IMG/VR virus record: IMGVR_UViG_3300027628_000010
Coordinates: 16,390-80,389 of that record
Strand: one strand, 5' to 3'
Origin: a virus
Taxonomy: Duplodnaviria > Caudoviricetes
DNA: 64,000 bases
Under the pieces are notes generated by a model that saw only the letters and a list, made by a program, of their open reading frames with translations, searched no databases and had not been told where the DNA came from. Positions within the stretch are counted from its first letter, which is position 1. The number at the start of each line of letters is the position of its first letter. A program made the translations under genes and the position numbers. Shown here piece after piece: positions 1-64,000 of this stretch.

Positions 1-1
1 T

Positions 2-1759
2 TTCAAAGTCGGGCATGGTATCGCTATCCGTACAAACGATGGAGCTAAAGAAGTAGAGACTGTAAAAGTAACAGCTGGAGCAACAACTAGCGGAGATGTT
101 ACTCTCAAGTTAGATGGAGTTACACTAACAATTACTGTAGCAGCAGGAGATACAGCTATTCAGGTAGCAGATAAAATCCGCAATGTAGCTAACAATGGTA
201 ATGGAGGTACAGTCACTCAAACTCTTTCTGGTACTGGGTGGAGTGTAGATACTAATGCGACAGGTTCAACAGATACATTAACATTTACTCACGCTAACCA
301 AGGGGTAAAAACTAAAGCTACATTTAGTGCAGGCTCTACAGGCGTAGCAGCTACTGTAACTGTAACAACAGCAGGAGCTAACATCTCAGAGTTTATTTCT
401 AAGATCACAGCAATTAACGGTACTCAGTTTACTCTTAGAGATACATACACAGGAGCTAACTTAGCCAGTAAACGATTAGAACATGATGATGACGAAGCGA
501 TCAACAATGCAATTTCTGATGCAGCTGACAACTACGGAACTGGAGCTATTGGTGGAGTAGTTTCTCTACCAGCTTATAGATTCCCTATTCGTCAAACCAA
601 AATTAAGCCCCGTGTTATGTTTAAAGGTACTGGGTATGGCTCACGCCTATGGCAAAGAGGAAACACAAATAAAGATGCTCTTGTCCTGAATACAACTAGT
701 GACGAGATGTGTATTGTAAGTGATATTTCTATAGACGGACAGAAAAACTCACAATCTTCTGGTCGAGGTATTAAAGTGGATAATACGGGTGGAAGTGGAT
801 TCTCTTTCTATGACCCTCTTCACGTAATCAATAATGTACTTATTATGAACACTAAAGGTGACGGGTTCGTTATGGGGGGAACTAGGGAAGCTCGAGTAAC
901 TAATGTGTTTGTATTCCAAGCAGACGGTCATGGTTTCCAGTTAACTTCTACAGATTGTTTCTTCACAAACTGTACGTCCGCAGGAGCAGGAATGAATGGG
1001 TTTAACCTGAATGCACCTAACACTCGTTTTACATCTTGTAAAGCGTATGGCTCAGGTAGACTTGAAGCTAGTACCTCTGGAGATGGATTTTTAATCGGCG
1101 GTACTCGACAGTTACTTACTAACTGTGAAGCGCAGGATAACGGAAGACACGGTTTCGATTTATATGGCAGTACTGCAAACCGTGTAGTTAACTGTTTAGC
1201 TGATTCTAATGGTAATAGATTCACTGGTAATTCTGCTGGATTCTCATTTGGTGGAGGTTCGACATACAATGTAGTGGAGGGTACAGCACTTAACCGTACT
1301 AACTACCAATACCAGAAGTACGCATTATCAATCAACAGTGATTGTACAAACAACAAAGTTGACTTAGTTAGCCCGAGCGGAACAGACATTGCTAATAAAA
1401 ATGGAGACATTTACCCGGGACAAGGTGCAGGTAACACAATTGTTATCAATAACTTGCTAGGTAACCAAAGTATAGCTTATGCTGCTACTATTACTCCAGC
1501 TGTGTACGATGGAGGCACAGTGTTCATCACTTTAACAGGTAACGTTACGATTGCTAACACGGTAAATGGACGTTATCATCCGGGAGCAGTAATGCGACTT
1601 GTTTTAACTCAAGATGCTACAGGAGGGCGTACAATATCTTTCGGTAGCCAGTATAAAACAAACTGGACTCCTGATACAACAGCCGGAAAAGTAAATGTCA
1701 TCGAGTTCATCCACAACGGAACAAACTGGGTACAAATTGCAGCTACGGTAGGTATTTAA
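2..1759 (+). CDS. Tail fibre/tailspike with right-handed beta-helix (pectate-lyase-like) domain, 5' truncated
   Basis: The frame is open from base 2 (FKVGHGIAIRTNDG...) into the 617 ORF. It has a pectate_lyase_3-like start (GVVSLPAYRFPIRQTKIKPRVMFKGTG), many N/G-rich beta-helix repeats, and a C-terminal LTQDATGGRT domain typical of phage fibres. Confidence 0.75.
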   Translation, partial: FKVGHGIAIRTNDGAKEVETVKVTAGATTSGDVTLKLDGVTLTITVAAGDTAIQVADKIRNVANNGNGGTVTQTLSGTGWSVDTNATGSTDTLTFTHANQGVKTKATFSAGSTGVAATVTVTTAGANISEFISKITAINGTQFTLRDTYTGANLASKRLEHDDDEAINNAISDAADNYGTGAIGGVVSLPAYRFPIRQTKIKPRVMFKGTGYGSRLWQRGNTNKDALVLNTTSDEMCIVSDISIDGQKNSQSSGRGIKVDNTGGSGFSFYDPLHVINNVLIMNTKGDGFVMGGTREARVTNVFVFQADGHGFQLTSTDCFFTNCTSAGAGMNGFNLNAPNTRFTSCKAYGSGRLEASTSGDGFLIGGTRQLLTNCEAQDNGRHGFDLYGSTANRVVNCLADSNGNRFTGNSAGFSFGGGSTYNVVEGTALNRTNYQYQKYALSINSDCTNNKVDLVSPSGTDIANKNGDIYPGQGAGNTIVINNLLGNQSIAYAATITPAVYDGGTVFITLTGNVTIANTVNGRYHPGAVMRLVLTQDATGGRTISFGSQYKTNWTPDTTAGKVNVIEFIHNGTNWVQIAATVGI

Positions 1760-1764
1760 CATAG

Positions 1765-1790
1765 AGGCATCCGAAAGGGTGCCTTATCTA
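1765..1790 (+). terminator. GAAA-tetraloop hairpin (weak U-tract)
   Basis: aggcatcc-gaaa-gggtgcct directly after the stop codon. Confidence 0.55.
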
Positions 1791-1822
1791 TTATAGTCTA
1801 AACACAGATCGGAGGAAAATTA

Positions 1823-3064
1823 ATGTCAAATCCATTTAGAGATATTTTATACGGGAATATTGAGGACCCTACTCTTAAATTAGCGAAGTTAGAAGGAATC
1901 CTTTTAGGGTTGACACAGCAAGCCGCAACAACTGATATGCCTAGCGGAGAGATTAACGTAAAGAGCCCTCCTATCCCTATGGTAGGCTTAAAAGGTAATG
2001 GTGTTGAAGAGGGGGAAGCTATTAAAACACTTTTAAATAGTATCTCAACTAACTACACTAAAGCAACTGTTCGATTCCCTTATGGAACGTACAAGAGTAA
2101 CCAAGGGCTTGTTTTACCTAATAACCTGAATGTACTTGGACAGAATTTATCAAAACTTGACTTTTCTGGTGCCCCTTCTGACGTGGTAGCTATTAAACGC
2201 TCTGGTTCCCGTGCTCGATTTGAGGATTTCGAAATCGTTGGAAATGGGTTTAATGATGGAATTAAAGTAGGTAAGTCATCTATTGGACTAGATGTATATG
2301 GAGATCACCACGTCTTTAAGAATTTACTTATTAAAGATTTTGAAACTCTTATAGACATTGCTCACACGGCAACATACTTGAACGGGTTCGAGGATATTTT
2401 CCTAGCTAATAGTACCTATTGTCTGTATGCTGATCTTGCAGCACGAAACGCTACAAACGCAGGAGAACGTATCACATTTAAACGTACAACATTCTGTAAC
2501 AGTAAACTTTGTGTACGTGCTGAGCTATCTGCTCTTGACATCTATTTTGAGGGTTGCTCATTCGATTACAGTTCTGAATTACTGAACGTAGGTAATGGTA
2601 TTTATTCGTTTACAAATTGCCATTTTGAAAACACTATCAACAACCCGAACCGTGGTTCTCAATCACTGAATGATTGGTTTGTTACTACAACAAGCGGAGC
2701 TAGCTTACTATTTACAAATTGTCTGTTTGACCTATACGGAATGAAAGCAATTATCAATCCAAACTCTTCACTAGGTACGGCGATCTTCAAGAACTGCCGA
2801 GCATACTTCCTAGCAGGAGACGGGACAAATAAGAACTTACACAGTGAACATCCTGTATATGTTGATATTAACAAATCAGCAGTTAGTATTTATAGTCCAT
2901 ATGTTTCTAAGATTACGTATGCTACTGTGTTAGGTGCAACGAACACTGACAAGAAACAGATTCCACTTGACATTACGGTAGCAACTGACCTAGTAAATTA
3001 TAAATACGATGTAACATTTGCTACACCTACAGCTGAACGTACATGGATTAAAGTCATGTATTAA
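1823..3064 (+). CDS. Second beta-helix (pectate-lyase-like) tailspike/depolymerase-like protein
   Basis: LKGNGVEEGEAIKTLLN...VRFPYGTY N-terminal pattern followed by repeated F.NC.F beta-helix turns; RBS ggagg. Confidence 0.65.
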   Translation: MSNPFRDILYGNIEDPTLKLAKLEGILLGLTQQAATTDMPSGEINVKSPPIPMVGLKGNGVEEGEAIKTLLNSISTNYTKATVRFPYGTYKSNQGLVLPNNLNVLGQNLSKLDFSGAPSDVVAIKRSGSRARFEDFEIVGNGFNDGIKVGKSSIGLDVYGDHHVFKNLLIKDFETLIDIAHTATYLNGFEDIFLANSTYCLYADLAARNATNAGERITFKRTTFCNSKLCVRAELSALDIYFEGCSFDYSSELLNVGNGIYSFTNCHFENTINNPNRGSQSLNDWFVTTTSGASLLFTNCLFDLYGMKAIINPNSSLGTAIFKNCRAYFLAGDGTNKNLHSEHPVYVDINKSAVSIYSPYVSKITYATVLGATNTDKKQIPLDITVATDLVNYKYDVTFATPTAERTWIKVMY

Positions 3065-3090
3065 AGACATCCGAAAGGGTGTCTTTTTTT
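3064..3090 (+). terminator. Rho-independent terminator ending the tail module
   Basis: aagacatcc-gaaa-gggtgtctt followed by a T-run. Confidence 0.85.
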
Positions 3091-3335
3091 TGTCCTATTT
3101 TGAACCCTTGATACATAAGGATTCCTGACAAATTACTGCACTATTTTGTCCTATTTTATTTATGACTACTCCCTATATATTTATTAATATAATTATATAT
3201 AATATCTTAATATTAATAGCTTATATAATATTATATAAATAATAATTAAATATATATATATAATACAGACCAACTAAAATTATAATAGGCGCATTCAGGG
3301 CTAAAATGTGACAAAAACATTGATGTATCAGTAGT
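3091..3335. other. AT-rich intergenic region with TGTCCTATTT repeats; candidate replication origin 1
   Basis: About 90 bp of almost pure A/T (~3175-3265), TGTCCTATTT at 3091 and 3147, and a 30-bp element shared with 63661-63690; lies directly upstream of the helicase/Rep operon. Confidence 0.5.
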
Positions 3336-3420
3336 TAAAAATATGTCATACTACTAGCATTGTCTGTAACTTTATGGTATACTAGAGAAGTACATACAGA
3401 ATAGGAGGAATGGTTAAAAT

Positions 3421-5193
3421 ATGAAAATTGTTATTGGGACAATGTATACCACTCTAGACTTTGAAGGGAATACACTACTCAGAGAAAAGATTCAGGATAT
3501 GGCTCACCATGCATTAGGAATTAAAGAAGAAGGTGCTTTTTATTCAAGAGCATACAAGTCAGGCTTTTGGGATGGCATTACAGATTTTTATGACATGAAA
3601 GAAGATAAATTCCATACAGGCTTACTTGATCAGTTCCTAGAGGGACTACGACTGCTTATGGAAAAAGATAAATCATTTACATATGAAATCGTGGATTCAA
3701 GACCTAACCCACCTGTCCACCATGACGCAATTGACGAAAAGATTGTATTAGGAAATGGAGATGCAGACCCTATTACATTGCATGATTATCAGTACGAGTC
3801 AGTTAAAAGCGTATTTGAACAACAGGTAGGAATTGTAAACGTAGCAACAAACGGAGGGAAAACAGAAATTGCCTCTGGAGTCATCCAACAGATTTTACCG
3901 TATATCAAACGTGGAGAGCGTATTGCATTCTTTACCCACTCTCGAGAAATTTTTGGACAATCTGCTGAGCGTATTGCCAAGCGTGTAGGATTAAAATTAC
4001 GTGACGTTGGATTCGTAGGAGACGGTAAATTCGATATTAAAAATAAAAAGATCGTATTCGTTATGGTTCCTACACTTGTATCTGCATTGAAGGACCCGAA
4101 GAAGGGAATTAAGTTTACACCAAACGAAACGGTTATTAAGCTGATTGCTGAAGAGATTACACCGAAGTTTAGAAATACAGTTAATACTCGCAAGCTCATT
4201 CAGAATTATTTGAAGAATCGAATTTGGAAGACAAAAGCGGAACTGTCTGCTGAAGAGCAATTAATGTATGTGGCTTACGATAAGAAATTTACGGACAAGT
4301 CGGCGCAGATGCATTTAAACAAGTACGTGGTCGAGTTTAATAAAATCATGGAGAAGAAGAATAAAAAGAAATTCCAAAAGTACAACGAGACAAAAGAGTT
4401 TCTTGACTCTATCAAAGTAATGATTGCCGATGAGGTCCACCATTCCAAGGCGGATACGTGGTATACATCGTTATCCATGTGTGAAAATGCTATTTACCGT
4501 GTAGGTTTAACAGGTACGGTAGACAAAAAGGACAAGATGGGCTGGCAGCGACTACAGGCTTTGTTTAGTCAAATTACAGTTAAGGTATCCAACGAATACC
4601 TAATCGACAAAGGTATCTCATCTAAACCGACAATTCGTCTGGTTCCCGTTCAGGAGCCACGTAATTTAGAATTGGCTAGCAATTTCATGGAGGCATATAA
4701 AGCCGGAATCGTAGAAAACGAGTATCGTAATAAGTTGATTACAGACTTAGTAGAGTCATATCGAAAACGTAGACCGGGTGGAGTACTTGTTAGTGTAAAA
4801 GAGATTGCACACGGAGACGCTATCCTAGAAATGATTCGTGCTAGAGGGCTTGAAGCAGAATTTATTCACGGCGGCTCAGATGCAGACCACCGATCTACAC
4901 AGCTTGAACGATTCTCTAAAAGTGAGCTACCGATTTTAATTGCGTCAACAATTGTGGACGAAGGGGTAGACATGAAATCAATTGGCTGTATGGTACTAGG
5001 TGCAGGTGGAAAATCAATGCGCCAACAGTTACAGCGTATCGGTCGTGGGCTTCGACTAAACGGAATCGATGGGAACAGCGTAATGGTATTTGACTTCTGG
5101 GATGCTACGAACAAATACCTGTTGAATCATTCGAAAGAGCGATTAAAACTATTCCGTGAAGAAAAATTTGACGTAAAGGTGCTTGGGAAATAA
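3421..5193 (+). CDS. SF2 (DEAD/UvsW-like) DNA helicase
   Basis: Q-motif LHDYQ, Walker A ATNGGKT, DEVH, TGT, and motif VI QRIGRGLR. Confidence 0.93.
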   Translation: MKIVIGTMYTTLDFEGNTLLREKIQDMAHHALGIKEEGAFYSRAYKSGFWDGITDFYDMKEDKFHTGLLDQFLEGLRLLMEKDKSFTYEIVDSRPNPPVHHDAIDEKIVLGNGDADPITLHDYQYESVKSVFEQQVGIVNVATNGGKTEIASGVIQQILPYIKRGERIAFFTHSREIFGQSAERIAKRVGLKLRDVGFVGDGKFDIKNKKIVFVMVPTLVSALKDPKKGIKFTPNETVIKLIAEEITPKFRNTVNTRKLIQNYLKNRIWKTKAELSAEEQLMYVAYDKKFTDKSAQMHLNKYVVEFNKIMEKKNKKKFQKYNETKEFLDSIKVMIADEVHHSKADTWYTSLSMCENAIYRVGLTGTVDKKDKMGWQRLQALFSQITVKVSNEYLIDKGISSKPTIRLVPVQEPRNLELASNFMEAYKAGIVENEYRNKLITDLVESYRKRRPGGVLVSVKEIAHGDAILEMIRARGLEAEFIHGGSDADHRSTQLERFSKSELPILIASTIVDEGVDMKSIGCMVLGAGGKSMRQQLQRIGRGLRLNGIDGNSVMVFDFWDATNKYLLNHSKERLKLFREEKFDVKVLGK

Positions 5194-5381
5194 TGGAAAA
5201 TAAAAGATCGTTTGAGAAAATGGTAGATGACTCTATTAAAGCTTTCCAACGGATAGACTTTATCTGTAGGAGAGCTCATACTCACGGTGTAGATATGGAC
5301 GATATACGGGAAATCGAAGAGCAAGTAGATAAGGCAATGGGTACCGATAGACATGCAGGAAGAAAAGCAAGGAAAAAATAA
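5193..5381 (+). CDS. Hypothetical protein (62 aa)
   Basis: Start overlaps the helicase stop (TAATG). Confidence 0.6.
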   Translation: MENKRSFEKMVDDSIKAFQRIDFICRRAHTHGVDMDDIREIEEQVDKAMGTDRHAGRKARKK

Positions 5382-5447
5382 TTATTGTATATTGTACAGT
5401 TTGTGTTATAATGTAATCAAACCTATATCAAGAGGAGGAACAGATGT

Positions 5448-7115
5448 ATGGAATACGGTGTGTATTTAGAAACATCTGTTGTCAATTTAAAGCCTAATGT
5501 TTTATCCTTCTTAACCAAAATGGTTGAAAAGGCTAAAGAGGTAAAAGACTTCGCTATCGCTTTCAAAAAGAAAGAGCTAGCAGACTTGGGCGGAAAAGAC
5601 AGCAGAACAATTTCACGTTACTTGAATGAACTAGAAGAAAAGAACATTATCCAAACGAAAGGTGTTCGAGGTCGTTCAGGGGGAACCGTGATTATGTTCA
5701 ATACTGATTTAATTCGGTTTGACACTTCGGACAAAGCATTAATCAACTCCGATGAACCTATCAGTATTGACGATGTAGTTGAAAAGAAATTACCTAAGAA
5801 GAAAAAAGAGCAGAAGAAACCAACTCGTAACAGACGTACGAAAGTACAGATGATGGAGGAGAAGCTGCTTAAAGGTGAACAGCAATCGAAGAATGATGAA
5901 ATGAATCGTCAACTTAAGGAATTAAGCGGAGTACCTAACTGGGAATGGTTTAAGCAAACGGATAATCCGGTAGGAAACTATCGTACATATTTACTATCCC
6001 GTCTGTATAATAGATACGCAGTTTTATTTACAGACCGACATAATGCAGAAGCAGAGTACTTCGGAGAAGGTTCGAAAGTTAAGCCTGTAACGAATGACTA
6101 CGATACACTACCAGCCGATTTCTACGGCTCTTCTAAATGGGCGCACTTCGAGAAGTTCCGCAACTTCTGTGAAGAGAATGAAATTGACCCAGCAGTATAC
6201 CTTTCTTCACAATTCTCACGCTCTGTATTTACAGCAGCAGGTAAAAGCGATAAGAAGAAACTTCCGTTTGTAAATGCTTTAATTAGCGACTCAGCTTATG
6301 AAGTGTACAAACAGTACTGCGCTTATCAAGTGAAGGCAAGTGTAACATATAAATCATATCAACAAATTCCTAAACAGTTTGCAGATGACTTCGTAGTAAG
6401 AGCGATCGAAGATGCTTACGAAACAGCTAATGTTGGGGTAGGCTTGCTACAGTACCGACACGCTATTGAAGACTTCCTAAGTGGATTTGGTGCTACAGAA
6501 AAAGAAGAGCACCTATTAAACTTCTACCGTCACACAGAAGATAAGCTGATTCAAAAAGGCGTATCGTTAAAGACAAGAGATACAATCAAGAAATTTGTAT
6601 TGTTACAGTCAATGATTTTAACAGGTGGAGTTACATCTTTACCGGGCTACTTCATTTTAGGCTCTGAACATACGCAAGTTGTTTTAGCCTCAATCGCTAA
6701 GCTTGGTAATTCAGTTCAAGATGTAAATGCGTTACAGAAGATAGCACTAGGAATGTTTGTATCGCCTAATGCAGATAGAGATACACAAGTCAAAGAAGGC
6801 GCAAAATACATGTATCAACTTGAAGTACTTGACGAAACAAGACAAGTATTGAATCTGATCATGGAACGTAAAGGCTTACATTTAACGCTAGCTGATTTGA
6901 ACGAAGCTTTCCGTGAGTACGGTAAAGAAAATATTCCATTAGATGACTACTCTATTATGGATATTGACCAAGTGATCTCTTTTATGGAAAAGCAACAGGA
7001 GATCGCAGAGCAGGTAGAAATCGATCACAAAGATATTACTACAACAAAGAATTACAACATCTCTGGAGAAGTTTCTACGGAAGCTTCTCGGGAGGATATG
7101 CTTAGTGAATTGTAG
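5448..7115 (+). CDS. Rep-like/transcription regulator with N-terminal winged HTH (conserved herellevirus position)
   Basis: KKELADLGGKDSRTISRYLNELEEKNII wHTH pattern; sits between the two helicases as in Twort/Bastille-like phages. Confidence 0.7.
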   Translation: MEYGVYLETSVVNLKPNVLSFLTKMVEKAKEVKDFAIAFKKKELADLGGKDSRTISRYLNELEEKNIIQTKGVRGRSGGTVIMFNTDLIRFDTSDKALINSDEPISIDDVVEKKLPKKKKEQKKPTRNRRTKVQMMEEKLLKGEQQSKNDEMNRQLKELSGVPNWEWFKQTDNPVGNYRTYLLSRLYNRYAVLFTDRHNAEAEYFGEGSKVKPVTNDYDTLPADFYGSSKWAHFEKFRNFCEENEIDPAVYLSSQFSRSVFTAAGKSDKKKLPFVNALISDSAYEVYKQYCAYQVKASVTYKSYQQIPKQFADDFVVRAIEDAYETANVGVGLLQYRHAIEDFLSGFGATEKEEHLLNFYRHTEDKLIQKGVSLKTRDTIKKFVLLQSMILTGGVTSLPGYFILGSEHTQVVLASIAKLGNSVQDVNALQKIALGMFVSPNADRDTQVKEGAKYMYQLEVLDETRQVLNLIMERKGLHLTLADLNEAFREYGKENIPLDDYSIMDIDQVISFMEKQQEIAEQVEIDHKDITTTKNYNISGEVSTEASREDMLSEL

Positions 7116-7208
7116 AGCCTAATCATTAAATATGATACAGGCTCTTTACAAGCTGAGTTATACATGCTATACTTGTCAATGAAAATGTTACAAGGGAGGA
7201 AAAAATAA

Positions 7209-8678
7209 ATGTCAGTAAGCCCAATTCAACAACAGATTTTAAGAAAAGCAATCGAGTCAACTTATTTCTCGAAAGACATCTTACCAAAAGTGCCGCTAAC
7301 GGTATTTGACGGTAATGATATTTACAAAGATTTATCGAATATGATTAAGCGGTATTATCAGTCTAATAGAAACATATTGACTGAAGATGCACTCCTTACA
7401 CTTGCAGAAGAGAAATTAGACCGCATGAACAAGGACCCGGAAACACAGCAACGTTACTTCAGCGCAATCAATGAACTTTATGAAGTACGTGACAGCTCCA
7501 ATGATGAAGTTATCGATGAGAAGATCGAAAATTACATAAGGAAATACATGAATCTTGAGCTGGTTAAAAAAGCGGCTGTCAACTTAGAAAATGCTGCGGT
7601 AATGGATAAGCTCCACGAAGACTTCCGAGAAGTTATGATGCTAGACATTAGCGGAAGGCATCAAGAGATTATTAACGTACTAGATGATACAGAGTATAAA
7701 AGGCAGGCGTTATCAACAATCTATGCCAATACAATTCCAACTGGTTTTAAATCCATTGACTATTTAAATGGCGGAGGATTAGCTAAAGGAGAGCTTGGTA
7801 TTGTCGTAGCCGCTTCAGGTACTGGTAAAACATTAGTACTGACCAACCTAGCTACAAACTATACATGGGGTAAATATAACGTACTGTTTATCGCCCTAGA
7901 GGAATTAGAGAATCGTATGATTCTAAAGTTTGAGCAAGCAATGTTACGCCGTAATAAAAGTGAAATTCTTACAGGTGCTGCTTTGAACGAAACTAACTTT
8001 GACAAGTACCAAAACTTCTATAAACAGAAACGTGATCAATTCGGTAACCTATACTTTGCTCGATACTCTCCACGAACAGTAACGCCAGCCAAGATTGAGC
8101 AACTTATCTCGGACGTTAAAATCAGACAAGGTATTATAATTGACGTAGTTATTATTGATTACCCGGAATTACTCCGTAACCCGTACGCAACAGGAAATGA
8201 GGCGGACGATGGCGGTAAGCTATTTGAAGAAATGCGTAGAATCGGACAGGATTATAATGTAGTTATGTGGACAGCCGCTCAGATGAATCGTACAGCATAT
8301 AGCGCACAGATTCGAACATCCGAACATATGGAAGGGTCTCACCGTAAGAAGAATGCCGCAGAGCTTGTACTTACAGTCAACCAAACACCTGAAGAATTTA
8401 AAGCCGGGTACGTTCGTCTATTTGCGGATAAACTTCGTAACCCACCTGAAGGCTCTTTTGATAGAATGATTGGTTTAAAGGTTGTAGGTAGTGCTCAAAC
8501 TGTCCGGGATTACCGAACAGATGAAGAAAAGCGTGAACATGAGGCAATCGTAGAGGCGGCAGATAGCGCTAGTGAAATGGCTTTTAAAGGTAAGCGTAGA
8601 GAAAAGAATGGAGCTCCACCTCCTGATTATGTGAATGAAATCAATGCTTCCATTCAGAGAACGAGAGGAGAAGGCTAA
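7209..8678 (+). CDS. DnaB-like replicative helicase
   Basis: GELGIVVAASGTGKT Walker A, IIDY, and WTAAQMNR motifs. Confidence 0.9.
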   Translation: MSVSPIQQQILRKAIESTYFSKDILPKVPLTVFDGNDIYKDLSNMIKRYYQSNRNILTEDALLTLAEEKLDRMNKDPETQQRYFSAINELYEVRDSSNDEVIDEKIENYIRKYMNLELVKKAAVNLENAAVMDKLHEDFREVMMLDISGRHQEIINVLDDTEYKRQALSTIYANTIPTGFKSIDYLNGGGLAKGELGIVVAASGTGKTLVLTNLATNYTWGKYNVLFIALEELENRMILKFEQAMLRRNKSEILTGAALNETNFDKYQNFYKQKRDQFGNLYFARYSPRTVTPAKIEQLISDVKIRQGIIIDVVIIDYPELLRNPYATGNEADDGGKLFEEMRRIGQDYNVVMWTAAQMNRTAYSAQIRTSEHMEGSHRKKNAAELVLTVNQTPEEFKAGYVRLFADKLRNPPEGSFDRMIGLKVVGSAQTVRDYRTDEEKREHEAIVEAADSASEMAFKGKRREKNGAPPPDYVNEINASIQRTRGEG

Positions 8679-8956
8679 TGAGGATACCTGAAAAATCTGC
8701 ACTTGTTAAAAAGGCAGAAAAGTTTGTTAATGAACTAGTCGAAATCATTTATGACGTAACGGGTAAACGATTAGAAAAAGTTAAGGTAACTAAAGAGGAG
8801 TTTGCTGCAATAGAGGAATACTCACGGCAAATGTATTATGCTCGAGGAGTAGATCGTGATGCACTTATGGAGAGCCTTGGTAGTGGGTACCAAATGAAAT
8901 ATGAAATCGTAACAGCTTACGGTTGTGTAAGAGTAGAAGCGGAGGAAACTAAATGA
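8678..8956 (+). CDS. Hypothetical protein (92 aa)
   Basis: Translationally coupled ORF with an RBS. Confidence 0.7.
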   Translation: MRIPEKSALVKKAEKFVNELVEIIYDVTGKRLEKVKVTKEEFAAIEEYSRQMYYARGVDRDALMESLGSGYQMKYEIVTAYGCVRVEAEETK

Positions 8957-10008
8957 GTAAACTTGTAGTATTTAGTGACTTTCATGCACATATATTTGAA
9001 GACTTTGCTAAGCCGGACCCAGAGTATGTAAATGATCGTTTCCGGGCTCAGATAGCAACATTGTACCAAGTATTTGATATTGCTAGACAACATGGAGCTA
9101 GAGTCCTTTTTACAGGTGATTTGTTTCATAAACGAGCAAAGATTGACGATATTGTATTCAATACAGTATATGATGTATTTGCAGAAAATGAAGACGTTCC
9201 TGTATACATGGTCCGAGGTAACCATGATGCTCGTACAAATGCAACAGTTACAGAGCATTGGTTAAAAACATTTAGACACTTGAAACATGTCACAGTTATT
9301 GATACTCCTGAGGGAGTGTACGTACCAGATGAAGACGGAGACTATTTCATTTATGGCATTCCATACTCAGATGATACAGAGTACCTTAAGCAGAAGATCG
9401 TAGAATTTAAGCAGCATTGTGAGAGCCAAGACATTCCCGGAGTACTAGCTGCCCATATCGGAGTAGACGGAAGTGAAACGGGTCGTTATAGTCACAGACT
9501 AGAAGGCGCATTTAAGGTAGGGGACTTATTCCCGGATGTATTTACTTATGTAGCACTAGGGCATTACCATAAGCGACAATTCCTAGCCGGTCTATTAAAC
9601 ACGTTCTATACAGGGAATACGATTCAAACTAGCTTCTCAGATGAAGGGCAGGACAAAGGTGTTATGCTAATCGACTTTGAGAAAGGCGGACAGCCTGAGT
9701 TTATCCCAATCCTAAATAAGAAGTTTATTACATTAACAGAAGTGAATAAAGATACACAGCAGCTAGTCGATAATAACTACGTACGATTCGTTGTATCGAA
9801 AGATGTAGCGCAGGAGATTGAAGTGTTTAAGGAGGAGTCAGATAATATTCGTGTCGAAGTACAAAAAGAATATAAAACAGATACTCGTATCGCAATTGAT
9901 ATGGACTCTTCAGAGAAGCAGATCGTAGAGGCATATGCAAACGAGTACTACCCTGATTCTACTTCTATTGCATTAGACATTCTCCAAGAGGCACTAGCAG
10001 CAAGTTAG
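8953..10008 (+). CDS. sbcD: SbcD/Mre11-like metallophosphoesterase nuclease subunit
   Basis: SDFH, GDLFH, GNHD and GHYH motifs; adjacent to the SMC-like ATPase. Confidence 0.9.
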   Translation: MSKLVVFSDFHAHIFEDFAKPDPEYVNDRFRAQIATLYQVFDIARQHGARVLFTGDLFHKRAKIDDIVFNTVYDVFAENEDVPVYMVRGNHDARTNATVTEHWLKTFRHLKHVTVIDTPEGVYVPDEDGDYFIYGIPYSDDTEYLKQKIVEFKQHCESQDIPGVLAAHIGVDGSETGRYSHRLEGAFKVGDLFPDVFTYVALGHYHKRQFLAGLLNTFYTGNTIQTSFSDEGQDKGVMLIDFEKGGQPEFIPILNKKFITLTEVNKDTQQLVDNNYVRFVVSKDVAQEIEVFKEESDNIRVEVQKEYKTDTRIAIDMDSSEKQIVEAYANEYYPDSTSIALDILQEALAAS

Positions 10009-10014
10009 ACTGTA

Positions 10015-10041
10015 GGGTTGTTCATATGAACAACCTTTTTT
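10015..10041 (+). terminator. Rho-independent terminator
   Basis: ggttgttc-atat-gaacaacc followed by a T-run. Confidence 0.75.
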
Positions 10042-10044
10042 GTG

Positions 10045-10073
10045 TTGACATATTATAGAGGGTCTGTTATACT
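10045..10073 (+). promoter_or_regulatory. SigA-type early promoter
   Basis: TTGACA-17-TATACT. Confidence 0.85.
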
Positions 10074-10114
10074 ATGGTTACAGACAAATAATAACAAGGA
10101 GGTCAAGAAACTAA

Positions 10115-12031
10115 ATGAAAAACAAAGGTTTAGAATGGCTCAGATTAACAGTAACTAACTTTCTCTCCTATCAGTATTTTACACTAGACCTCGAAGATAG
10201 AGGCATTATACTTGTAGAGGGGGACAATCTCACAAGCAGTAAATTTAAAAGTAACGGCTCTGGTAAGAGTTCATTAATGGAGCCGCTTGTATACGCTATC
10301 TACGATACTACGTCAAAAGGTATTAAAGCAGATAAAGTAGTTAATAGACAAGCAGGGAAAAACACATCGGTCATTTTAGAAGGACGTAAAGGTGAAGACA
10401 AATATCGAATAGAGCGATACCGTAAGCACACCAAAAATAAGAACAAGGTTAAGTTCTTCATTAATGACAAAGAGGTTACAGCTAAATCAGTAGCCGATAC
10501 AAACAAGATGATTGAAGACCTAGTGGGGATTGACTACAACACCTTTGTTAACAGTATCATGTTTTCACAGGGTAGTGGTGCTGGACGCTTTGCAATTGCA
10601 ACAGATAAAGAGAAGAAAGAAATCCTAGAAAATCTAGTAAACTTGCAGGTCTACGCAAATGCTCAAGAGATTGCTAAGAATAGAGTAAAAGCTAAAGAGG
10701 CAGAAATCTTAGCTAAAGAGCGTGAAGGTGAACGACTCGAGTGGGAGCTCTCACAGGTAGATACATTAGAGCAGCAAGATAAACAACATTATGATAATAC
10801 AAAACGAATGATAGAGCAAGAGCAGCTTAACTTGTCTAATACTCGAGAAGAAATGGACAACTACATACAAAGTAATTCAGCAGCTCTTTTACAGCTAATT
10901 GATGAGGTATCAAAGCTTAAGGAACAAAGAGAAACGCTTAATACATCAAAACCTAATCCGTATGCAGATGCGGTTAACACGCTAACTAAAGTAATCAATG
11001 ATATTAGAGCTAAGAAACAGCAGCTAGAGTATCAAAAAGGGGAGCTGGTTAAGAAGTTCCAACAGCTTAAGACAAATACAAACTGTCCGATCTGTGGTAA
11101 CGAACTTGATTCTACTCACCGAGATACAGAGATGACAAGCATTAGGGAACAGCTTAAACCTATCTTAGTTGAGCTAACTCAAACTATACCGGGAGAACTT
11201 GCTCACCATGAACCAGCTTATGAAGAAGCTTATACACGTTACTCAGAAGAGAAAGCAAAGCAAGATAATATCGTAGCTGAGTATAGAGCCCTTACTTCTC
11301 AAATTGAAATGAAAGAGCAGCATCATCGTAGCTATAGTAAAAACCTAGACACATATAAAAGTAAGTTAGCTTCCATTCAGAATACGATTAACAAGCTTGA
11401 ATCGGTCCCTGAGCCAGCTCCAAGAGATGCTGAAAGGAAAGCTATTAAAGATAAAGTAAAAGCCCAGAAAGAGGCTATACTGGCTTTAAAACAAGAGAAG
11501 TTACAGCTAGAAAATGCAGTGAAGATATTCTCCAATTCAGGAGTTAAATCTCATGTGCTCGACTTAGTAACTCCATTCTTAAATGAAAGAGCCAATAAAT
11601 ATTTAGCCATCTTATCAGGTCCAGACATGGAGGTTAAGTTCTCCACACAAACACCTAAGAAAGATGGAGAAATGACAGAAAAGTTTGACGTTCAATTAAC
11701 GAATGCAGTTGGTGGAGAAGATTATCAGTCCAACTCAGAAGGTGAAAAGAAACGTGCAGACTTGTCAATCGCACTAGCATTACAGGACTTAGTAATGAAG
11801 AACGCTGATAGTAAAGTAAACTTTGCTGTATATGACGAAGTGTTTGACGCTTTAGATAGTGTAGGCGCAGAAAACGTAGTTACACTATTAAAAGAGAGAC
11901 AAAAAGAGATCGGAACTATATTTGTTGTAACGCATTCAGAGCATTTAAAACCGCTATTTGAACAAGTAATTACCGTAACAAAAAATAAAGATGGGATATC
12001 CACTCTAGAAGAAGGAGAAAAAATGACATGA
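10115..12031 (+). CDS. sbcC: SbcC/Rad50-like SMC ATPase nuclease subunit
   Basis: NGSGKSS Walker A, coiled coils with a CPIC zinc hook, signature SEGEKKR, and YDEVFDALD Walker B. Confidence 0.92.
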   Translation: MKNKGLEWLRLTVTNFLSYQYFTLDLEDRGIILVEGDNLTSSKFKSNGSGKSSLMEPLVYAIYDTTSKGIKADKVVNRQAGKNTSVILEGRKGEDKYRIERYRKHTKNKNKVKFFINDKEVTAKSVADTNKMIEDLVGIDYNTFVNSIMFSQGSGAGRFAIATDKEKKEILENLVNLQVYANAQEIAKNRVKAKEAEILAKEREGERLEWELSQVDTLEQQDKQHYDNTKRMIEQEQLNLSNTREEMDNYIQSNSAALLQLIDEVSKLKEQRETLNTSKPNPYADAVNTLTKVINDIRAKKQQLEYQKGELVKKFQQLKTNTNCPICGNELDSTHRDTEMTSIREQLKPILVELTQTIPGELAHHEPAYEEAYTRYSEEKAKQDNIVAEYRALTSQIEMKEQHHRSYSKNLDTYKSKLASIQNTINKLESVPEPAPRDAERKAIKDKVKAQKEAILALKQEKLQLENAVKIFSNSGVKSHVLDLVTPFLNERANKYLAILSGPDMEVKFSTQTPKKDGEMTEKFDVQLTNAVGGEDYQSNSEGEKKRADLSIALALQDLVMKNADSKVNFAVYDEVFDALDSVGAENVVTLLKERQKEIGTIFVVTHSEHLKPLFEQVITVTKNKDGISTLEEGEKMT

Positions 12032-12615
12032 AAACAATTATCGAAGAGGGAGCATTTGTCACACTAAAAGTAAAAACTACATCCAAAGGAATGAAGGAGA
12101 TTAATCTACCAGCAGCTAATATTGAGCTATGGTACCCGTTCAACGTGAACTTTACATATCGATACACAGATGCTAAAGGCTATATGTACCTTGTAAAGGA
12201 AAGAGACTACACAGGACCTAACGTTTATAACGTGGACATCCTTAAGAGAACTAAACAGCTTACAGAATTACGTGGAACACTGCTTCATCCAGCAGTAGCA
12301 GAAAGAAACGCATACATCATTGGAAAAGCATTAGGATTAGGGATACCTACTATTGAACAGAAAGATTACACTCTAGAGGAAGTAGGGGAAGGCTTTAAGC
12401 GATTGGACCGCTTAATTAGTGTCGTGAAAGATGTAATCCAAGATCGTTACATCCGCAACTACCCTGAGACAACCTTTCCCCCGTCCATCCCTACTGAGGA
12501 TTGGGACCGAGCGGTATACTTAGGAGCCACTGAAGTTGAGCTAACAGCTCTTCAGGAGTTTGGTGAAATGTACACAATGTTAACGCTTATGAGAAAAATT
12601 GCTGAAGGGAGATAA
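12028..12615 (+). CDS. Conserved hypothetical protein (195 aa)
   Basis: ATGA overlap with sbcC; conserved position between sbcC and primase. Confidence 0.7.
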   Translation: MKTIIEEGAFVTLKVKTTSKGMKEINLPAANIELWYPFNVNFTYRYTDAKGYMYLVKERDYTGPNVYNVDILKRTKQLTELRGTLLHPAVAERNAYIIGKALGLGIPTIEQKDYTLEEVGEGFKRLDRLISVVKDVIQDRYIRNYPETTFPPSIPTEDWDRAVYLGATEVELTALQEFGEMYTMLTLMRKIAEGR

Positions 12616-12620
12616 ATGAA

Positions 12621-13688
12621 ATGTTTCTAGACTTGTTACGAGAAGAGTTAGGAGCAGAAAAGTTAGCAGGAGCGCACACACGCTTCTGCTGTCCTTTTTG
12701 TGGAGAGAACAAATATAAATTCTACGTGCATAATACAAAAAGCTTGTGGATTTGTCAAAAGTGTAGGGTAAGAGGAAATGCTTTGTCCTTTACAAAGAAA
12801 TATTATAATGCTCAATATGCTGAAGCAGTGGACATCCTTGCTACCTATGACCACGATGTAAACATAGATGGCGGCGGTGGTTATGACGATTCTACTTACT
12901 CCAAACATTTAACAGAATCAGAAAAGCTACTATTATTTATTTCTCGTAAAGGTAAGCCGATTGAAGAGGATTCGAAAGTAAACTATAAATGCCCACCTAC
13001 CCCAACAAACTGTAAAACATTAACCCAAAACTTTAATAACCCGGAGGCATTCCCCTTCTTTGCTTACTTACATAATCGAGGAATTACAATGGAGCAGATT
13101 CAGGAGCATAACATTTCTTATGTAATTAATGGAGAAGTTGAATTGCTAGACGGTCGAAAGATGACATTAATAAATCACCTAGTCTTCTTTACATTTAATG
13201 ATAAGCGCAAGCCGCTGTACTGGAATACACGTTCCATTGACCCGAACCCATATATCAAATCATTCAATGCACCGAGTAGAGAAGGGGAGTATTCAAAGAA
13301 GAATACGCTTTTTAATTTAAACAATGCAAACAATTCAGATCGAATTGTAGTTACAGAAGGTGTATTCGATGCTATGACTGTAGGACAAAGCGGAGTTGCT
13401 ACTTTCGGTAAGATGATTACAGACCAACAAGTAGATGAACTATTACAGAAGACAAAGGATAATAACCTTCCTATCTATCTGTACCTAGATAAAGATGCAT
13501 GGGAGTCAATGATAGAGTCTGCTCGAAAAATAAAATCAAAAGATTCTAGTCGAGCAGTATACTTTGTAGCTAGTGGTAGCGACCAAGATGCCAACGAGCT
13601 CGGGACTGAAAAGGTTAATGAGCTTATTGATCAGGCATTCCCGGCAGATGCTGAAGGTGAATTGAAATTAAGTCTAATAAGTTTATAG
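12621..13688 (+). CDS. DNA primase (zinc finger + TOPRIM)
   Basis: CPFC...CQKC zinc finger; EGVFDA and DKD TOPRIM motifs. Confidence 0.92.
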   Translation: MFLDLLREELGAEKLAGAHTRFCCPFCGENKYKFYVHNTKSLWICQKCRVRGNALSFTKKYYNAQYAEAVDILATYDHDVNIDGGGGYDDSTYSKHLTESEKLLLFISRKGKPIEEDSKVNYKCPPTPTNCKTLTQNFNNPEAFPFFAYLHNRGITMEQIQEHNISYVINGEVELLDGRKMTLINHLVFFTFNDKRKPLYWNTRSIDPNPYIKSFNAPSREGEYSKKNTLFNLNNANNSDRIVVTEGVFDAMTVGQSGVATFGKMITDQQVDELLQKTKDNNLPIYLYLDKDAWESMIESARKIKSKDSSRAVYFVASGSDQDANELGTEKVNELIDQAFPADAEGELKLSLISL

Positions 13689-13695
13689 AAAAGGC

Positions 13696-13724
13696 TTGAC
13701 TATATCAAGACTGTATGATAGTAT
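13696..13724 (+). promoter_or_regulatory. SigA-type promoter with palindromic -35 region
   Basis: TTGACT-17-TAGTAT; CTTGA-ctata-TCAAG inverted repeat. Confidence 0.7.
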
Positions 13725-13758
13725 AGGATTATAGGAAATGAAAGGGAGGGAAAACAAT

Positions 13759-13998
13759 ATGTGGTTAGTAGTAGATGATACATGGAACGAAAATGTTATA
13801 AGAGAGTTTGATGCAAAAGAAGAAGCAGAGGCTCATTACAAAGCAGTTAAAGGTGCTTCTGAGCTACGTCAAGCATCTATAAAAGGTGATGGATACCCTT
13901 ATCACAGACCAGACTCAATTTATCTAACAGAAGTTAAACGAAAAGCATTTATTAAGTTCGATGACAAGGAGGAGACAAAATATAATGAAAGCAATTGA
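13759..13998 (+). CDS. Hypothetical protein
   Basis: RBS agggagg upstream of the ATG at 13759. Confidence 0.6.
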   Translation: MWLVVDDTWNENVIREFDAKEEAEAHYKAVKGASELRQASIKGDGYPYHRPDSIYLTEVKRKAFIKFDDKEETKYNESN

Positions 13999-14617
13999 TG
14001 TACTTTACCTAGAGGACAAGGATTTAATCGTACCAACACAAGGATATGAAGGTGACGTTGCATACGACATCTATGCATCTGAAGGGCGCTTAGTTCCTCA
14101 CTCAACATTTAACTCGGTTGTTATACCAACTAACCTAAAAGTAGCATTCGATTGGGAAAAAGCAGGCATGTTTGCTTCCCTAAGATCAGGTGCAGCATGT
14201 AACACACCGTTAATCTTATCTAACGGACCGGGAATCATCGAAGGTACATACAGAGGAGAAATCGGTATCATCTGCCGTAATACATTTGCTGATAATAGCT
14301 TAGTAGACTTCGTGTTTGATGTTAAAGGAAATAAAGTTCCATTAAATAAAGTTCCAAACGTAGTGAAGAAAGAAGCTCGTAAGTTCTTCGAAGAAGAGTC
14401 TGTACAATTAGGTTATAACTCTGTAGACGAAGGAAATGCTAGTCAAGTATTTAAGAAGGTAGTACCTCGAGGCACTATCTACGTTGAGAGAGGTACACGT
14501 ATTGCACAAATATTCTTCCTAAACAAAATGGTTGCAACGTTTAAAGGAACCGATATTCTACCAGATTCAGTTCGTGGTGAAAACGGACGAGGTTCATCTG
14601 GTACAGACAAAAAGTAA
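13985..14617 (+). CDS. dut: Trimeric dUTPase-family protein with variant motifs and a large insertion
   Basis: Motifs AYDIY, RSG, GIIEGTYRGEI, RIAQ and RGENGRGSSG; RBS aggagg before 13985. Confidence 0.8.
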   Translation: MKAIDVLYLEDKDLIVPTQGYEGDVAYDIYASEGRLVPHSTFNSVVIPTNLKVAFDWEKAGMFASLRSGAACNTPLILSNGPGIIEGTYRGEIGIICRNTFADNSLVDFVFDVKGNKVPLNKVPNVVKKEARKFFEEESVQLGYNSVDEGNASQVFKKVVPRGTIYVERGTRIAQIFFLNKMVATFKGTDILPDSVRGENGRGSSGTDKK

Positions 14618-14627
14618 GGAGGCAGTT

Positions 14628-14942
14628 ATGGGAGATAACAAGCTTAATGAATTTATCGATAACATGATCTACTTCAGAAAGCATAAAGATGATGAAGGGA
14701 TGCTGGCTCTCCTAGAGGAAGGGCAGTCACAACATGTGACTGTCACAGAAGCAGCAGAGACTCTAGTAGCTATGGTAGATGATTTAATAACGTACATAGA
14801 CACTGTACAGGCTACAGATGAGGTAAGGCTCCTAACAGTTATTAAATCCTTACCTGAAGACATATACAGAAAGATCGAGAAAGAATTTAATGAAGATGAA
14901 GACGATTTACTAAAACCAGAACCTGAAGGAGAGAACAATTAA
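14628..14942 (+). CDS. Hypothetical acidic protein
   Basis: RBS aaggagg then ATG at 14628. Confidence 0.7.
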   Translation: MGDNKLNEFIDNMIYFRKHKDDEGMLALLEEGQSQHVTVTEAAETLVAMVDDLITYIDTVQATDEVRLLTVIKSLPEDIYRKIEKEFNEDEDDLLKPEPEGENN

Positions 14943-14944
14943 CC

Positions 14945-15382
14945 ATGAAAAAACATTTTACTCAAGAGCCAATTAAAACAGAACATTTATACGATTTCCT
15001 AGAGTGCGTACTTAACAAACAAATTAAAGATGAAGCAACAGCAAAGCGTGTTAAACGTTTAGCAAAATACACTGTAACCCTTCAAGATGTAGCAGTGGTA
15101 GTAGAAGCTATGATGCGTACACATCAAGCAATGCAAGAAAAGGTTATTGACAATCAACAAGTAATCCAAGGAGTGCTTATGAAGTTAGGCGCTACACCTG
15201 AAATGTTCCAAGAGGCTGAAGTAGAATACAATCAGCAGCTTGAAGAATTTAAGAAACAATTTGAAGCAGCTAAAGAAGAGCTAGCTAAAGGTAAAGAAGG
15301 AGACATGCAGTCCGCAGTAGATAAAATTACTGAAGAGATTGCTAAAAACGAAGTAGAAATTCCCGATACGGAGCAGAAGTAA
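14945..15382 (+). CDS. Hypothetical coiled-coil protein (145 aa)
   Basis: In-operon ORF. Confidence 0.7.
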   Translation: MKKHFTQEPIKTEHLYDFLECVLNKQIKDEATAKRVKRLAKYTVTLQDVAVVVEAMMRTHQAMQEKVIDNQQVIQGVLMKLGATPEMFQEAEVEYNQQLEEFKKQFEAAKEELAKGKEGDMQSAVDKITEEIAKNEVEIPDTEQK

Positions 15383-15579
15383 TGAAGCCAACACATGCTC
15401 TTTGTCTCCGAACAGTAGAGGATGATTTAGGCGTATATAACATTAAAGGAAAATGTTATGAAATATATGAAGATCATGGGGATACACTTGTTATAGAATC
15501 TGAGGACGTTGAGGATGTACTAGACATACAGATTAAACGAGATGACCCAAGCTTTCTCCTAGTATACAGAAGGGATTGA
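15382..15579 (+). CDS. Hypothetical protein (65 aa)
   Basis: Coupled start/stop (TAATG). Confidence 0.6.
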   Translation: MKPTHALCLRTVEDDLGVYNIKGKCYEIYEDHGDTLVIESEDVEDVLDIQIKRDDPSFLLVYRRD

Positions 15580-16145
15580 TTATCATAGGTAAGTACAGTA
15601 AAAATAAAGGTAGCGGCTACGAGTTAAAAATAGCTAAATACATGTCTGCTTGGTGGGGTGGGAACTTCTCTCGAGTTCCTGCTTCAGGCGGATTACATTG
15701 GAAAGGTGACCAACGTGTAGCAGGTGATATTATCCCTCCTATCGGTATGGACTTCCCTTTCGTGATTGAATGTAAGAAGAGGGAAGAATGGAGTATCGAA
15801 CATATTCTACTTGATATCGGTCAGCCTAAAGAATGGTGGAAGCAAGTAGTAGAAGATGGACGAAGAGTAAACCGAACACCTTTACTAATCTTCTCACGTA
15901 ACCGAGCTAAGGACTTCGTAATGATTCCATACGAGGAGAGCATGTATTATCGTATTGCAGGAATTTCTCATGAGTACCTTCGAACGACTGTAACAATTAA
16001 AAATATTCGAGATGAAGTTCAAATCTTCGATGTTATTGTTACTACACTTGATACATTCTCAAAAATCCCGACTTCTACCTTAGTTGACTTCGGGAAATCA
16101 ATAGATTGGGACCCATATGCGGACCAATACCGGGAGGACATTTAA
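15576..16145 (+). CDS. Holliday-junction resolvase (Hjc-like PD-(D/E)xK)
   Basis: KGSGYELKIAK...GDII...IECKKREEW...WWKQ pattern. Confidence 0.85.
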   Translation: MIIIGKYSKNKGSGYELKIAKYMSAWWGGNFSRVPASGGLHWKGDQRVAGDIIPPIGMDFPFVIECKKREEWSIEHILLDIGQPKEWWKQVVEDGRRVNRTPLLIFSRNRAKDFVMIPYEESMYYRIAGISHEYLRTTVTIKNIRDEVQIFDVIVTTLDTFSKIPTSTLVDFGKSIDWDPYADQYREDI

Positions 16146-16573
16146 TGACCAAGATAGTTAGAGGACGAATTAGTATAGATTGGCAAACAACATTAGCCAT
16201 TGTTGCTCGAGGTCAATATGATGTTGAACAACGTTGCTGGTTACCTAAGTTACCTGAAGGAGTAACTGCACGATCTGTCCATAATAACTACGTAAGTGGC
16301 AGCTTTGATTACATCCTAGAGAGTGAAAAGCCTGTAGAAGGGTGGACACAAGAGGTTGAAGAAGGTACTGAGGTTCCCCTATCTCAGTCATGGGCTATGA
16401 TGTGTAAAGTTGTACACACAGCAAAAGAGCCAGAGAACATTATTAAGACTATGACTCTACAAAGGCTGCTGATGAACATTAACAATGATCTTCGAGAGGA
16501 TGCGGATTCAGGTATTAAAATGAGCATGACGATCGAAGAATACCTTAACAACTTATATAACGAAACGGAATAA
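16145..16573 (+). CDS. Hypothetical protein
   Basis: ATG at 16145 overlaps the resolvase stop; RBS ggagg. Confidence 0.6.
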   Translation: MTKIVRGRISIDWQTTLAIVARGQYDVEQRCWLPKLPEGVTARSVHNNYVSGSFDYILESEKPVEGWTQEVEEGTEVPLSQSWAMMCKVVHTAKEPENIIKTMTLQRLLMNINNDLREDADSGIKMSMTIEEYLNNLYNETE

Positions 16574-16723
16574 AAAACTTTTCCCTACAATGTAGTTACA
16601 CAAACACTATATGTAGGGAAATTTTTTAAGTTTTTAGACTGTACAAACCCTATATTGTGTGCTATAATATACTTACAGCTTAAATAAAAGCAGCTTATAA
16701 CCTAGAGAGGAGTTACATATAAA

Positions 16724-19075
16724 ATGACAGAAAAGCAAATCGTTAACCGAGGAAACACAATTGAGTTTTACGACCCGAAAAAAGTGGAGGCTTACCTTAA
16801 TCGGTACGTACCAAAAGGCACAGATGTTAAAGTAGTCGTAGACAACATTACTGAATACGTAGAGCTAGAGGACAAAGTAACTAGCCTTAAAATCCAACAA
16901 GAATTATACTCTGTAGTAGAAGGCTTAATTTCTACTAATGAATCATTCTGGCAAAACGTAGCAGGATGTATCAAAGCAGATATCTTCCGCAAAGAGGTTA
17001 TTAATAACCGTGGATTCGAAAAAGGAATGAAGAAAGTATTTGAACTAGGTTATGAGAGCAACCAGTATACAGACTTCTTCAAGAAATATACAGACGAAGA
17101 AATTGCAGAACTACAAGAGGAACTAGATAATGAACGTGATTACTACGTAAACCATGCAGGCGTACATATTGCATACAACCGTTACACTACAGTCAGTCTT
17201 CAGAAAGAAATGGTAAAAGGAAAAGAGATTGTAGTGGGAACTAAAAAGATTGAAACATTACAAGAGCGCTATATGGCTATTTCGATGTTCTTACATCAAA
17301 ATGAAGTTGTGGACCGTATTAAGAAAGTCAAAGCAGGTTACCTACATATGAGTGGTAAGGAGATCGCAGTAGACTTTACAGTAGCAACTCCTACATTTAT
17401 GAATGCAGGTAGACCTAATGGTAACTTATCAAGCTGCTTCGTAGGTATGGTAGGAGATAGCATTGACGATATCTACCGTGAAGCTGAACAGTTTGCTAAA
17501 GTATCTAAAAATGCTGGAGGTTACGGATTATACTTCGGTAAAGTTCGTTCGTTAGGTTCGAGCATTCGTCAAAAGCCGGGACTATCATCTGGTTCAGTAC
17601 CATTTATGAAGTTGTTTGATGTAACAGCAGGTACAGTCGATCAGCAAGGTCAACGTCCGGGAGCTGTAACTATTACTCTAGATGCTTGGCACCGTGATTT
17701 AACAGACTTCCTTAAATCACCATTAAACAATACAACATTAGAGAAGCAATTAAATAAAATCTTCTTAGCCGTATCAATGCCAGACTTATTCTTCCGTAAG
17801 TTACAAAATGAAGAAGATTGGTACCAATTCGACCCTAAAGAAGTACAAGACATTATGGGATGGGCTCTAGAAGATAGCTACGATGAAACATTAGAAGGCG
17901 GAACATTTACAGAGCGCTACGAAGCTTGTATTCAGGCATATAAAGACGGTTACTTACAATTAGTATCAATCGTTGACCCGTGGGATGTATTAGCGGAAAT
18001 TAACAAAACACGTATTGAAAAAGGACATCCATTCTTATTCTTCCGTGATACAGTTAACCGTGACAACCCTAACGAAGGTATGATCTACTGCTCGAACTTA
18101 TGTACAGAAATTACAATCACAATGTCATTACCTGAAGTTGAGTCTAAAATCATGGAGATTAATGGAGAGCAAGTTATCGCTGAGTTCCTTAAACCGGGTG
18201 ACACGCCAACTTGTAACCTATCGTCTATTAACATGGCTAAGATTGCTAAGGTACGTATGGCAGGTGGAGATTGGAAACAACACATTGCAGATGTAGTTAA
18301 AACTCAATACCGTATGCTAGCAAACGTTATCGAACTTAACTCTCACGATGAAATGGAACAAACGAAGATCAGTTCTTTCCGTAAGCGTGAAGTAGGATTA
18401 GGTGAGATGGGTAATGCTCATGCTCTAGCTATCTCTCACATTGCTCCAGATTCAGAGGAAGCAATTGAATGGTTAGACGAAGTAAACGAAGAGATTACTT
18501 ATAACATTGTTAAAGCTAGTATGGAGTTAGCTAAAGAACGAAACGATGTTGCTCCAGCATTTGCAACTTCTAAGTGGGCAGATGGCAGCTATATCCGTGA
18601 TAAGTTTATTCCTTACAGCCGAGACAAACAACGTTGGGAAGAGCTTAACCAACAAGTAATTACACACGGTATGTACTCTCTAGTATTACGTGCTACAGCT
18701 CCGACAGAAACTATTTCTTATGTAGCTAATACTACAGCAGGTGCGGACCCGATTTATGGTAAAGAGTACACATTAGAGAAAGCAGGACTTAAAACGAATA
18801 TGGTAGCTCCTGATATTGCAGTAGATAACTTCTTCTACTACAAAGATGCTTTCATCGTTAATAAAGAAATGTTCTTGAAGACTGTAGGACGTAGACAGCG
18901 TTGGATTGATCAAGCTTCTTCTACTAACCTTTACTACATCAAAGATAACCTAGAAGCTTTAGACGTTGTTCAAGACTATATTACAGCTTGGAAAGAGGGA
19001 GTAAAAACACTTTACTACCACCGTGGAGAGAGCTTAGAAGCTTACGAGGCTGCTTGTGAGGCATGCAGTGGCTAA
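16724..19075 (+). CDS. nrdA: Class I ribonucleotide reductase alpha subunit (N-terminal ATP-cone-like region)
   Basis: TPTFMNAG, LSSCF, SNLCTEI, CNLSSIN, APT, GVKTLYY and a C-terminal CxxC. Confidence 0.9.
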   Translation: MTEKQIVNRGNTIEFYDPKKVEAYLNRYVPKGTDVKVVVDNITEYVELEDKVTSLKIQQELYSVVEGLISTNESFWQNVAGCIKADIFRKEVINNRGFEKGMKKVFELGYESNQYTDFFKKYTDEEIAELQEELDNERDYYVNHAGVHIAYNRYTTVSLQKEMVKGKEIVVGTKKIETLQERYMAISMFLHQNEVVDRIKKVKAGYLHMSGKEIAVDFTVATPTFMNAGRPNGNLSSCFVGMVGDSIDDIYREAEQFAKVSKNAGGYGLYFGKVRSLGSSIRQKPGLSSGSVPFMKLFDVTAGTVDQQGQRPGAVTITLDAWHRDLTDFLKSPLNNTTLEKQLNKIFLAVSMPDLFFRKLQNEEDWYQFDPKEVQDIMGWALEDSYDETLEGGTFTERYEACIQAYKDGYLQLVSIVDPWDVLAEINKTRIEKGHPFLFFRDTVNRDNPNEGMIYCSNLCTEITITMSLPEVESKIMEINGEQVIAEFLKPGDTPTCNLSSINMAKIAKVRMAGGDWKQHIADVVKTQYRMLANVIELNSHDEMEQTKISSFRKREVGLGEMGNAHALAISHIAPDSEEAIEWLDEVNEEITYNIVKASMELAKERNDVAPAFATSKWADGSYIRDKFIPYSRDKQRWEELNQQVITHGMYSLVLRATAPTETISYVANTTAGADPIYGKEYTLEKAGLKTNMVAPDIAVDNFFYYKDAFIVNKEMFLKTVGRRQRWIDQASSTNLYYIKDNLEALDVVQDYITAWKEGVKTLYYHRGESLEAYEAACEACSG

Positions 19076-19165
19076 GCTTGTGACTAGCCTATAAGTTAGA
19101 AGTATGTTATAATAGGTATAGAGGGTAAAACCTCTATACTTTACTTATAGCGGAGGGCAAGCAAA

Positions 19166-19864
19166 ATGGAAAATTGGAAAGATATAAAAGACTTTGAAGA
19201 TTATTATGAGGTATCTGATTTAGGGAATGTACGAAGTAAGGTAAGCCAGCAGATTCTAGTTCCTTTTCTCAACAGCAGAGGTTATCTACATGTCGATCTG
19301 CATTATGTTAAACCATACAAGAGGGTTGCAATACATAAACTAGTTATGGAGACATTTAATCCTGAAGGATACTTTAAGGATGCAGACATCGACCATAAGG
19401 ACGGTAATAAGCAAAACAACGCTTTTACTAATCTAGAATATGTAACGCATGCTGAGAACGTATTAAGACACTATAGAGGGAAAGCAGAACCTATGGTAGC
19501 TGTATCCCCTACAGGAGAAAAATATGAGTTCCTAGTGATCTCTGAGTTTGCTAGAGAGCATGGACTAGAATTTAGACATGTATCAGCTTGCTTAAAAGGG
19601 AAACTAGCACATCATAAGCAATGGGTATTCTATCTTAAATCAGAAGGTAAACCTAAGCGTGAAAAAGAAGAAGGCGTTAAAAGTAATAAGCCGAGAGTCT
19701 TTATCGCTACCTCTCCTGAAGGAGAAGTGTTAGAAGGTATCAACCAACGTATATTTGCAGAAGAGCATGGATTGTCGAGAAGGCAAATTAACGCCTGCCT
19801 AAATGGTAGAATGAAAACACATAAAGGCTGGGCATTTAAGTTTAAGGAGGAAACTAATGAGTAA
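19166..19864 (+). CDS. Free-standing NUMOD4-HNH homing endonuclease
   Basis: WKDIKDFEDYYEVSDLGNVRS (NUMOD4); HKLV...IDHKDGNKQNN...NLEY (HNH); two C-terminal repeats ending in HK.W.F. Confidence 0.88.
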   Translation: MENWKDIKDFEDYYEVSDLGNVRSKVSQQILVPFLNSRGYLHVDLHYVKPYKRVAIHKLVMETFNPEGYFKDADIDHKDGNKQNNAFTNLEYVTHAENVLRHYRGKAEPMVAVSPTGEKYEFLVISEFAREHGLEFRHVSACLKGKLAHHKQWVFYLKSEGKPKREKEEGVKSNKPRVFIATSPEGEVLEGINQRIFAEEHGLSRRQINACLNGRMKTHKGWAFKFKEETNE

Positions 19865-20045
19865 ACATGAAATCTTATTTTCAGTTACAGAGGATTCCCG
19901 AGACGGTATTAACTTTCAGGTAAAGGGTAGTGAGGTAGGTTTCATCTTAAAGCATAAAGAAGACGTACTTGCAGTTATGGAACGTTTGAAAAATGCTTTA
20001 ATAAATGAAACTTACCCATTTACTGATCATAGTAAGAAAAGCTAA
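19857..20045 (+). CDS. Hypothetical protein (62 aa)
   Basis: RBS aaggagg. Confidence 0.65.
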   Translation: MSKHEILFSVTEDSRDGINFQVKGSEVGFILKHKEDVLAVMERLKNALINETYPFTDHSKKS

Positions 20046-20069
20046 TATAAATTAGAGGAGTGGAAATCA

Positions 20070-20312
20070 ATGGAGTGTAATAATAAACATTGTTTATGGA
20101 ACGCTTTTAATTCTTGTTGTCATGAGGACCCTGAGAAAGCAGATAAACACGCTACTCCCAATCAATTAGATTGCCCCGTATCATTACGGGGAGATTTCAC
20201 TAGACAGTTATACGCATTACTTCATGAATGTGAAACGATGCTTGATCGAAGAAACATGAAAGAGCTTATGCAGGTTAGAGACTTTATGAAAGCTCAGAGG
20301 AAGAAACAATGA
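20070..20312 (+). CDS. Small Cys/His-rich hypothetical protein
   Basis: CNNKHC..C..C pattern; RBS gaggag. Confidence 0.65.
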   Translation: MECNNKHCLWNAFNSCCHEDPEKADKHATPNQLDCPVSLRGDFTRQLYALLHECETMLDRRNMKELMQVRDFMKAQRKKQ

Positions 20313-20518
20313 GTGAAAGATATTTTGACATGACAGATGCTATTGCAGCTATGATGGAAGGACATACTACTTCTGTAACTAATGGTAGCTTTGATTACTA
20401 TATAATTGATAGTAATAATATGTTACGGGGCATGGCTAGCTGTGACCCGGAGCATTATGAAATAAGCCGTGAAGAGTTAACAAAGATCGCTCAAGGTGAT
20501 TGGTATTTAATAGATTGA
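20309..20518 (+). CDS. Hypothetical protein (69 aa)
   Basis: ATGA overlap; RBS gagga. Confidence 0.6.
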   Translation: MSERYFDMTDAIAAMMEGHTTSVTNGSFDYYIIDSNNMLRGMASCDPEHYEISREELTKIAQGDWYLID

Positions 20519-20593
20519 TAAAAGGGACTTGTTTTCTAAGCAGGTCCCTGTTATAATAAAGACTGTAACATACAGAGAAGGAGAGAAAATCAA

Positions 20594-21724
20594 ATGGACG
20601 TAAGTAACAGACGCACAATCAAATTATTGCAACCGAAGAAGGACACATTATACCCAACTCGTATTCTAGACAACGATGGAGTTAATTCACTCAATATCAA
20701 CGATACACGATATCCACAGTTCATCAAGTACTATCACAACATGTTAGAGCGTTTCTGGAGACCAGAGAGCGTTAAAATGAATAAAGACAACCTAGACTTT
20801 AAGAAAGCTTCTAAACAGATACAAGAGGCGTATAAGCTGGGATTAGGTAACTTAACAGCGATCGATGTTGTACAGACTCGTATGGCTCGTATTCTAGCAG
20901 TAGTAATCACAGACCCGGCAATCAACTCTGCATACGCTGTAGCAGGGCAGCAAGAGGCAGTACACGTACAATCATACTCGTATGCTATCTTAGATAAGTT
21001 GCCAATTGCAGAACAAAATGTTATGCTTCGTGAAGCTGTACGTAACGAGATGGCTCAAAAACGTAACAGCTTAGTTATTAAAGTGTTGGAAGAAGTAGAG
21101 GACGCATTCAAGCTCTATATCCTAGGAGAAATGGATGTAAAAGATTTTGCTAAGATTCTAGCTCGAGGCTTAGTATCAATGTCTGTACTAGAAGGTATTA
21201 ACTTCTATTCTACATTTATGATGTTCTATCATATTCAACATAAGTTTCAAATCTTAGATGGAACGATTTCACTTATTCGTTACATCCATAAGGACGAGTT
21301 CCAACATACTTACTTGAATGGTCATACGCACCGTGCATTATTAACTGACTATCCTTTAAGCCAAGATGAAATGAAAGAACATATCGATTGGTCATTGGAT
21401 TTCATTAAAGAAAATGTTAAGCGTGAAATTGCATACGGACAAGACCTGTTCAGTACAATCGGTGTACGTCCTTCAGAGATTGATACATACATTCACTGGT
21501 TAGGTAACATCCGTGCTCAATCATTAGGATTACCGCTACCATTCCCGGATACAGTCTTTAAAGCACAAGAGAATCCGATTCCTTGGATGAAGGCGTTTGA
21601 CGATAGCCGCTTAGACTCTGGGCAAAAGATTGACTTCTTTGAATCGTATAACAACCAATATACAAAAGCAGATTCGAAGAATACAGAAGTAAATAAAGAT
21701 GATCGTAGAAAACTTAAGTTCTAA
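20594..21724 (+). CDS. nrdB: Class I ribonucleotide reductase beta subunit
   Basis: All metal ligands and the radical Tyr are present: AIDVVQ, EAVHVQSY, LEGINFY, DEFQH. Confidence 0.9.
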   Translation: MDVSNRRTIKLLQPKKDTLYPTRILDNDGVNSLNINDTRYPQFIKYYHNMLERFWRPESVKMNKDNLDFKKASKQIQEAYKLGLGNLTAIDVVQTRMARILAVVITDPAINSAYAVAGQQEAVHVQSYSYAILDKLPIAEQNVMLREAVRNEMAQKRNSLVIKVLEEVEDAFKLYILGEMDVKDFAKILARGLVSMSVLEGINFYSTFMMFYHIQHKFQILDGTISLIRYIHKDEFQHTYLNGHTHRALLTDYPLSQDEMKEHIDWSLDFIKENVKREIAYGQDLFSTIGVRPSEIDTYIHWLGNIRAQSLGLPLPFPDTVFKAQENPIPWMKAFDDSRLDSGQKIDFFESYNNQYTKADSKNTEVNKDDRRKLKF

Positions 21725-21739
21725 TTGGAGGAAAACAAC

Positions 21740-21997
21740 ATGGCAAATCAATTAATCAAATTAGAGAAACATCACTGTAGATACTGCGGAGAGCTAGATA
21801 AGCATTTAAAGGCTCTAGAGCTCCCGTACACGGCTTATAATATGGATGACGAACCAAAGTATGCTACACAATATGGCGTTATGAGCGCCCCGGTACTTAT
21901 CTTAGCGGACGAGGAAGGAAATGCAATTAAACAAGTTAATGGATTCTTCAGAGATCAAATTGACGAGTTAATTGAAGAGTTTCAGAAGGGAGAGTAA
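21740..21997 (+). CDS. Thioredoxin/glutaredoxin (NrdH-like)
   Basis: CRYC active site and cis-Pro motif SAPV; follows the RNR beta gene. Confidence 0.85.
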   Translation: MANQLIKLEKHHCRYCGELDKHLKALELPYTAYNMDDEPKYATQYGVMSAPVLILADEEGNAIKQVNGFFRDQIDELIEEFQKGE

Positions 21998-21998
21998 C

Positions 21999-22205
21999 AT
22001 GAAGACAAATATGGAAGTAGTTAGTGGGACGTTAGTAATTACATCCCTTGACGGTGAGTTCTATGCAGAGGTAGATGTTGAAACAGGAGTAACAGAAATA
22101 ACTAATCACGGAGACATTAATAAGCTCTACGCCTTTGTAAATGCTGTTAGAAATCGTTACAGAAGATTTCTTAATAGTAAGGCAGCTGAGGATTTTCTAG
22201 AGTAA
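21999..22205 (+). CDS. Hypothetical protein
   Basis: RBS agggag. Confidence 0.55.
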   Translation: MKTNMEVVSGTLVITSLDGEFYAEVDVETGVTEITNHGDINKLYAFVNAVRNRYRRFLNSKAAEDFLE

Positions 22206-22230
22206 AGAGGCTAAAAAAGCCTCTTTTTTT
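22204..22230 (+). terminator. Rho-independent terminator
   Basis: aaagaggc-taaaaaa-gcctcttt followed by a T-run. Confidence 0.85.
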
Positions 22231-22231
22231 G

Positions 22232-22260
22232 TTGACAATATAGTTATAGTATGGTAAACT
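22232..22260 (+). promoter_or_regulatory. SigA-type promoter
   Basis: TTGACA-17-TG.TAAACT (extended -10). Confidence 0.8.
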
Positions 22261-22297
22261 CTGTATATAGCTTGTAACATATGAGGAGGAAAATTAA

Positions 22298-22696
22298 ATG
22301 AAGAGTAAATTATTTATCGCAGTTTTGTTTTCAGTACTATTAGCGTTATCAGGTTGTTCAGAGGCAGACACAGTTTCAGAGAATCTATCAAAATCAGCGG
22401 ATTCATTCAAAGTACAGAGACGAGTAGTATTCTTTAACGGAATTACAGACAAATATTTACTTACAGTTGAAGGACGTTGCGCCCTTAATACAGACAGCGC
22501 AAAGAAATTAACGGTTACTTGTAAAACTGGAAAAGGTAAATACAAGAAACACTACCTTGGATTAAGTGACAACGTAAGCTACTTCGTGGAACAGACAGAT
22601 GCAAAGTATGAAGATGCTTACCATTATAAAGTATTGTTCAGACCAGAAACAATTATCCCGGATGTAGACTTACAAACAAGTAAAGACGAAAACTAA
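22298..22696 (+). CDS. Lipoprotein
   Basis: Signal peptide with lipobox LSGC. Confidence 0.8.
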   Translation: MKSKLFIAVLFSVLLALSGCSEADTVSENLSKSADSFKVQRRVVFFNGITDKYLLTVEGRCALNTDSAKKLTVTCKTGKGKYKKHYLGLSDNVSYFVEQTDAKYEDAYHYKVLFRPETIIPDVDLQTSKDEN

Positions 22697-22707
22697 TTTT
22701 ATTAACT

Positions 22708-22739
22708 AAGTAGAGGGCTTTTCTAGCCTCTACTTTTTT
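22708..22739 (+). terminator. Rho-independent terminator
   Basis: aagtagagg...cctctactt followed by a T-run. Confidence 0.8.
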
Positions 22740-22805
22740 ATTTTGTGGTATAATAAAGATATACATAATATTCTGAAAATTCTAAAGAATGGAAGGTAAA
22801 AGAAA

Positions 22806-23564
22806 ATGACACGAAAGAAAAGTCTTAACATACACAATACCGACAGGTTGTTTAATCTAAATTTAACTACAAAGCAGGATGAGGCTAATTTTATTAAAGT
22901 TACACGTATTAATGAAAAAGCTATTGAAAGAGAGATGGACCAGCTAAAAGCCAAGTCTACTCGTTTTAAAAAGCGCAATAAGAAGCATTATCTACTATAT
23001 AAAGAGCGTTATGGTAATGATACAATCCAAGATAAAGTGTTTGATCATGGTGGACACATCTATTACTACACAACAGACCGAGTTCCTGTTCCGATTATTA
23101 ATAAGCTTGCAGCAGTACCGCAGTCAGAAGTCGTTTACTTTTGTAAGAAAGAACATACATTAGAAGACGTTCGAAATGTTCAGCTTGTATCGATGGCTAC
23201 TAAAGTCTCTATCGATGTACCAATCGTACTCCCGGATATTAATATTTACGATTATCTCTTTTCACTGTACCCGTTACGGTACCATGTAGACAAAGTAAAA
23301 ATTTCTTTCCCTGCATTAAGTGAAAAAGAAATCCAAGATCGTCACAAACCATACTATGTATTCTACAATGGTATGTATCACTTAAAATCTAAATACAAAT
23401 ACCTATGCTTTCAGTACCTACAGGAGCCGCTATCCACTTGGAAAATGAATATTTGGCTAATTTGTGACTCTAAGAGAGATATGGCTATGGTAGAGGAAAT
23501 GGTGATTAAAGATAACAAACGTTTCCGCAAAGCAACATCTATCGATGAAGGGAGTGCGGAATAA
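22806..23564 (+). CDS. Conserved hypothetical protein (252 aa)
   Basis: Long ORF preceding the HU-like gene. Confidence 0.7.
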   Translation: MTRKKSLNIHNTDRLFNLNLTTKQDEANFIKVTRINEKAIEREMDQLKAKSTRFKKRNKKHYLLYKERYGNDTIQDKVFDHGGHIYYYTTDRVPVPIINKLAAVPQSEVVYFCKKEHTLEDVRNVQLVSMATKVSIDVPIVLPDINIYDYLFSLYPLRYHVDKVKISFPALSEKEIQDRHKPYYVFYNGMYHLKSKYKYLCFQYLQEPLSTWKMNIWLICDSKRDMAMVEEMVIKDNKRFRKATSIDEGSAE

Positions 23565-23869
23565 TGGCTGTAAATCGTAAAGAGCTAGCTAGACGCATTG
23601 CCCATCGAGGCGGATTTAATATCGGAGATGTAGAAAAAGTACTTGAAATATTTGAAGATGTTATAGTAGATACACTTAACGAAGGGGATTCAGTAAAGCT
23701 AGGTAAGCTGCTGAAGCTATTTCTAGAAGAGCTCCCCGAAAAGAATGCGTTTGATGGACTTAATAAGCGTTATTTCATTCGAGAGGCTAAACGGGTCCCG
23801 AAGGTAAAGCTACTAACCAGACTCAGTAATATTGAACTTCCTGCCGAGAAGAAAGATACAGAGGGATAA
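23564..23869 (+). CDS. HU/IHF-like DNA-binding protein
   Basis: NRKELARRIA...GDSVKLGKL...KRVPKVK, an HU-fold pattern. Confidence 0.85.
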   Translation: MAVNRKELARRIAHRGGFNIGDVEKVLEIFEDVIVDTLNEGDSVKLGKLLKLFLEELPEKNAFDGLNKRYFIREAKRVPKVKLLTRLSNIELPAEKKDTEG

Positions 23870-23883
23870 TATCCCTCTTTTTT
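23860..23883 (+). terminator. Rho-independent terminator
   Basis: agagggat-aat-atccctct followed by a T-run. Confidence 0.7.
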
Positions 23884-23886
23884 ATG

Positions 23887-23915
23887 TTGACAGGCTCCGT
23901 ATGATATAGTATTAT
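23887..23915 (+). promoter_or_regulatory. SigA-type promoter for DNA polymerase
   Basis: TTGACA-17-TATTAT. Confidence 0.7.
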
Positions 23916-23948
23916 TATAGACACGGATACAAGGAGGAGGAAGGTTCA

Positions 23949-25043
23949 TTGGTAAATAGTAAACGAAAAGTATTATTTCTTCAAGAGCATTTAAGAGAAG
24001 ACCATGTGAAGATGACTGATCAATACGGCGGATTCAAAAACGTGTTCTTCCAAACAAAAGGCGGTTCCATTCTTAAGAAACTAGTCGAACAGAAAGATGG
24101 ACTTGGACTTAAACGTGGAGAATACTATATCGATTATGCCTATAGTTTAATTCCTACTGTAACGGCTCGTAACAAATGGAATAACAAAGCTTCAAAATAC
24201 AAGCCCGTTACACAGAAAGAAGCAAACCCAGAATACGAATTTTTGTATGAGCGGATTGTAAGAGAAAAGCCAGACATTATTATTCCCACAGGTAAGCTTG
24301 GATGTAAAGCCTTAATCGGTCAATCGTCTATTTCTACGTTACGTGGGGTGCCTCAAAAAGTCACCATTACTTCAAACAGAGTAGCAGAACAACCACAAGC
24401 TCCAGCACCTACAATGGACGGGGAAACTTACGCTAAATTACAGCAACAGATGGCAATGCTAGAGGAACAAAAAGAAGCATTCCTCAGCGCATATGGAGAT
24501 CGTATAGAAGGTAGTAATGGTCTTAAGAAAGAGTATGGAGCCATTGTATCTCAGATTGAACATTTGCATAATCAAGTAATGGCTAACCAGCAACAGCCGG
24601 AGCCGACAGGCAATACACATGAATGTTGGGTACTCCCTATGTACAGTATGGAGTATATGCTTGTGAATCCAAATATCCAAAACTTAATTGAAGCGGACTT
24701 TGGGACTCTTCAGAAGTATCTTGAACAAGGGGATTCAGCGTTTATAGCTGCTCCAGTAGAGTACGAGCATGTAGAGTCAATCGAACGTGTTAGAGAAATC
24801 TTTACACAAGAGATTCCAAAAGCACCTATCGTTGCATGGGATTTAGAGACAAACACATTAAAACCAGAATTAACAGGCGCTAAGCCTCTTGTAATATCTC
24901 TGTCTTGGGAAGAGGGAACAGGTGTTACAATCCCACTAGAGCATAAGGAGTTTACGTGGTTACCGGGACATCTTGCAGAGATTTATAACTACATAGAAGA
25001 GTTTGTCGGTAATGAAAACATTATCAAAGTCGGACACAACATT
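23949..25043 (+). CDS. polA: DNA polymerase family A, exon 1 (UDG-like domain + start of 3'-5' exonuclease)
   Basis: TTG start; PDIIIPTGK...LRG UDG-like fold; ExoI WDLETN; ends at GHNI of the ExoII motif. Confidence 0.88.
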
Positions 25044-25834
25044 TAACACAATGGGTGTTGTAAAATCCCTCTCATAACGGTGGACGCTAAGTCGAAAGAT
25101 ACGCCAATACCGTGCCTACAGTACTGGTGACAGTAGCTGGGGTGTAGAGACTGATTCGAGCCTTCGTAGGGCAAGATGAGAAGTGGTGTAGTGGCTCCAA
25201 AAGGAGGTAACTACTATGAAAATATGTACAAAATGTCAAGTACCTAAAGATGAGAGTGAGTTCAATAAAGGCAATAAAAGAAAAGACGGTACTCGTCCTC
25301 TAGTAGCTCAATGTAAAGCTTGCCTATCAGCGTATAAGCGTAAGCATTATGGTAATAACAGAGCTAAATACTTAGATAAGGCAAAAGCTCAACGAGAGAA
25401 CAACCCGGAAGAGCTTAAAGCCTATTGGAAAGAGTATCATCAAAAGAACAAAGATAAACGGAATGAACAGATGAAGGAATATGCACAAACAGAAGAAGGC
25501 AAAGCAGCTAGACAGAGAGCTCAAGAGAATTACAGACGCTCCGATCAATACAGCTTAAAGCAAAATGCCCGTAAAAAAGTCTTACGAGCTTTAGATGCTG
25601 GTAAACTACAGAAACCTTCTAAGTGCAGTATTTGTAAATGTGAAGTTCCGTTAGAAGCTCATCATAGGGATTATAGTAAGCCATTAGAAGTAGAATGGTT
25701 ATGTAAAACTTGCCACGAAAATGTACACCACTTAAATGAGGGACATGAATCTGTATAGGTATCTACGAAAAAACCTATTGGAAATGGTTCATGAAGGTAT
25801 AGTCCACTCCTAACCGAAAGGTTAGGGTAAAGTG
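25044..25834 (+). mobile_element. Group I intron (IA2-like), 791 nt
   Basis: The exon ends in U paired U.G in P1 (acaacatt/ggtgttgt). R element GTGTAGAGACT (~25142), S element AAGGTATAGTCC (~25793), P9 cctaacc-gaaa-ggttagg and terminal G. Splicing restores GHNI-QFD. Confidence 0.92.
25216..25758 (+). CDS. Intron-encoded zinc-finger HNH endonuclease
   Basis: N-terminal CTKC...CKAC; C-terminal CSIC...AHHRDYSKPLEVEWLCKTCH; lies between the intron R and S elements. Confidence 0.85.
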   Translation: MKICTKCQVPKDESEFNKGNKRKDGTRPLVAQCKACLSAYKRKHYGNNRAKYLDKAKAQRENNPEELKAYWKEYHQKNKDKRNEQMKEYAQTEEGKAARQRAQENYRRSDQYSLKQNARKKVLRALDAGKLQKPSKCSICKCEVPLEAHHRDYSKPLEVEWLCKTCHENVHHLNEGHESV

Positions 25835-28063
25835 CAGTTCGATATTCGTTTCCTTCGATTAACAAAAGGATTTACTAAGTTTGTCAATCATCGTGATACG
25901 AAGGTTATGTACTATCTACTAATCAATCAGGAAGTTGAGTCTTCTTTACGATTAAGTGATATGGCATACGAGCTTACAGACATGGGTGGATATGACCGAG
26001 CTTTAGAAGATTACAAAAAGAAATATTCAGCAGACTATATTGCTAAAGAGAAAGAGCGTATTAACAATTGGAAAGCTGAACATAAGAAAATGGTTTCTGA
26101 AGCAAAGGCAAAACATAAAGCAGAAGTAACCGAGCTTAAGAAACATTACCGGGAGTTAGTTAAGGCAGAGAAAAAGCTTGCTAAGGTAGAAGAAAGAGAG
26201 CCTAACTATATTCCTGAGCCAGTTCTTCCAGAAGCGCCAGTGTTTGAAAAGCCAGACTTCGGTGAAGCACAAGCACCAAAGAATGAAGTGGACCAATCCG
26301 ATTTTAACTATGAGTGGATTCCATTAAAAGATATGCTTTCTCCTTATGCTAGTGGAGACGTAGATTGCTGTTTACGTATCTATAACAAGCTAGACGTTGT
26401 AGGGAAGAAATCGGAGAACGAAAGAATCCGTAACTTATATACAGGACACTTTACACAATTGACTGCTAGCTTAGCAGAAATCGAAGCAAACGGCGTTATG
26501 ATGGATGTAGCTTATACTCAAAGCCTTGTAGACGCATATACAGAGGAAGAAGATCGAATTGTACAAGAACTTCGAAAATTCCCGGAAGTACAGCGCCTAG
26601 AAGCAGAGCTAACAACTCTGTATCAAAGAGGTATTGAAGAGTGGGCTAAGCCGCCAGCAGAACGTGATGAAACAATCGCTAAGTTACGAGATAAATATAA
26701 AGATGGCAAAACGATTTTTAGTCCAAACTCTTCAGAGCATAAGAAAAAGGTTCTTTTTGAATACACGGGAATTAAACTTCCTTATAACAAAGAGTTCCTA
26801 GTCAAATCAGCTGTAGAAGATGGACTACCTGAAGATCAAATCGAATGGTACCACTATAAGACGGATACAAAAGCAGCACTTCCATACTTAGTAGAGAACC
26901 ATGAAGAAGTAAAAGAACTAGCAGAAATGCTACTTACCCATTCATTAGTTAAGACACGTAAGCAAAACTTTACGTACAAACTATTGAAGATGATTGACCC
27001 TGTAGGAAAACTGCATGGGGGATTTAACTTAACAGGGACTGCAACATCTCGTCTGTCATCACAAAATCCAAACTTACAGCAAATGCCACGTAAAACAGGT
27101 GACGTTACACGATTCGACTATAAGCACCCGATTAAGCGTATGTTTGTTACAAGCTTTAAAGGCGGAGCATTGCTACAGCTGGATTACAGTTCCTTGGAGT
27201 CTAGGATTCTTGCTTTAGCCGCTAAAGATGATGAAATGACACAAGCCTTTTTAGATGGGGCTGATATCCATAAGGAAACTGCATCTCTAGTATTCGGCGT
27301 ACCAATCGATCAAGTTACAGACGATATGCGTTCTAGTGCCAAGAGTACAACGTTCGGTATCGCCTACGGGGAGACTCCATTTAGTTACTTCGCTAAGCAT
27401 GGTATGACATTAGAGCAAGCTGAGAAACTATTTGAAGACTTCTTCAGAAACAAACCACGTATTAAAGCGTTTATCGATGAAATCCATGCATTTGTTAAGA
27501 AACATGGATACGTAGAGTGTATGCAAGGCTTTAGACGTAGATTACGTGACATTTACTCACAAGATAATTCTAAAAAGAACTCTGCACTACGTCAATCAGT
27601 AAATACAGTTATTCAGGGTACAGGTGCATTCTTAACGAACTCATCTGTTATTCATATCAATAACTTTATTAAAAAGAATAACTTCCGTTCTAAAGTTATC
27701 CTTACCGTGCATGACTCTATCGTACTTGATTGTCCACCTGAAGAGATTCACGTAATGGCTAAGGTAGCTAGACACATCATGGAAAACTTACCGATTGATT
27801 GGCTATATATCGATTGGAAAGGTGAGCGTTTACGTTACCCAATCGCCGCTGATATCGAGATCGGCGTGACGTACAATGATATGGTGGACTATGACGTAGA
27901 GGAGCTTAACACGTTCCAATCCGTTAAAGGATACTGTAAGTTCCATTTAGACCTGAAGAAGGTTAAGAACTACCGAGAGTCTAAAGTTATAGACAAAGAG
28001 AAAGAAGAGCAGCTTAAAGAGGCTATTAAAGCCAAGAAACAAGCATATCAAATGGTTGTATAA
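25835..28063 (+). CDS. polA: DNA polymerase family A, exon 2 (spliced product 1107 aa)
   Basis: ExoIII YASGD; motif A DYSSLESR, motif B RSSAKSTTFGIAYG, motif C VHDS. Confidence 0.93.
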   Translation, partial: QFDIRFLRLTKGFTKFVNHRDTKVMYYLLINQEVESSLRLSDMAYELTDMGGYDRALEDYKKKYSADYIAKEKERINNWKAEHKKMVSEAKAKHKAEVTELKKHYRELVKAEKKLAKVEEREPNYIPEPVLPEAPVFEKPDFGEAQAPKNEVDQSDFNYEWIPLKDMLSPYASGDVDCCLRIYNKLDVVGKKSENERIRNLYTGHFTQLTASLAEIEANGVMMDVAYTQSLVDAYTEEEDRIVQELRKFPEVQRLEAELTTLYQRGIEEWAKPPAERDETIAKLRDKYKDGKTIFSPNSSEHKKKVLFEYTGIKLPYNKEFLVKSAVEDGLPEDQIEWYHYKTDTKAALPYLVENHEEVKELAEMLLTHSLVKTRKQNFTYKLLKMIDPVGKLHGGFNLTGTATSRLSSQNPNLQQMPRKTGDVTRFDYKHPIKRMFVTSFKGGALLQLDYSSLESRILALAAKDDEMTQAFLDGADIHKETASLVFGVPIDQVTDDMRSSAKSTTFGIAYGETPFSYFAKHGMTLEQAEKLFEDFFRNKPRIKAFIDEIHAFVKKHGYVECMQGFRRRLRDIYSQDNSKKNSALRQSVNTVIQGTGAFLTNSSVIHINNFIKKNNFRSKVILTVHDSIVLDCPPEEIHVMAKVARHIMENLPIDWLYIDWKGERLRYPIAADIEIGVTYNDMVDYDVEELNTFQSVKGYCKFHLDLKKVKNYRESKVIDKEKEEQLKEAIKAKKQAYQMVV

Positions 28064-28091
28064 GTTTTTTAAAAAAGTTTGTACTTTATAC

Positions 28092-28120
28092 TTGCAATAC
28101 AGACAAGGTTATAGTATTAT
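28092..28120 (+). promoter_or_regulatory. SigA-type promoter
   Basis: TTGCAA-17-TATTAT. Confidence 0.6.
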
Positions 28121-28176
28121 AGATTATACAGAGAGGCGATACAAGCCTCTCAGTAACCAAAAGGAGGAGGAACTGA

Positions 28177-28698
28177 ATGGAAATCAAGATTGATTCATTC
28201 GACTTCGATCTTCTAAGACTAGTAGATGAAACTGGGCAGTACATGGAGTACAATCTCCGGGATGAGCTGAAAGTAAATGAGGCTAACCTAGAGATAGAGA
28301 TGTTGAACCAGCCAGCCAAATTCATTTACTGGGCTTCCATCTTGGAAAAGCTTAAATACTTCCAAGAAGCTAAAGAGCTCGAAGCAGAGCAAGTTACAGC
28401 TCGAGTAGATACAGAAGCTCGAGACAAGTACAAAGGTACAGAGACAAAAGCCACGAAAGATGTAGTAGAGGCATATCGGAAACAGCATGAGGACTACATA
28501 GCGATCATGATGGAGTTACAAAACTATAACTACATTGTAGGGCGTATTGCTCGTATCGTAAAAGCCTTTGAACAACGTAAGGACATGTTACAGTCTTATG
28601 GTAAGCAAATCGCTGAGCAGAAGATGTTCGGTAGAGGTGCTGGTTCCACATTACACGATGGCGGCTATAACAATATGACTCCGGGAGGAGGGTATTAA
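28177..28698 (+). CDS. UvsY-like recombination mediator
   Basis: Long helical protein (LKVNEANL..EM..QP...KAFEQRKDML) resembling T4 UvsY; lies upstream of the ssb and recA genes. Confidence 0.6.
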   Translation: MEIKIDSFDFDLLRLVDETGQYMEYNLRDELKVNEANLEIEMLNQPAKFIYWASILEKLKYFQEAKELEAEQVTARVDTEARDKYKGTETKATKDVVEAYRKQHEDYIAIMMELQNYNYIVGRIARIVKAFEQRKDMLQSYGKQIAEQKMFGRGAGSTLHDGGYNNMTPGGGY

Positions 28699-28914
28699 GT
28701 GACTAATGTAGTTAAAGTAGCGTGTTGGTATTTATTCTTCTACATTACACTATTTGTTGTATGGCTTATTATATCTGATTGGTTGTTTGGAGGGATATAC
28801 GTTTCAGAAGAATGGACACCAGTTGCTGTAGGTGCCGGAGCATTTTTTACCTCACTGTATCTAGTAGATGCATTAAATAAAAGAAAGCAGGGGAAAGCAA
28901 ATGGAGAAAAGTAA
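28699..28914 (+). CDS. Small two-TM membrane protein
   Basis: Two hydrophobic segments; RBS ggagg. Confidence 0.6.
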   Translation: MTNVVKVACWYLFFYITLFVVWLIISDWLFGGIYVSEEWTPVAVGAGAFFTSLYLVDALNKRKQGKANGEK

Positions 28915-29107
28915 TTTACGATATTCATTTGAGAAGATGCATTCAGGTAAGCATAATTACCAAGTACGTATTAATGGTCAATTCATTACGTATGCAGATA
29001 AGAAAGACTCTGCATTGCTAGATAAAGAGTTAGCTGAGTTAGGCTATACATCTCGTAAAGAGGTCTATGACGAGTGTGTAGAAGCAACTATGAATATGCA
29101 AAAATAA
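28901..29107 (+). CDS. Hypothetical protein (68 aa)
   Basis: In-operon ORF. Confidence 0.55.
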   Translation: MEKSNLRYSFEKMHSGKHNYQVRINGQFITYADKKDSALLDKELAELGYTSRKEVYDECVEATMNMQK

Positions 29108-29131
29108 TTAAAAAAAAATGTTATAAAATGC

Positions 29132-29161
29132 TTGACCATAACATACAGTCTATGTTATACT
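29132..29161 (+). promoter_or_regulatory. SigA-type promoter for ssb
   Basis: TTGACC-18-TG.TATACT. Confidence 0.75.
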
Positions 29162-29232
29162 GTTAATACAGTGAAGGAAACGAACTTCACTAGTAAAAAA
29201 AATACTTTAATATTCTAGGAGGAAAAGTACAT

Positions 29233-30585
29233 ATGTCATTCGCTGATATCATTAACCAAGAAAGCAAGAATTTAGAAAACAACAACGGTGGAGATAACGC
29301 CAAAGTAAAATACCCGGAGACAAAACACAAACGTTTATTCTTCGCTAAAAACGAGCGTGAGTTATTAATTCAAGTACTACCGTCTGCTAATCTAGTAAGC
29401 GCATTTGCAGCTCCAGTTCGTAAAATCTTCTTAAGTGCAAAAAGCTCACAAGGTAAAGACATTAACTCGAACTTCACATTAGATGCTGACCCAAATCCGG
29501 GCTCTATCTTAGAGCAAAAGATCGCTGAATGGTCTGGTAAAGGATTGATTCCTAACGGATTCGGTGGACAACAATCACCTAAACGTGCGTTCCTAGTAAA
29601 CGTAGTTAAAATCGTACAGAACCCAGCTAACCCTCAACAATGGTTACAAGAGCGTGACGAGCACGGTAACTTAGTGGTACGAGTATTTGAAATGCCACAA
29701 TCGGGCTATGCTAACTTAATTCGTAAGTTACAAGACCCATTCATGAATAACTCAGGTTCGGAGCTATCATTCTTAGACCCTAATAAACCAGCTCCTATTA
29801 AAATCTCAAAACCTGCTAAAGGTCAAATGGAGTACCCAGTGGATGTTTACACTAACTTCCCATTACCTGCATTAGGTCAAGGATGGGAAAACCAATTAGA
29901 AGATTTACAGGCTCAAGCAGTTCCTACAGAGCGTTTAGAGAACGGGTTACAGTGGGTACAAGCGTTTATCGATATGAAAGAAGGACGCAAACCAACTCGT
30001 AATAACGATGATAACCAAGGACAGCAGCAGCAGCAAGCTAATCCTTACGCTCAACAAGGACAATCACAACAAGCTAACCCGTTTGCACAGCAACAACAGC
30101 AACAAACACAGGCAAATCCATTTGCTCAACAAGGACAAACACAACAAGCTAACCCGTTTGCTCAACAAGGACAAACACAACAAGCTAACCCGTTTGCTGG
30201 TCAACCACAAGGACAAGGTAATCCTTTTGAAGCGACTCAACAGCAACAGCAAGCTAACCCATTTGCAACGCAGCAACAACCTGCTCAACAACAGCAAACA
30301 CAAGCTAATCCGTTTGCTCAACAACCACAAGGGTTACAGCAAGATCAATTACCTGACAGTATGGGCGGTGGAGTTGACCAAGCGTTAAACAACTTGCCAC
30401 AAGCACCAGCTGAACAAACACAGCAACAACAACAACCAATGCAGCAGTCACAACCGACTGTACCTGCTCAGCAATCACAACCAACAATGCCACAACAAAA
30501 TGCACAGCCAACAATGCCAGCACACGCTAACAACAATGGCTTAATGGACATTGACGCAATGCTTGACCAAGAGTTAGGTAACTAA
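29233..30585 (+). CDS. Single-stranded DNA-binding protein (gp32-like) with Q-rich repeat tail
   Basis: Conserved position before recA; globular N-terminal half, low-complexity linker and acidic C-terminus DIDAMLDQELGN. Confidence 0.7.
   Translation: MSFADIINQESKNLENNNGGDNAKVKYPETKHKRLFFAKNERELLIQVLPSANLVSAFAAPVRKIFLSAKSSQGKDINSNFTLDADPNPGSILEQKIAEWSGKGLIPNGFGGQQSPKRAFLVNVVKIVQNPANPQQWLQERDEHGNLVVRVFEMPQSGYANLIRKLQDPFMNNSGSELSFLDPNKPAPIKISKPAKGQMEYPVDVYTNFPLPALGQGWENQLEDLQAQAVPTERLENGLQWVQAFIDMKEGRKPTRNNDDNQGQQQQQANPYAQQGQSQQANPFAQQQQQQTQANPFAQQGQTQQANPFAQQGQTQQANPFAGQPQGQGNPFEATQQQQQANPFATQQQPAQQQQTQANPFAQQPQGLQQDQLPDSMGGGVDQALNNLPQAPAEQTQQQQQPMQQSQPTVPAQQSQPTMPQQNAQPTMPAHANNNGLMDIDAMLDQELGN
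30031..30330 (+). repeat. Coding tandem repeats QQANP(F/Y)A (8 units), including an exact 36-bp duplication at 30121-30192
   Basis: caagctaacccgtttgc-like units; tttgctcaacaaggacaaacacaacaagctaacccg occurs twice in tandem. Confidence 0.95.
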
Positions 30586-30662
30586 TTGTAAGCAGAGAGT
30601 AGTAGCCTAGTTAATCGCTAGGCTCTACCTTTGATATAAACTCAGATTAATAGGAGGAAATT

Positions 30663-31025
30663 ATGGAAAACAAAACTGTTAAGGTATCTCATCCATTACT
30701 TACTGAAAAGTATACAAAGGTTTATCACGAAGCAGAACCTAAGTTTAATGCACCTCACCACTTTGATGTTACAGACACTGAAGGAAATCTATTAGCAGGA
30801 GTTAACTTCCAAGAGGGACCTATCCTCGAGGCAGGCGTTAACGGAGTCTGTAATGAAGACTTACTTGTTATGGTTCTACTTCGATTACAAGGATTCCAAA
30901 ACAGCCCATTCAGCTGTAAAGAAAATGCTATGGCAATTACAAAGATTGAAGAAGCTCTCCTATGGTTACGTAAGCGTACAATGGGACGAGAGCAAAAAGG
31001 TATCGAAGGCACTCACAAGCTTTAA
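30663..31025 (+). CDS. tad1: Tad1-family anti-Thoeris (signal-molecule sponge) protein
   Basis: HHF...VNFQEGP...GV.NEDLL....[40 protein letters not shown] matches the Tad1 pattern as I recall it (FQKG...GV..SDLL...RL..FQAGPFSSRENA.A.T..EEAL.W..RR..DR..R.V.GT). Confidence 0.85.
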
Positions 31026-31086
31026 TCTCTATCATACTTAAAACCTACATTAAAAATTCTAGTTACATATACGGAGGGAAATTAAT

Positions 31087-32298
31087 TTGGCTAAAAAGAA
31101 CAGTAAATTAAATATTAATCCAGTAGATATCGACTTATCAGCATTAGGAAGTGAAGCAGGTCTAACAATCTTACATGATTCAGACTATGCAATGGTATTT
31201 GACCGCTTACCTCTTTTCTTACCGAAAGTAGACAAGGCAATCGGTGGTGGACTTCCATTTGGAAGAATGATCGAGGTCGCAGGTAAGAACGCAGGTGGTA
31301 AATCCACATTAGCTTTCCATGCTGCTCGAGTAGGTACTGCACTAGGCTGTATCGTAGTATTAGTAGATGTAGAGGGTACAGCAGATCGTATCCGACTAGC
31401 TCACCTAGGAATCGATACACGTAAAATCTTAGTTAAGCAGCCGGACCCAGAGCAAGGTATTAACTTAACGGTAGAAGAAATTGGACGAACAATTGAAGAT
31501 ACATTAGAAATCTTCAAAAAGAAATATCCGGGTGTACCTGTTATCTTTATCTGGGACTCTGTAGGTCAAACGCCTTCTAAAGTCGAGCTAGATAAAGATT
31601 ACGGTGACCAAAACGTAGGTGCTCGAGCAAAAGCAATTACTCAGTTCATTACGAAGGTTGCTCCACAGATTTCAGAAACGAAGTCTATGTTAATCGCAAT
31701 CAACCAAATTCGTGATGACATCGGCGGAAATCCAATGTTCCAAACGATGAAAGTACCGGGCGGTAAAGCTTGGGAGCATTACGCTTCACTTCGTATCGAG
31801 ATTAAAAAGAAAAATGCAATCAAAAAAGGGCAAGACAAGATCGGTCATATCATGGGTGTTAAGGTTAACAAATCCAAAGTATGCCGACCACATCAAGAGG
31901 CAGATGCTTACTTAATCTCCGACAACGGATTGGATTACGAGTACAATATCGCTAAAATGGCTGAGGATGCTAAAGTTCTACCAGCTCCGGGTCAAAGCTA
32001 CGATTATGTAGATGCAGATGGCGTACAACATAAGATGAAGAAAGATTTATTCATCGAGTTCTTACGTACACCTGAAGGACAACAAGTACGTGAGGAATTA
32101 CTTAACAAGCTAGTATCAGTAGAGTTTCCAGAAGGTTACGTTGCCCTTACCAATGCTAACCTAGATATCTCAGGCTGGATGGATACAGTCCACGAAGCAG
32201 GGTTAACACCTTTAGATGAGATTGGAGACCTACCTGAACAAGGAGCTGACGATCTCGTTAAAGAGATTGAAGAAGAGATTAGAGGAGAGCAGGAGTGA
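31087..32298 (+). CDS. recA: RecA/UvsX recombinase
   Basis: TTG start; GGGLPFGRMIEVAGKNAGGKS, WDS, INQIR and GGKAWEHYASLR motifs. Confidence 0.93.
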   Translation: MAKKNSKLNINPVDIDLSALGSEAGLTILHDSDYAMVFDRLPLFLPKVDKAIGGGLPFGRMIEVAGKNAGGKSTLAFHAARVGTALGCIVVLVDVEGTADRIRLAHLGIDTRKILVKQPDPEQGINLTVEEIGRTIEDTLEIFKKKYPGVPVIFIWDSVGQTPSKVELDKDYGDQNVGARAKAITQFITKVAPQISETKSMLIAINQIRDDIGGNPMFQTMKVPGGKAWEHYASLRIEIKKKNAIKKGQDKIGHIMGVKVNKSKVCRPHQEADAYLISDNGLDYEYNIAKMAEDAKVLPAPGQSYDYVDADGVQHKMKKDLFIEFLRTPEGQQVREELLNKLVSVEFPEGYVALTNANLDISGWMDTVHEAGLTPLDEIGDLPEQGADDLVKEIEEEIRGEQE

Positions 32299-32702
32299 TT
32301 CCTGCTTCTTCTTTCTACAGTAGAAGGGTGGGTAGTGGAGTGCAAAAAGATAGTCATGGTGAACTAGTAGCTAATACGTTACAGTATTATAGAGAGCGTA
32401 CAAAAAGTGTAGATAAATCTGCCCCTAAACCTTACCTTAGTATCAAGCAAAAGCTCCAACAGACCGTTAGTGAGGGAAAACGAGTCTTAATTGACATCAA
32501 GGATTCCTACAGCGTTCAAACAGTAGTTGTACGCTTCGAGTATGTGAGTGACCGCTGGGCAATGGGAAAATCAATTTGCTACCTAGAAGGTGAAGAAGTA
32601 GAAGTACCTTACTCCATTCATTTTTCAGACATCCTATGTAAACGCCTTAAAATTAAGGTAATTACGGAAGGAGAGAATCCTTTTATAGGAGCCAACAAAT
32701 GA
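32295..32702 (+). CDS. Conserved hypothetical protein between recA and sigma
   Basis: GTGA overlap; conserved position. Confidence 0.65.
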   Translation: MIPASSFYSRRVGSGVQKDSHGELVANTLQYYRERTKSVDKSAPKPYLSIKQKLQQTVSEGKRVLIDIKDSYSVQTVVVRFEYVSDRWAMGKSICYLEGEEVEVPYSIHFSDILCKRLKIKVITEGENPFIGANK

Positions 32703-33331
32703 GAAATCCTGAGAAGGAGCAAGAACAGATACTAAATGGAAACCGTTTCGTAGTGAATACCAATGAAGCAACAGGGGTATTCCTACGGGATGTTGATAAG
32801 CTAATGCACCAATACCGTAACTTACGGTTAAGCGTGTATAATAGCTTTAAAGAATACTTACCAGACCCTGTATCACAAGCAGAATTAATGAGCTATATAG
32901 ACGAGCAATTTGTTCGTTTAGTAAAGGAATATGATATTAACGGTCCAGTAGACTTCCCCGGGTATATTAAAACAAAGTTAACATACAGAGTGAAACACTC
33001 CTATATCAAAGGAGAGTACCGGGACCGACAAAGAGTATTCCTTCCAAAAAGTGAATTTGACGTATCTAATCTGATTGAGCGCAGCCCTGTAAGAGATGAA
33101 GAGCTCGACTACTACGAAGTGCTTGAATACACTCTTCAGGATGTAAAGCTTACAGCATTGGAAAAAGAGATTCTGTTCTACCTATTACAGGAGATGACAG
33201 ACCCTCAAATCGAAAGAAAAGTCAAACAGAACCATGCCAATTCCAAGATCAGTTCCGCAGTCATTAGAGACTCTTTAAAGCAAATGCAGATATTCCTTAA
33301 GACTCGATTAAACAATGCTTTAGAGTCTTAA
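32699..33331 (+). CDS. Phage RNA polymerase sigma factor (SPO1 gp34-like, late)
   Basis: ELMSYIDEQFVRLVKEYD...FPGYIKTKL region 2 pattern; LTALEKEIL region 4; conserved position. Confidence 0.75.
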   Translation: MRNPEKEQEQILNGNRFVVNTNEATGVFLRDVDKLMHQYRNLRLSVYNSFKEYLPDPVSQAELMSYIDEQFVRLVKEYDINGPVDFPGYIKTKLTYRVKHSYIKGEYRDRQRVFLPKSEFDVSNLIERSPVRDEELDYYEVLEYTLQDVKLTALEKEILFYLLQEMTDPQIERKVKQNHANSKISSAVIRDSLKQMQIFLKTRLNNALES

Positions 33332-33332
33332 G

Positions 33333-33342
33333 TGTTATATTA
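33333..33342 (+). promoter_or_regulatory. Herellevirus late promoter -10 element
   Basis: TGTTATATTA, matching the late-promoter consensus reported for Twort-like phages, directly upstream of the holin. Confidence 0.65.
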
Positions 33343-33363
33343 GAAGGAGAACTTACAGAAAGG

Positions 33364-33684
33364 ATGGGTAATATGGCTAACCAAAATAAACCTGTACGTA
33401 CAATAGTTCAGAGTGTAGAAGTGCCTGTGGAAGCGCCAAAAGTTAGTGCAAAGCTAATTGCTGTCACTATCTTTTACCTAGCGGTTATCTTCAATACTGT
33501 ATCAGACCTAATGGGCTGGGGATTCCATTTTAAAGCAGACGAAAACAAGATTTACGAAGCTGTAACTGCTATTTCTACAGTAGTTGCTATTGCTTTAGCT
33601 GCTTATAAAAACCATAACTACACAAAAGAAGCACGTATTAAAGCTGTTGCTGCAAAGCAAGTAGAAACTGAAATTAAAAACTAA
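33364..33684 (+). CDS. Holin (SPP1-like)
   Basis: Two TM helices followed by YKNHNYTKEA; possible dual start Met-Gly-Asn-Met. Confidence 0.75.
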   Translation: MGNMANQNKPVRTIVQSVEVPVEAPKVSAKLIAVTIFYLAVIFNTVSDLMGWGFHFKADENKIYEAVTAISTVVAIALAAYKNHNYTKEARIKAVAAKQVETEIKN

Positions 33685-33707
33685 GTAGCTGAGAGGAGCT
33701 AATTGAA

Positions 33708-34163
33708 ATGAAACTATCTGAATTAATGAAACAATCAACTGTAACACTTACTGCTGGAGATTACTTAGTAGCCAATACAGCGGCTGCTGGCTACCTTCCG
33801 ACACACCGAGAAACATCTGCTTTACACAGCGGACGTTATATCTTTAAGATCGTATCTGGAGGCGGAGCAGGTAAATTTAATATTATCCCTATGCTGATTA
33901 CTGAAGATCAAAAAGGCTATGCAGAAGCACCAGACAAACCAATCGTACTAGTAGAGCCAACAAAGGTTACATATGTTACAACTCGTAACCACCCGGACCG
34001 TAAAGATGTTTACACTTCTTTCAAGTATGATGTTGTAAAAGGCATTAAAGCTGGAGAAGAAGCTCGTCATGCTTTAGCTGCTTTCGTTGCTTTCACAACT
34101 AGCGAATATTCACTAGGAGTTAACGACTTCCGAGTAGAAGGCGAAGACTATTTAGACGCTTAA
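33708..34163 (+). CDS. Hypothetical protein, probably late/virion-associated
   Basis: Co-transcribed with the holin from the late promoter. Confidence 0.65.
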   Translation: MKLSELMKQSTVTLTAGDYLVANTAAAGYLPTHRETSALHSGRYIFKIVSGGGAGKFNIIPMLITEDQKGYAEAPDKPIVLVEPTKVTYVTTRNHPDRKDVYTSFKYDVVKGIKAGEEARHALAAFVAFTTSEYSLGVNDFRVEGEDYLDA

Positions 34164-34185
34164 TAGGAACTGTACAAGGATAATC

Positions 34186-34221
34186 AAAGAAGAGGGGTTT
34201 TTCATACCCTCTTCTTTTTTA
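34186..34221 (+). terminator. Rho-independent terminator
   Basis: aaagaagaggg...ccctcttcttt followed by a T-run. Confidence 0.85.
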
Positions 34222-34275
34222 TTTAAACCAATTTTAACTTTTTGTAAAAAAACTGAAATAAAACAAACTTTATTG

Positions 34276-34304
34276 TTGACTATTACTCTATATTTTGGTA
34301 GTAT
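34276..34304 (+). promoter_or_regulatory. SigA-type promoter
   Basis: TTGACT-17-TG.TAGTAT. Confidence 0.7.
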
Positions 34305-34345
34305 GTATATAGGGAGTTACAGACCCCTAGAATAGGAGGCTGGGC

Positions 34346-35299
34346 ATGAGTAAGGAAAAAGAGAAAAGAAGAGTTAGAGTATTCGTCCCCACTACTTTTG
34401 AAGGAGTGACTAGCGTAGCCATTTTGGAGGAGCTAACCAAAGGCTCTGATGAATTGGAACTAGATATAGAGTACACTAGTCATTTGGACTTCCGGGACCA
34501 CCAGAAATTTACCGATATGGACATTGTACTCGTTATCGGCTTACCGTACAAAGGATACGCTTTACCGACTGAGTTCCAACTAGGTGTAGACGTTCCATTC
34601 ATGGATTTCATTCATGCAGCTACGTACGGGGAAGAGATCGAGGGAGAGAACATCATTTCAATGGTGGACCCAGATAAGGACCCAATTAAACAAATCGCTG
34701 ATTTCTTAACAACGCTGCCGGAGTCTAGCTTATTATCCAAATATGTTGAATTTACGGACAAAGCGTGGTACCTTATTCAAGCGGTAAATGACTATCGCAT
34801 TTGGAACTGGGAGAATAACAACATAACCCGTATGCTGCTTGCGTTATACCAAGCAAGCCATAAGTGGATGCCACGTTTAATGAGAGGTCTAACATTAGAA
34901 GAAATCATTAAACGCAACGCACCAGTTATTCAGGGTCAAATGGAGAAAATGAAAGATTACATTGAGTTGAAATTGAAAATGACAAAGAGATATAATGTTG
35001 TGGTAGAAGGACAAAGCTGCTTACTGAAAGTGGTATTTGCAGATCAGTACATAAACGAATTGGCTAATAAGTTACTCACCGAAGAACAGACAGCTTTACC
35101 AGTGATTGTTTGTGTAGGCAGACCTACAAAGTCGAATGATATGTTTTCTATTCGGACTACGGTAGTGAACGCCGGGAAGATCGCTTATATGATTAACGAA
35201 GGTGGAGGCAAGGAAACTGTAGCAAGTGTCTTCACAGGAATAAGTTATGCAGAACTAATGGGGAATGGTATCGTTACGAAACTAGCTCAAGGAGAGTAG
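34346..35299 (+). CDS. Degenerate DHH/DHHA1 phosphoesterase-like protein
   Basis: AVNDYRIWNW and FSIR...AGKIA..EGGGKETVAS resemble NrnA-like DHH/DHHA1 motifs, but the catalytic D/H residues are missing. Confidence 0.55.
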   Translation: MSKEKEKRRVRVFVPTTFEGVTSVAILEELTKGSDELELDIEYTSHLDFRDHQKFTDMDIVLVIGLPYKGYALPTEFQLGVDVPFMDFIHAATYGEEIEGENIISMVDPDKDPIKQIADFLTTLPESSLLSKYVEFTDKAWYLIQAVNDYRIWNWENNNITRMLLALYQASHKWMPRLMRGLTLEEIIKRNAPVIQGQMEKMKDYIELKLKMTKRYNVVVEGQSCLLKVVFADQYINELANKLLTEEQTALPVIVCVGRPTKSNDMFSIRTTVVNAGKIAYMINEGGGKETVASVFTGISYAELMGNGIVTKLAQGE

Positions 35300-35338
35300 T
35301 AGCGGTGCTTTTATGTTACAATTAAGGGAGGAAATTAT

Positions 35339-35617
35339 ATGGAACAAAACATTAACGATTTTGTAGGTGCTTTTGGGGTTACGACAGATGAAAATTTCGG
35401 ACAAATCACAAGCTTACTAGCTGAGCAAGGTAAGGTATTAAAGGAAGAAGAGGCATATGCCAAAACACCAAAAGCAAAGACAGAGCTAATTACTACGTAT
35501 TATCAGGTTGAAGATAGAATCTACCGACTATGGTATCAAGTAAAAACACCTCACGGAACTAAAGGAGCAGCGTTAGCATTCAGCTTTGATAAAATGCCAG
35601 CTGACTTTAAATTATAG
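35339..35617 (+). CDS. Hypothetical protein (92 aa)
   Basis: RBS ggagg. Confidence 0.7.
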   Translation: MEQNINDFVGAFGVTTDENFGQITSLLAEQGKVLKEEEAYAKTPKAKTELITTYYQVEDRIYRLWYQVKTPHGTKGAALAFSFDKMPADFKL

Positions 35618-35631
35618 GAGTGAATAACTAA

Positions 35632-36942
35632 ATGGGCAAAGAAAATTTGACGAATGAAGAGTTAACACGATTAAGTACAGAGGAAGGCGCTTTTGCAGCA
35701 GTCATGGGCTACTTGAAAGCAGAACGGGGCAAAATTGCCCCCTCTGTTTTTAATAAATTGATAGCTGAACTGGGTTACCCTAAACAAAGAAAAGATGACC
35801 TAGTAAAAGTAGCTTCAATGATTAATAGCAGTGAAACCCTTTCAAGTCTTTACGACAAAGCATTTGAGCGTAAAATCCGCCTAGAGGATATCCCGAACGC
35901 AATTGGCGATACAGAGAGCCTAGACGAAGACGATCTATTTGCTCAAGTAACAAGCTACATGATCATGAATGAGGATAACAATGAGCGTTTACGTGAGTTA
36001 CGTCACTTACAACGTCAAGGCGTATACATGAAACGTTTAATGGACAGCTTGAAGAAACACCTATTTGAAGAATACAAGGGAATGCCTCGAGCTAAATACT
36101 TACAAACACCTAAGCCAGCACCTAAAAAAGGGGACCGCAGCTTAATCTTAGCTGTATCAGATTGGCATGTTGGAGCTTTAGTATACAATCAAGATACGGG
36201 TGGATATAACTTCGTTAAGCTTAACCGCCAAATTCAAGGGCTTATGGAGCAGGTACTAAGCTTAATCGAAGAGCTAGACATTAAAAATTTATACGTATTC
36301 CATATTGGAGATATTATTGAGCACATTTCAATGCGTAATGTTAACCAAGCGTTCGAAGCAGAGTTTAACCTTGCACAGCAAATTTCTAAATCGTATCGTT
36401 TAGTTGTAGACATGCTTATGACTCTATCAAAACATGTTCATGTAACGTTTGGAATGGTATCAGGTAACCACGATCGTTTAATCGGAAATAAAGCAGACAA
36501 GGTATATAACGATACAGCAGTATATGTAATGGTAGACCTGTTGTTCCAAGCTCAAGAAGTATTTGGACAATTACCAAATGTCACGCTAATTGACAACCGA
36601 GAAGATACATACGAATTTATGGTGAAGGTTGCAGGTAAAAACATAAAAGTTAAACACGGGGACCATGAGAAGAAGAAAGACGATCAAAAGATTCCTAGTC
36701 ACATTAAGGAAGAGCCGATCGATTATCTCTACTTAGCTCATATCCATACAACTCGTATCATTCAGGAAGATTATGCTCGATTCCATATCTACGTAAGCAG
36801 TCCGATGGGAGGCAATTCATACGCCAAAGAGCATGGGTTCCCTACTACATTTGGTTCACAGATGCTTACGGTATTGACAGAAGGCAGTTCGACTCCTTGG
36901 TTTATTCCAATGATGTTTACAAAAGGAGGGGAAATCGACTAA
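35632..36942 (+). CDS. Calcineurin-like metallophosphoesterase
   Basis: SDWH, GDIIE, GNHDR, HGDH and AHIH motifs after a helical N-terminal domain. Confidence 0.85.
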   Translation: MGKENLTNEELTRLSTEEGAFAAVMGYLKAERGKIAPSVFNKLIAELGYPKQRKDDLVKVASMINSSETLSSLYDKAFERKIRLEDIPNAIGDTESLDEDDLFAQVTSYMIMNEDNNERLRELRHLQRQGVYMKRLMDSLKKHLFEEYKGMPRAKYLQTPKPAPKKGDRSLILAVSDWHVGALVYNQDTGGYNFVKLNRQIQGLMEQVLSLIEELDIKNLYVFHIGDIIEHISMRNVNQAFEAEFNLAQQISKSYRLVVDMLMTLSKHVHVTFGMVSGNHDRLIGNKADKVYNDTAVYVMVDLLFQAQEVFGQLPNVTLIDNREDTYEFMVKVAGKNIKVKHGDHEKKKDDQKIPSHIKEEPIDYLYLAHIHTTRIIQEDYARFHIYVSSPMGGNSYAKEHGFPTTFGSQMLTVLTEGSSTPWFIPMMFTKGGEID

Positions 36943-37316
36943 TGTTAACAGTTGTACTTGTTTCACTAGCATTTGTTATCCTGTGTACGTTCTTAGCTAG
37001 TTTAGGTAATTCATTGTCAACAAGCAGCCAATTAAAAGCAGCAGGCAAAAAGCCCCTATACGGTCAAAACATTACGACCGTAGCTGTGGCGGCACTTGGA
37101 GAAGTTTTAGTCGTTGGGTTAGTCTTTTACTTAATCTTCGGCGCTTTCCATGTATCACAGAACGCTTCGACTATATCAGTAGCTTTCATGTTTGGGTATC
37201 TCCTACGTAATGTTGGTAGGTACTATGGAACAATAATTACATGGTCTGTATTCTTAAGCATTGGCAAACGTAAGATGAGAAAACAACTAGAGGAAGAGAA
37301 TAAGACAGCTTTGTAA
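36942..37316 (+). CDS. Membrane protein (3 TM)
   Basis: Hydrophobic segments; TAATG coupling. Confidence 0.65.
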   Translation: MLTVVLVSLAFVILCTFLASLGNSLSTSSQLKAAGKKPLYGQNITTVAVAALGEVLVVGLVFYLIFGAFHVSQNASTISVAFMFGYLLRNVGRYYGTIITWSVFLSIGKRKMRKQLEEENKTAL

Positions 37317-37330
37317 GCTGTCTTTTTTTT
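37302..37330 (+). terminator. Rho-independent terminator
   Basis: aagacagct...agctgtctt followed by a T-run. Confidence 0.8.
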
Positions 37331-37355
37331 ATAAAAAAAAAGTTTTAAATAATAG

Positions 37356-37385
37356 TAGACAAGGAGACTGTAACCATGCTATAAT
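37356..37385 (+). promoter_or_regulatory. SigA-type promoter
   Basis: TAGACA-18-TG.TATAAT. Confidence 0.75.
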
Positions 37386-37441
37386 AAGCTTGTAACATAC
37401 AGAGAGCACAAAATAATAAAAGAATAAGAGGAGGAAACAAA

Positions 37442-37753
37442 ATGTTTGCAGAAAAGAAGATTAACATTTTTGACAAAGAAAAGGTTACGATAGGGTCCTT
37501 CATTACCTTCTGTATACTTACAAAAGATTACGATGACGGAGCAATTGTATGGGATAAAGGTATACCGATGAACGGAATTATCAACATAGTAACTGAAACA
37601 TACCTTGAAGTCCGTACAATCAATGAAACATACCAGATTTACATGCATAGACTTCTAGGTTCACCTGCTTTTGATGATCGAGCTCAAGGACCTTTCTTCC
37701 ATATATACGGGATTGCAAAGAATGTCAAAGGAGGAGGACCGGCAGATGTTTAA
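37442..37753 (+). CDS. Hypothetical protein, paralog A1
   Basis: RBS gaggagg; shares motifs with the next ORF. Confidence 0.75.
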   Translation: MFAEKKINIFDKEKVTIGSFITFCILTKDYDDGAIVWDKGIPMNGIINIVTETYLEVRTINETYQIYMHRLLGSPAFDDRAQGPFFHIYGIAKNVKGGGPADV

Positions 37754-38048
37754 GCCAAGAACAGTTTATGACTTTGATACAGACGTTTTTAAAGAAGGTG
37801 CTTTTATAACATTCTGTAAAATGGAAAAAGTTCTCGAAGATGAGAGTGGAAATTACGAGTGGATAGAAAGTAAACACGTTAATGGTTTAGTTACTTGTGC
37901 AGACTTTGAAAATATTACTATATTGACTGCTATGGGAAGATCGTATTCAATATATGCAAACGAATTAGTAGACTCTCCAATGTTTGATGAAGGTGTATCA
38001 AGGAACTATAAAATATTAGGAGTTATTCATAGCGCTATCAAGGAGTGA
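37746..38048 (+). CDS. Hypothetical protein, paralog A2
   Basis: RBS ggagg before the ATG at 37746. Confidence 0.75.
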   Translation: MFKPRTVYDFDTDVFKEGAFITFCKMEKVLEDESGNYEWIESKHVNGLVTCADFENITILTAMGRSYSIYANELVDSPMFDEGVSRNYKILGVIHSAIKE

Positions 38049-38052
38049 TCAT

Positions 38053-38664
38053 ATGGCAAACCAAGAGTGGGAGAACTTAATAACTCCCAAAACAGATTTA
38101 CTACGGTATATTAGAAAAGGAGTCCTCATCGTTCAGAAAAAACCTTTCTACATCGTAGAGCTCATCAAAGAACAGAATACAGCCTATGTTATAGTGTACA
38201 AGGTCCATCCGGGTACCGATGACAACCCTCAGAAGCTTGCTGTAGAGGAGAAAAAGAGAATCAATACCTTTAGTACTAATACTCTACTAGGTAACCTAGC
38301 AAACCGTTTAATACCCGGAAAGATGTCTCGTAAGTGGGTCCCTAAGCCACCAGTGTTCATAGCTCCAGTAGTGCTTAACCAAGTAGATACATTCACTGGT
38401 AAGAGAGAAGCAGGGTTCTTTGAGAGAGAAGAAGATCGAGTAGTCGTAGAGGCTGGAGAGAAGAAGTTAAAGAGAGGAGATAACACTGGAGTATTTATCG
38501 GTCTATCTTCTGTCACATGGGATGATAAAGTTACAATCCCTACAGAGTCTCTAGTAAAAGCACTCATTCAGCATAATCAAGGTAATGACTTCTTCGACTT
38601 AGAAGGGACCAATGAAGACAAATCAAATCCACTATCAACTTACTTTAATGGAGGGAAATTATAA
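38053..38664 (+). CDS. Conserved hypothetical protein (203 aa)
   Basis: RBS aaggag. Confidence 0.7.
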   Translation: MANQEWENLITPKTDLLRYIRKGVLIVQKKPFYIVELIKEQNTAYVIVYKVHPGTDDNPQKLAVEEKKRINTFSTNTLLGNLANRLIPGKMSRKWVPKPPVFIAPVVLNQVDTFTGKREAGFFEREEDRVVVEAGEKKLKRGDNTGVFIGLSSVTWDDKVTIPTESLVKALIQHNQGNDFFDLEGTNEDKSNPLSTYFNGGKL

Positions 38665-38665
38665 A

Positions 38666-38944
38666 ATGAAAAGAAAATTATTAGTTGGTACATTACTTAT
38701 AGGAATGATGGCAACTTCAGTAGGATGTCAACAAGCAGCTAAGCGATTCGGTGGGTCTGTTACAGTAGACTTACCGAAAGGAGAGAAACTAGTTAACATT
38801 ACATGGAAAAATGATAGCTTATGGTATCTAACTCGACCTATGACCAAGCAGGATAAAGAAGAAACGTACAAGTTTAAAGAAGATAGTAACTTCGGCGTTC
38901 TGGAAGGTACAGTAATCGTTAAAGAACATAAGGAGGGAAAATAA
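38666..38944 (+). CDS. Lipoprotein
   Basis: MKRKLLVGTLLIGMMATSVGC, a signal peptide with lipobox. Confidence 0.75.
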   Translation: MKRKLLVGTLLIGMMATSVGCQQAAKRFGGSVTVDLPKGEKLVNITWKNDSLWYLTRPMTKQDKEETYKFKEDSNFGVLEGTVIVKEHKEGK

Positions 38945-38946
38945 AA

Positions 38947-39234
38947 ATGGATATTATGTTAGGGAACGACCACAAATTAACTTCTGATACTCACAATGTT
39001 ATTTTAAACAAACGTACAATGGAGAAAGGTGATAATGGGGAGTTAATCCCTAGCGATACATTCCGACCTATCGCATTCTACCCAAACATTACACAAGCTT
39101 GTAATGGACTGCTAGACAAACAAATTAAAGGATGTGATGCCACTACTATCGAAGAGCTAAAATACTTTGTTCAAGAGACAGAGGAGATGATTACAGCAGC
39201 TATTAAGAAGTATGCAAAAGGAGTAACCAGATGA
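38947..39234 (+). CDS. Hypothetical protein (95 aa)
   Basis: RBS aggagg. Confidence 0.7.
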   Translation: MDIMLGNDHKLTSDTHNVILNKRTMEKGDNGELIPSDTFRPIAFYPNITQACNGLLDKQIKGCDATTIEELKYFVQETEEMITAAIKKYAKGVTR

Positions 39235-39455
39235 ACATAGAACCATATAACCCGGAGGACCTTAATTTCATCGAAGAAGTACATAATGTCGAAACATATA
39301 CAGGGGAAACTTCTAAACAGTTTCCCGGGCATACCTTTGTAAGAGTAGAGTTAACTATCAGTAGAGGCTCAACAGGAGCTACCCAGAAACTGTATCGTAT
39401 CTGGACTGCTGATAGATGGAACGTAATTAAAGAACGAGGATACTTTATCCAATAA
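39231..39455 (+). CDS. Hypothetical protein (74 aa)
   Basis: ATGA overlap. Confidence 0.65.
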   Translation: MNIEPYNPEDLNFIEEVHNVETYTGETSKQFPGHTFVRVELTISRGSTGATQKLYRIWTADRWNVIKERGYFIQ

Positions 39456-39473
39456 GGAGGAAAATATTAAAAT

Positions 39474-39941
39474 ATGAAAAAATTACAATCGTTCGTTCAT
39501 GGTGCAAAACAGATTATACCGGGTGTTATTCTAATCGGTTTCGGTATCGGATTCATTGTTGGAGCTTTAATGTTATCACATTGGGTAGGAGAAGTAGTAA
39601 AGGCTAAAACAAATGCAGGGTGGGGAGTACTAGCTGATTGGGGAACTTACATCTCTCTAGCCTTTGTGTATATCGTCTTCTTTGACCTATTAAAAGTTCG
39701 TTTAGAGAACGGAAAGTGGGATTTTAAATCAGCACTCAAAACAGGTGTAAGAGACTTCGGTAGATTCCTTAAACTATTTGTAAAAGTAGTAGTTGTAGTA
39801 GGAGCTATAATTGGTATCTGTTATTTAGGCTTTAAAATCTTTGTTGCAGGCGGTATTCTAGTTCTATTACTAGCAGTTATTATCGCTATCCTAATTGCTA
39901 TCCTAGTCTTTGTTATCCTTATCTTCGCTATGGTATGGTAA
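39474..39941 (+). CDS. Multi-pass membrane protein
   Basis: Four hydrophobic segments; RBS aaggagg. Confidence 0.7.
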   Translation: MKKLQSFVHGAKQIIPGVILIGFGIGFIVGALMLSHWVGEVVKAKTNAGWGVLADWGTYISLAFVYIVFFDLLKVRLENGKWDFKSALKTGVRDFGRFLKLFVKVVVVVGAIIGICYLGFKIFVAGGILVLLLAVIIAILIAILVFVILIFAMVW

Positions 39942-39942
39942 T

Positions 39943-40143
39943 ATGTGGGATTTATTTATAACTGCGGCAATCAGAACAGTAGTGATAATCGTAGTTGTAG
40001 CAGCAATCATAGGGCTAGCCATTGGGCTAGCTCAAGCTGTTATAGCTACTTATTTTTGGTTAGGGTGGTCAGGCATTATCATCCTTGCAGTAATTTTTGT
40101 ATTTATAATTGTGTTAGTAGACACATATATTGATCTTAAGTGA
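39943..40143 (+). CDS. Small membrane protein
   Basis: Two TM segments. Confidence 0.55.
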   Translation: MWDLFITAAIRTVVIIVVVAAIIGLAIGLAQAVIATYFWLGWSGIIILAVIFVFIIVLVDTYIDLK

Positions 40144-40155
40144 GGAGGGGTTATA

Positions 40156-40335
40156 GTGGAGTATATAGTTAATGCTTTAATGTTTGTATTGGCGGTAGGG
40201 TTGTTTACTGTTTGTGCTGGGATTATTGTTTTCTCCCTCATGTGGGTAGAAAAGAAACTTAACATGTTCTGGTCCATAGCGCTCATATTTGTTTATGTCT
40301 TCCTATTCGCTATATTAGCACAAATACTAGCGTAA
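40156..40335 (+). CDS. Small membrane protein (59 aa, not in ORF track)
   Basis: RBS gaggagg, GTG start, two TM segments. Confidence 0.6.
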   Translation: MEYIVNALMFVLAVGLFTVCAGIIVFSLMWVEKKLNMFWSIALIFVYVFLFAILAQILA

Positions 40336-40346
40336 AGGGTGGTTAG

Positions 40347-41063
40347 ATGAAGAAGTTCTATGAGGCAGACATAAAACAAGTTATTTTAAATAAGAAGCAT
40401 ATTTTTGTCAAGAATGCAGATAGTAGAAATACTGTATTGTTTGAAAAAGGGATTGTAATAGGCTCTACGATAGCCGACTGCTTGATATTCGATTCTGAGC
40501 AGGGTATAATAGGCGTAGAGATTAAGACCGAGTACGATACGACCCGGAGATTAAATAAGCAGCTAAAGAACTACAGTATCTTTTGTGACAAGGTTTACGT
40601 TATGTGCCATGACAACCATGTAGAGAAGACAGAGCATATCCTTTTTAAGAATAATCATCATCATGTGGGCATCATTGCATATAGTGAGTTTAGAGGGGAT
40701 GCTATACTCGGCGTGTACAAAGAGCCAATGCGCTCTCCCTTTAAAAACGTTAGGATGGCATACAATGTTCTTTGGAAGGAGGAAATATCTAACTTGTTAG
40801 GAGGATTTAAACGCCAGATGAAAACTCTGGAAGAACAGGGAATTAAAGTGGATACAGCTGATTCACGGTCAAACGGTTTACACGGGCTCTATACCCGATC
40901 TAACGCCTCTACAAAGTATTTGAAGAAGAGTCAAATGATAAACATGATAGTAGCAAGGCTTGGTGAGGAAGAGTCTAACCGATTATTGTGTGATATCTTC
41001 ATTAACAAACGAATGAATCCTGAGAAAAACCTACGTTTTTACCATTTTCGAGAAAAGAATTAG
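40347..41063 (+). CDS. PD-(D/E)xK nuclease-like protein (sce7726-like)
   Basis: IADCL...GVEIKTEYDT..RL..QL..Y...DKVYV pattern. Confidence 0.7.
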   Translation: MKKFYEADIKQVILNKKHIFVKNADSRNTVLFEKGIVIGSTIADCLIFDSEQGIIGVEIKTEYDTTRRLNKQLKNYSIFCDKVYVMCHDNHVEKTEHILFKNNHHHVGIIAYSEFRGDAILGVYKEPMRSPFKNVRMAYNVLWKEEISNLLGGFKRQMKTLEEQGIKVDTADSRSNGLHGLYTRSNASTKYLKKSQMINMIVARLGEEESNRLLCDIFINKRMNPEKNLRFYHFREKN

Positions 41064-41076
41064 CAAATAGAGGAAT

Positions 41077-41106
41077 TTGCATTCATAAGTTACACTGTGA
41101 TATAAT
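41077..41106 (+). promoter_or_regulatory. SigA-type promoter
   Basis: TTGCAT-18-TG.TATAAT. Confidence 0.7.
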
Positions 41107-41202
41107 ACTCATATAGAGAGCCGACAAAGTCCGTTCGAGCTCTCTAACCATTCAAATTAATACGGGAGTTAATTACAAACAAGAAAAAGGAGTTGTCTGA
41201 TC

Positions 41203-41763
41203 ATGAACAAAGAAACCAAAATGAGTTTAGTGAAATACGCAGGAGATTTTTGGGTAACATTGGCAGACTATACCCAAACTAGAGACACAGAGGGGTATAG
41301 TGATCATGCATCTGTTAAATCAGCAATTAGAACATTTGTTGTAAAACAAAGTCCAGATAAATACATTGCATTCCGTGGTGAAATGCAACTTAAGAATATT
41401 GTACAGGAAAATAAAAATAATACCATGTTTAATCCAGAGGATTTTCAAGGCACTCGTACAGCTTTAATACACTGGTCAATGTTAGATAAGTTAAACGAAC
41501 GCTTTGCTGTTGATAAGTCTATAGAAACAACCTTTAATACTTTTATGGAAGAAGCGGAAGACTTTATGGAAGGTAACACAACTAAGGAAAGTGAAACTGT
41601 AGATACTGATTCTTCTCTGTTAAGTGGTAGGTCTACAGTATTACGTCAACTACGATCTGAGTTAAGCCGCTTAGATAAACAAGTCGAAGTTACTCTAAAT
41701 AACCGTGAGAAATTACTACAAGCAATTAACGCTATAGAGAGTCTGGAAATAGAGGAAGCATAA
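41203..41763 (+). CDS. Conserved hypothetical protein (186 aa)
   Basis: RBS aaggag; C-terminal coiled coil. Confidence 0.7.
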   Translation: MNKETKMSLVKYAGDFWVTLADYTQTRDTEGYSDHASVKSAIRTFVVKQSPDKYIAFRGEMQLKNIVQENKNNTMFNPEDFQGTRTALIHWSMLDKLNERFAVDKSIETTFNTFMEEAEDFMEGNTTKESETVDTDSSLLSGRSTVLRQLRSELSRLDKQVEVTLNNREKLLQAINAIESLEIEEA

Positions 41764-41833
41764 AAAATTATGATATAATAAATATATAGTGAATCGGGGG
41801 TGACATTTTTTAAGAAAATGTTCCCTTTTTTTA

Positions 41834-41862
41834 TTGACTTTATTCGCTATATGATATACACT
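41834..41862 (+). promoter_or_regulatory. SigA-type promoter
   Basis: TTGACT-17-TACACT. Confidence 0.6.
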
Positions 41863-41884
41863 ACATACATAGGTGGTTACAGAA

Positions 41885-42415
41885 ATGGGCAAACATAACG
41901 ATTACAACAATGTACAAAGAAGTTTAGCAAGGGGCGCAGGGGCTAGAGGTACAACCGGGATTAACAATAACGGTAAAGATGCTTATAACCAATCGCTGAA
42001 AAGTAATAAGGGTCATTATCGCATTCAGTTCACACGAACGTTTGAGAATATGACCGAAAAGGATATAGAGCTACGTAAAACATATGCTCTAGACTTACTG
42101 TCTGAAGATATAGCGGTCCCTTCCGATATGATCACTCTGAAAGCAAAGAAGCAGACCGGGGAACAGACTCTAACCTGTAGAGATGAAGTATTCTACGTTA
42201 AGGTAGGAGATGTTAACTACGGTAAGCTCTCTATACGCACTCAGAGGCTTTGGAAGAGCACAACCCTTATCTTTATATTCCAGAAGAAGAAAAACGCTAT
42301 AAAACCACCACAGAAGGCTTTCAGCCGCAAGGTAGGATTCAAGAAACAAACAACAAGTCAAAAAGCAGAAGCAAAACGAAAATCGTATAGAACTCGAAAG
42401 GATGGGAAATATTGA
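41885..42415 (+). CDS. Basic conserved hypothetical protein
   Basis: K/R-rich C-terminus. Confidence 0.65.
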   Translation: MGKHNDYNNVQRSLARGAGARGTTGINNNGKDAYNQSLKSNKGHYRIQFTRTFENMTEKDIELRKTYALDLLSEDIAVPSDMITLKAKKQTGEQTLTCRDEVFYVKVGDVNYGKLSIRTQRLWKSTTLIFIFQKKKNAIKPPQKAFSRKVGFKKQTTSQKAEAKRKSYRTRKDGKY

Positions 42416-42636
42416 GGATATTTGATGTTCATTACAATGATGCAGATAAAGCTCAACGGGTTCACCAGCTCAGTCTAATTGTAGAGTATATTAACTCCTA
42501 CACTAAAAACGATGAGCATGGGGAGCCACCAGACAACGATACACTGTTGGAAGCACTACAGCTCCCAGACAACTATGACTCAATCATCGACAAAGCTTAT
42601 GAACTTTACTACTCAAGGAGGAAAACAAACAAATGA
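42412..42636 (+). CDS. Hypothetical protein (74 aa)
   Basis: TTGA overlap. Confidence 0.55.
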   Translation: MRIFDVHYNDADKAQRVHQLSLIVEYINSYTKNDEHGEPPDNDTLLEALQLPDNYDSIIDKAYELYYSRRKTNK

Positions 42637-43490
42637 AAATCTCAGCAGTGAAAGAATATGAAGGCAGCTTAAAGAAGTTAAGCAATTTATTGGCAGACAG
42701 CAACAAGAAAGTACAAGGGGTGTTTTATACAAACACATTCTTCTCTAAGCGTTACCTTTCTCGAGCAAATAGTGTTGTAGAAGATATCGACTTAGCAGAG
42801 AACTTTGTTAAGCTTACAGTAGCTACCCGTTTAGAGCCTGTAGGATTACTAGAAGTAGAGAATACGTTAGATATGTTAGTAGAGTTTGAGGCAGGGGACA
42901 TTCCGGGATTCGTTCAAGCAGGTTTACTTGATGGGTCCGATATTGAGCCGCAGCCTCTAACACCTGAAATTGTAGCAACAACAAAAGGTCTATACACTGT
43001 AGACATTTTACTTAACATGAAGGAGCCGAAAGTTACATACCAAGAATTTAAGATCGCTGGCGTTCCTTTTACACTACTAAACTTACACCAAGAGCTTGAT
43101 GAGGACTTCGACCAGACTGTAACATTACTATTCGGTCCGGCAGAAAAGCTTTACTTCTTCTCTAACTTCTATGACAAGGAATTAAACAACCGTGATACGA
43201 AGATCGTTCTCGATTTAATTATGGACGAGAATATCACAGGTAAAGTAATTAAGGCAGTTAAGCTAGAGACTGATTCAGCTCACACAATGCTACACCCTTA
43301 TGAAGAACTTATCAGCTCTTATATGACAATCGATGGCGCTTATGTATTCGGTCATGGCTCAGGCTATGTACGTATCAGTCGAGAAGAGATTAGCAAATAC
43401 AAGATGACTCTAGAGCCTCAAGGAACTAGCGGCAGATACATGTTACGTTTAAGCAATGGTAAAAGTGTTATTCGTCTCTATATGGAATAG
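42633..43490 (+). CDS. Conserved hypothetical protein (285 aa)
   Basis: RBS aggagg. Confidence 0.75.
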   Translation: MKISAVKEYEGSLKKLSNLLADSNKKVQGVFYTNTFFSKRYLSRANSVVEDIDLAENFVKLTVATRLEPVGLLEVENTLDMLVEFEAGDIPGFVQAGLLDGSDIEPQPLTPEIVATTKGLYTVDILLNMKEPKVTYQEFKIAGVPFTLLNLHQELDEDFDQTVTLLFGPAEKLYFFSNFYDKELNNRDTKIVLDLIMDENITGKVIKAVKLETDSAHTMLHPYEELISSYMTIDGAYVFGHGSGYVRISREEISKYKMTLEPQGTSGRYMLRLSNGKSVIRLYME

Positions 43491-43502
43491 GAGGAAAATT
43501 AA

Positions 43503-43781
43503 ATGGATAAACCTTTGTTACGAGGGATAAGCCACTATAAAGTAATGGATATCCCTGATAGTATTTCTAAGTCTTTCGAGTCTTATAAGTTTAACGGTAC
43601 CAATCCTGAACCGACTAGTTGGGTTCAGGAGGAAATAAAAGACCTTACAGCTTATTTAGAGAAAGTACTATTTTACGACTATGTAGGTAAACCTAATACT
43701 TCTGAGACTAGAGCAGAAATGTGTAAAACGATCGATGAGCAGCTGTATGCTAAGCTAAAGGGAGGAAAATTAAATGCCTAA
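43503..43781 (+). CDS. Hypothetical protein (92 aa)
   Basis: RBS aggagg. Confidence 0.65.
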   Translation: MDKPLLRGISHYKVMDIPDSISKSFESYKFNGTNPEPTSWVQEEIKDLTAYLEKVLFYDYVGKPNTSETRAEMCKTIDEQLYAKLKGGKLNA

Positions 43782-44016
43782 ATTTTTTCAATACTCCCCA
43801 GTTCGATATTTTATAGGGGCGCAACATGTTCGTAAAAGTCGAGCGCTAGCTTCAAGTATATGGAATATTCCAATCCCAACAAATGTGTACGCTAAACCGC
43901 CCTACGATGCTATAGAGCATTTTAAAGATTGGGTTAAGCTACCTAAAGCGCCTATAAGCTGCCGTATGTTTATCAATGGTATAGAATGGTTTCCAAAAAA
44001 GGGAGGAAAACAATAA
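43774..44016 (+). CDS. Hypothetical protein (80 aa)
   Basis: RBS ggagg. Confidence 0.6.
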   Translation: MPKFFQYSPVRYFIGAQHVRKSRALASSIWNIPIPTNVYAKPPYDAIEHFKDWVKLPKAPISCRMFINGIEWFPKKGGKQ

Positions 44017-44978
44017 TGTTAGCACCTGAAAAGATGACGTTCTATTGTAGACCAAAAAATGATCAAGGAATCTACCACGCTTTCCCGGTAGACTCTAAAG
44101 GTTCACATGAAGTGGCAAAGAGCTGGGCTACGAACGGAGGTAAAAGCTGGGGCGGTTCTGGCTGGGTCTATAAAACAAAAGACGGGTCCGATGTTATCTC
44201 CTTTGAATTTGATAATAAAGGTTTCGATCATGTAACCATTACAGAGCTAGACTATCGAGGGAACGGCGGTAGAGCTTATCAAGCTATTCTTGAACATGAA
44301 GGTAATAAGTTTAGAATAGACCTTCGTGAGAAGACATTAATGGACGTTATTCGTCTTAAAGGTATAGAGGCAGGAGGTAAGCTTAACGGGACTTTCTGCT
44401 TCGTTAAAGAGGCTGCACAGACTAATATCATACTAGAAGGTACAAAAGAGCATACAGCAGCTGTAGCAGAGCGTGAGAAGCGTGAGACGTTTACTAAGAA
44501 GATTAGTAACAAAGATTTAAAACCGGGCTACGCTTATGAGACTGTAACAGGTAAATCATCTATTTTCTTAGGCTTTGTATACACCCAAGCTTTCGATAGA
44601 GACGAGTATGATCTATCTAATCCTCGTAAGGCTATGTTATTTGCTAATTGTTCAGAGGAAATTAAATCGTTCCTAACTACAGGTGAAGTACCTCAATACG
44701 GGGTTTATAGTTGGACGTTTAGTGTAACGAAGTCTCATTCATTTAAAATTGAGAAAGATAAAGTCCTAGATATACCTTTGTCAGATGCTTTAGGGCATAT
44801 AAATAATTACTTTCAGCAAGAGTACGCTAGAATAATGGATATGCAGAGATACAGTTATGATATTAACGACTTCTTCAAGGTGTATGAACTTGCTAATATT
44901 AAAGAAGATAAAACAGATGTATATTTTAACAGACAAGAAATAAAAGACATGAGCTATAAAGCAAGCCGTAGATACTAG
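44016..44978 (+). CDS. Hypothetical protein (320 aa)
   Basis: RBS ggagg before the ATG at 44016. Confidence 0.75.
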   Translation: MLAPEKMTFYCRPKNDQGIYHAFPVDSKGSHEVAKSWATNGGKSWGGSGWVYKTKDGSDVISFEFDNKGFDHVTITELDYRGNGGRAYQAILEHEGNKFRIDLREKTLMDVIRLKGIEAGGKLNGTFCFVKEAAQTNIILEGTKEHTAAVAEREKRETFTKKISNKDLKPGYAYETVTGKSSIFLGFVYTQAFDRDEYDLSNPRKAMLFANCSEEIKSFLTTGEVPQYGVYSWTFSVTKSHSFKIEKDKVLDIPLSDALGHINNYFQQEYARIMDMQRYSYDINDFFKVYELANIKEDKTDVYFNRQEIKDMSYKASRRY

Positions 44979-44983
44979 TAACT

Positions 44984-45015
44984 AAGGTGAGGAAAATTTC
45001 CTCACTTTTTTTTTT
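44984..45015 (+). terminator. Rho-independent terminator
   Basis: gtgaggaaa-a-tttcctcac followed by a T-run. Confidence 0.8.
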
Positions 45016-45024
45016 ATTTATTTG

Positions 45025-45054
45025 TTGACAGTATGATACAGGCTATGTTAGACT
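45025..45054 (+). promoter_or_regulatory. SigA-type promoter
   Basis: TTGACA-18-TG.TAGACT. Confidence 0.7.
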
Positions 45055-45098
45055 CTAAATATAGCAAGAGATTAAAAGAATTTGAGGAGGAACACAAA

Positions 45099-45812
45099 AT
45101 GACAGAGAACAAGAAAATCGACATTTTAAACGACTTTACAGAAGAAGAGGTAGCAGTATTTTCACCAACACCTGCAATGGACAATGAGGATATTTCAGAA
45201 GCAAACAGAGTAGCAGCAATGTATAAAGCTGGCTTATCTATTAAAGACATCCTTACAGCAAACAATATCTCTACGGGTCGTATGTATGAAATCCTTAACC
45301 GTAAGCAAGTGCCGCTACGTAAAGGGCGTAAGGTAAATACAGAGTCTGCTAGACGCATTCTTATGATGACTGCTAAACAAAAGCAAGATGTTATCATCGA
45401 CTACCGAGATGGCGTAAAGGTTAAAGACATTTTCAAAAAATATGACATTAACAAACACGGACTATACTCTATCCTAGATGAACATAACGTACCACGTAAG
45501 GACAACCCAGAACTACATACAGGGCATCACCACAATAACAGCAACCGTTTGACAAAAGCAGAAAAAGAAGACATGCTTAAAGAGATTGAAGAGGATGATA
45601 TCTTCGCTCCGCTAGATACACTCGTACGAGCTAAAGAAAATAAGCTTGACGAAGAAATCTATGCAACTATGACAGAGGGTAAGGCTGTAGAATCTGTTAC
45701 GTTCCGTAAAGAAGGCGATATCCTTTTCATCGATGTAGAGCTATTCGAAAATCATCCATTAGATAAAGTCTATGTAAATGTTAGTCTAGCTAACCCAGAG
45801 GAGGAAAAATAA
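45099..45812 (+). CDS. Tandem helix-turn-helix DNA-binding protein
   Basis: Two repeats: Y.AG.SIKDI....IS...MY.IL....VP.R and Y..G..VKDI...Y.I....LY.IL....VP.R. Confidence 0.75.
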   Translation: MTENKKIDILNDFTEEEVAVFSPTPAMDNEDISEANRVAAMYKAGLSIKDILTANNISTGRMYEILNRKQVPLRKGRKVNTESARRILMMTAKQKQDVIIDYRDGVKVKDIFKKYDINKHGLYSILDEHNVPRKDNPELHTGHHHNNSNRLTKAEKEDMLKEIEEDDIFAPLDTLVRAKENKLDEEIYATMTEGKAVESVTFRKEGDILFIDVELFENHPLDKVYVNVSLANPEEEK

Positions 45813-45813
45813 T

Positions 45814-46410
45814 ATGAGTACTTTTACACAAAGCATGCGGTATGGTAAAGAAATGTCGGCTACTGAATTTATTCTAGGGTGGGCTAAGCTCCGAGGCGGA
45901 TTAGCGCATATGAGAGAGGAAAGCTTAGATGCTCCTATCCGTATGTGTGCTGTATCTCCTTATAGAGAGGCTAGCATAAAACGTGCAGAACGAGAGTTAC
46001 AGCGTTATAAGAATATGACTCTAGAAGAAGCAGCAGAGCTTGTAGAGGACGATTATAACCGCTCTATGAAACACCAAGAGAGCATGAATGAGCAACGAGA
46101 CGCACAAAAGAAGATGTATGAAGAATTACTGGCAGAAGTTGAGAAGTGGGAGCCTCCTACTGAGAGACATTTAACTATTAAAGAAGACGCTATTAGCGAT
46201 TTAAAATCCGCTATCAAAGATTGTGAATACTCTACTATCGAATACAAGAAAGAGGACCCACAAGAGTATATCAACATTTGGGTTAACTATTATACAAACG
46301 ATCTTGAGAAACAAAAAGAGCGTCTAGAAGACGAGAAGAGAGCTGTAGCAGAGCGTAATCAGTGGATTACAGACCTACTTTCTTCGTTGGAGAAAACATA
46401 TGAAGATTGA
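45814..46410 (+). CDS. Helical hypothetical protein (198 aa)
   Basis: RBS gaggagg. Confidence 0.7.
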   Translation: MSTFTQSMRYGKEMSATEFILGWAKLRGGLAHMREESLDAPIRMCAVSPYREASIKRAERELQRYKNMTLEEAAELVEDDYNRSMKHQESMNEQRDAQKKMYEELLAEVEKWEPPTERHLTIKEDAISDLKSAIKDCEYSTIEYKKEDPQEYINIWVNYYTNDLEKQKERLEDEKRAVAERNQWITDLLSSLEKTYED

Positions 46411-46744
46411 CGTAACTAAGTTAGCTATTGTATTAGACTATATGCAACGTGGGGGAGAAGTCTTCTACGAAGGGCGCAGGCTTGTATGGCTTGATGAACA
46501 TACGGTAAGAGAAGATGAGTCACACCGATGGGTCGTAGACGGTTTAGCTATTAAGACTAAGAAGCTTAGTGCTGCCGACTGGTTAAAGTATGGTGGAGAT
46601 GACCCTAACGTTGGGGAAACCTACTATATGGGTCATGACATGTCTGTAACTCAGTTTGGGGAGTTTATTAACAAGATGTCCCCTGTAGAGTTTCAGCGCA
46701 TTGCAAGAGAGCTGGTAAAATTAAGAAACAAAGCAACCGTATAG
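46400..46744 (+). CDS. Hypothetical protein (114 aa)
   Basis: RBS ggag. Confidence 0.65.
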   Translation: MKIDVTKLAIVLDYMQRGGEVFYEGRRLVWLDEHTVREDESHRWVVDGLAIKTKKLSAADWLKYGGDDPNVGETYYMGHDMSVTQFGEFINKMSPVEFQRIARELVKLRNKATV

Positions 46745-46816
46745 ATAAAATGTTACAGGGTAAGTTATAGCCATAAACAAATTTAATTTACTCTGTAACT
46801 TTTTTAATAAAAACTG

Positions 46817-46845
46817 TTGACTTAAAGTTAACCGCATGCTATACT
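46817..46845 (+). promoter_or_regulatory. SigA-type promoter
   Basis: TTGACT-17-TG.TATACT. Confidence 0.85.
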
Positions 46846-46878
46846 TGGTTCATAAGATAACAAAAGGAGGAACACAAG

Positions 46879-47631
46879 ATGGCAAAAGGAAAACGAGTTG
46901 GCAGCTTAGCAGAAGTAATCGGTGAGTCATTAGGGTTAAACAATTACAAATCTGAGGAGGAAAACAAAATGAATAAACAAGTTAAATTAACAGCAAACAA
47001 TGAAACAGCGGTAGTTACAGAGGTATCAGGAGTAGTTCAAGTAGATCGTGGAGGTCAAGTAACACCATTTAAACCAGAATTTACGTTCGAAGGTGTAGTA
47101 GAAAAATTCAAGGAATATGGATGGCAAGTAGTGGAGCCAGAGCCAGCTCCAGAACCAGAGCCGGAGATTAAAGTAGTAGCAGCTCACTCAGGCGGAGTGG
47201 AAATGGAAGTAGCGAACATGGCATTTTCACAAAACATTACAATTGCAGCACAGAAGGCAACAGACAAATACCTTGAGTTACAAAAGCAAATTGCTGAGCT
47301 GAAGAAGGAGCAAGACGAGTATAAAGCAGATATTCGTCAGTACATGGATGACAATGGTGTTAAGGCGATCAAAGGCACATACGGTCAGGAAGTATACTTA
47401 CAAGATGCTAAAAAGTCTAACAGCACTTCTCGTTACACTGACTATGAAATGGAAGATGTAATTCCATTATTAGATGAAGAATTAGTTCGTCAAGTAACAG
47501 AAACTCGTATCAATGCAGAGAAGCTTGACGCATTCCTTAAAGTAAGCAAGTTGCCGAAAGAGCGTAAAGATGCAATTAAAAAGACAAAGATTGCAGTAAT
47601 GGGCAACCCACGCTTTGCAGTTAAAAAATAA
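46879..47631 (+). CDS. Hypothetical protein with coiled coil (possible Gam-like C-terminal half)
   Basis: Two in-frame starts (46879, 46969), each with ggagg; EPEPAPEPEPE linker. Confidence 0.7.
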   Translation: MAKGKRVGSLAEVIGESLGLNNYKSEEENKMNKQVKLTANNETAVVTEVSGVVQVDRGGQVTPFKPEFTFEGVVEKFKEYGWQVVEPEPAPEPEPEIKVVAAHSGGVEMEVANMAFSQNITIAAQKATDKYLELQKQIAELKKEQDEYKADIRQYMDDNGVKAIKGTYGQEVYLQDAKKSNSTSRYTDYEMEDVIPLLDEELVRQVTETRINAEKLDAFLKVSKLPKERKDAIKKTKIAVMGNPRFAVKK

Positions 47632-47659
47632 TTAAGGTAACTAAAGGGAGGAAAAGAAA

Positions 47660-47902
47660 ATGAAATTAGCAGATATTCTTGGTAATGGTGCAGTGGGAAG
47701 ATATATGTTAGTGGAGCCGGCGTGTGACCCGGCGGCTCCTGCTTTTGCTAAATGGACTGGAGTTATTATAGAAAAAAGAGAGAATGGCGCAATCAAAGTA
47801 CGAAACCCTAGAGGAACTAGATATGATAGTGGAGATTTATTAAACCTTAGTGGTTTAGCTGTTAGATCAGAGTGGACATATCTTAGAGAGGGTGAGATGT
47901 AA
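47660..47902 (+). CDS. Hypothetical protein (80 aa)
   Basis: RBS ggagg. Confidence 0.65.
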   Translation: MKLADILGNGAVGRYMLVEPACDPAAPAFAKWTGVIIEKRENGAIKVRNPRGTRYDSGDLLNLSGLAVRSEWTYLREGEM

Positions 47903-48036
47903 TGGAAAATCTTGAACGAGATGTTAAATGGGAATGTAATGATTGTGGGCACGTATGGTATCGAGAATATGAGTTCGAAGAGACGCAATGTGACAATGAT
48001 AAATGCCAAAGCACAAGTATCACTTATGAATTGTAA
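47902..48036 (+). CDS. Small zinc-ribbon protein (44 aa, not in ORF track)
   Basis: CNDC...CDNDKC; TAATG coupling. Confidence 0.6.
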   Translation: MENLERDVKWECNDCGHVWYREYEFEETQCDNDKCQSTSITYEL

Positions 48037-48054
48037 TTAAGGGGGAGAGTAGAA

Positions 48055-48786
48055 ATGGGAGATAGCTTCGGAGACCGTATGAAGGGTTATGAAAACTCTT
48101 ATAGAATTAAATTCCCTAAACGAATGCCCGTAATTATTCGTATTGACGGAAAAGCATTCAGCTCGTATACTAAGGGAATGGTAAAACCGTTCGATGAAAA
48201 ATTAGCTGATGTAATGTGGGCTACATGTCAGTATCTTCTACAGAACATTGCAGGAGCTAAGCTAGCTTATACACAATCAGACGAAATCAGTATCTTAGTT
48301 ACGAATTATGATAAGCTTACTACAGAATCATGGTTCGATAACAACTTACAAAAGATCGTATCTGTTTCAGCTTCTATGGCTACAGCTGCATTCAACGATG
48401 AAATTAAACAGTACTACCCTGAAAAAGGTTACGCTCTATTCGATTCAAGAGCATATGTAATTCCTCCAGATGAAGTAAATAACTATTTTTTGTGGAGACA
48501 AAATGACAGCACAAAGAATAGTATATCAATGGTAGCACAGGCTAACTTCTCACACAAGTCTCTGCAAGGACTCAATGGAAGTCAAATGCAGGATAAGCTC
48601 ATGTTAGAGAAAGGTATTAATTGGAATGACCTTCCTACATGGCAGAAGCGTGGAGCATGTATCATTAAAGAAACGTACTACAAAGGGGATGTAGAGCGTA
48701 AACGATGGAGTGTAGATATGGATACACCTATCTTCTCTAAGGACCCGGATTACATCGAGGACTACGTATACTTACAGATGAACTAA
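48055..48786 (+). CDS. tRNA-His guanylyltransferase Thg1-like protein (3'-5' polymerase)
   Basis: DRMKGYE, RIDGKAF, KPFD, YTQSDEI, FDSR and WRQND motifs. Confidence 0.92.
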   Translation: MGDSFGDRMKGYENSYRIKFPKRMPVIIRIDGKAFSSYTKGMVKPFDEKLADVMWATCQYLLQNIAGAKLAYTQSDEISILVTNYDKLTTESWFDNNLQKIVSVSASMATAAFNDEIKQYYPEKGYALFDSRAYVIPPDEVNNYFLWRQNDSTKNSISMVAQANFSHKSLQGLNGSQMQDKLMLEKGINWNDLPTWQKRGACIIKETYYKGDVERKRWSVDMDTPIFSKDPDYIEDYVYLQMN

Positions 48787-48788
48787 GG

Positions 48789-48821
48789 GAGAGGGGCTAA
48801 ACAGCCTCTCTTATTTTTTTT
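48789..48821 (+). terminator. Rho-independent terminator
   Basis: gagagg-ggc...gcc-tctc followed by a T-run. Confidence 0.65.
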
Positions 48822-48843
48822 TGGAAAAGTTGTAAAAAAAGGG

Positions 48844-48873
48844 TGGACAAATAAAAAGCCTGTATGATATACT
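48844..48873 (+). promoter_or_regulatory. SigA-type promoter
   Basis: TGGACA-18-TG.TATACT. Confidence 0.7.
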
Positions 48874-48930
48874 GTGTATACAGACAAAGAGATTACATAA
48901 GAGGCACAAAAACAGGAAGGGGAGAGAAAG

Positions 48931-49902
48931 ATGAGCAAATATAAATTACGGTTAAATGAGCAGGAGACATTAGCAATGATCGAAAAGGCACAAGCTGGAG
49001 ATAAAGATGCAGCAGATGTATTGTTTAGAGCTAATGAGGGAATTATCTGGACTATTATAAAGCCATCTATCGGTAAAGGCGGTAAATCTAAAGAAGACAT
49101 CTTTCAGGTAGCTTGTATAGGGTTTCTAAAAGCCGTTTATAACTATAACCCGGAGATTGCTAAGTTCGGTACATTCCTAAATATTAAAGTGAGTGGAGAA
49201 TTAAGAAGATACTTTCGAGATAATCAGAGTGTCATCCACGTTCCACGAACTATTAAAGAACTAGGCGCTAAAATCTTAATGCACCAGCTACGAGATGAGT
49301 CTTTCGAAGTTATAAAAGAGAAGTTAGGTGTTACAAATGATAGACTACTTGCGGATACTCTGAATTATATAAACAGAGGTACAGCTCATGTAAGTTCTCT
49401 ATATACAGTAGTAGTTGAGGGAGAAGGAGAGGACCTTACATTAGAAGATCAATTAGCTGGAGATTTAAACGGAGCTGATTGGGAAGATGACTTAGTACTC
49501 CTAACTTCTGTAAAAGAAGCGATTAACTGCTTAACTGACAGAGAGCAGGTAGTTATTCGTAGTAAGTATATCGAAAATAAATCACAAGTTGAGATAGGTA
49601 AGGAACTCGGTATTTCACAGATGCAGGTATCTCGTATAGAGCGTAAGGCGTTGCTTAAGTTAAAAACAATTATAACGCAAGAGCTAAGCACGAAGGAACC
49701 TATTACTGAAGAGATGCTGCCCGGTTATAAACCTAGAAAAGCTCCAAAAGCTCAAGAATCTAGAGGGGACCGTGCAGAAGCTATTCGTCTAATACAAGAA
49801 ACAGAGTTAACATTTGCAGAGATTAGCAGAATCACAGGTGTACCTAAAACAAGCGTATCTGATTTAAACCGTAGAATGATTAAAAAAGCTGTTGCCAAAT
49901 AA
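48931..49902 (+). CDS. SigF/SigG-like sigma factor with extra C-terminal HTH
   Basis: AQAGDKDA, EDIFQVACIGFLKAV, GELRRYFRD...IHVPR, and region 4 SQVEIGKELGISQMQVSRIERKAL. Confidence 0.9.
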   Translation: MSKYKLRLNEQETLAMIEKAQAGDKDAADVLFRANEGIIWTIIKPSIGKGGKSKEDIFQVACIGFLKAVYNYNPEIAKFGTFLNIKVSGELRRYFRDNQSVIHVPRTIKELGAKILMHQLRDESFEVIKEKLGVTNDRLLADTLNYINRGTAHVSSLYTVVVEGEGEDLTLEDQLAGDLNGADWEDDLVLLTSVKEAINCLTDREQVVIRSKYIENKSQVEIGKELGISQMQVSRIERKALLKLKTIITQELSTKEPITEEMLPGYKPRKAPKAQESRGDRAEAIRLIQETELTFAEISRITGVPKTSVSDLNRRMIKKAVAK

Positions 49903-49914
49903 GGAGGAGATCAA

Positions 49915-50211
49915 ATGTCAATCGAAAAGATTACCGAAGGTACTATCCCTAACGCACCACTATTAAAGAGATTCGTAGCTGAAGTAGGTGAAAAGCATCG
50001 AGGCACAATGCTTAGTAAAGAAGCTATCCACCGTATAGCAGCAGAAATTAATTATAAAATAGACGAAGCTATAACTGTAGGTGAGTGGACTACAGCATTT
50101 TTATCACCAGAAGATCGTTTACTATCATTCAAGCAAGTTGCAGTTAAACAAAGTGAAGTAGACCCTACAAGCTTATCTGTTGCCCCTATATGGGTGTACC
50201 TAACACAATAA
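49915..50211 (+). CDS. Hypothetical protein (98 aa)
   Basis: RBS aaggagg. Confidence 0.7.
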   Translation: MSIEKITEGTIPNAPLLKRFVAEVGEKHRGTMLSKEAIHRIAAEINYKIDEAITVGEWTTAFLSPEDRLLSFKQVAVKQSEVDPTSLSVAPIWVYLTQ

Positions 50212-50224
50212 GGAGGAAAAGTAA

Positions 50225-50458
50225 ATGTCAGAAAATAGACCGCAAGATATCCGTTACTGGGTCCTTAAATTGGACGAATTACTAGCTGTATGTACGCAAC
50301 CAGAGCTACAAAAATTTGAAACTATCGTTGATAGAATCTTACGTAAGCGTGAGGAAGAAGGTAAGCCTGCTGTAAATAGCTATATCGTTATCAATTCCGA
50401 TGAGCCGTATGCAGATGAGGTTAAGGAAATTCTTAAGAGATACGAGCATTGGGACTAA
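50225..50458 (+). CDS. Hypothetical protein (77 aa)
   Basis: RBS aaggagg. Confidence 0.7.
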   Translation: MSENRPQDIRYWVLKLDELLAVCTQPELQKFETIVDRILRKREEEGKPAVNSYIVINSDEPYADEVKEILKRYEHWD

Positions 50459-50492
50459 ATCCTAATGCTCGAAAAAAAAATTTAATATAGGG

Positions 50493-50521
50493 TTGACAAA
50501 TAGTCAAATAGCTTGTACAAT
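50493..50521 (+). promoter_or_regulatory. SigA-type promoter with TTGAC-N5-GTCAA palindrome
   Basis: TTGACA-17-TACAAT. Confidence 0.85.
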
Positions 50522-50554
50522 AGAGACAGGTTATAAAACAAGGAGGAAAATAAA

Positions 50555-51751
50555 ATGATCGAATTAAAAGGAAAATATAACACAGCAAAGGTATTTACGG
50601 ATAATGTAGAACAAACAGCAATGTCTCAGATTATTGAAATGTGTAACTTACCTGAGTACGAAGGTCAAAAGATTCGTATTATGCCAGATACACATGCTGG
50701 TGCTGGCTGCACAATCGGGACAACAATGACAATCACTGACAAGGTATGCGCTAATTTGGTCGGAGTGGACATTGGTTGTGGAATGGAAGTAGCTTTCATC
50801 CATAAAGACAAATCAGAAATCAATTTTGACCAGTTAGATGAAGTGATTCGTAAACGTGTACCTTCTGGCTTTGCAATCCGAGGTAAATCACATGTACTCT
50901 CTAATAAGTTCAAAGGTATTGAAGAAGTAATTGCTCCAATAAATACTCACCGAGCTAAGTTATCTATCGGGACACTTGGCGGAGGGAATCACTTTATCGA
51001 GCTAAACGAAGTAGGAGACGGTATGGTAGCTGTTGTTATCCACTCTGGTTCTCGTAACCTAGGAAAACAAGTAGCCGAGCATTACCAAAAAGTTGCATAC
51101 GAGCACCTAGTAAACTTAAAAGGTGAGAAAGAGCTTATTATTGCAGAGCTTAAAGCACAGGGACGTGAAAATGAAATCCATGAAGCTCTACGAGGCATTA
51201 AAGCTCCTAAAATTAAGAAAGAGCTAGCTTACTTACAAGGTCAAGCGTTTAAAGATTATATTCACGACATGGAGATCGCTCAGCGCTATGCTGCAACTAA
51301 CCGTAAGGCAATGATGCAGGAAATTATTAAAGGTATGGGCTGGGGCTATGATATTACTAAAGTCTTTACAACTATTCATAACTACATAGACATCGACAAC
51401 ATGATTCTTCGTAAAGGCGCTATCTCTGCTCAGAAAGGTGAAGAGGTTATTATTCCGATCAACATGCGTGATGGCTCTATTATTGCAACAGGTAAAGGTA
51501 ACCCAGATTGGAATTTCTCAGGACCACATGGAGCAGGGCGTATCATGTCTCGTTCAAAAGCTAAAAAGAATCTTAAACTTGAAGATTTCCAATCAACTAT
51601 GAAAGACGTATGGACTACTTCTGTTGGTGAGGCAACTCTAGATGAAGCACCTATGGTATATAAACCAATCGATGAAATTGTAGAGAACATCCAAGAGTCT
51701 GTAACAATCAATCAAATTATTAAACCGCTATATAACTTTAAGGCAAACTAA
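50555..51751 (+). CDS. rtcB: RtcB RNA ligase
   Basis: PDTHAG, DIGCG, GTLGGGNHFIE, HSGSR, HNY, HGAGR and LDEAP..YK motifs. Confidence 0.95.
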   Translation: MIELKGKYNTAKVFTDNVEQTAMSQIIEMCNLPEYEGQKIRIMPDTHAGAGCTIGTTMTITDKVCANLVGVDIGCGMEVAFIHKDKSEINFDQLDEVIRKRVPSGFAIRGKSHVLSNKFKGIEEVIAPINTHRAKLSIGTLGGGNHFIELNEVGDGMVAVVIHSGSRNLGKQVAEHYQKVAYEHLVNLKGEKELIIAELKAQGRENEIHEALRGIKAPKIKKELAYLQGQAFKDYIHDMEIAQRYAATNRKAMMQEIIKGMGWGYDITKVFTTIHNYIDIDNMILRKGAISAQKGEEVIIPINMRDGSIIATGKGNPDWNFSGPHGAGRIMSRSKAKKNLKLEDFQSTMKDVWTTSVGEATLDEAPMVYKPIDEIVENIQESVTINQIIKPLYNFKAN

Positions 51752-51759
51752 TGTAACAA

Positions 51760-51790
51760 TGGGAGCTGGGAATTAATTTCTCAGCTCCCA
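51760..51790 (+). terminator. Long hairpin after rtcB (terminator-like)
   Basis: tgggagctgggaa-ttaat-ttctcagctccca. Confidence 0.7.
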
Positions 51791-51810
51791 GAAAAATTTT
51801 TAAAAAGGTG

Positions 51811-51839
51811 TTGACAATTAGTCAAAAGGCTTGTACAAT
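51811..51839 (+). promoter_or_regulatory. SigA-type promoter with TTGAC-N5-GTCAA palindrome
   Basis: TTGACA-17-TACAAT; near copy of the 50493 promoter. Confidence 0.85.
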
Positions 51840-51879
51840 ACAGGTATAGATAGAAACACAAAACAGAGGAGGAAATAAA

Positions 51880-52182
51880 ATGATAAACTACTATAATATT
51901 ACACTAAAGAGTGGGATAAACAAAACAGTATCTCGAGAGGAATTTGGAGACAAGAGGCTGCCGGGTTTATGGCGCTGGTCCTTCACACAACCTAAGCCGG
52001 TTGTAGTCGAATTTGTAGAATGTCAAATGCTAGCTAGTGAGATTGCAATGTTAGAAGTCATTCAGGTGGAAGTTGAAGAAACAGTAACTAATGATGCAGA
52101 CTCGGGCTCAAAAGGAAAGTTTAGCTGGTTACGCTGGTTCAAACAAGAGGAGGGTACAGTCAATGAGAACATTGTGGATTGA
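51880..52182 (+). CDS. Hypothetical protein (100 aa)
   Basis: RBS gaggagg. Confidence 0.7.
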   Translation: MINYYNITLKSGINKTVSREEFGDKRLPGLWRWSFTQPKPVVVEFVECQMLASEIAMLEVIQVEVEETVTNDADSGSKGKFSWLRWFKQEEGTVNENIVD

Positions 52183-52513
52183 TGGATTAGATAAGAAAAT
52201 GAAGGAAAAAGCATTAGAGGAAAACAGATTAGCTTGGATTGACGAAGTAAATGCTTTAGGTGATTTACCTCTAGATTATCCACAGAAAGTAAGAGCACCT
52301 TATCCAGATGAAGAGGATGTAAAGAAATTAACTGAAATAGCTTCATATATTAATATCGCTGCTAAAACGTTACAAGCTATCGATAAAGAAGAAGCAGAAG
52401 GTAAGCTTGCATTTGAAGAAGCACATAATAGACGATTAACAGCAAACATGTACTTAGATATTTATACAACGAATTTAGCTACTTACATTGAAACAAAGGG
52501 AGGAAGACCATAA
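52163..52513 (+). CDS. Hypothetical protein
   Basis: RBS gaggagg before the ATG at 52163. Confidence 0.65.
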   Translation: MRTLWIDGLDKKMKEKALEENRLAWIDEVNALGDLPLDYPQKVRAPYPDEEDVKKLTEIASYINIAAKTLQAIDKEEAEGKLAFEEAHNRRLTANMYLDIYTTNLATYIETKGGRP

Positions 52514-52686
52514 TGAATAACGTTGAATTATATGAAGACTTCATCCAAACACTCAAAAAGAATTTCCCCAATATTGAACTAAACCAAAGAGACAAAATGC
52601 TTTTAGGAATGGCAGTTAACCACACTTACTTACACTTACAATATGAAACAAAGGAGAGAGACAATGGCAACCCTGATCAAGCATAA
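52513..52686 (+). CDS. Hypothetical protein (57 aa, not in ORF track)
   Basis: TAATG coupling; RBS ggagg. Confidence 0.55.
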   Translation: MNNVELYEDFIQTLKKNFPNIELNQRDKMLLGMAVNHTYLHLQYETKERDNGNPDQA

Positions 52687-52858
52687 ACGATGTGCTATGT
52701 GTCATCACAAACTAACTTTATCTACAGTTGCCCGGTGGAACATTCCGGGCACAGATAAACATAACACTATACGGCTTGATTCAATCGGTCGAGAATGGTG
52801 TAAGAAATGCACAGATGAATTTGATAATATAGACTGGGAGGCTGTGAGAAACAAATGA
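52664..52858 (+). CDS. Small zinc-finger protein
   Basis: CAMC...CKKC; RBS aaggag. Confidence 0.6.
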   Translation: MATLIKHKRCAMCHHKLTLSTVARWNIPGTDKHNTIRLDSIGREWCKKCTDEFDNIDWEAVRNK

Positions 52859-53148
52859 ATACTACGGAAATCTTATTTTTTACCTCACTATACTTAGTAA
52901 TAGGTACAGGTATAGGACTTGGCAAAGAGTCCGATCGGCGCTCTGACAAACACTTCGATCTACAATCAGATAAGGAAAAGAAAATGCAAGCGGAGGCACC
53001 ATATAGAGGGCTAGCGGCAGTAAGAGTAATTTCCGATATTATAGCTTGGCTGCCTAAGCTTATCATCCCTGCTTTAACAATTATCCCAGATATGATTAAA
53101 GCAGTTAAAGTACTCTGGAAGTATAGAAAGGAAGGGAAAAAGAAATGA
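52855..53148 (+). CDS. Membrane protein, paralog B1
   Basis: N-terminal TM; WLPK...W..RK.G motif shared with the next ORF. Confidence 0.7.
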   Translation: MNTTEILFFTSLYLVIGTGIGLGKESDRRSDKHFDLQSDKEKKMQAEAPYRGLAAVRVISDIIAWLPKLIIPALTIIPDMIKAVKVLWKYRKEGKKK

Positions 53149-53420
53149 TTGAAACAATTATTATCCTATCAGTCACTTATCTAGTATTAGGTGCAATCGT
53201 CACATTAATTACGGCAACCGTAGAGGCTGCAAGTAACAAAATGAAGGGTAAAGAGTCAGAGCTATCACCTAGGACTCAGAAAATGGTGGACGAAGCACCG
53301 TCTGTATTCATGCTCTTCTTAATTGCCCTTGCTTATGAATCTATAATCTGGCTACCTAAAGTGTTAGTCAAGTTTGTTAAAACGTTAGCTGTCATCTGGA
53401 AGCATAGAAAGAGAGGTTAA
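53145..53420 (+). CDS. Membrane protein, paralog B2
   Basis: N-terminal TM; WLPK...W..RK.G motif. Confidence 0.7.
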   Translation: MIETIIILSVTYLVLGAIVTLITATVEAASNKMKGKESELSPRTQKMVDEAPSVFMLFLIALAYESIIWLPKVLVKFVKTLAVIWKHRKRG

Positions 53421-53424
53421 TAAA

Positions 53425-53865
53425 ATGAAGAAGAATAAGAAACCTGAAAAGAAAAGTAAAAAGGTTAAACGGGTTCTCCTTCTTCTACTAATATTCTTAA
53501 CTTTATTTGCAGCAAACACTATCTCAGGAAAATTCATTTACATGGCGCAGTATCAAAAACAGTTAGAACACAGAATTAATAAGCAGCAGCTACAATTCGA
53601 TACACTTCAAGAGACATACCGTACCAACACTCAAGAGTACCAACAGCGGATTACCTCTTTAGAGAAAGAACTTACATATAAGCAGAAAACCGTTGAACAT
53701 AAAAAGCAAGTTGTTGAGCCAAAGGTTGTAGAGGCTCCTAAAGTTGAAAGAGAAAACCCATTTAAAAAAGCACCTGATCTTAGCCCACTAGTTCCGATTA
53801 CAAGTATCTTTGCAGTATTCGGAGCTATGGTTAAGATGACAGGTCCTACAGGAGGAGTAAGATAA
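53425..53865 (+). CDS. Membrane-anchored coiled-coil protein
   Basis: Basic N-terminus, TM segment, coiled coil. Confidence 0.65.
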   Translation: MKKNKKPEKKSKKVKRVLLLLLIFLTLFAANTISGKFIYMAQYQKQLEHRINKQQLQFDTLQETYRTNTQEYQQRITSLEKELTYKQKTVEHKKQVVEPKVVEAPKVERENPFKKAPDLSPLVPITSIFAVFGAMVKMTGPTGGVR

Positions 53866-53866
53866 T

Positions 53867-54325
53867 ATGTTTTTTAAATCAGAAGTAGAAAAGTATCGTA
53901 AAGAAGCTAAAGATTATAAGGAGTTATGGGAGAAAGAGCAAGAGAAGACAGCCAGACTTCAAAGTATAGTAGATGGAGCTAAGGCTGTAGCCGCAGCAAA
54001 AGATAAAACTCTTCTTAAACTAGAGCGTATTATTCGTAAAGGGACTACACAAGCCTCAAGAGAGGATATCCGTAAGCTAACTCTTGAAGAGATTGAAAGG
54101 CTGATTAAAGAGGCTACTCAGGACTTACTAGCCTATAAAACTGTAAAGAGCCACTATAACCCTTATTCTCGTCACATGGCTCTCGGACGTAAATGGGAAA
54201 AGGATAGAGAAGAGATCGTTATGGAAACCGTTATTGGAGAGCTGGAAGAGCATATCGAAAATCTTACTCGAGAAAAGTACCGTAAAATTTTAGATGCTGA
54301 AGAAATGGGAGGAAACGAACAATGA
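53867..54325 (+). CDS. Coiled-coil hypothetical protein
   Basis: RBS aggag. Confidence 0.65.
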   Translation: MFFKSEVEKYRKEAKDYKELWEKEQEKTARLQSIVDGAKAVAAAKDKTLLKLERIIRKGTTQASREDIRKLTLEEIERLIKEATQDLLAYKTVKSHYNPYSRHMALGRKWEKDREEIVMETVIGELEEHIENLTREKYRKILDAEEMGGNEQ

Positions 54326-54513
54326 AAACAGGAGAACAAATTTACGAAGAGATTGTAATAGCAAAGGCAGACCTTAAAGAAGCTACCAGCTTAGTAGATA
54401 TGATTGAAGCTAAACTAGGTAAAGAAGCAGAATATAAAATAGCTTGCCGTATAGAGAATAAAGCAGACCTGAGACTAAAGCAGCTGTTTGAAAAGGAGTA
54501 TGACGATCAATGA
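54322..54513 (+). CDS. Hypothetical protein (63 aa)
   Basis: ATGA overlap. Confidence 0.6.
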   Translation: MKTGEQIYEEIVIAKADLKEATSLVDMIEAKLGKEAEYKIACRIENKADLRLKQLFEKEYDDQ

Positions 54514-54800
54514 GTAAAATGACGCTGAAAGAGATGCAGAATGAAGTATTACGATTAAACTACTTAGCTAACAAAATGTATAGAGGGAAATATGTTCGAC
54601 TCCCTCTCTGCATTGTAGTAAACAATGAGAAGTGCCTAGGAACTACTGTATGTAGAGTATCTACTGTGGACCTTCAAGAAAAATCAGTTGAGTTTACTTA
54701 CGGTTATGAAGATGGACCTGAAGATGTTTTATGGGAGTGCTTACCGATAGAAGTATTTGAGAGATATGTACAAATTATTATTCCCGGGGAGGAAAACTAA
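54510..54800 (+). CDS. Hypothetical protein (96 aa)
   Basis: ATGA overlap. Confidence 0.6.
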   Translation: MSKMTLKEMQNEVLRLNYLANKMYRGKYVRLPLCIVVNNEKCLGTTVCRVSTVDLQEKSVEFTYGYEDGPEDVLWECLPIEVFERYVQIIIPGEEN

Positions 54801-54968
54801 ATGAAGAACTGGCTTATACTCTTAGCCTTCTGCACTATAGGTGCTTTTGCTCACGGATTCGTAGAAACTTTCTTTAAAGATTACCCAAACATTATTAATG
54901 TTCTGCACCTAGTCGTACCTTTTATACTTGGTTACATTTATCATGATATTACTAAGGAGGACAAATAA
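54801..54968 (+). CDS. Small membrane protein (55 aa, not in ORF track)
   Basis: RBS ggagg; two hydrophobic segments. Confidence 0.6.
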   Translation: MKNWLILLAFCTIGAFAHGFVETFFKDYPNIINVLHLVVPFILGYIYHDITKEDK

Positions 54969-54969
54969 A

Positions 54970-55263
54970 ATGGCAATTAATAAATTAGAGAATGGTAACG
55001 TACAAGTTGAATTTGGTAAAGGTGATGTCCTAACAGGTATCCACTTCTGTAAAGACTCCTCTAAAGCAAGAGCTTTGGTCATGTTAAACGCAAGTGTTCC
55101 GGGTCCAGTCGGTCAGTATATATTTGCAAAAGATACTGAAGACTGGGACGTAGAAGATCACCCTGTTCAGCTAGTGTTTAATAGCCCAGAGAGTGTAGAG
55201 TTAATTATTAACCAGCTAATACGACTCAAGACAGGTATGCAGCTTGATATGGAGGGGAAATAA
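54970..55263 (+). CDS. Hypothetical protein, paralog C1
   Basis: RBS aaggagg; EFG.GD and F...ESV motifs shared with the next ORF. Confidence 0.7.
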   Translation: MAINKLENGNVQVEFGKGDVLTGIHFCKDSSKARALVMLNASVPGPVGQYIFAKDTEDWDVEDHPVQLVFNSPESVELIINQLIRLKTGMQLDMEGK

Positions 55264-55264
55264 G

Positions 55265-55561
55265 ATGCCAGTACAAAAATTTGAAGACGGTAAAGTATTA
55301 TTGGAATTTGGCTACGGAGATATGTTAGTATCTCCGGGGCTATCTGGTGAAGACTTTAAAACAGGTAACCTAGTAATTATGCAAAATGATACGGACATGG
55401 AGATTGGAGAGTTCATTACTTACGATGAGCCAATCATGCCGACTATGGATGAGATTGACGTATTAATGACTTTTGATAAAATAGAGAGCGTGGATGTGCT
55501 TATCCGTAACTTACAAAGAGTAAAGAGATTCATGGAACAAGGAAAGGTGGACAAAGACTAA
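55265..55561 (+). CDS. Hypothetical protein, paralog C2
   Basis: RBS ggagg. Confidence 0.7.
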   Translation: MPVQKFEDGKVLLEFGYGDMLVSPGLSGEDFKTGNLVIMQNDTDMEIGEFITYDEPIMPTMDEIDVLMTFDKIESVDVLIRNLQRVKRFMEQGKVDKD

Positions 55562-56196
55562 TGAAAAACTTTAACGATGTACAAAAAGAATTAAATGGAA
55601 CAGAACCTTACTTAGAGTACGCCCTACGTGTTGTAGGGCTTGCAGATGCAGCTAAGGACCGTAAAGGGTGGAGCCTAGCAGATTTATCCGCAAAAGCTCG
55701 TACTCCTTACCATATGCTAACTAGGATATTCGAAGGGGAATTGGTCCCTAACTTACAGACCGTATACAAACTCATTCAAGCTACTGGTATTTATAATCAA
55801 GTTGAAGAATATGTAGAAAAGCCTAACAATAATGAAGGTAAATGGGTTTGGGACACAAACGATGAAATGTTCCGCAGCGATTTCTTTGATACGAAAGAGG
55901 AAGCTATTGAAGATGCTCGAGGGCAGGGGGATGCCGGAGAGACTATCTATGTAGGGCAAGTAGTGGACCCGGTAACTTTTACAGGTGTTGACGTAGACGG
56001 TATCTTAGAACGTATATCTGAACAGGTGTATGAAGAAGTAGGAGAAGTTGCAATAGACTATCTAAGTTATGTTAAGAAAGAGGACTTTTCAGCTCTAGAG
56101 GATGAACTTAACAGTGTTATACGTAAATGGATGAAGGAACGTGATTATGAACCTAAGTTCTTTAAAGTAGATAATATTGAAGGAGTGGAACTATAA
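55561..56196 (+). CDS. XRE-family HTH fused to an acidic C-terminal domain
   Basis: AKDRKGWSLADLSAKARTPYHMLTRIFEG....PNL.TV.KL, an XRE pattern. Confidence 0.65.
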   Translation: MKNFNDVQKELNGTEPYLEYALRVVGLADAAKDRKGWSLADLSAKARTPYHMLTRIFEGELVPNLQTVYKLIQATGIYNQVEEYVEKPNNNEGKWVWDTNDEMFRSDFFDTKEEAIEDARGQGDAGETIYVGQVVDPVTFTGVDVDGILERISEQVYEEVGEVAIDYLSYVKKEDFSALEDELNSVIRKWMKERDYEPKFFKVDNIEGVEL

Positions 56197-56459
56197 TGGA
56201 ATTTTGGGCAATCGCATACAGATATGAGGAAGACGTATTTTACGATTTTAGTAAAAAAGAAGATACATTTGATCTGGGACCTACTTGCTTCTTACCTACA
56301 GAGGAGATGGCAGAACAGATTATCGAAGATGAGTTATCCATTCAGTACGTAGCTGTAAGAATTAATGTAGAAACAATTGAAAAGAGTGGTAACTGGTCAT
56401 GGTCTCGAGACGAGATTCCTGATTGGGATTATATGGTAGACTTAGAGGAGGACGAATAA
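56196..56459 (+). CDS. Acidic hypothetical protein (87 aa)
   Basis: TAATG coupling. Confidence 0.65.
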   Translation: MEFWAIAYRYEEDVFYDFSKKEDTFDLGPTCFLPTEEMAEQIIEDELSIQYVAVRINVETIEKSGNWSWSRDEIPDWDYMVDLEEDE

Positions 56460-56620
56460 TGAGAAGAACGTTCTGGATGAAAGGGTCCGATACACAGGGA
56501 GACGGAATGCATGTTTCGTTCTCCTCTTATTGGAAAATGCTCTGCTACCGAGATAATAATGAGCCTGTAACAGGAGAGAAAATTAAGATCAGCTATATGG
56601 AGTATGATGACTTAAGATAA
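56459..56620 (+). CDS. Hypothetical protein
   Basis: RBS gaggagg before the ATG at 56459. Confidence 0.55.
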   Translation: MRRTFWMKGSDTQGDGMHVSFSSYWKMLCYRDNNEPVTGEKIKISYMEYDDLR

Positions 56621-56650
56621 GTAGAGGGACTTACCCTCTACTTTTTTTTT
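56619..56650 (+). terminator. Strong Rho-independent terminator insulating the ParM module
   Basis: aagtagaggg-actta-ccctctactt followed by a long T-run. Confidence 0.88.
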
Positions 56651-56786
56651 AATTTTTTTTATTGGTACAGACAATAAAAGTCAACATCCTCCATATACTT
56701 GAAGTATAGAAAATGTAATACAAAATCACACGAAGTAACACAAAGTATTAAAAAGTGTGACACACCAAAATTAGGAGGAATTTAAG

Positions 56787-57824
56787 ATGAGAAAACAAGA
56801 TGAGAATGTAAACGTAAAGGCACTAGATGATGGCTATGGGGATACTAAGTATGATAAGAACGGTACACCTGAACATATCCCTTCATTTGTTACTTCATTT
56901 AAACCAAAGCCAAAGGATGACTTCTCTAGTGATAGTAAGCTAAAGTACATTGCAGTAGAAATTGACGGTGAACGTTATGTAGTAGGTGATTACGCTATGA
57001 AACTTGACCCGGATATTAGATGGAATGCAGCAGATCATAAACATAGTACAGCTAACTTCGATATCTTACTCAAAACATCTCTAGGGCTTATGAGCTCCGG
57101 GCACGGAGAAGTAATTGACCTTCTAATGATGAATCTTCCTTTAAAGTTCGATACACCTGAACGTAGATTTGATTTGATGAGAGCAGCAGGCGGTCCCCAC
57201 GAAGTAGGTATTTCATTTGATGGAATTAACTTTGTTAAAAAGAATATTAATGTAGAGGATGTAGATATTAAGAAGCAAGGGTTTGGTAGCTTGTGTGACA
57301 TCATGTTAGATGATGTTGGAGAGATTTCAGACAGAGAGTTAGCTAAAGGATTTAATGTAATAGTAGATATTGGTTCTCGTACTTTAAATATCCTAACTGT
57401 AGATGCACTTGAAGAGCAGCAGGCACTCTCTACACAAGATAACCAAGGGATGTTTAAATCTTACCTACAGATCGGACGTTTCCTTGAAGATGAGTTAGGC
57501 ACCACTATTCCAGACGGAAAGCTTCCGGGTATTATCAGAGCCAGAGAAATTCGTGGAAGAGATATTAGCCAAGTGATTGACAGAGCTTATGAGATACACG
57601 CTAATAACATTGTCTCTACTTTAAATACAGTTCTACTTGACTCATGGGCATTTGTTAATAACGTGATCTTCACTGGAGGCGGAGCGGAAGTATTAGCTCC
57701 TCACTTAGCAGGAAAGATTGACAGAGCTAATGTATTAACGCTAGGACGCTATTCTAACGTGAGAGGCTTACGCAAATACGGGTTGAGGTCAGCCCGAAGA
57801 AACATTAAGCGTAATGTGAGGTAA
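56787..57824 (+). CDS. parM: ParM/StbA-family actin-like ATPase (Alp)
   Basis: Phosphate-1 LDDGYGDTK, NLP, connect-1 QGFGS, phosphate-2 VDIGSRT and adenosine TGGGA motifs. Confidence 0.88.
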   Translation: MRKQDENVNVKALDDGYGDTKYDKNGTPEHIPSFVTSFKPKPKDDFSSDSKLKYIAVEIDGERYVVGDYAMKLDPDIRWNAADHKHSTANFDILLKTSLGLMSSGHGEVIDLLMMNLPLKFDTPERRFDLMRAAGGPHEVGISFDGINFVKKNINVEDVDIKKQGFGSLCDIMLDDVGEISDRELAKGFNVIVDIGSRTLNILTVDALEEQQALSTQDNQGMFKSYLQIGRFLEDELGTTIPDGKLPGIIRAREIRGRDISQVIDRAYEIHANNIVSTLNTVLLDSWAFVNNVIFTGGGAEVLAPHLAGKIDRANVLTLGRYSNVRGLRKYGLRSARRNIKRNVR

Positions 57825-57829
57825 TTATT

Positions 57830-58123
57830 ATGGGTAGCCGTTATTCACTCTATATCAGACCGACAAAAGATTCAGACATTTTAGAATATTTAAAACCATT
57901 ACTTGAAAGGGAAGAGTTTTCCTTAGTTGTCCGCAGCCTAATACGGGACGGTATAAAGTATCGTTCCGTAGAATATAAACCACCAACACAACCTTCTGCA
58001 TCCCCTGTACACTTCTACAATAATACAAACACACAAAGTAATACACTCGATTTTTCAGATATCAAAATGGAGAAAAAAGAGGTTGACCAAGAGGAGTTAG
58101 ACAAACGTTTAGATGACTTTTAA
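57830..58123 (+). CDS. ParR-like ribbon-helix-helix adaptor
   Basis: N-terminal beta-strand RYSLYI plus helices (DSDILEYL...SLVVRSLIRDGI), flexible linker and acidic C-terminal helix; directly after parM. Confidence 0.7.
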   Translation: MGSRYSLYIRPTKDSDILEYLKPLLEREEFSLVVRSLIRDGIKYRSVEYKPPTQPSASPVHFYNNTNTQSNTLDFSDIKMEKKEVDQEELDKRLDDF

Positions 58124-58156
58124 GAGTATAAAGTAAGGATTTATAAACAAGCTAAC

Positions 58157-58260
58157 GTTTCCCTGTTTCCCATGTTTCCCCGTTTCCCGTGTTTCCCTCA
58201 ATTTTGGGTCGAAAACGGCGGTATAGAGCCATTTTAGGTATATGTATAGGGTAGGGAAAC
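58157..58260. repeat. 5x GTTTCCC direct-repeat array plus an inverted copy (centromere/loading-site candidate)
   Basis: Copies at 58157, 58165, 58174, 58182 and 58191 (period 8/9); GGGAAAC at 58254. Confidence 0.9.
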
Positions 58261-58309
58261 AGAGGGTAACGGCTACATTTTGGGTAGATAAAAGGGAGGT
58301 AATTTTACC

Positions 58310-58921
58310 GTGAAAGTGACATTTAACGGAGGAGAATTTTATAGAGTAACGACTCAATTCAATTCAGTGGATTCTCTGCATAAGAATGGGCATACAGGAA
58401 TTGATCTTTCAATGGAATCTGGCACGAAACTTTTGAGTCCGGCGGATGGAGTTGTGGAAAGAATTGTAGATTATGGTTCTCAAAATATTGGCAAAGGCGT
58501 AATAGTAAAAATAGAAAATGGAGATAGGTTGATTTTCGGTCACATGTCAGATACTTCCCAAGTTCATGTAGGTGATACACTTCATGCAGGGGATTTGGTG
58601 GGATTATCTGGAAATTCCGGCAGGAGTACTGGCGCACATTTACATTTTGGAGTTAAGGACCCTCAGAATAATTTTACAGACCCTGCCCCTTACCTTAACG
58701 GCGGTTCTGGCAAAGAAATAGTGCAAATGCCTTCTCCTGAAGGGTGTGGCGTATTTGAGAAGGCAGATGCAGCAAACATTGTAAGTGATTCAATGAGTAA
58801 GTTTGGCGATATGCTTTCTGATATGACAGTAAATTTTATAGACATTATTCATTTTACTCTATTACACGCCATTCCCATAATGTCTCGAGCACTAGGAGTA
58901 ATTCTTTCTTCGTTAAGTTAA
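58310..58921 (+). CDS. M23 (LytM) metallopeptidase with hydrophobic C-terminus
   Basis: HTGID, GHM, SGNSGRSTGAHLHF and DP..YL motifs; GTG start with RBS ggagg. Confidence 0.9.
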   Translation: MKVTFNGGEFYRVTTQFNSVDSLHKNGHTGIDLSMESGTKLLSPADGVVERIVDYGSQNIGKGVIVKIENGDRLIFGHMSDTSQVHVGDTLHAGDLVGLSGNSGRSTGAHLHFGVKDPQNNFTDPAPYLNGGSGKEIVQMPSPEGCGVFEKADAANIVSDSMSKFGDMLSDMTVNFIDIIHFTLLHAIPIMSRALGVILSSLS

Positions 58922-59024
58922 TTCCTTTTTTATCCTTTAAGGAATGAATAACCAACTCATCCACATTCTGTAATTGGCGTTCGTATCTTGGAATTGATGT
59001 ATCGTTGAATAGGTAACTAAACAT
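58854..59024 (-). CDS. 56-aa antisense protein (not in ORF track), possible wHTH fragment
   Basis: The minus strand reads AAGGAGG-9nt-ATG, giving MFSYLFNDTSIPRYERQLQNVDELVIHSLKDKKGINLTKKELLLVLETLWEWRVIE*. Confidence 0.75.
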   Translation of the reverse strand: MFSYLFNDTSIPRYERQLQNVDELVIHSLKDKKGINLTKKELLLVLETLWEWRVIE

Positions 59025-59046
59025 TTTTATCATCCTCCTTGGAGGA

Positions 59047-59076
59047 TAGTATGACCAAACTAAAATTAAAATATAC
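59047..59076 (-). promoter_or_regulatory. Sigma-G consensus promoter
   Basis: The minus strand reads GTATA-N18-CATACTA immediately upstream of the antisense gene's RBS. Confidence 0.7.
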
Positions 59077-59090
59077 TGGAGGAATTTAAA

Positions 59091-59312
59091 ATGGCAATTT
59101 TAGCAATCGCAGGCGGTATTGGTGTAGTATGTGTGGCAGGTTCAGCAACAGTGGCAGCGTTAAAGTTTTTTAATACATGGGAGCCAGATTTTAGTAAAGT
59201 AGGTAAGAAATCTTCTCATAAAGCAGGTAAAGGTCCTTCAAGTCATCGTGATAGTGAGCGTACAAACGGATTAAGAAATAAAATCGGCAACAATAACAGC
59301 ATTCACGAATAA
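59091..59312 (+). CDS. Small membrane-anchored protein (73 aa)
   Basis: N-terminal hydrophobic helix, basic/polar tail; RBS ggagg. Confidence 0.65.
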   Translation: MAILAIAGGIGVVCVAGSATVAALKFFNTWEPDFSKVGKKSSHKAGKGPSSHRDSERTNGLRNKIGNNNSIHE

Positions 59313-59339
59313 TAAAAAAAAATTAAGGGAGAGATAAAA

Positions 59340-59879
59340 ATGGTAAAAATTAATATGGGCGCAAAAAGTTTATCTGAAGGGGTAACATATATAAAGCCTC
59401 TAACTCAATTGAACGTAGGACGTACTGAACGAGAAGAGAAGGTACTTTTTACAGCGGAAAATCTACTTCAGGAGGTGATGGAAGCAGACGGAAATGTAAG
59501 ACATCGAAAAATAAAGTCACTAAAACGCATAATGAAGATTGCTCTAACAACGTTAGGGGTAACAGCTCAAATGGCTCCTCGAGCATTAGCGGCAACCGCA
59601 CAGACGGGTATAGCTCCGATAACTCCAGCAATGATAATGGATTATGGTCTTACTCTAGCCTTCATAGTGGTGTCGTGCGGTGTAGCCTTCGCCATGATCG
59701 GTCTAACATTAGCCGGGATAGCTCGAATGTTCAAGAGAAGAGATATAGCGACAGAATGGACTACGGATATAATCAAGGGTTTAGTGCAGGTATTAATCGC
59801 CATACCAGTTGTATTAGTTCTATTCTTCATAGCCCAACATCTATTTCAAGGCTTACCAAAGTTAGGAAGTCTCTTCTAA
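59340..59879 (+). CDS. TrbC/VirB2 pilin-like membrane protein
   Basis: Long leader ending in ALA|A, then two hydrophobic helices joined by a short basic loop (MFKRRDIATEW..IIKG). Confidence 0.45.
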   Translation: MVKINMGAKSLSEGVTYIKPLTQLNVGRTEREEKVLFTAENLLQEVMEADGNVRHRKIKSLKRIMKIALTTLGVTAQMAPRALAATAQTGIAPITPAMIMDYGLTLAFIVVSCGVAFAMIGLTLAGIARMFKRRDIATEWTTDIIKGLVQVLIAIPVVLVLFFIAQHLFQGLPKLGSLF

Positions 59880-61099
59880 GAGCATCTTTAATACCGTTTG
59901 CAGTTGTAACTTCTACTTTCATTACAGGATTATCCTCTCATGCATACGCCGCAGTTAAAAACCCTCAAGACATTACAGCTCATAAATCTAATCATGTTGA
60001 ACACCAAGGACCTATCGATACAGTTGTAGCCACATTCAAAGAATTTAATCAAACAGTTGCTTCTATAAAAGATTGGTTTGAGGGAGTACCTACTGATATT
60101 GCTCAAGGCTCTGTACACCTAATGGCGTGGCTATACGATTTGTGTGCCACGCTTATCCTGAAAACTCCGTTATGGATTTTCGATAACGAGTGGTTTGAAA
60201 ATACGACATATATGTTTAGTTTGTTATCCATAGGGCTTGTATCCACTTTAACCGTTGTAGAAGGCATAAAGCGTATGCTTTCAGGTATTAGGAAGAGTGG
60301 GTTTAAAGGAATTAAGGCTCCTATGGAACTGAAAGACATTATGAAGCGCTGGTTTATTGTGGCAGGCGTAACGACAGCCGTACCATTTGCTTTTCAAAAA
60401 GCATTCCAAGGACTAAACATTGCATCCGACTTCTTAATTGGAATGGGTAAGAGAACAATGGATAATGTAGCGGTCCCTGAAACTGTTTCATTAATCGATG
60501 CACTTACACTTACGGTATTCGATATTATTTTAATCTCAACGATCGTACCTATCTTATGGAAGAATGGACGGAGATTTTTCGACTTAATGCTGCTCGGCGT
60601 TACGTCTCCTCTCGCTTTAACGGCTTGGATTTTCGACCCGTACAGACATTACTTTAGTCAATGGTGGAGCAACTTAAAGCACTTATCAATGGTGCAAGTC
60701 TACTATTCTTTATTTCTACTTGTACTAGGCTGGTTTATCTTCGGGGTTCCGACTCCTGTACAGTTCTCTGGGCTTATTGTCAAGCTACTTATTACGATTG
60801 GAGGATTTGCTCGTATGGCTAACCCACCTCGTATTATTGCATCTAAGCTAGATACGGGTGGTGGATTTGATGATTATAATGCAACAAAGAAAAAGGTTGT
60901 ACAGAATTTTAAAGATACAAAAGCAATTATTGGAGGTCCCGTTTCTACAGGTAAAATGCTTTACGGTAAAATAACTACGCCTACTGAAAGAGAAGGCGGA
61001 ACTCGTATGGAGCGTTATCATTCTAGAATGGAAAAGATCGGCTTAGCTAAGAAGAAACCAGAAGCACCGAAACCTACACCAAAACCAAGAAAACGATAA
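59756..61099 (+). CDS. Multi-pass membrane protein (TrbL/VirB6-like topology), start uncertain
   Basis: Signal-like AYA|A, about six hydrophobic helices including PLALTAWIFDP...FSQW, and a basic C-terminus. The ORF overlaps the previous gene in the -1 frame. Confidence 0.6.
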   Translation: MDYGYNQGFSAGINRHTSCISSILHSPTSISRLTKVRKSLLRASLIPFAVVTSTFITGLSSHAYAAVKNPQDITAHKSNHVEHQGPIDTVVATFKEFNQTVASIKDWFEGVPTDIAQGSVHLMAWLYDLCATLILKTPLWIFDNEWFENTTYMFSLLSIGLVSTLTVVEGIKRMLSGIRKSGFKGIKAPMELKDIMKRWFIVAGVTTAVPFAFQKAFQGLNIASDFLIGMGKRTMDNVAVPETVSLIDALTLTVFDIILISTIVPILWKNGRRFFDLMLLGVTSPLALTAWIFDPYRHYFSQWWSNLKHLSMVQVYYSLFLLVLGWFIFGVPTPVQFSGLIVKLLITIGGFARMANPPRIIASKLDTGGGFDDYNATKKKVVQNFKDTKAIIGGPVSTGKMLYGKITTPTEREGGTRMERYHSRMEKIGLAKKKPEAPKPTPKPRKR

Positions 61100-61111
61100 T
61101 AGGAGGAATAT

Positions 61112-61225
61112 ATGATGGCAACAACTACAGGGATTATCTTATTAAATTTGAGTATGCTTTTATTAAATACGGCGGTGACTACAATACATTCTGCAATGAT
61201 AGCAAAGGAGTTGCGTAAAAGATGA
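61112..61225 (+). CDS. 37-aa single-TM peptide (not in ORF track)
   Basis: RBS aggagg; MMATTTGIILLNLSMLLLNTAVTTIHSAMIAKELRKR*; its stop overlaps the FtsK start (ATGA). Confidence 0.65.
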   Translation: MMATTTGIILLNLSMLLLNTAVTTIHSAMIAKELRKR

Positions 61226-63588
61226 TTAAAGTTAACCCGGATTACCAAAACATTTCTAACTACTTTGTAGATACGGACAATATAGCTGAAGACTTGGCAC
61301 AAGTAATGAGCAAATTAAAGGATTCAGTGTTTGGCTTGGAATTATCCTATGCGGAAGGTGTAATGGATAAGATGATCATTACACCTCCCTATGTAAGACT
61401 TGACCAACGTAACGTACAGCCGTACAGAGAGTGTCCTACAGCAGAGTTTACTCCTTACGAGGGGTATTTATCGGAACCTCACTTTATGCCTCTGTACGGG
61501 GCTCTAGAGGGCAAATTAATGGAGGACTTGGCTAACTTGGAAGTGCATAAAAATGACAAGGTATGCATACAGTGGCTTTTCAAGCGTAAATATGGCTGGC
61601 AGGAGCAGGCATTTGAGATGTATGAGAGCTATCTGTTAGGAAATGGTAACCCTGCTAAGTCTAGGATTGGTAGACGCTTCCAATCTAAGGTGCTTGGTAT
61701 GCTAGATCGAGTAATTCCTGTCACTCATAACGACTACGTGGACGAAGTGGAAGAGAAGCTGCTTATGGAAGGCTTTCAGTTCCAACTACGTATAGCGGTC
61801 AAGTCTGAGCAGGAGGCTCGTATCAAAGAACAGCTTGTCTCTATCTTTAGTGAGTACGACTCGTACAACTCATTAAAATTATGTAGGGTCCGGGACAAAG
61901 AGTTTACTGCCTTGTACAATGATTGTATTATGACAGGCTACACCTATAATCAGATTATCAGTAAAAAGGAGCTGTTCTCCTTGGTAGGGGGGAAGCTTGT
62001 ATCTGAGCAAGTAGTTCCTGAAATGGCTGCTAAGCCTGTCTCTGTATCAAACGGTAATGCGCTGGAGTTGCTACCTGTTAATAATGCGAAGAGTGTAGAG
62101 CCAGACCACACGCTTGTAGAGCGCATAGCTAAGGCGCTGGTTCGAGTTAAACTTATAGAGAGGGCACAGCTATTCGACCCGGCTATTGCCTCTGGAGCAC
62201 GGCTTACAGTGGTTCAAACGAAGATACCTAAAGATCGTATTATTACCGACTTAGAGAAAAAAGCTAAAGCCATTCAAGCTGTTTTAAATGTAGATTCACT
62301 GACAATAGATCGAGGTGATGGGGAGGATAAGGTTAAATTTGTTATCCCTAATAAAGATACGGTCCCTATAGGTTTAAGGGAGCTAATGGAAATGGATGAG
62401 TTTAAAGAGTTTGCTTCTAAAGTAGAAAATGCTTTAGCCTTTGCAGTAGGTGTAGATGAATTTAATAAACCGATATACTTGTCCTTATCTAAACTTGTAC
62501 ACATGTTAATATCCGGGTCCACTAATAGTGGTAAGTCTGTCTGCATAAATAGTGTCGTAGTATCATTAATTGTTACGTATCCGCCAGAAATTCTTCAGTT
62601 TATCATGATTGACCCTGCAACAGTAGAAATGACTCAATATGAAGGATTTCCACACGTACAGAAAGTAGTTACAGACATGGACGAAGCAGCAAACGAACTT
62701 AGTGGCTTGTCCGCTGAAATGGACAGACGTTATAAGATATTAGGTAAGGCTCGAGTAAAAAATATATTAGAATATAATAAGAAAATGGATATTCCAATGC
62801 CTTTCCTAGTCTGTGTAATTGACGAGTATGCTGATCTCCATATGACGAACCCAGAGGTTAATGAATATGTAAGCCGTTTGGGGCAGAAGGCACGTAAAGT
62901 TGGTATTCACCTTATTATTGCTACACAACGTCCTAGTGCTAATGTGCTTGACGGAGATATTAAAGCTAACCTACAGAATGTGCTTTGTTTTAACTTAGGT
63001 AACAATAATAATTATAAAACAGTATTTGGTGAGGGAATTGGCAATACACAATTACTTGGCTATGGGGACGGTATGATGCGTATTGTAGGAGATGCCGCAG
63101 GCTATAGAAGATTTCAGGGAGCTATGATCTCACCTAACGGGACCAGTGAAGAAGAAATTTATGATAATTTACGTGCTTATTACAGTGGAATCCGGGTAAA
63201 CACATCTATAGAGGAATCCACCACCTCTACGCCAACTTCTGCTATAGAATCGGCTTCTGTTCCTCCTTCTATCCCTGTATCTGAGAATGTAGTTAAAAAT
63301 GAACCAGACCCTATTATAGAAGTAGTCCCAGAGGAAGAAGAGCCGACTGTAGAAGTACTGCCTTTAGATACAAATGAAGATGACCCATTGTATAAACTGA
63401 AACAATATATAGCAACTACTCGAGAAACTAGAGCTAGACAGCTTAGGGAACATTTAGGAATCAAAACAACTAAACTAACAGAATTAATGGGTATCTTAGT
63501 TGAAGAAGGCTGGTTAGAAAAAACAAAGTCCAAAGGTTATCAAATAATTGCTTCTGATTCTCTCTTATCTGAATGGATTTCCGATTAA
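61222..63588 (+). CDS. FtsK/SpoIIIE-family DNA translocase without N-terminal TM domain
   Basis: Alpha domain, Walker A GSTNSGKS, IDP, Walker B VIDEYADL, QKARKVGIHLIIATQRPS, P/E-rich linker and C-terminal wHTH. Confidence 0.9.
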   Translation: MIKVNPDYQNISNYFVDTDNIAEDLAQVMSKLKDSVFGLELSYAEGVMDKMIITPPYVRLDQRNVQPYRECPTAEFTPYEGYLSEPHFMPLYGALEGKLMEDLANLEVHKNDKVCIQWLFKRKYGWQEQAFEMYESYLLGNGNPAKSRIGRRFQSKVLGMLDRVIPVTHNDYVDEVEEKLLMEGFQFQLRIAVKSEQEARIKEQLVSIFSEYDSYNSLKLCRVRDKEFTALYNDCIMTGYTYNQIISKKELFSLVGGKLVSEQVVPEMAAKPVSVSNGNALELLPVNNAKSVEPDHTLVERIAKALVRVKLIERAQLFDPAIASGARLTVVQTKIPKDRIITDLEKKAKAIQAVLNVDSLTIDRGDGEDKVKFVIPNKDTVPIGLRELMEMDEFKEFASKVENALAFAVGVDEFNKPIYLSLSKLVHMLISGSTNSGKSVCINSVVVSLIVTYPPEILQFIMIDPATVEMTQYEGFPHVQKVVTDMDEAANELSGLSAEMDRRYKILGKARVKNILEYNKKMDIPMPFLVCVIDEYADLHMTNPEVNEYVSRLGQKARKVGIHLIIATQRPSANVLDGDIKANLQNVLCFNLGNNNNYKTVFGEGIGNTQLLGYGDGMMRIVGDAAGYRRFQGAMISPNGTSEEEIYDNLRAYYSGIRVNTSIEESTTSTPTSAIESASVPPSIPVSENVVKNEPDPIIEVVPEEEEPTVEVLPLDTNEDDPLYKLKQYIATTRETRARQLREHLGIKTTKLTELMGILVEEGWLEKTKSKGYQIIASDSLLSEWISD

Positions 63589-63612
63589 GCCTTATATAGG
63601 CTTATTTTTTTT
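63586..63612 (+). terminator. Rho-independent terminator
   Basis: taagcct-tatat-aggctta followed by a T-run. Confidence 0.75.
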
Positions 63613-63815
63613 ATTCCTGACAAAGTGCTTGTACTATATTAAATAGGACAAAATAAAAAATGTCCTATTTTTAACCCTTGATACATAAGGGTTTGTAGCT
63701 GTTTTTGCTTCTGAATGTGCCTATTTAATTTTATTGTCTCTGTATTATATATTTATAATATTATTATATATAAAATAATTACTATATAAATATAAGATAT
63801 AAATGTATATTAAGA
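63613..63815. other. AT-rich region with inverted TGTCCTATTT repeats; candidate replication origin 2
   Basis: aaataggaca-N10-tgtcctattt, palindrome aaccctt-gatacat-aagggtt, and about 75 bp of A/T; shares motifs with 3091-3335. Confidence 0.5.
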
Positions 63816-63843
63816 GGGACGTGAAAATTTTTCAATTTAGTTG

Positions 63844-63872
63844 TTGACTTTTATTGCATGACCATTTATACT
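63844..63872 (+). promoter_or_regulatory. SigA-type promoter for a gene beyond the window
   Basis: TTGACT-17-TATACT. Confidence 0.75.
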
Positions 63873-64000
63873 TAGGCTATGAGTTACAGAGAAGTTAGAG
63901 GCTTGGGAGGGCTTGTAACAATCTGACAGCTACTACTTTACTAATCTGATCTTTGGGAGGAGAGACGATTAAGAAAGGAGGAGTACAAGTATAATGGATT

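Follow-up and report, generated by a model that had tools for sequence, protein, structure and literature searches.

The window, as we call the 64,000-nucleotide stretch of DNA analysed here, belongs to a large Bacillus phage of the Bastillevirinae with 87.5% nucleotide identity to vB_BmeM-Goe8. Between intrinsic-terminator-like hairpins at its two ends, a block at positions 56619-63604 encodes an actin-like ATPase with a small adaptor and, beyond a repeat array, an M23 peptidase with intact catalytic motifs, a multi-pass protein, three small membrane proteins and an FtsK-type ATPase; a conserved gene runs antisense to these (Table 1). All of the elements listed in an earlier sequence-only reading of this DNA, including the bounding terminators, the actin-like ATPase, the M23 peptidase and the FtsK motor, were found at or close to where that reading had placed them.

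Table 1. Features of the block and the phage-encoded sigma factor, in window coordinates
Feature	Position	Strand	Evidence or remark
SigF/G-like sigma	48931-49902		SigF 2e-42, SigG 6e-35
Terminator-like hairpin with T-run	56619-56643	+	ends upstream operon; left bound of block
Two iterons, GTAATACAAA and GTAACACAAA, 20 bp apart	56715-56744	+	just upstream of actin-like gene
Actin-like ATPase (ParM/Alp superfamily), 345 aa	56787-57824	+	PF17989 5e-17, PF21522 3e-18, phrog_691 6e-95
Adaptor candidate, 97 aa	57830-58123	+	phrog_3536 1e-31; ParR-like position and size
Repeat array	58157-58270		five direct GTTTCCC (58157-58197; 8-9 bp period), then inverted GGGAAAC (58254) and GGGTAAC (58264)
M23 metallopeptidase, 203 aa	58310-58921	+	PF01551 6e-21; HxxxD and HxH intact
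Conserved antisense gene, 56 aa	58854-59024	-	3' end overlaps end of M23 gene
Sigma-G-type promoter pattern GTATA-N18-CATACTA	59047-59076	-	followed by AAGGAGG and ATG
DUF7394 single-pass membrane protein, 73 aa, basic tail	59091-59312	+	PF24126 7.5e-19; TM residues 1-28
VirB2/TrbC-like pilin-like protein, 179 aa	59340-59879	+	phrog_3528
VirB6-like multi-pass membrane protein	59429-61099	+	phrog_3750 2e-153
Membrane peptide, 37 aa	61112-61225	+	strong ribosome-binding site; below ORF cut-offs
Soluble chimeric ATPase, 788 aa	61222-63588	+	PF01580 5e-43
Terminator-like hairpin with T-run	63586-63604	+	right bound of block

The first gene encodes an actin-like ATPase that, in addition to its Pfam matches, hits the NCBIfam ParM model at 2e-20, below the family cut-off, and Ta0583 (1.6e-6) and ParM 3js6 (1.2e-4) in the PDB. 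The adaptor candidate that follows has an N-terminus resembling a strand-helix-helix (RHH-like) arrangement and an acidic C-terminal tail, and matches no Pfam, NCBIfam or PDB entry; the small protein previously called an RHH adaptor is present, with the RHH label resting on a sequence pattern. The two iterons upstream are the only matches to GTAA[TC]ACAAA in the 80-kb contig, and relatives carry iterons at the same place whose sequence varies with adaptor type, making the GTAATACAAA-type iterons the most likely candidate for the centromere/operator of the partition pair. ParMRC, AlfAB, Alp7AR, AlpAC of prophage CGP3 and the ALP system of Bp8p-C/T are likewise built from an actin-like ATPase, a small adaptor encoded downstream of it and nearby iterons; among them, the Bp8p-C pair has been tied to plasmid-like carriage (PMC8026635; PMC11526630). 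In contrast to these type II systems, the adaptor here has no detectable family and the cassette is physically coupled to a putative membrane DNA pump.

HxxxD and HxH are also present in the M23 homologues from eight other loci. Among the small membrane proteins, the DUF7394 protein has look-alikes at the equivalent position in phage, plasmid and chromosomal loci. The pilin-like protein has a long leader, an Ala-x-Ala site and two hydrophobic helices separated by a basic loop. The copy in the window reaches no TrbC threshold; 4 of 16 family members match PF04956 (TrbC/VirB2; best 3.3e-7) and the Niallia homologue carries the RefSeq name TrbC/VirB2, and we assign the protein, newly in this analysis and from sequence, to a VirB2/TrbC-like pilin family. 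The multi-pass gene has a reading frame open from 59429, with a first ATG at 59756 that would give 447 aa, and correcting the sequence-only reading we found that this frame overlaps the preceding gene by 400 nt or more. Since the frame is -1 relative to the pilin-like gene, entry from upstream is likely, probably via a -1 frameshift. The eight best matches of the multi-pass protein in a Foldseek search of the PDB were all TrwI/VirB6, at a modest E of about 2e-3, and a VIA search ranked VirB6 first (Z 7.4, ordinary for helical proteins) and DotA second (Z 7.0); its predicted fold is VirB6-like, again a new assignment. The 37-aa peptide, whose stop overlaps the ATPase start (ATGA), has annotated counterparts in Goe8, BSP38, Moonbeam, pBFI_1 and 0305phi8-36 (gp202), and five chromosomal loci have no room for one.

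The ATPase contains no transmembrane segment, a further correction to the earlier account. Its residues 11-257 have a VirB4-N-terminal-domain fold and are followed by an FtsK alpha domain (293-382; Z 11.9, rmsd 2.1), an FtsK beta motor (about 400-650) and a winged helix (about 715-788). The best of 48,161 chains for the N-domain was the TrwK/VirB4 N-terminal domain (Z 11.9, rmsd 3.3, 205 residues), its structural neighbours in the Atlas are DUF8128 coupling-type ATPases, and the domain also resembles chain 6lar_G of the ESX-3 complex (Z 8.7), probably the EccC domain of unknown function. Against the PDB the motor matched FtsK at 2.4e-89, TcpA at 2.6e-36 and EssC/EccC at 1e-32 to 1e-46. A MarR-type wHTH was found in 12 of 29 members of the ATPase family, and in sequence the winged helix did not match the gamma domain of FtsK. 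By predicted fold the protein is a chimera of a VirB4-N-terminal-domain fold, an FtsK alpha/beta motor and a winged helix, a further new assignment. Together with the PF04956 matches and the VirB6 fold, the VirB4-type domain lends support to the pilin-like, VirB6-like and conjugation-like readings made from the sequence.

The repeat array is probably not the ParR centromere. Five of the six plus-strand copies of GTTTCCC in the 80-kb contig fall within it (1.7 expected), and among the hexamer clusters of the window it is joint densest. Goe8, BSP38, TsarBomba and the loci L008 and L010-L016 share the direct-then-inverted T-T-N-C-C-C arrangement, irrespective of partition type, and three different adaptor types are found among the loci whose downstream array reads TTACC(C/G). 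The array motif instead varies with the beginning of helix 3 in the ATPase wHTH, which carries either a '(G/K)(I/M)RIN' or a 'G(I/V)K..K' signature, a link that draws on three discriminating loci, the bacterial loci being confounded by relatedness and a shared XRE regulator. Because the motif follows the winged helix of the ATPase and not the partition adaptor, the array is probably the loading or recognition site of the pump rather than a centromere.

The adaptor, channel and full-length ATPase were found in 160, 162 and 159 phage records, respectively, and together in 159-162, so that the block is co-inherited in about 160. Co-conservation in relatives had been named beforehand as a test of the idea that the genes form one machine, and it supports that idea, as does their occurrence as a unit in elements otherwise unrelated to the phage: the block also turns up in the Bacillus jumbo phage 0305phi8-36, which is unrelated, and in chromosomal elements, and its pump alone in Bacillus megaplasmids. 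Genes for the pilin-like protein, channel and ATPase are linked in nine of ten bacterial genome loci, the tenth lacking a detectable pilin-like match, and in 3/3 plasmid loci. In 9/10 genome loci a cytomotive NTPase is encoded on the same strand, 2-3 kb further upstream; seven are actin-like and two tubulin/FtsZ-like, and in the latter two chromosomal elements a TubZ-like tubulin gene stands in for the actin gene, a non-orthologous replacement.

On balance we consider it probable that the block is a bipartite mobile-element module in which a ParM-like partition cassette is joined to a minimal DNA pump built from type IV secretion parts, with transport putative. The first part would be a type II cassette of actin-like ATPase, adaptor and, likely, GTAATACAAA-type iterons that positions extrachromosomal phage DNA. 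The second would comprise the M23 wall hydrolase, the DUF7394 protein, the VirB2-like pilin-like protein, the VirB6-like channel, the tiny membrane peptide and the soluble ATPase. Against this reading weigh the plasmid copies, which have neither array nor partition gene nearby, the lack of the M23 gene in TsarBomba and the missing export signal of the M23 protein.

A narrower proposal has the filament bring phage DNA to the cell pole, from where the pump would pass it through the sporulation septum and thereby let the spore carry the phage. The sequence-only reading had pointed to a sigma-G promoter within the block and a SigF/G-like sigma elsewhere, and both are present; the promoter pattern is a single match in 80 kb against 1.7 in shuffles, a count that alone is not significant. 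The pattern precedes the antisense gene, homologues of which occupy the same position in Goe8, BSP38, TsarBomba, L008 and L009 (annotated in Goe8 and TsarBomba), and is kept in three genera, being identical in Goe8, spaced by N17 in BSP38 and weaker at the -10 in TsarBomba. Forespore delivery is also consistent with hosts that are all spore formers, with sigma genes adjoining the block in TsarBomba and Bc431v3 (Bc431v3: PMC3601020), and with the M23 fold common to the peptidase and SpoIIQ (weak NCBIfam match, 1e-4). However, no sigma-F/G-type promoter was found for the main plus-strand genes of the block, and silencing of the block in the forespore would be an equally possible effect of antisense transcription. 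Host SpoIIIE already translocates septum-trapped DNA, and the module is also on megaplasmids, where the need for forespore delivery is less obvious; we regard the proposal as unlikely.

Somewhat less likely again is that two unrelated functions are neighbours, with ParM/ParR serving plasmid-like carriage only and the FtsK cassette serving host takeover, superinfection exclusion, or the resolution and membrane anchoring of replicating concatemers. Neither array nor partition gene was found near the megaplasmid copies of the pump, the synteny of the whole genome within one phage subfamily makes conserved order there weak evidence, and AlpC/AlpA of CGP3 is reported to work without a pump (PMC4446434). 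Yet Bastillevirinae, 0305phi8-36 and the chromosomal elements, three unrelated backgrounds, all show the linkage, which persists despite the change from actin to tubulin and stands among flanks that, in the non-phage loci, have no gene other than the block in common with the phage contig.

A third alternative, in which the VirB6-like channel serves to export phage proteins such as the M23 hydrolase and the FtsK-family ATPase acts like EssC of type VII secretion or the ATPases of effector-translocating type IV systems, would fit an M23 protein that has no N-terminal signal peptide or export signal in 9/9 loci examined (the window and eight others) and keeps a conserved C-terminal tail of ~45 aa, as well as the clear kinship of the motor to EssC/EccC and the resemblance of the N-domain to 6lar_G, but is very improbable given a motor, alpha domain included, far closer to FtsK, one ATPase domain rather than three, a predicted DNA-binding-type winged helix at the C-terminal end, a conserved repeat array that goes with the ATPase, and a pump that TsarBomba retains without the M23 gene.

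Returning to the bipartite module, which the Bp8p-C and 0305phi8-36 findings cited below speak for, three statements of the sequence-only reading need revision. The absence of VirB4 does not extend to the fold of the ATPase N-domain. Lysogeny, held not to be indicated, has to be considered, since a published listing gives Bp8p-C as a plasmid prophage confirmed by experiment that uses a ParM-like protein and adaptor (PMC11526630) and its near-twin Bp8p-T carries the block. Nor is the block without a described counterpart: in 2012 Pathria et al. published the homologous orf200-207 of 0305phi8-36 under the name "DNA translocation operon", with a proposed role in the cell-to-cell transfer of phage DNA, and deletion of that operon left plaques and titre unchanged, with no laboratory growth defect (PMC3357382). 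That operon has the same order of actin-like gene, small protein, pilin-like, VirB6-like, ~39-aa peptide and soluble ATPase genes; the pilin-like proteins (gp204 there; hhalign 97.7%) and ATPase N-domains (hhalign 96.7%, 3.7e-10) are homologous and the channel proteins match (tblastn 2e-14). Its motor has only a weak TraG/VirD4-type Pfam match (E 0.025) and is followed by a Replic_Relax/MobC-like relaxase gene, whereas the block has a genuine FtsK alpha/beta motor with winged helix, an M23 gene and the T-T-N-C-C-C array, and no relaxase. The 2012 account does not include the pilin-like gene, VirB4-type N-domain, array, tubulin variants or gene overlap (PMC3357382).

Compared with the type IV secretion core (R388 TrwI/VirB6, TrwK/VirB4, VirB2/TrbC pilin, VirB1-type hydrolase), three components are alike in fold or family, the operon includes a wall hydrolase, and the ATPase gene follows one for a small membrane peptide as VirB4 follows VirB3. 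In contrast, the block has no VirB4 ATPase domain, VirD4, relaxase or VirB8-, VirB9- or VirB10-like parts, its hydrolase is an M23 protein lacking an export signal, and its motor is of the double-stranded-DNA type. Streptomyces TraB/clt likewise combines a single FtsK-family motor bearing a C-terminal winged helix with ~8 bp direct repeats near the gene as the likely recognition site, small membrane proteins alongside and no relaxase; however, TraB has its own membrane anchor, the block's ATPase scores 57 bits against an NCBIfam TraB cut-off of 800, and the Streptomyces system has no VirB2-like or VirB6-like partners and no attached actin or tubulin cassette. The alpha and beta motor domains and C-terminal winged helix are shared with FtsK/SpoIIIE, but a VirB4-type domain stands in place of the N-terminal membrane domain, the winged helix is not detectably gamma, and the putative target is a local array rather than a genome-wide skewed motif.

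The gene content, homologies and folds, the co-inheritance and the two kinds of cis site were established here, whereas DNA as the substrate, the protein-site pairings, and the direction and destination of transport are what we infer. The T-T-N-C-C-C array between the cassettes would be the target of the winged helix, as KOPS is for FtsK and clt for Streptomyces TraB, and the FtsK alpha/beta motor would dock on the membrane proteins through its fused VirB4-type N-domain. After local opening of the wall by the hydrolase, filament-positioned double-stranded phage DNA would be pumped through the membrane or septum without nicking. As VirB8-like, VirB10-like and other envelope-spanning parts were not found, the model does not account for DNA passage through the wall and a second membrane. 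The module would act in a non-lysing state, such as plasmid-like carriage, sporulating cells or chains of cells, rather than in the lytic burst, and the destination of the phage DNA may be the forespore or a sister cell.

The block enclosed by two terminator-like hairpins is a real, single and portable module, in which a predicted filament-based partition cassette is combined with a putative FtsK-driven minimal pump that probably derives from type IV secretion parts. Each element that a sequence-only reading had listed for it (actin-like ATPase, repeats, M23 peptidase, small membrane proteins, multi-pass protein, FtsK-type ATPase and bounding terminators) was confirmed to be present. The window region shares 87.5% DNA identity with vB_BmeM-Goe8, a Bacillus/Priestia megaterium phage (Herelleviridae, Bastillevirinae), and belongs to a single contig of 80 kb that ends 412 bases past the block. 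Just past the ATPase terminator, at 63613-63815, a perfect inverted repeat of 10 bp (AAATAGGACA ... TGTCCTATTT) and a strongly AT-rich tract precede the next promoter-like sites; this stretch had earlier been termed origin-like.

Features of the block and the associated sigma-factor gene, in window coordinates
Feature	Position	Strand	Family, motif or remark
Terminator-like hairpin + T-run	56619-56643		left boundary
Upstream iterons	56715-56744
Actin-like ATPase		+	PF17989, PF21522; phrog_691
97-aa protein (adaptor candidate)	57830-58123	+	phrog_3536
Repeat array	between the two hairpins		GTTTCCC x5, with inverted copies
56-aa gene		-	upstream GTATA-N18-CATACTA, AAGGAGG, ATG
M23 peptidase		+
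DUF7394 membrane protein		+
179-aa membrane protein (pilin-like)	59340-59879	+	phrog_3528
Multi-pass protein (channel), frame	59429-61099	+	phrog_3750
37-aa membrane peptide		+
788-aa FtsK/SpoIIIE-domain ATPase		+	phrog_3551
Terminator-like hairpin + T-run	63586-63604		right boundary
SigB/F/G-family sigma factor	48931-49902		top scores SigF, SigG

The genes of the block are co-conserved across relatives: in the phage collection 160 records have the adaptor, 162 the channel and 159 the full-length ATPase, almost all of these records being from Bacillus phages, and the gene order was identical in the four genera compared. Since synteny extends along the whole of these genomes, such co-occurrence is weak evidence for a unit, and the stronger evidence comes from loci outside the subfamily. 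The channel gene occurs in 12 large plasmids (Bacillus-group, Niallia and Arthrobacter); in the three plasmid contexts inspected the pump was complete, with a small membrane protein, the pilin-like protein, the channel, a tiny peptide (annotated in one of the three) and the ATPase placed after an HTH regulator, and no partition gene was recognised near it. Ten bacterial genome loci have the channel and ATPase genes adjacent in every case, with the pilin-like gene detected in nine and an M23 gene upstream in five, and none of the other ~100 ORFs of the phage contig had a homologue in the flanks of these ten loci. Nine of them carry a gene for a cytomotive NTPase 2–3 kb upstream on the same strand, which is actin-like in seven and tubulin/FtsZ-like in two, each of the latter having a TubR-sized winged-helix-like ORF ahead of it. 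This exchange of actin for tubulin at the same position argues that the pump may be coupled to filament-driven DNA positioning as such. The flanks of five chromosomal elements with the module (L010, L012, L013, L014 and L016) also have a wider neighbour set in common, comprising a PhoH-like ATPase, GIY-YIG or HNH nucleases, a RecD2 or UvrD helicase, a ParB_N protein, an HTH_36 protein and an 830–930-aa protein with no clear family match. At another compared locus, L008, a tyrosine integrase gene directly follows the ATPase gene.

The motor of the ATPase is of the FtsK type (PF01580, 5e-43), matching solved FtsK at 2.4e-89 compared with 2.6e-36 for TcpA, and scoring far better than with EssC/EccC as well. 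Its GSGKS and DE motifs are invariant across the family alignment, and the segment 293-382 aligns structurally with the FtsK alpha domain at Z 11.9 and rmsd 2.1. For residues 11-257 the top-ranked of 48,161 chains was the N-terminal domain of TrwK/VirB4, with 205 residues superposed at Z 11.9 and rmsd 3.3; Foldseek concurred, and an independent search of the ESM Atlas led to DUF8128, the N-domain of coupling-type ATPases. At the sequence level the family matched neither DUF8128 nor the VirB4 N-domain among the families listed, and the N-domain family is rare by sequence, with 57 cluster representatives in 1.84 billion proteins, nearly all of 700–800 aa. The C-terminus, from about residue 715 to 788, is a winged helix with MarR/TrmB-type matches in 12 of 29 members (best 6.6e-6); neither FtsK_gamma nor the gamma domains of known structure matched it. 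A search for a membrane anchor found no hydrophobic segment other than the P-loop region. Complex prediction for the VirB6-like protein and the ATPase N-domain gave a score of 0.00, which counts neither for nor against binding.

The multi-pass protein had no match in Pfam. When its model (35 homologues, pLDDT 68) was compared with the PDB by Foldseek, each of the best eight matches was a TrwI/VirB6 chain from the type IV secretion system of R388 (E from 2e-3), and an independent all-against-all aligner ranked VirB6 at the top, over 230 residues at Z 7.4, with Legionella DotA in second place (Z 7.0). These scores are modest for a helical protein, yet their specificity is notable and suggests a possible VirB6-like channel; in the record of phage Atlee the gene is already labelled TrbL. 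The 179-aa protein has a long basic leader, a hydrophobic stretch with an Ala-x-Ala end and two hydrophobic helices with a basic loop between them, and the leader, AxA site and two-helix layout are all consistent with a VirB2/TrbC pilin. PF04956 (TrbC/VirB2 pilin) matches four of 16 family members (best 3.3e-7), the protein of the window not among them, and a plasmid homologue is named TrbC/VirB2 in RefSeq. The peptidase (PF01551, 6e-21) carries the two zinc-binding motifs of the M23 family (HTGID, residue 28; HLH, residue 110); HxxxD and HxH are also kept in the homologues of eight other loci, the HxxxD of BSP38 lying just upstream of the annotated start. Its C-terminal tail is conserved, and no signal peptide was found in any homologue. 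In TsarBomba (L003 6605-6980) the M23 gene is missing but array, antisense gene and pump are retained, and the actin-like gene of this phage is immediately preceded by two sigma-factor genes.

The channel gene lies in frame −1 relative to the pilin-like gene, which it overlaps at 59429-59879 of the window and at the equivalent place in L002-L016. Over the final 400 nt of the pilin-like gene the −1 frame is free of stops in all 16 loci, compared with 11–27 stops in the +1 frame, and after shuffling of synonymous codons it was open in just 0–6% of trials per locus. The frame opens 1–8 codons ahead of a conserved T-run, at about 59445-59452 in the window, that encodes a Phe invariant in the family, and ~20 nt ahead of a conserved GGAGGTG. 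Initiation of the channel at a conserved ATG/GTG 124 nt inside the pilin-like gene was dropped as insufficient, because this codon is created by the invariant Trp codon of the pilin and cannot account for more than 400 nt of open frame in 16 of 16 loci. Given this opening, its rarity among the shuffles and three loci in which the start 124 nt before the pilin stop is the sole start codon of the −1 frame, the channel gene is likely to be entered well upstream, with a −1 frameshift as the simplest route, which would produce a trans-frame VirB6-like form. No canonical X XXY YYZ slippery heptamer common to all loci was found.

The actin-like ATPase of the partition cassette exceeds the Pfam cut-offs for both of its families and has the actin fold of the ParM/Alp superfamily; because it scored only 73 bits with the NCBIfam ParM equivalog (cut-off 417), it is, by sequence, an Alp relative and not R1 ParM itself. 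The 97-aa gene starts 6 nt past its stop and encodes what by eye appears to be an RHH-like N-terminus followed by an acidic tail. Since this protein had no match in Pfam, NCBIfam or the PDB, the "RHH adaptor" proposed earlier stands as a small gene right after the actin-like gene, but its assignment to the RHH class comes from appearance alone.

Two sets of repeats, the upstream iterons and the downstream GTTTCCC array, are candidates for the centromere of this cassette. The iterons vary in sequence with the type of adaptor: those of the window are GTAATACAAA and GTAACACAAA, the sole two such matches in 80 kb, those of loci with a related adaptor are GTAATAC-like, loci with a different adaptor of ~105 aa have TTTGAAAC about six times, and ahead of the TubR-like gene there is a palindrome. 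On the downstream side of the partition genes, direct T-T-N-C-C-C copies and then inverted ones are present in every locus, the motif being GTTTCCC in the window and Goe8, TTTTCCC in L008, AATTCCC in TsarBomba and TTACC(C/G) in seven bacterial loci. Three adaptor types are represented among these seven, including the TubR-like gene. The start of helix 3 in the ATPase winged helix reads (G/K)(I/M)RIN in all seven TTACC(C/G) loci and G(I/V)K..K in the TTTCCC group, a comparison in which the discriminating loci are few and related. Because the iterons follow the adaptor type and the array follows the winged-helix signature, the cross-locus comparison favours the iterons as the candidate centromere and operator of the partition pair, and the array may be read as a putative recognition site of the ATPase, comparable to KOPS, SRS or the clt repeats of Streptomyces. 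The bacterial loci also have an XRE regulator in common, which could bind the array.

A KOPS-like polar motif acting across the genome was rejected, as the 80 kb contig has six GTTTCCC copies on the plus strand, five of which form the array, and six on the minus strand, so that the motif is local and not skewed. The only plus-strand copy outside the array is part of an inverted pair, GGGAAAC-N9-GTTTCCC (window 39304-39326), that may serve as a second binding site, form a hairpin or have arisen by chance. In Goe8 (L001 7545-8225) and Moonbeam (L004 5443-6153) an inserted HNH homing-endonuclease gene of opposite orientation separates the adaptor gene from the M23 gene, and in Goe8 it directly adjoins the repeat array; the window, BSP38 and TsarBomba have no such insertion.

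Compared with known systems, the block is not a member of the type IV secretion, TraB or type VII secretion systems by their defining features. It was earlier said to lack VirB4 and a relaxase; neither a relaxase nor a VirD4-type coupling protein was found in the block, but the ATPase does have the fold of the VirB4 N-terminal domain, and this domain only, the ATPase domain being of the FtsK type and the VirB4 NCBIfam score 14 bits against a cut-off of 643. The alpha/beta motor domains and Walker motifs of FtsK/SpoIIIE are present, whereas the N-terminal membrane anchor is missing and the candidate motif for a gamma-like function is local, not genome-wide. For the Streptomyces TraB family (NF041214) the ATPase scored 56.9 bits against a cut-off of 800, and in contrast to EssC/EccC, which have three tandem FtsK-like domains and are membrane-anchored, it has one domain and no transmembrane segment (EssC 115 bits against 778).

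The closest counterpart is in 0305phi8-36, an unrelated jumbo phage, and the block is a variant of the phage "DNA translocation operon" described there in 2012. Under this name Pathria et al. reported orf200-207, which encode a relaxase, a VirB6 homologue, an MreB-like protein and an ATPase that resembles VirD4 but has no membrane domain; deletion of the operon changed neither plaque size nor titre, and the authors proposed particle-free cell-to-cell propagation in biofilms (PMC3357382). The order is the same, from gp207 to gp200, and the pilin-like protein and ATPase N-domain are homologous to those of the window (hhalign 97.7% and 96.7%). The 0305phi8-36 operon differs in a motor with only a weak TraG-type match (E 0.025) and in a Replic_Relax gene after the motor (E 6.2e-5, just below the Pfam cut-off). 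The earlier view that the block had not been characterised as one system is therefore superseded for this homologous operon; our literature search found no paper that treats the FtsK-type block of the Bastillevirinae as a system. [quoted passage not shown]

The best-supported mechanism, which we place slightly on the probable side, is that the module drives double-stranded phage DNA through a membrane or septum. A wider proposal is tentative and rather unlikely to hold: that a relaxase-free FtsK pump of a previously unclassified kind, set on membrane components of type IV secretion and supplied by an actin or tubulin filament, is common to ~160 "virulent" Bacillus phages, a jumbo phage, megaplasmids and integrated elements, and would pass a phage genome through a septum, into forespore or sister cell, as naked double-stranded DNA and free of particles. 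The forespore as the specific destination is one plausible version, on which we are a little more doubtful still. The sequence-only reading had supported it by a sigma-G-type promoter pattern in the block and a SigF/G-like sigma factor elsewhere in the window, both of which were found. The genome paper on Bc431v3 listed its FtsK-like gene, a segregation gene and the SigF/G genes as unusual and related to sporulation (PMC3601020). With a single match per 80 kb, the sigma-G pattern was ruled out as a general phage promoter; a scan for sigma-70 promoters found 28 against 25.8 expected, not exceeding shuffles. The sigma factor has an extra C-terminal HTH past region 4, with HTH_23/MarR_2-type matches at residues 280-319.

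The comparative data predict pairing of the winged helix with the array and of the adaptor with the iterons, dependence of the motor on the membrane proteins and a trans-frame channel protein. If the module moves DNA, it would represent a third route of phage spread besides virions and lysogeny, and Firmicutes would have an equivalent of the TraB system of actinomycetes. Such movement could account for the persistence of "strictly lytic" Bacillus phages through sporulation or in cell chains and biofilms, which is of relevance to phage ecology and to the biocontrol of the B. cereus group with these phages.

Follow-up and report, generated by a model that had tools for sequence, protein, structure and literature searches.

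A forespore-type promoter of apparent dual sigma-F/sigma-G class precedes a conserved 56-codon gene in Bastillevirinae phages

The promoter described here has its closest known counterparts in the forespore promoters of Bacillus subtilis, for which the sigma-F consensus reads GTATA at -35 and GGNAANAMTR at -10 (PMC3416734 Table 4, after Wang 2006, Eichenberger 2004), and the sigma-G consensus GNATA and CAWAMTA (PMC3416734 Table 4). In the same compilation sigma-E is assigned the -35 element TYATATTT and the -10 element KCATANANTN, and sigma-K the pair KCACM and GCATANNNTA (PMC3416734 Table 4). Promoters of sigma-F and sigma-G differ little from one another; those of sigma-F are marked by a G before the -10 element and those of sigma-G by a final A, and the spoVT promoter, which is dual for both factors, carries both hallmark bases (PMC3789822). 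The phage promoter that is the subject of this report shares boxes and spacing with the host sigma-F and sigma-G promoters, including the G ahead of the -10 element and the final A (PMC3416734, PMC3789822). It differs from them in that it lies on the genome of a virulent phage, in front of a phage-only gene without a host homologue, and in that its activity is a prediction.

Among phage-borne genes, sspC within SPbeta is sigma-G-dependent. Excision of SPbeta is under the control of a mother-cell sporulation sigma (PMC4191935), so that in SPbeta, as in the case presented here, genes carried by a phage appear to be under a host sporulation sigma specific to one compartment; SPbeta, however, is a temperate prophage that is excised in the mother cell, whereas the present gene belongs to a myophage of the obligately lytic type and would be expressed in the forespore. 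That genomes of lytic Bacillus phages can become trapped in spores has been described (PMC12991052, PMC9429907), and such 'virospores' have been known for decades and are now under ecological study. For phi29, entrapment is attributed to repression by Spo0A together with host segregation functions (as cited in PMC9429907, PMC12991052). As far as these citations describe it, phi29 resembles the phage studied here as a lytic Bacillus phage adapted to spore carriage; it relies on binding sites for a host regulator and acts before septation, whereas the present gene would, as proposed below, supply a dedicated phage protein after compartmentalisation. A further precedent is sigma-Fah, a SigF-like factor that acts at a late promoter of phage Fah (PMC4113786). 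Like our phage, Fah infects Bacillus, encodes a SigF-like sigma and has only one SigF-type promoter in its genome (PMC4113786); in contrast to Fah, the promoter reported here persists in phages without a SigF-like sigma, and the conserved sigma of the Bastillevirinae behaves unlike SigF/G in B. subtilis (PMC9429907). In a literature search of limited reach, no paper came up in which a virulent phage has a forespore-type promoter ahead of one of its genes; nor, the regulator-binding sites of phi29 apart, did any phage gene devoted to the spore stage, or any transcriptome paper on Bastillevirinae.

The stretch of DNA analysed, a window of 64 kb on an 80-kb genome fragment, derives from a Bastillevirinae myophage (Herelleviridae) with 89% identity to Bacillus phage vB_BmeM-Goe8 and 73% to phage f2b1; plasmid sequences gave no match to the window region. 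The first-pass annotation had described, on the minus strand, GTATA, an 18-nt spacer, CATACTA, AAGGAGG, an ATG and 56 codons, and every one of these elements is found at the coordinates claimed for it. The -35 element GTATA (59076-59072, minus strand) is identical to the published sigma-F -35 and fits the sigma-G GNATA (PMC3416734 Table 4). It is followed, 15 nt away in the sigma-F register, by the 10-mer GGTCATACTA at 59056-59047, which contains the sigma-G core CATACTA (59053-59047), 18 nt from the -35 element in the sigma-G register. Transcription is predicted to start at 59039-59041 on the same strand, about 7 nt below the -10 element, as judged from the usual distance between the two. The Shine-Dalgarno sequence AAGGAGG (59040-59034) is separated by 9 nt from the ATG at 59024, and the 56-codon gene, referred to below as the micro-gene, occupies 58854-59024 on the minus strand, including its TAA stop at 58856-58854. 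As the window's Shine-Dalgarno sequence begins 6 nt past the -10 element, the mRNA would start at the ribosome-binding site itself, which is unusual; phages of the B. cereus group have a longer leader. The listing of open reading frames places the start at an upstream ATG (59033, 59 aa); the 56-aa start is preferred, since the ATG at 59033 abuts the Shine-Dalgarno sequence and the relatives align to the shorter form. A GGAGG-type Shine-Dalgarno sequence lies 7-11 nt 5' of the start codon at 13 loci of 11 phages, and both Goe8 and f2b1 are annotated with a 56-aa hypothetical protein at this position.

On the plus strand the micro-gene is flanked by an M23 metallopeptidase gene (58310-58921; PF01551, E 6e-21) and by a gene for a small DUF7394 membrane protein (59091-59312; PF24126, E 7.5e-19), whose Shine-Dalgarno sequence (59079-59085) sits just upstream of the micro-gene's -35 element on the opposite strand. 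Micro-gene and M23 gene overlap by 68 nt (58854-58921, both strands), probably incidentally; the length of this overlap had been given correctly, but its description as head-to-head has to be reversed, since the 3' ends converge and the arrangement is tail-to-tail. That this is the only credible minus-strand gene of the window is plausible, given that none of five longer minus-strand frames that were checked had a PHROG match, and one of them covers small plus-strand frames. The 122-aa minus-strand frame that fills the gap at 47632-48054, without PHROG match, is probably spurious; opposite to it, two short plus-strand frames preceded by Shine-Dalgarno sequences were seen by eye, the second of which is Cys-rich and zinc-ribbon-like.

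Scored against the published B. subtilis consensus sequences, the window promoter agrees with sigma-G at 11 of 11 positions (core 7/7) and with sigma-F at 12 of 13, the 10-mer matching at 7 of its 8 specified positions with C for A at position 4. The sigma-G consensus of Helmann and Moran reportedly has 17-18 nt between the boxes. No second sigma-G site of 11/11 occurs in the 128 kb made up by both strands of the 64-kb window, and a combined requirement of at least 11/13 for sigma-F and at least 10/11 for sigma-G singles out one of 1278 bins of 100 nt, namely that of the micro-gene promoter. The looser consensus GHATR-N17/18-CATNHTA, on the other hand, has two occurrences in the window, both strands counted, against some 2-3 expected from an estimate based on composition, so that this match alone is not significant. 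A sigma-E promoter was also considered. By eye the window taken alone comes close (7/8 at -35, one mismatch at -10), but the boxes lie 1-2 nt too far apart for the usual sigma-E spacing, and the -10 elements of the B. cereus group lack CATA; this class was therefore rejected.

Conservation in relatives goes, as judged from the sequences compared, far beyond chance. Homologues within the ParM-to-FtsK module were sampled as 23 homologues from phage records, 3 further metagenomic lineages and 5 further Siophivirus genomes (31 in all), four of which proved to be the same phage reached twice by way of different collections. All 27 distinct homologues that remain, spanning about 16 lineages and several genera, have a promoter at the same position that scores 10-13/13 for sigma-F and 9-11/11 for sigma-G, with a spacer of 14-15 nt in the sigma-F register and 17-18 nt in the sigma-G register. 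Across 13 non-redundant lineages the information content peaks on G-T-A-T-A and on G...A.A.TA and is low in the spacer and the flanks. The invariant columns G...A.A.TA correspond to the consensus bases common to sigma-F and sigma-G, and both the first G of the 10-mer, the sigma-F hallmark, and its final A, the sigma-G hallmark, are invariant in these lineages. The sigma-G core CATACTA is found in phages of the subtilis, megaterium and pumilus groups; phages of the B. cereus group carry perfect sigma-F 10-mers, for example GGTAAAACTA and GGCAATACTA, and TsarBomba, BCP78, McCartney, Bcp1 and JBP901 reach 13/13 for sigma-F. The promoter had been put forward as a perfect sigma-G promoter, and the sigma-G match of 11/11 stands; exclusivity for sigma-G does not, given that the invariant bases are those shared by both factors and that the -10 elements of the B. 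cereus group are of the sigma-F type. On this comparison the element is best called a conserved forespore-type promoter of dual F/G character rather than one of sigma-G alone.

The exact motif was counted in five complete or near-complete genomes from different genera: four have a single copy, always before the micro-gene, and Goe3 has two, one of which precedes the micro-gene. With up to two mismatches allowed, the counts equal those of a reversed-pattern control, which rules out the motif as a general class of phage promoter. The second exact GTATA-N18-CATACTA of Goe3 (NC_048652.1, 111463-111492) lies about 210 nt before the hypothetical gene gp163 and may be a chance occurrence.

The micro-gene itself is, to judge from its pattern of substitution, a real gene under purifying selection. 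The first-pass annotation had named tblastn as a check on conservation, and such searches returned 97 phage records with an intact homologue when the window protein was the query, and 156 when a more central member of the family was used; the promoter is likewise kept in relatives. Nearly all of these records are Bacillus Bastillevirinae, with hosts of the subtilis, pumilus, licheniformis, megaterium and cereus groups. The product (56 aa, 6.8 kDa, pI 5.8) matches phrog_5065, a phage protein family without assigned function, over its full length (E 8.3e-13, residues 6-56 on profile positions 4-53 of 53). Pairwise dN/dS values range from 0.03 to 0.34, with synonymous sites often saturated, and differences at codon positions 1/2/3 number 121/68/247. 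Purifying selection is also evident in phages of the B. cereus group, where no other gene overlaps. A profile HMM search of 1.84 billion representative proteins returned only 30 small clusters, all of the same family and 48-81 aa in length, and a pattern-based scan of 185,579 representative bacterial and archaeal genomes gave, within its limits, no host or prophage homologue; the family thus appears to be a phage-only orphan. A divergent member on a 4.2-kb metagenome contig (L055, 154-413) follows another small open reading frame on the same strand and has no forespore-type promoter, so that the family is present in a second genomic context. Two of the records with the micro-gene bear the host labels Staphylococcus aureus (f2b1, MN940411.1) and Xanthomonas oryzae (Xoo-sp15, MN364664.1), both of which look doubtful.

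An AlphaFold2 model computed from 18 sequences (pLDDT 77, above 90 in the core) predicts helices at residues 13-19, 21-33 and 39-52, with neither a strand nor a wing. Searches of Pfam, NCBIfam and PDB sequences gave no informative match, including none to a helix-turn-helix family; the ESM Atlas provided no lead, Foldseek against the PDB nothing significant (best E 0.45), and a wide fold search with VIA-align nothing significant either (best Z 3.6), while a fold search of BFVD returned the protein's own family alone. According to the model, then, the micro-protein is a three-helix orphan without an informative relative in sequence or fold. An earlier impression of a winged-helix-like tail finds no support, the model having no wing and the searches giving no significant helix-turn-helix match in family or fold.

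The micro-gene opposes the surrounding ParM/ParR-(M23)-membrane protein-FtsK module of Bastillevirinae myophages, and this orientation is conserved; apart from HNH or DNA-endonuclease genes inserted nearby, it is the lone opposite-strand unit of the module in all sampled phages. This arrangement, together with the lack of a predicted intrinsic terminator downstream of the micro-gene in the window, TsarBomba and Goe5, makes it conceivable that transcription runs on, antisense, into the M23 gene or into the repeat array and parR that take its place. One could accordingly imagine that the antisense RNA is the main product, that unterminated transcription in the forespore silences the module through M23, parR and parM, and that the peptide is secondary. 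We consider this very improbable. Strong purifying selection on the protein argues that the protein is functional, the downstream content differs by clade (M23, or repeat array plus parR), and the overlap with M23 varies from 4 to 95 nt where the M23 gene is present. The residues of M23 inside the overlap are poorly conserved even between phages of 89% identity, whereas the C-terminus of the micro-protein is highly conserved. At this module position the M23 gene is absent from eight phages of the B. cereus group, in which the place and orientation of the micro-gene are nevertheless kept; where neighbours are annotated there, they are a parR-like gene on one side and the DUF7394 gene on the other, with the micro-gene again on the opposite strand. 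Antisense control of the peptidase, as first suggested, is thus contradicted by the absence of its target in these eight phages, the variable overlap and the unconserved tail, although transcriptional interference could be an added effect beside the core function. The last ~20 residues of M23, antisense to the micro-gene, are hydrophobic, poorly conserved and variable in length, and this tail looks like an overprinted read-on to the first stop rather than a functional domain. Two smaller elements of the first-pass annotation fared in a similar manner. The palindrome around the Shine-Dalgarno sequence exists in the window but is missing from f2b1, and an anti-Shine-Dalgarno hairpin, not being conserved in relatives, was rejected as a regulatory element. 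The 12-codon plus-strand uORF (59051-59089) also exists, but it is reduced to 5 codons in Mater and absent where the -10 element has no CAT; since its start codon is the complement of that CAT, it is a by-product of the -10 element, and with neither length nor sequence conserved it was not retained as a regulatory element.

As regards the sigma factor that reads the promoter, the window's phage encodes a candidate of its own (48931-49902), with Pfam matches to regions 2 and 4 and best matches to SigB/F/G and spore_sigF (E 5e-43 and 2e-42, below the curated cut-offs), and homologues of this SigF/G-like factor are found in Goe8, Mater, phiNIT1 and Goe3. It might read the promoter in the course of ordinary lytic infection, in which case the micro-gene would be a timed lytic gene; the SigF-like factor of Fah, which serves at least one viral promoter (PMC4113786), sets a precedent, and a lone target would fit the finding of one motif per genome. 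We nonetheless hold this to be unlikely. No match to a sigma of the SigB/F/G family was obtained in six Siophivirus genomes (SIOphi, Yucatan, Mawwa, fHSPT3, TimeGriffin and KKP_4048; loci L005 and L056-L060), of which five are complete; in this they differ from most of their Bastillevirinae relatives. In SIOphi neither region 2 nor region 4 was matched, and the five others show at most weak or fragmentary matches to region 4. The same six retain the micro-gene behind a perfect promoter, GTATA-N14-GG[TC]CATACTA, which speaks against a promoter tied to a co-occurring phage SigF/G-like sigma in the manner of Fah. Furthermore, induced g157 of Goe3, a 29%-identical homologue of the window's sigma, left host sporulation genes almost unaffected and hardly induced host genes with the same consensus, in contrast to a host-like phage sigma that mimicked sigF/sigG (PMC9429907). 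On the strength of the Siophivirus promoters and the g157 result, host sigma-F/G is favoured over the phage factor as the one that would read the micro-gene promoter, although both could use it, the two readings not being exclusive. An alternative of a different kind is that sigma-A drives the gene from a TATAAT-like hexamer overlapping GTATA and that the forespore likeness is fortuitous. The window does contain TTGCCA-16-TATATT (59070-59097, minus strand; 10/12), the -10 element of which overlaps the forespore -35, and a TATAAT-like hexamer of 5-6/6, often directly after TG, is present in 10 of 13 lineages. The corresponding -35 element is, however, unconserved (2-5/6), LY2 (GAATA), Shbh1 and phiAGATE (3/13 lineages) have no sigma-A -10 and keep the forespore pattern, and the invariant G...A.A.TA block at a fixed distance of 14-15 nt would be left unexplained. 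We regard this alternative as improbable, though the sigma-A-like match makes some vegetative expression or leakiness possible in the window's phage.

We therefore return to expression from a host forespore polymerase, and consider it probable, if by no means certain, that the micro-gene is a conserved gene of these phages, encodes a small cytoplasmic protein of three helices, and lies against the direction of its module under a host forespore-class (sigma-F/sigma-G) promoter. It had been suggested that the locus is a compartment-specific switch, fired either in the forespore or by the phage's own sigma; the forespore version, with a host sigma, is the best reading of the evidence, and the phage-sigma version is less favoured. 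During growth the promoter would show little or no activity. Should an infected host enter sporulation and the phage genome be enclosed in the forespore (a 'virospore'), polymerase containing host sigma-F and then sigma-G would transcribe the micro-gene there, such that the micro-protein would be made only in the compartment that carries the phage genome through dormancy. It would then probably bind a phage or host protein, with the outcome that the trapped genome is kept quiescent or stable, or that its reactivation is prepared; holding the genome quiescent or preparing reactivation is the most likely role, as a guess from context. A shut-off of the module or of the lytic programme, as had also been proposed, is speculation.

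The significance of such a promoter lies in what it would say about the phage life cycle. Retention of a forespore-type promoter across the sampled genera, one per genome, implies selection for forespore expression, and under such selection the spore stage would be a part of the life cycle and not an accident. Along these lines, one may tentatively go further and suppose, with a good deal more doubt, that the 'strictly lytic' Bastillevirinae have evolved a spore-borne stage with gene expression of its own, in which the micro-protein is a dedicated forespore factor under host sigma-F/G that silences or stabilises the trapped genome or arms it for germination, and in which the ParM/ParR-FtsK module is the machinery that brings the genome into the spore. 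The adjacent ParM-FtsK module is, at any rate, possibly related to sporulation, and the 30-bp promoter with its 56-codon gene offers a testable handle in phages that infect B. subtilis 168, such as Goe3 and fHSPT3.

A few observations on the surrounding genomes may be added. In phages of the B. cereus group, an array of GGGAATTT-like repeats (GGGTAATT-like in Bcp1) lies between the micro-gene and the parR-like gene, in modules from which M23 is missing (L040, 1072-1201; L043, 1066-1150; L044, 1036-1198); it is probably a partition centromere, corresponding to the GTTTCCC array that the window has at 58157-58290. Goe8 carries a second open reading frame of the sigma-70 family (NC_048797.1, 149122-149859; L025; region 2 E 1.4e-14), far from its SigF/G-like one and in a region to which the window's 80-kb genome fragment does not extend. 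In the Goe8 module, moreover, the parR-like gene and M23 are separated by an opposite-strand gene for an HNH endonuclease (L001, 3130-3810), which is absent from the window, and other relatives have HNH genes at various positions of the module.
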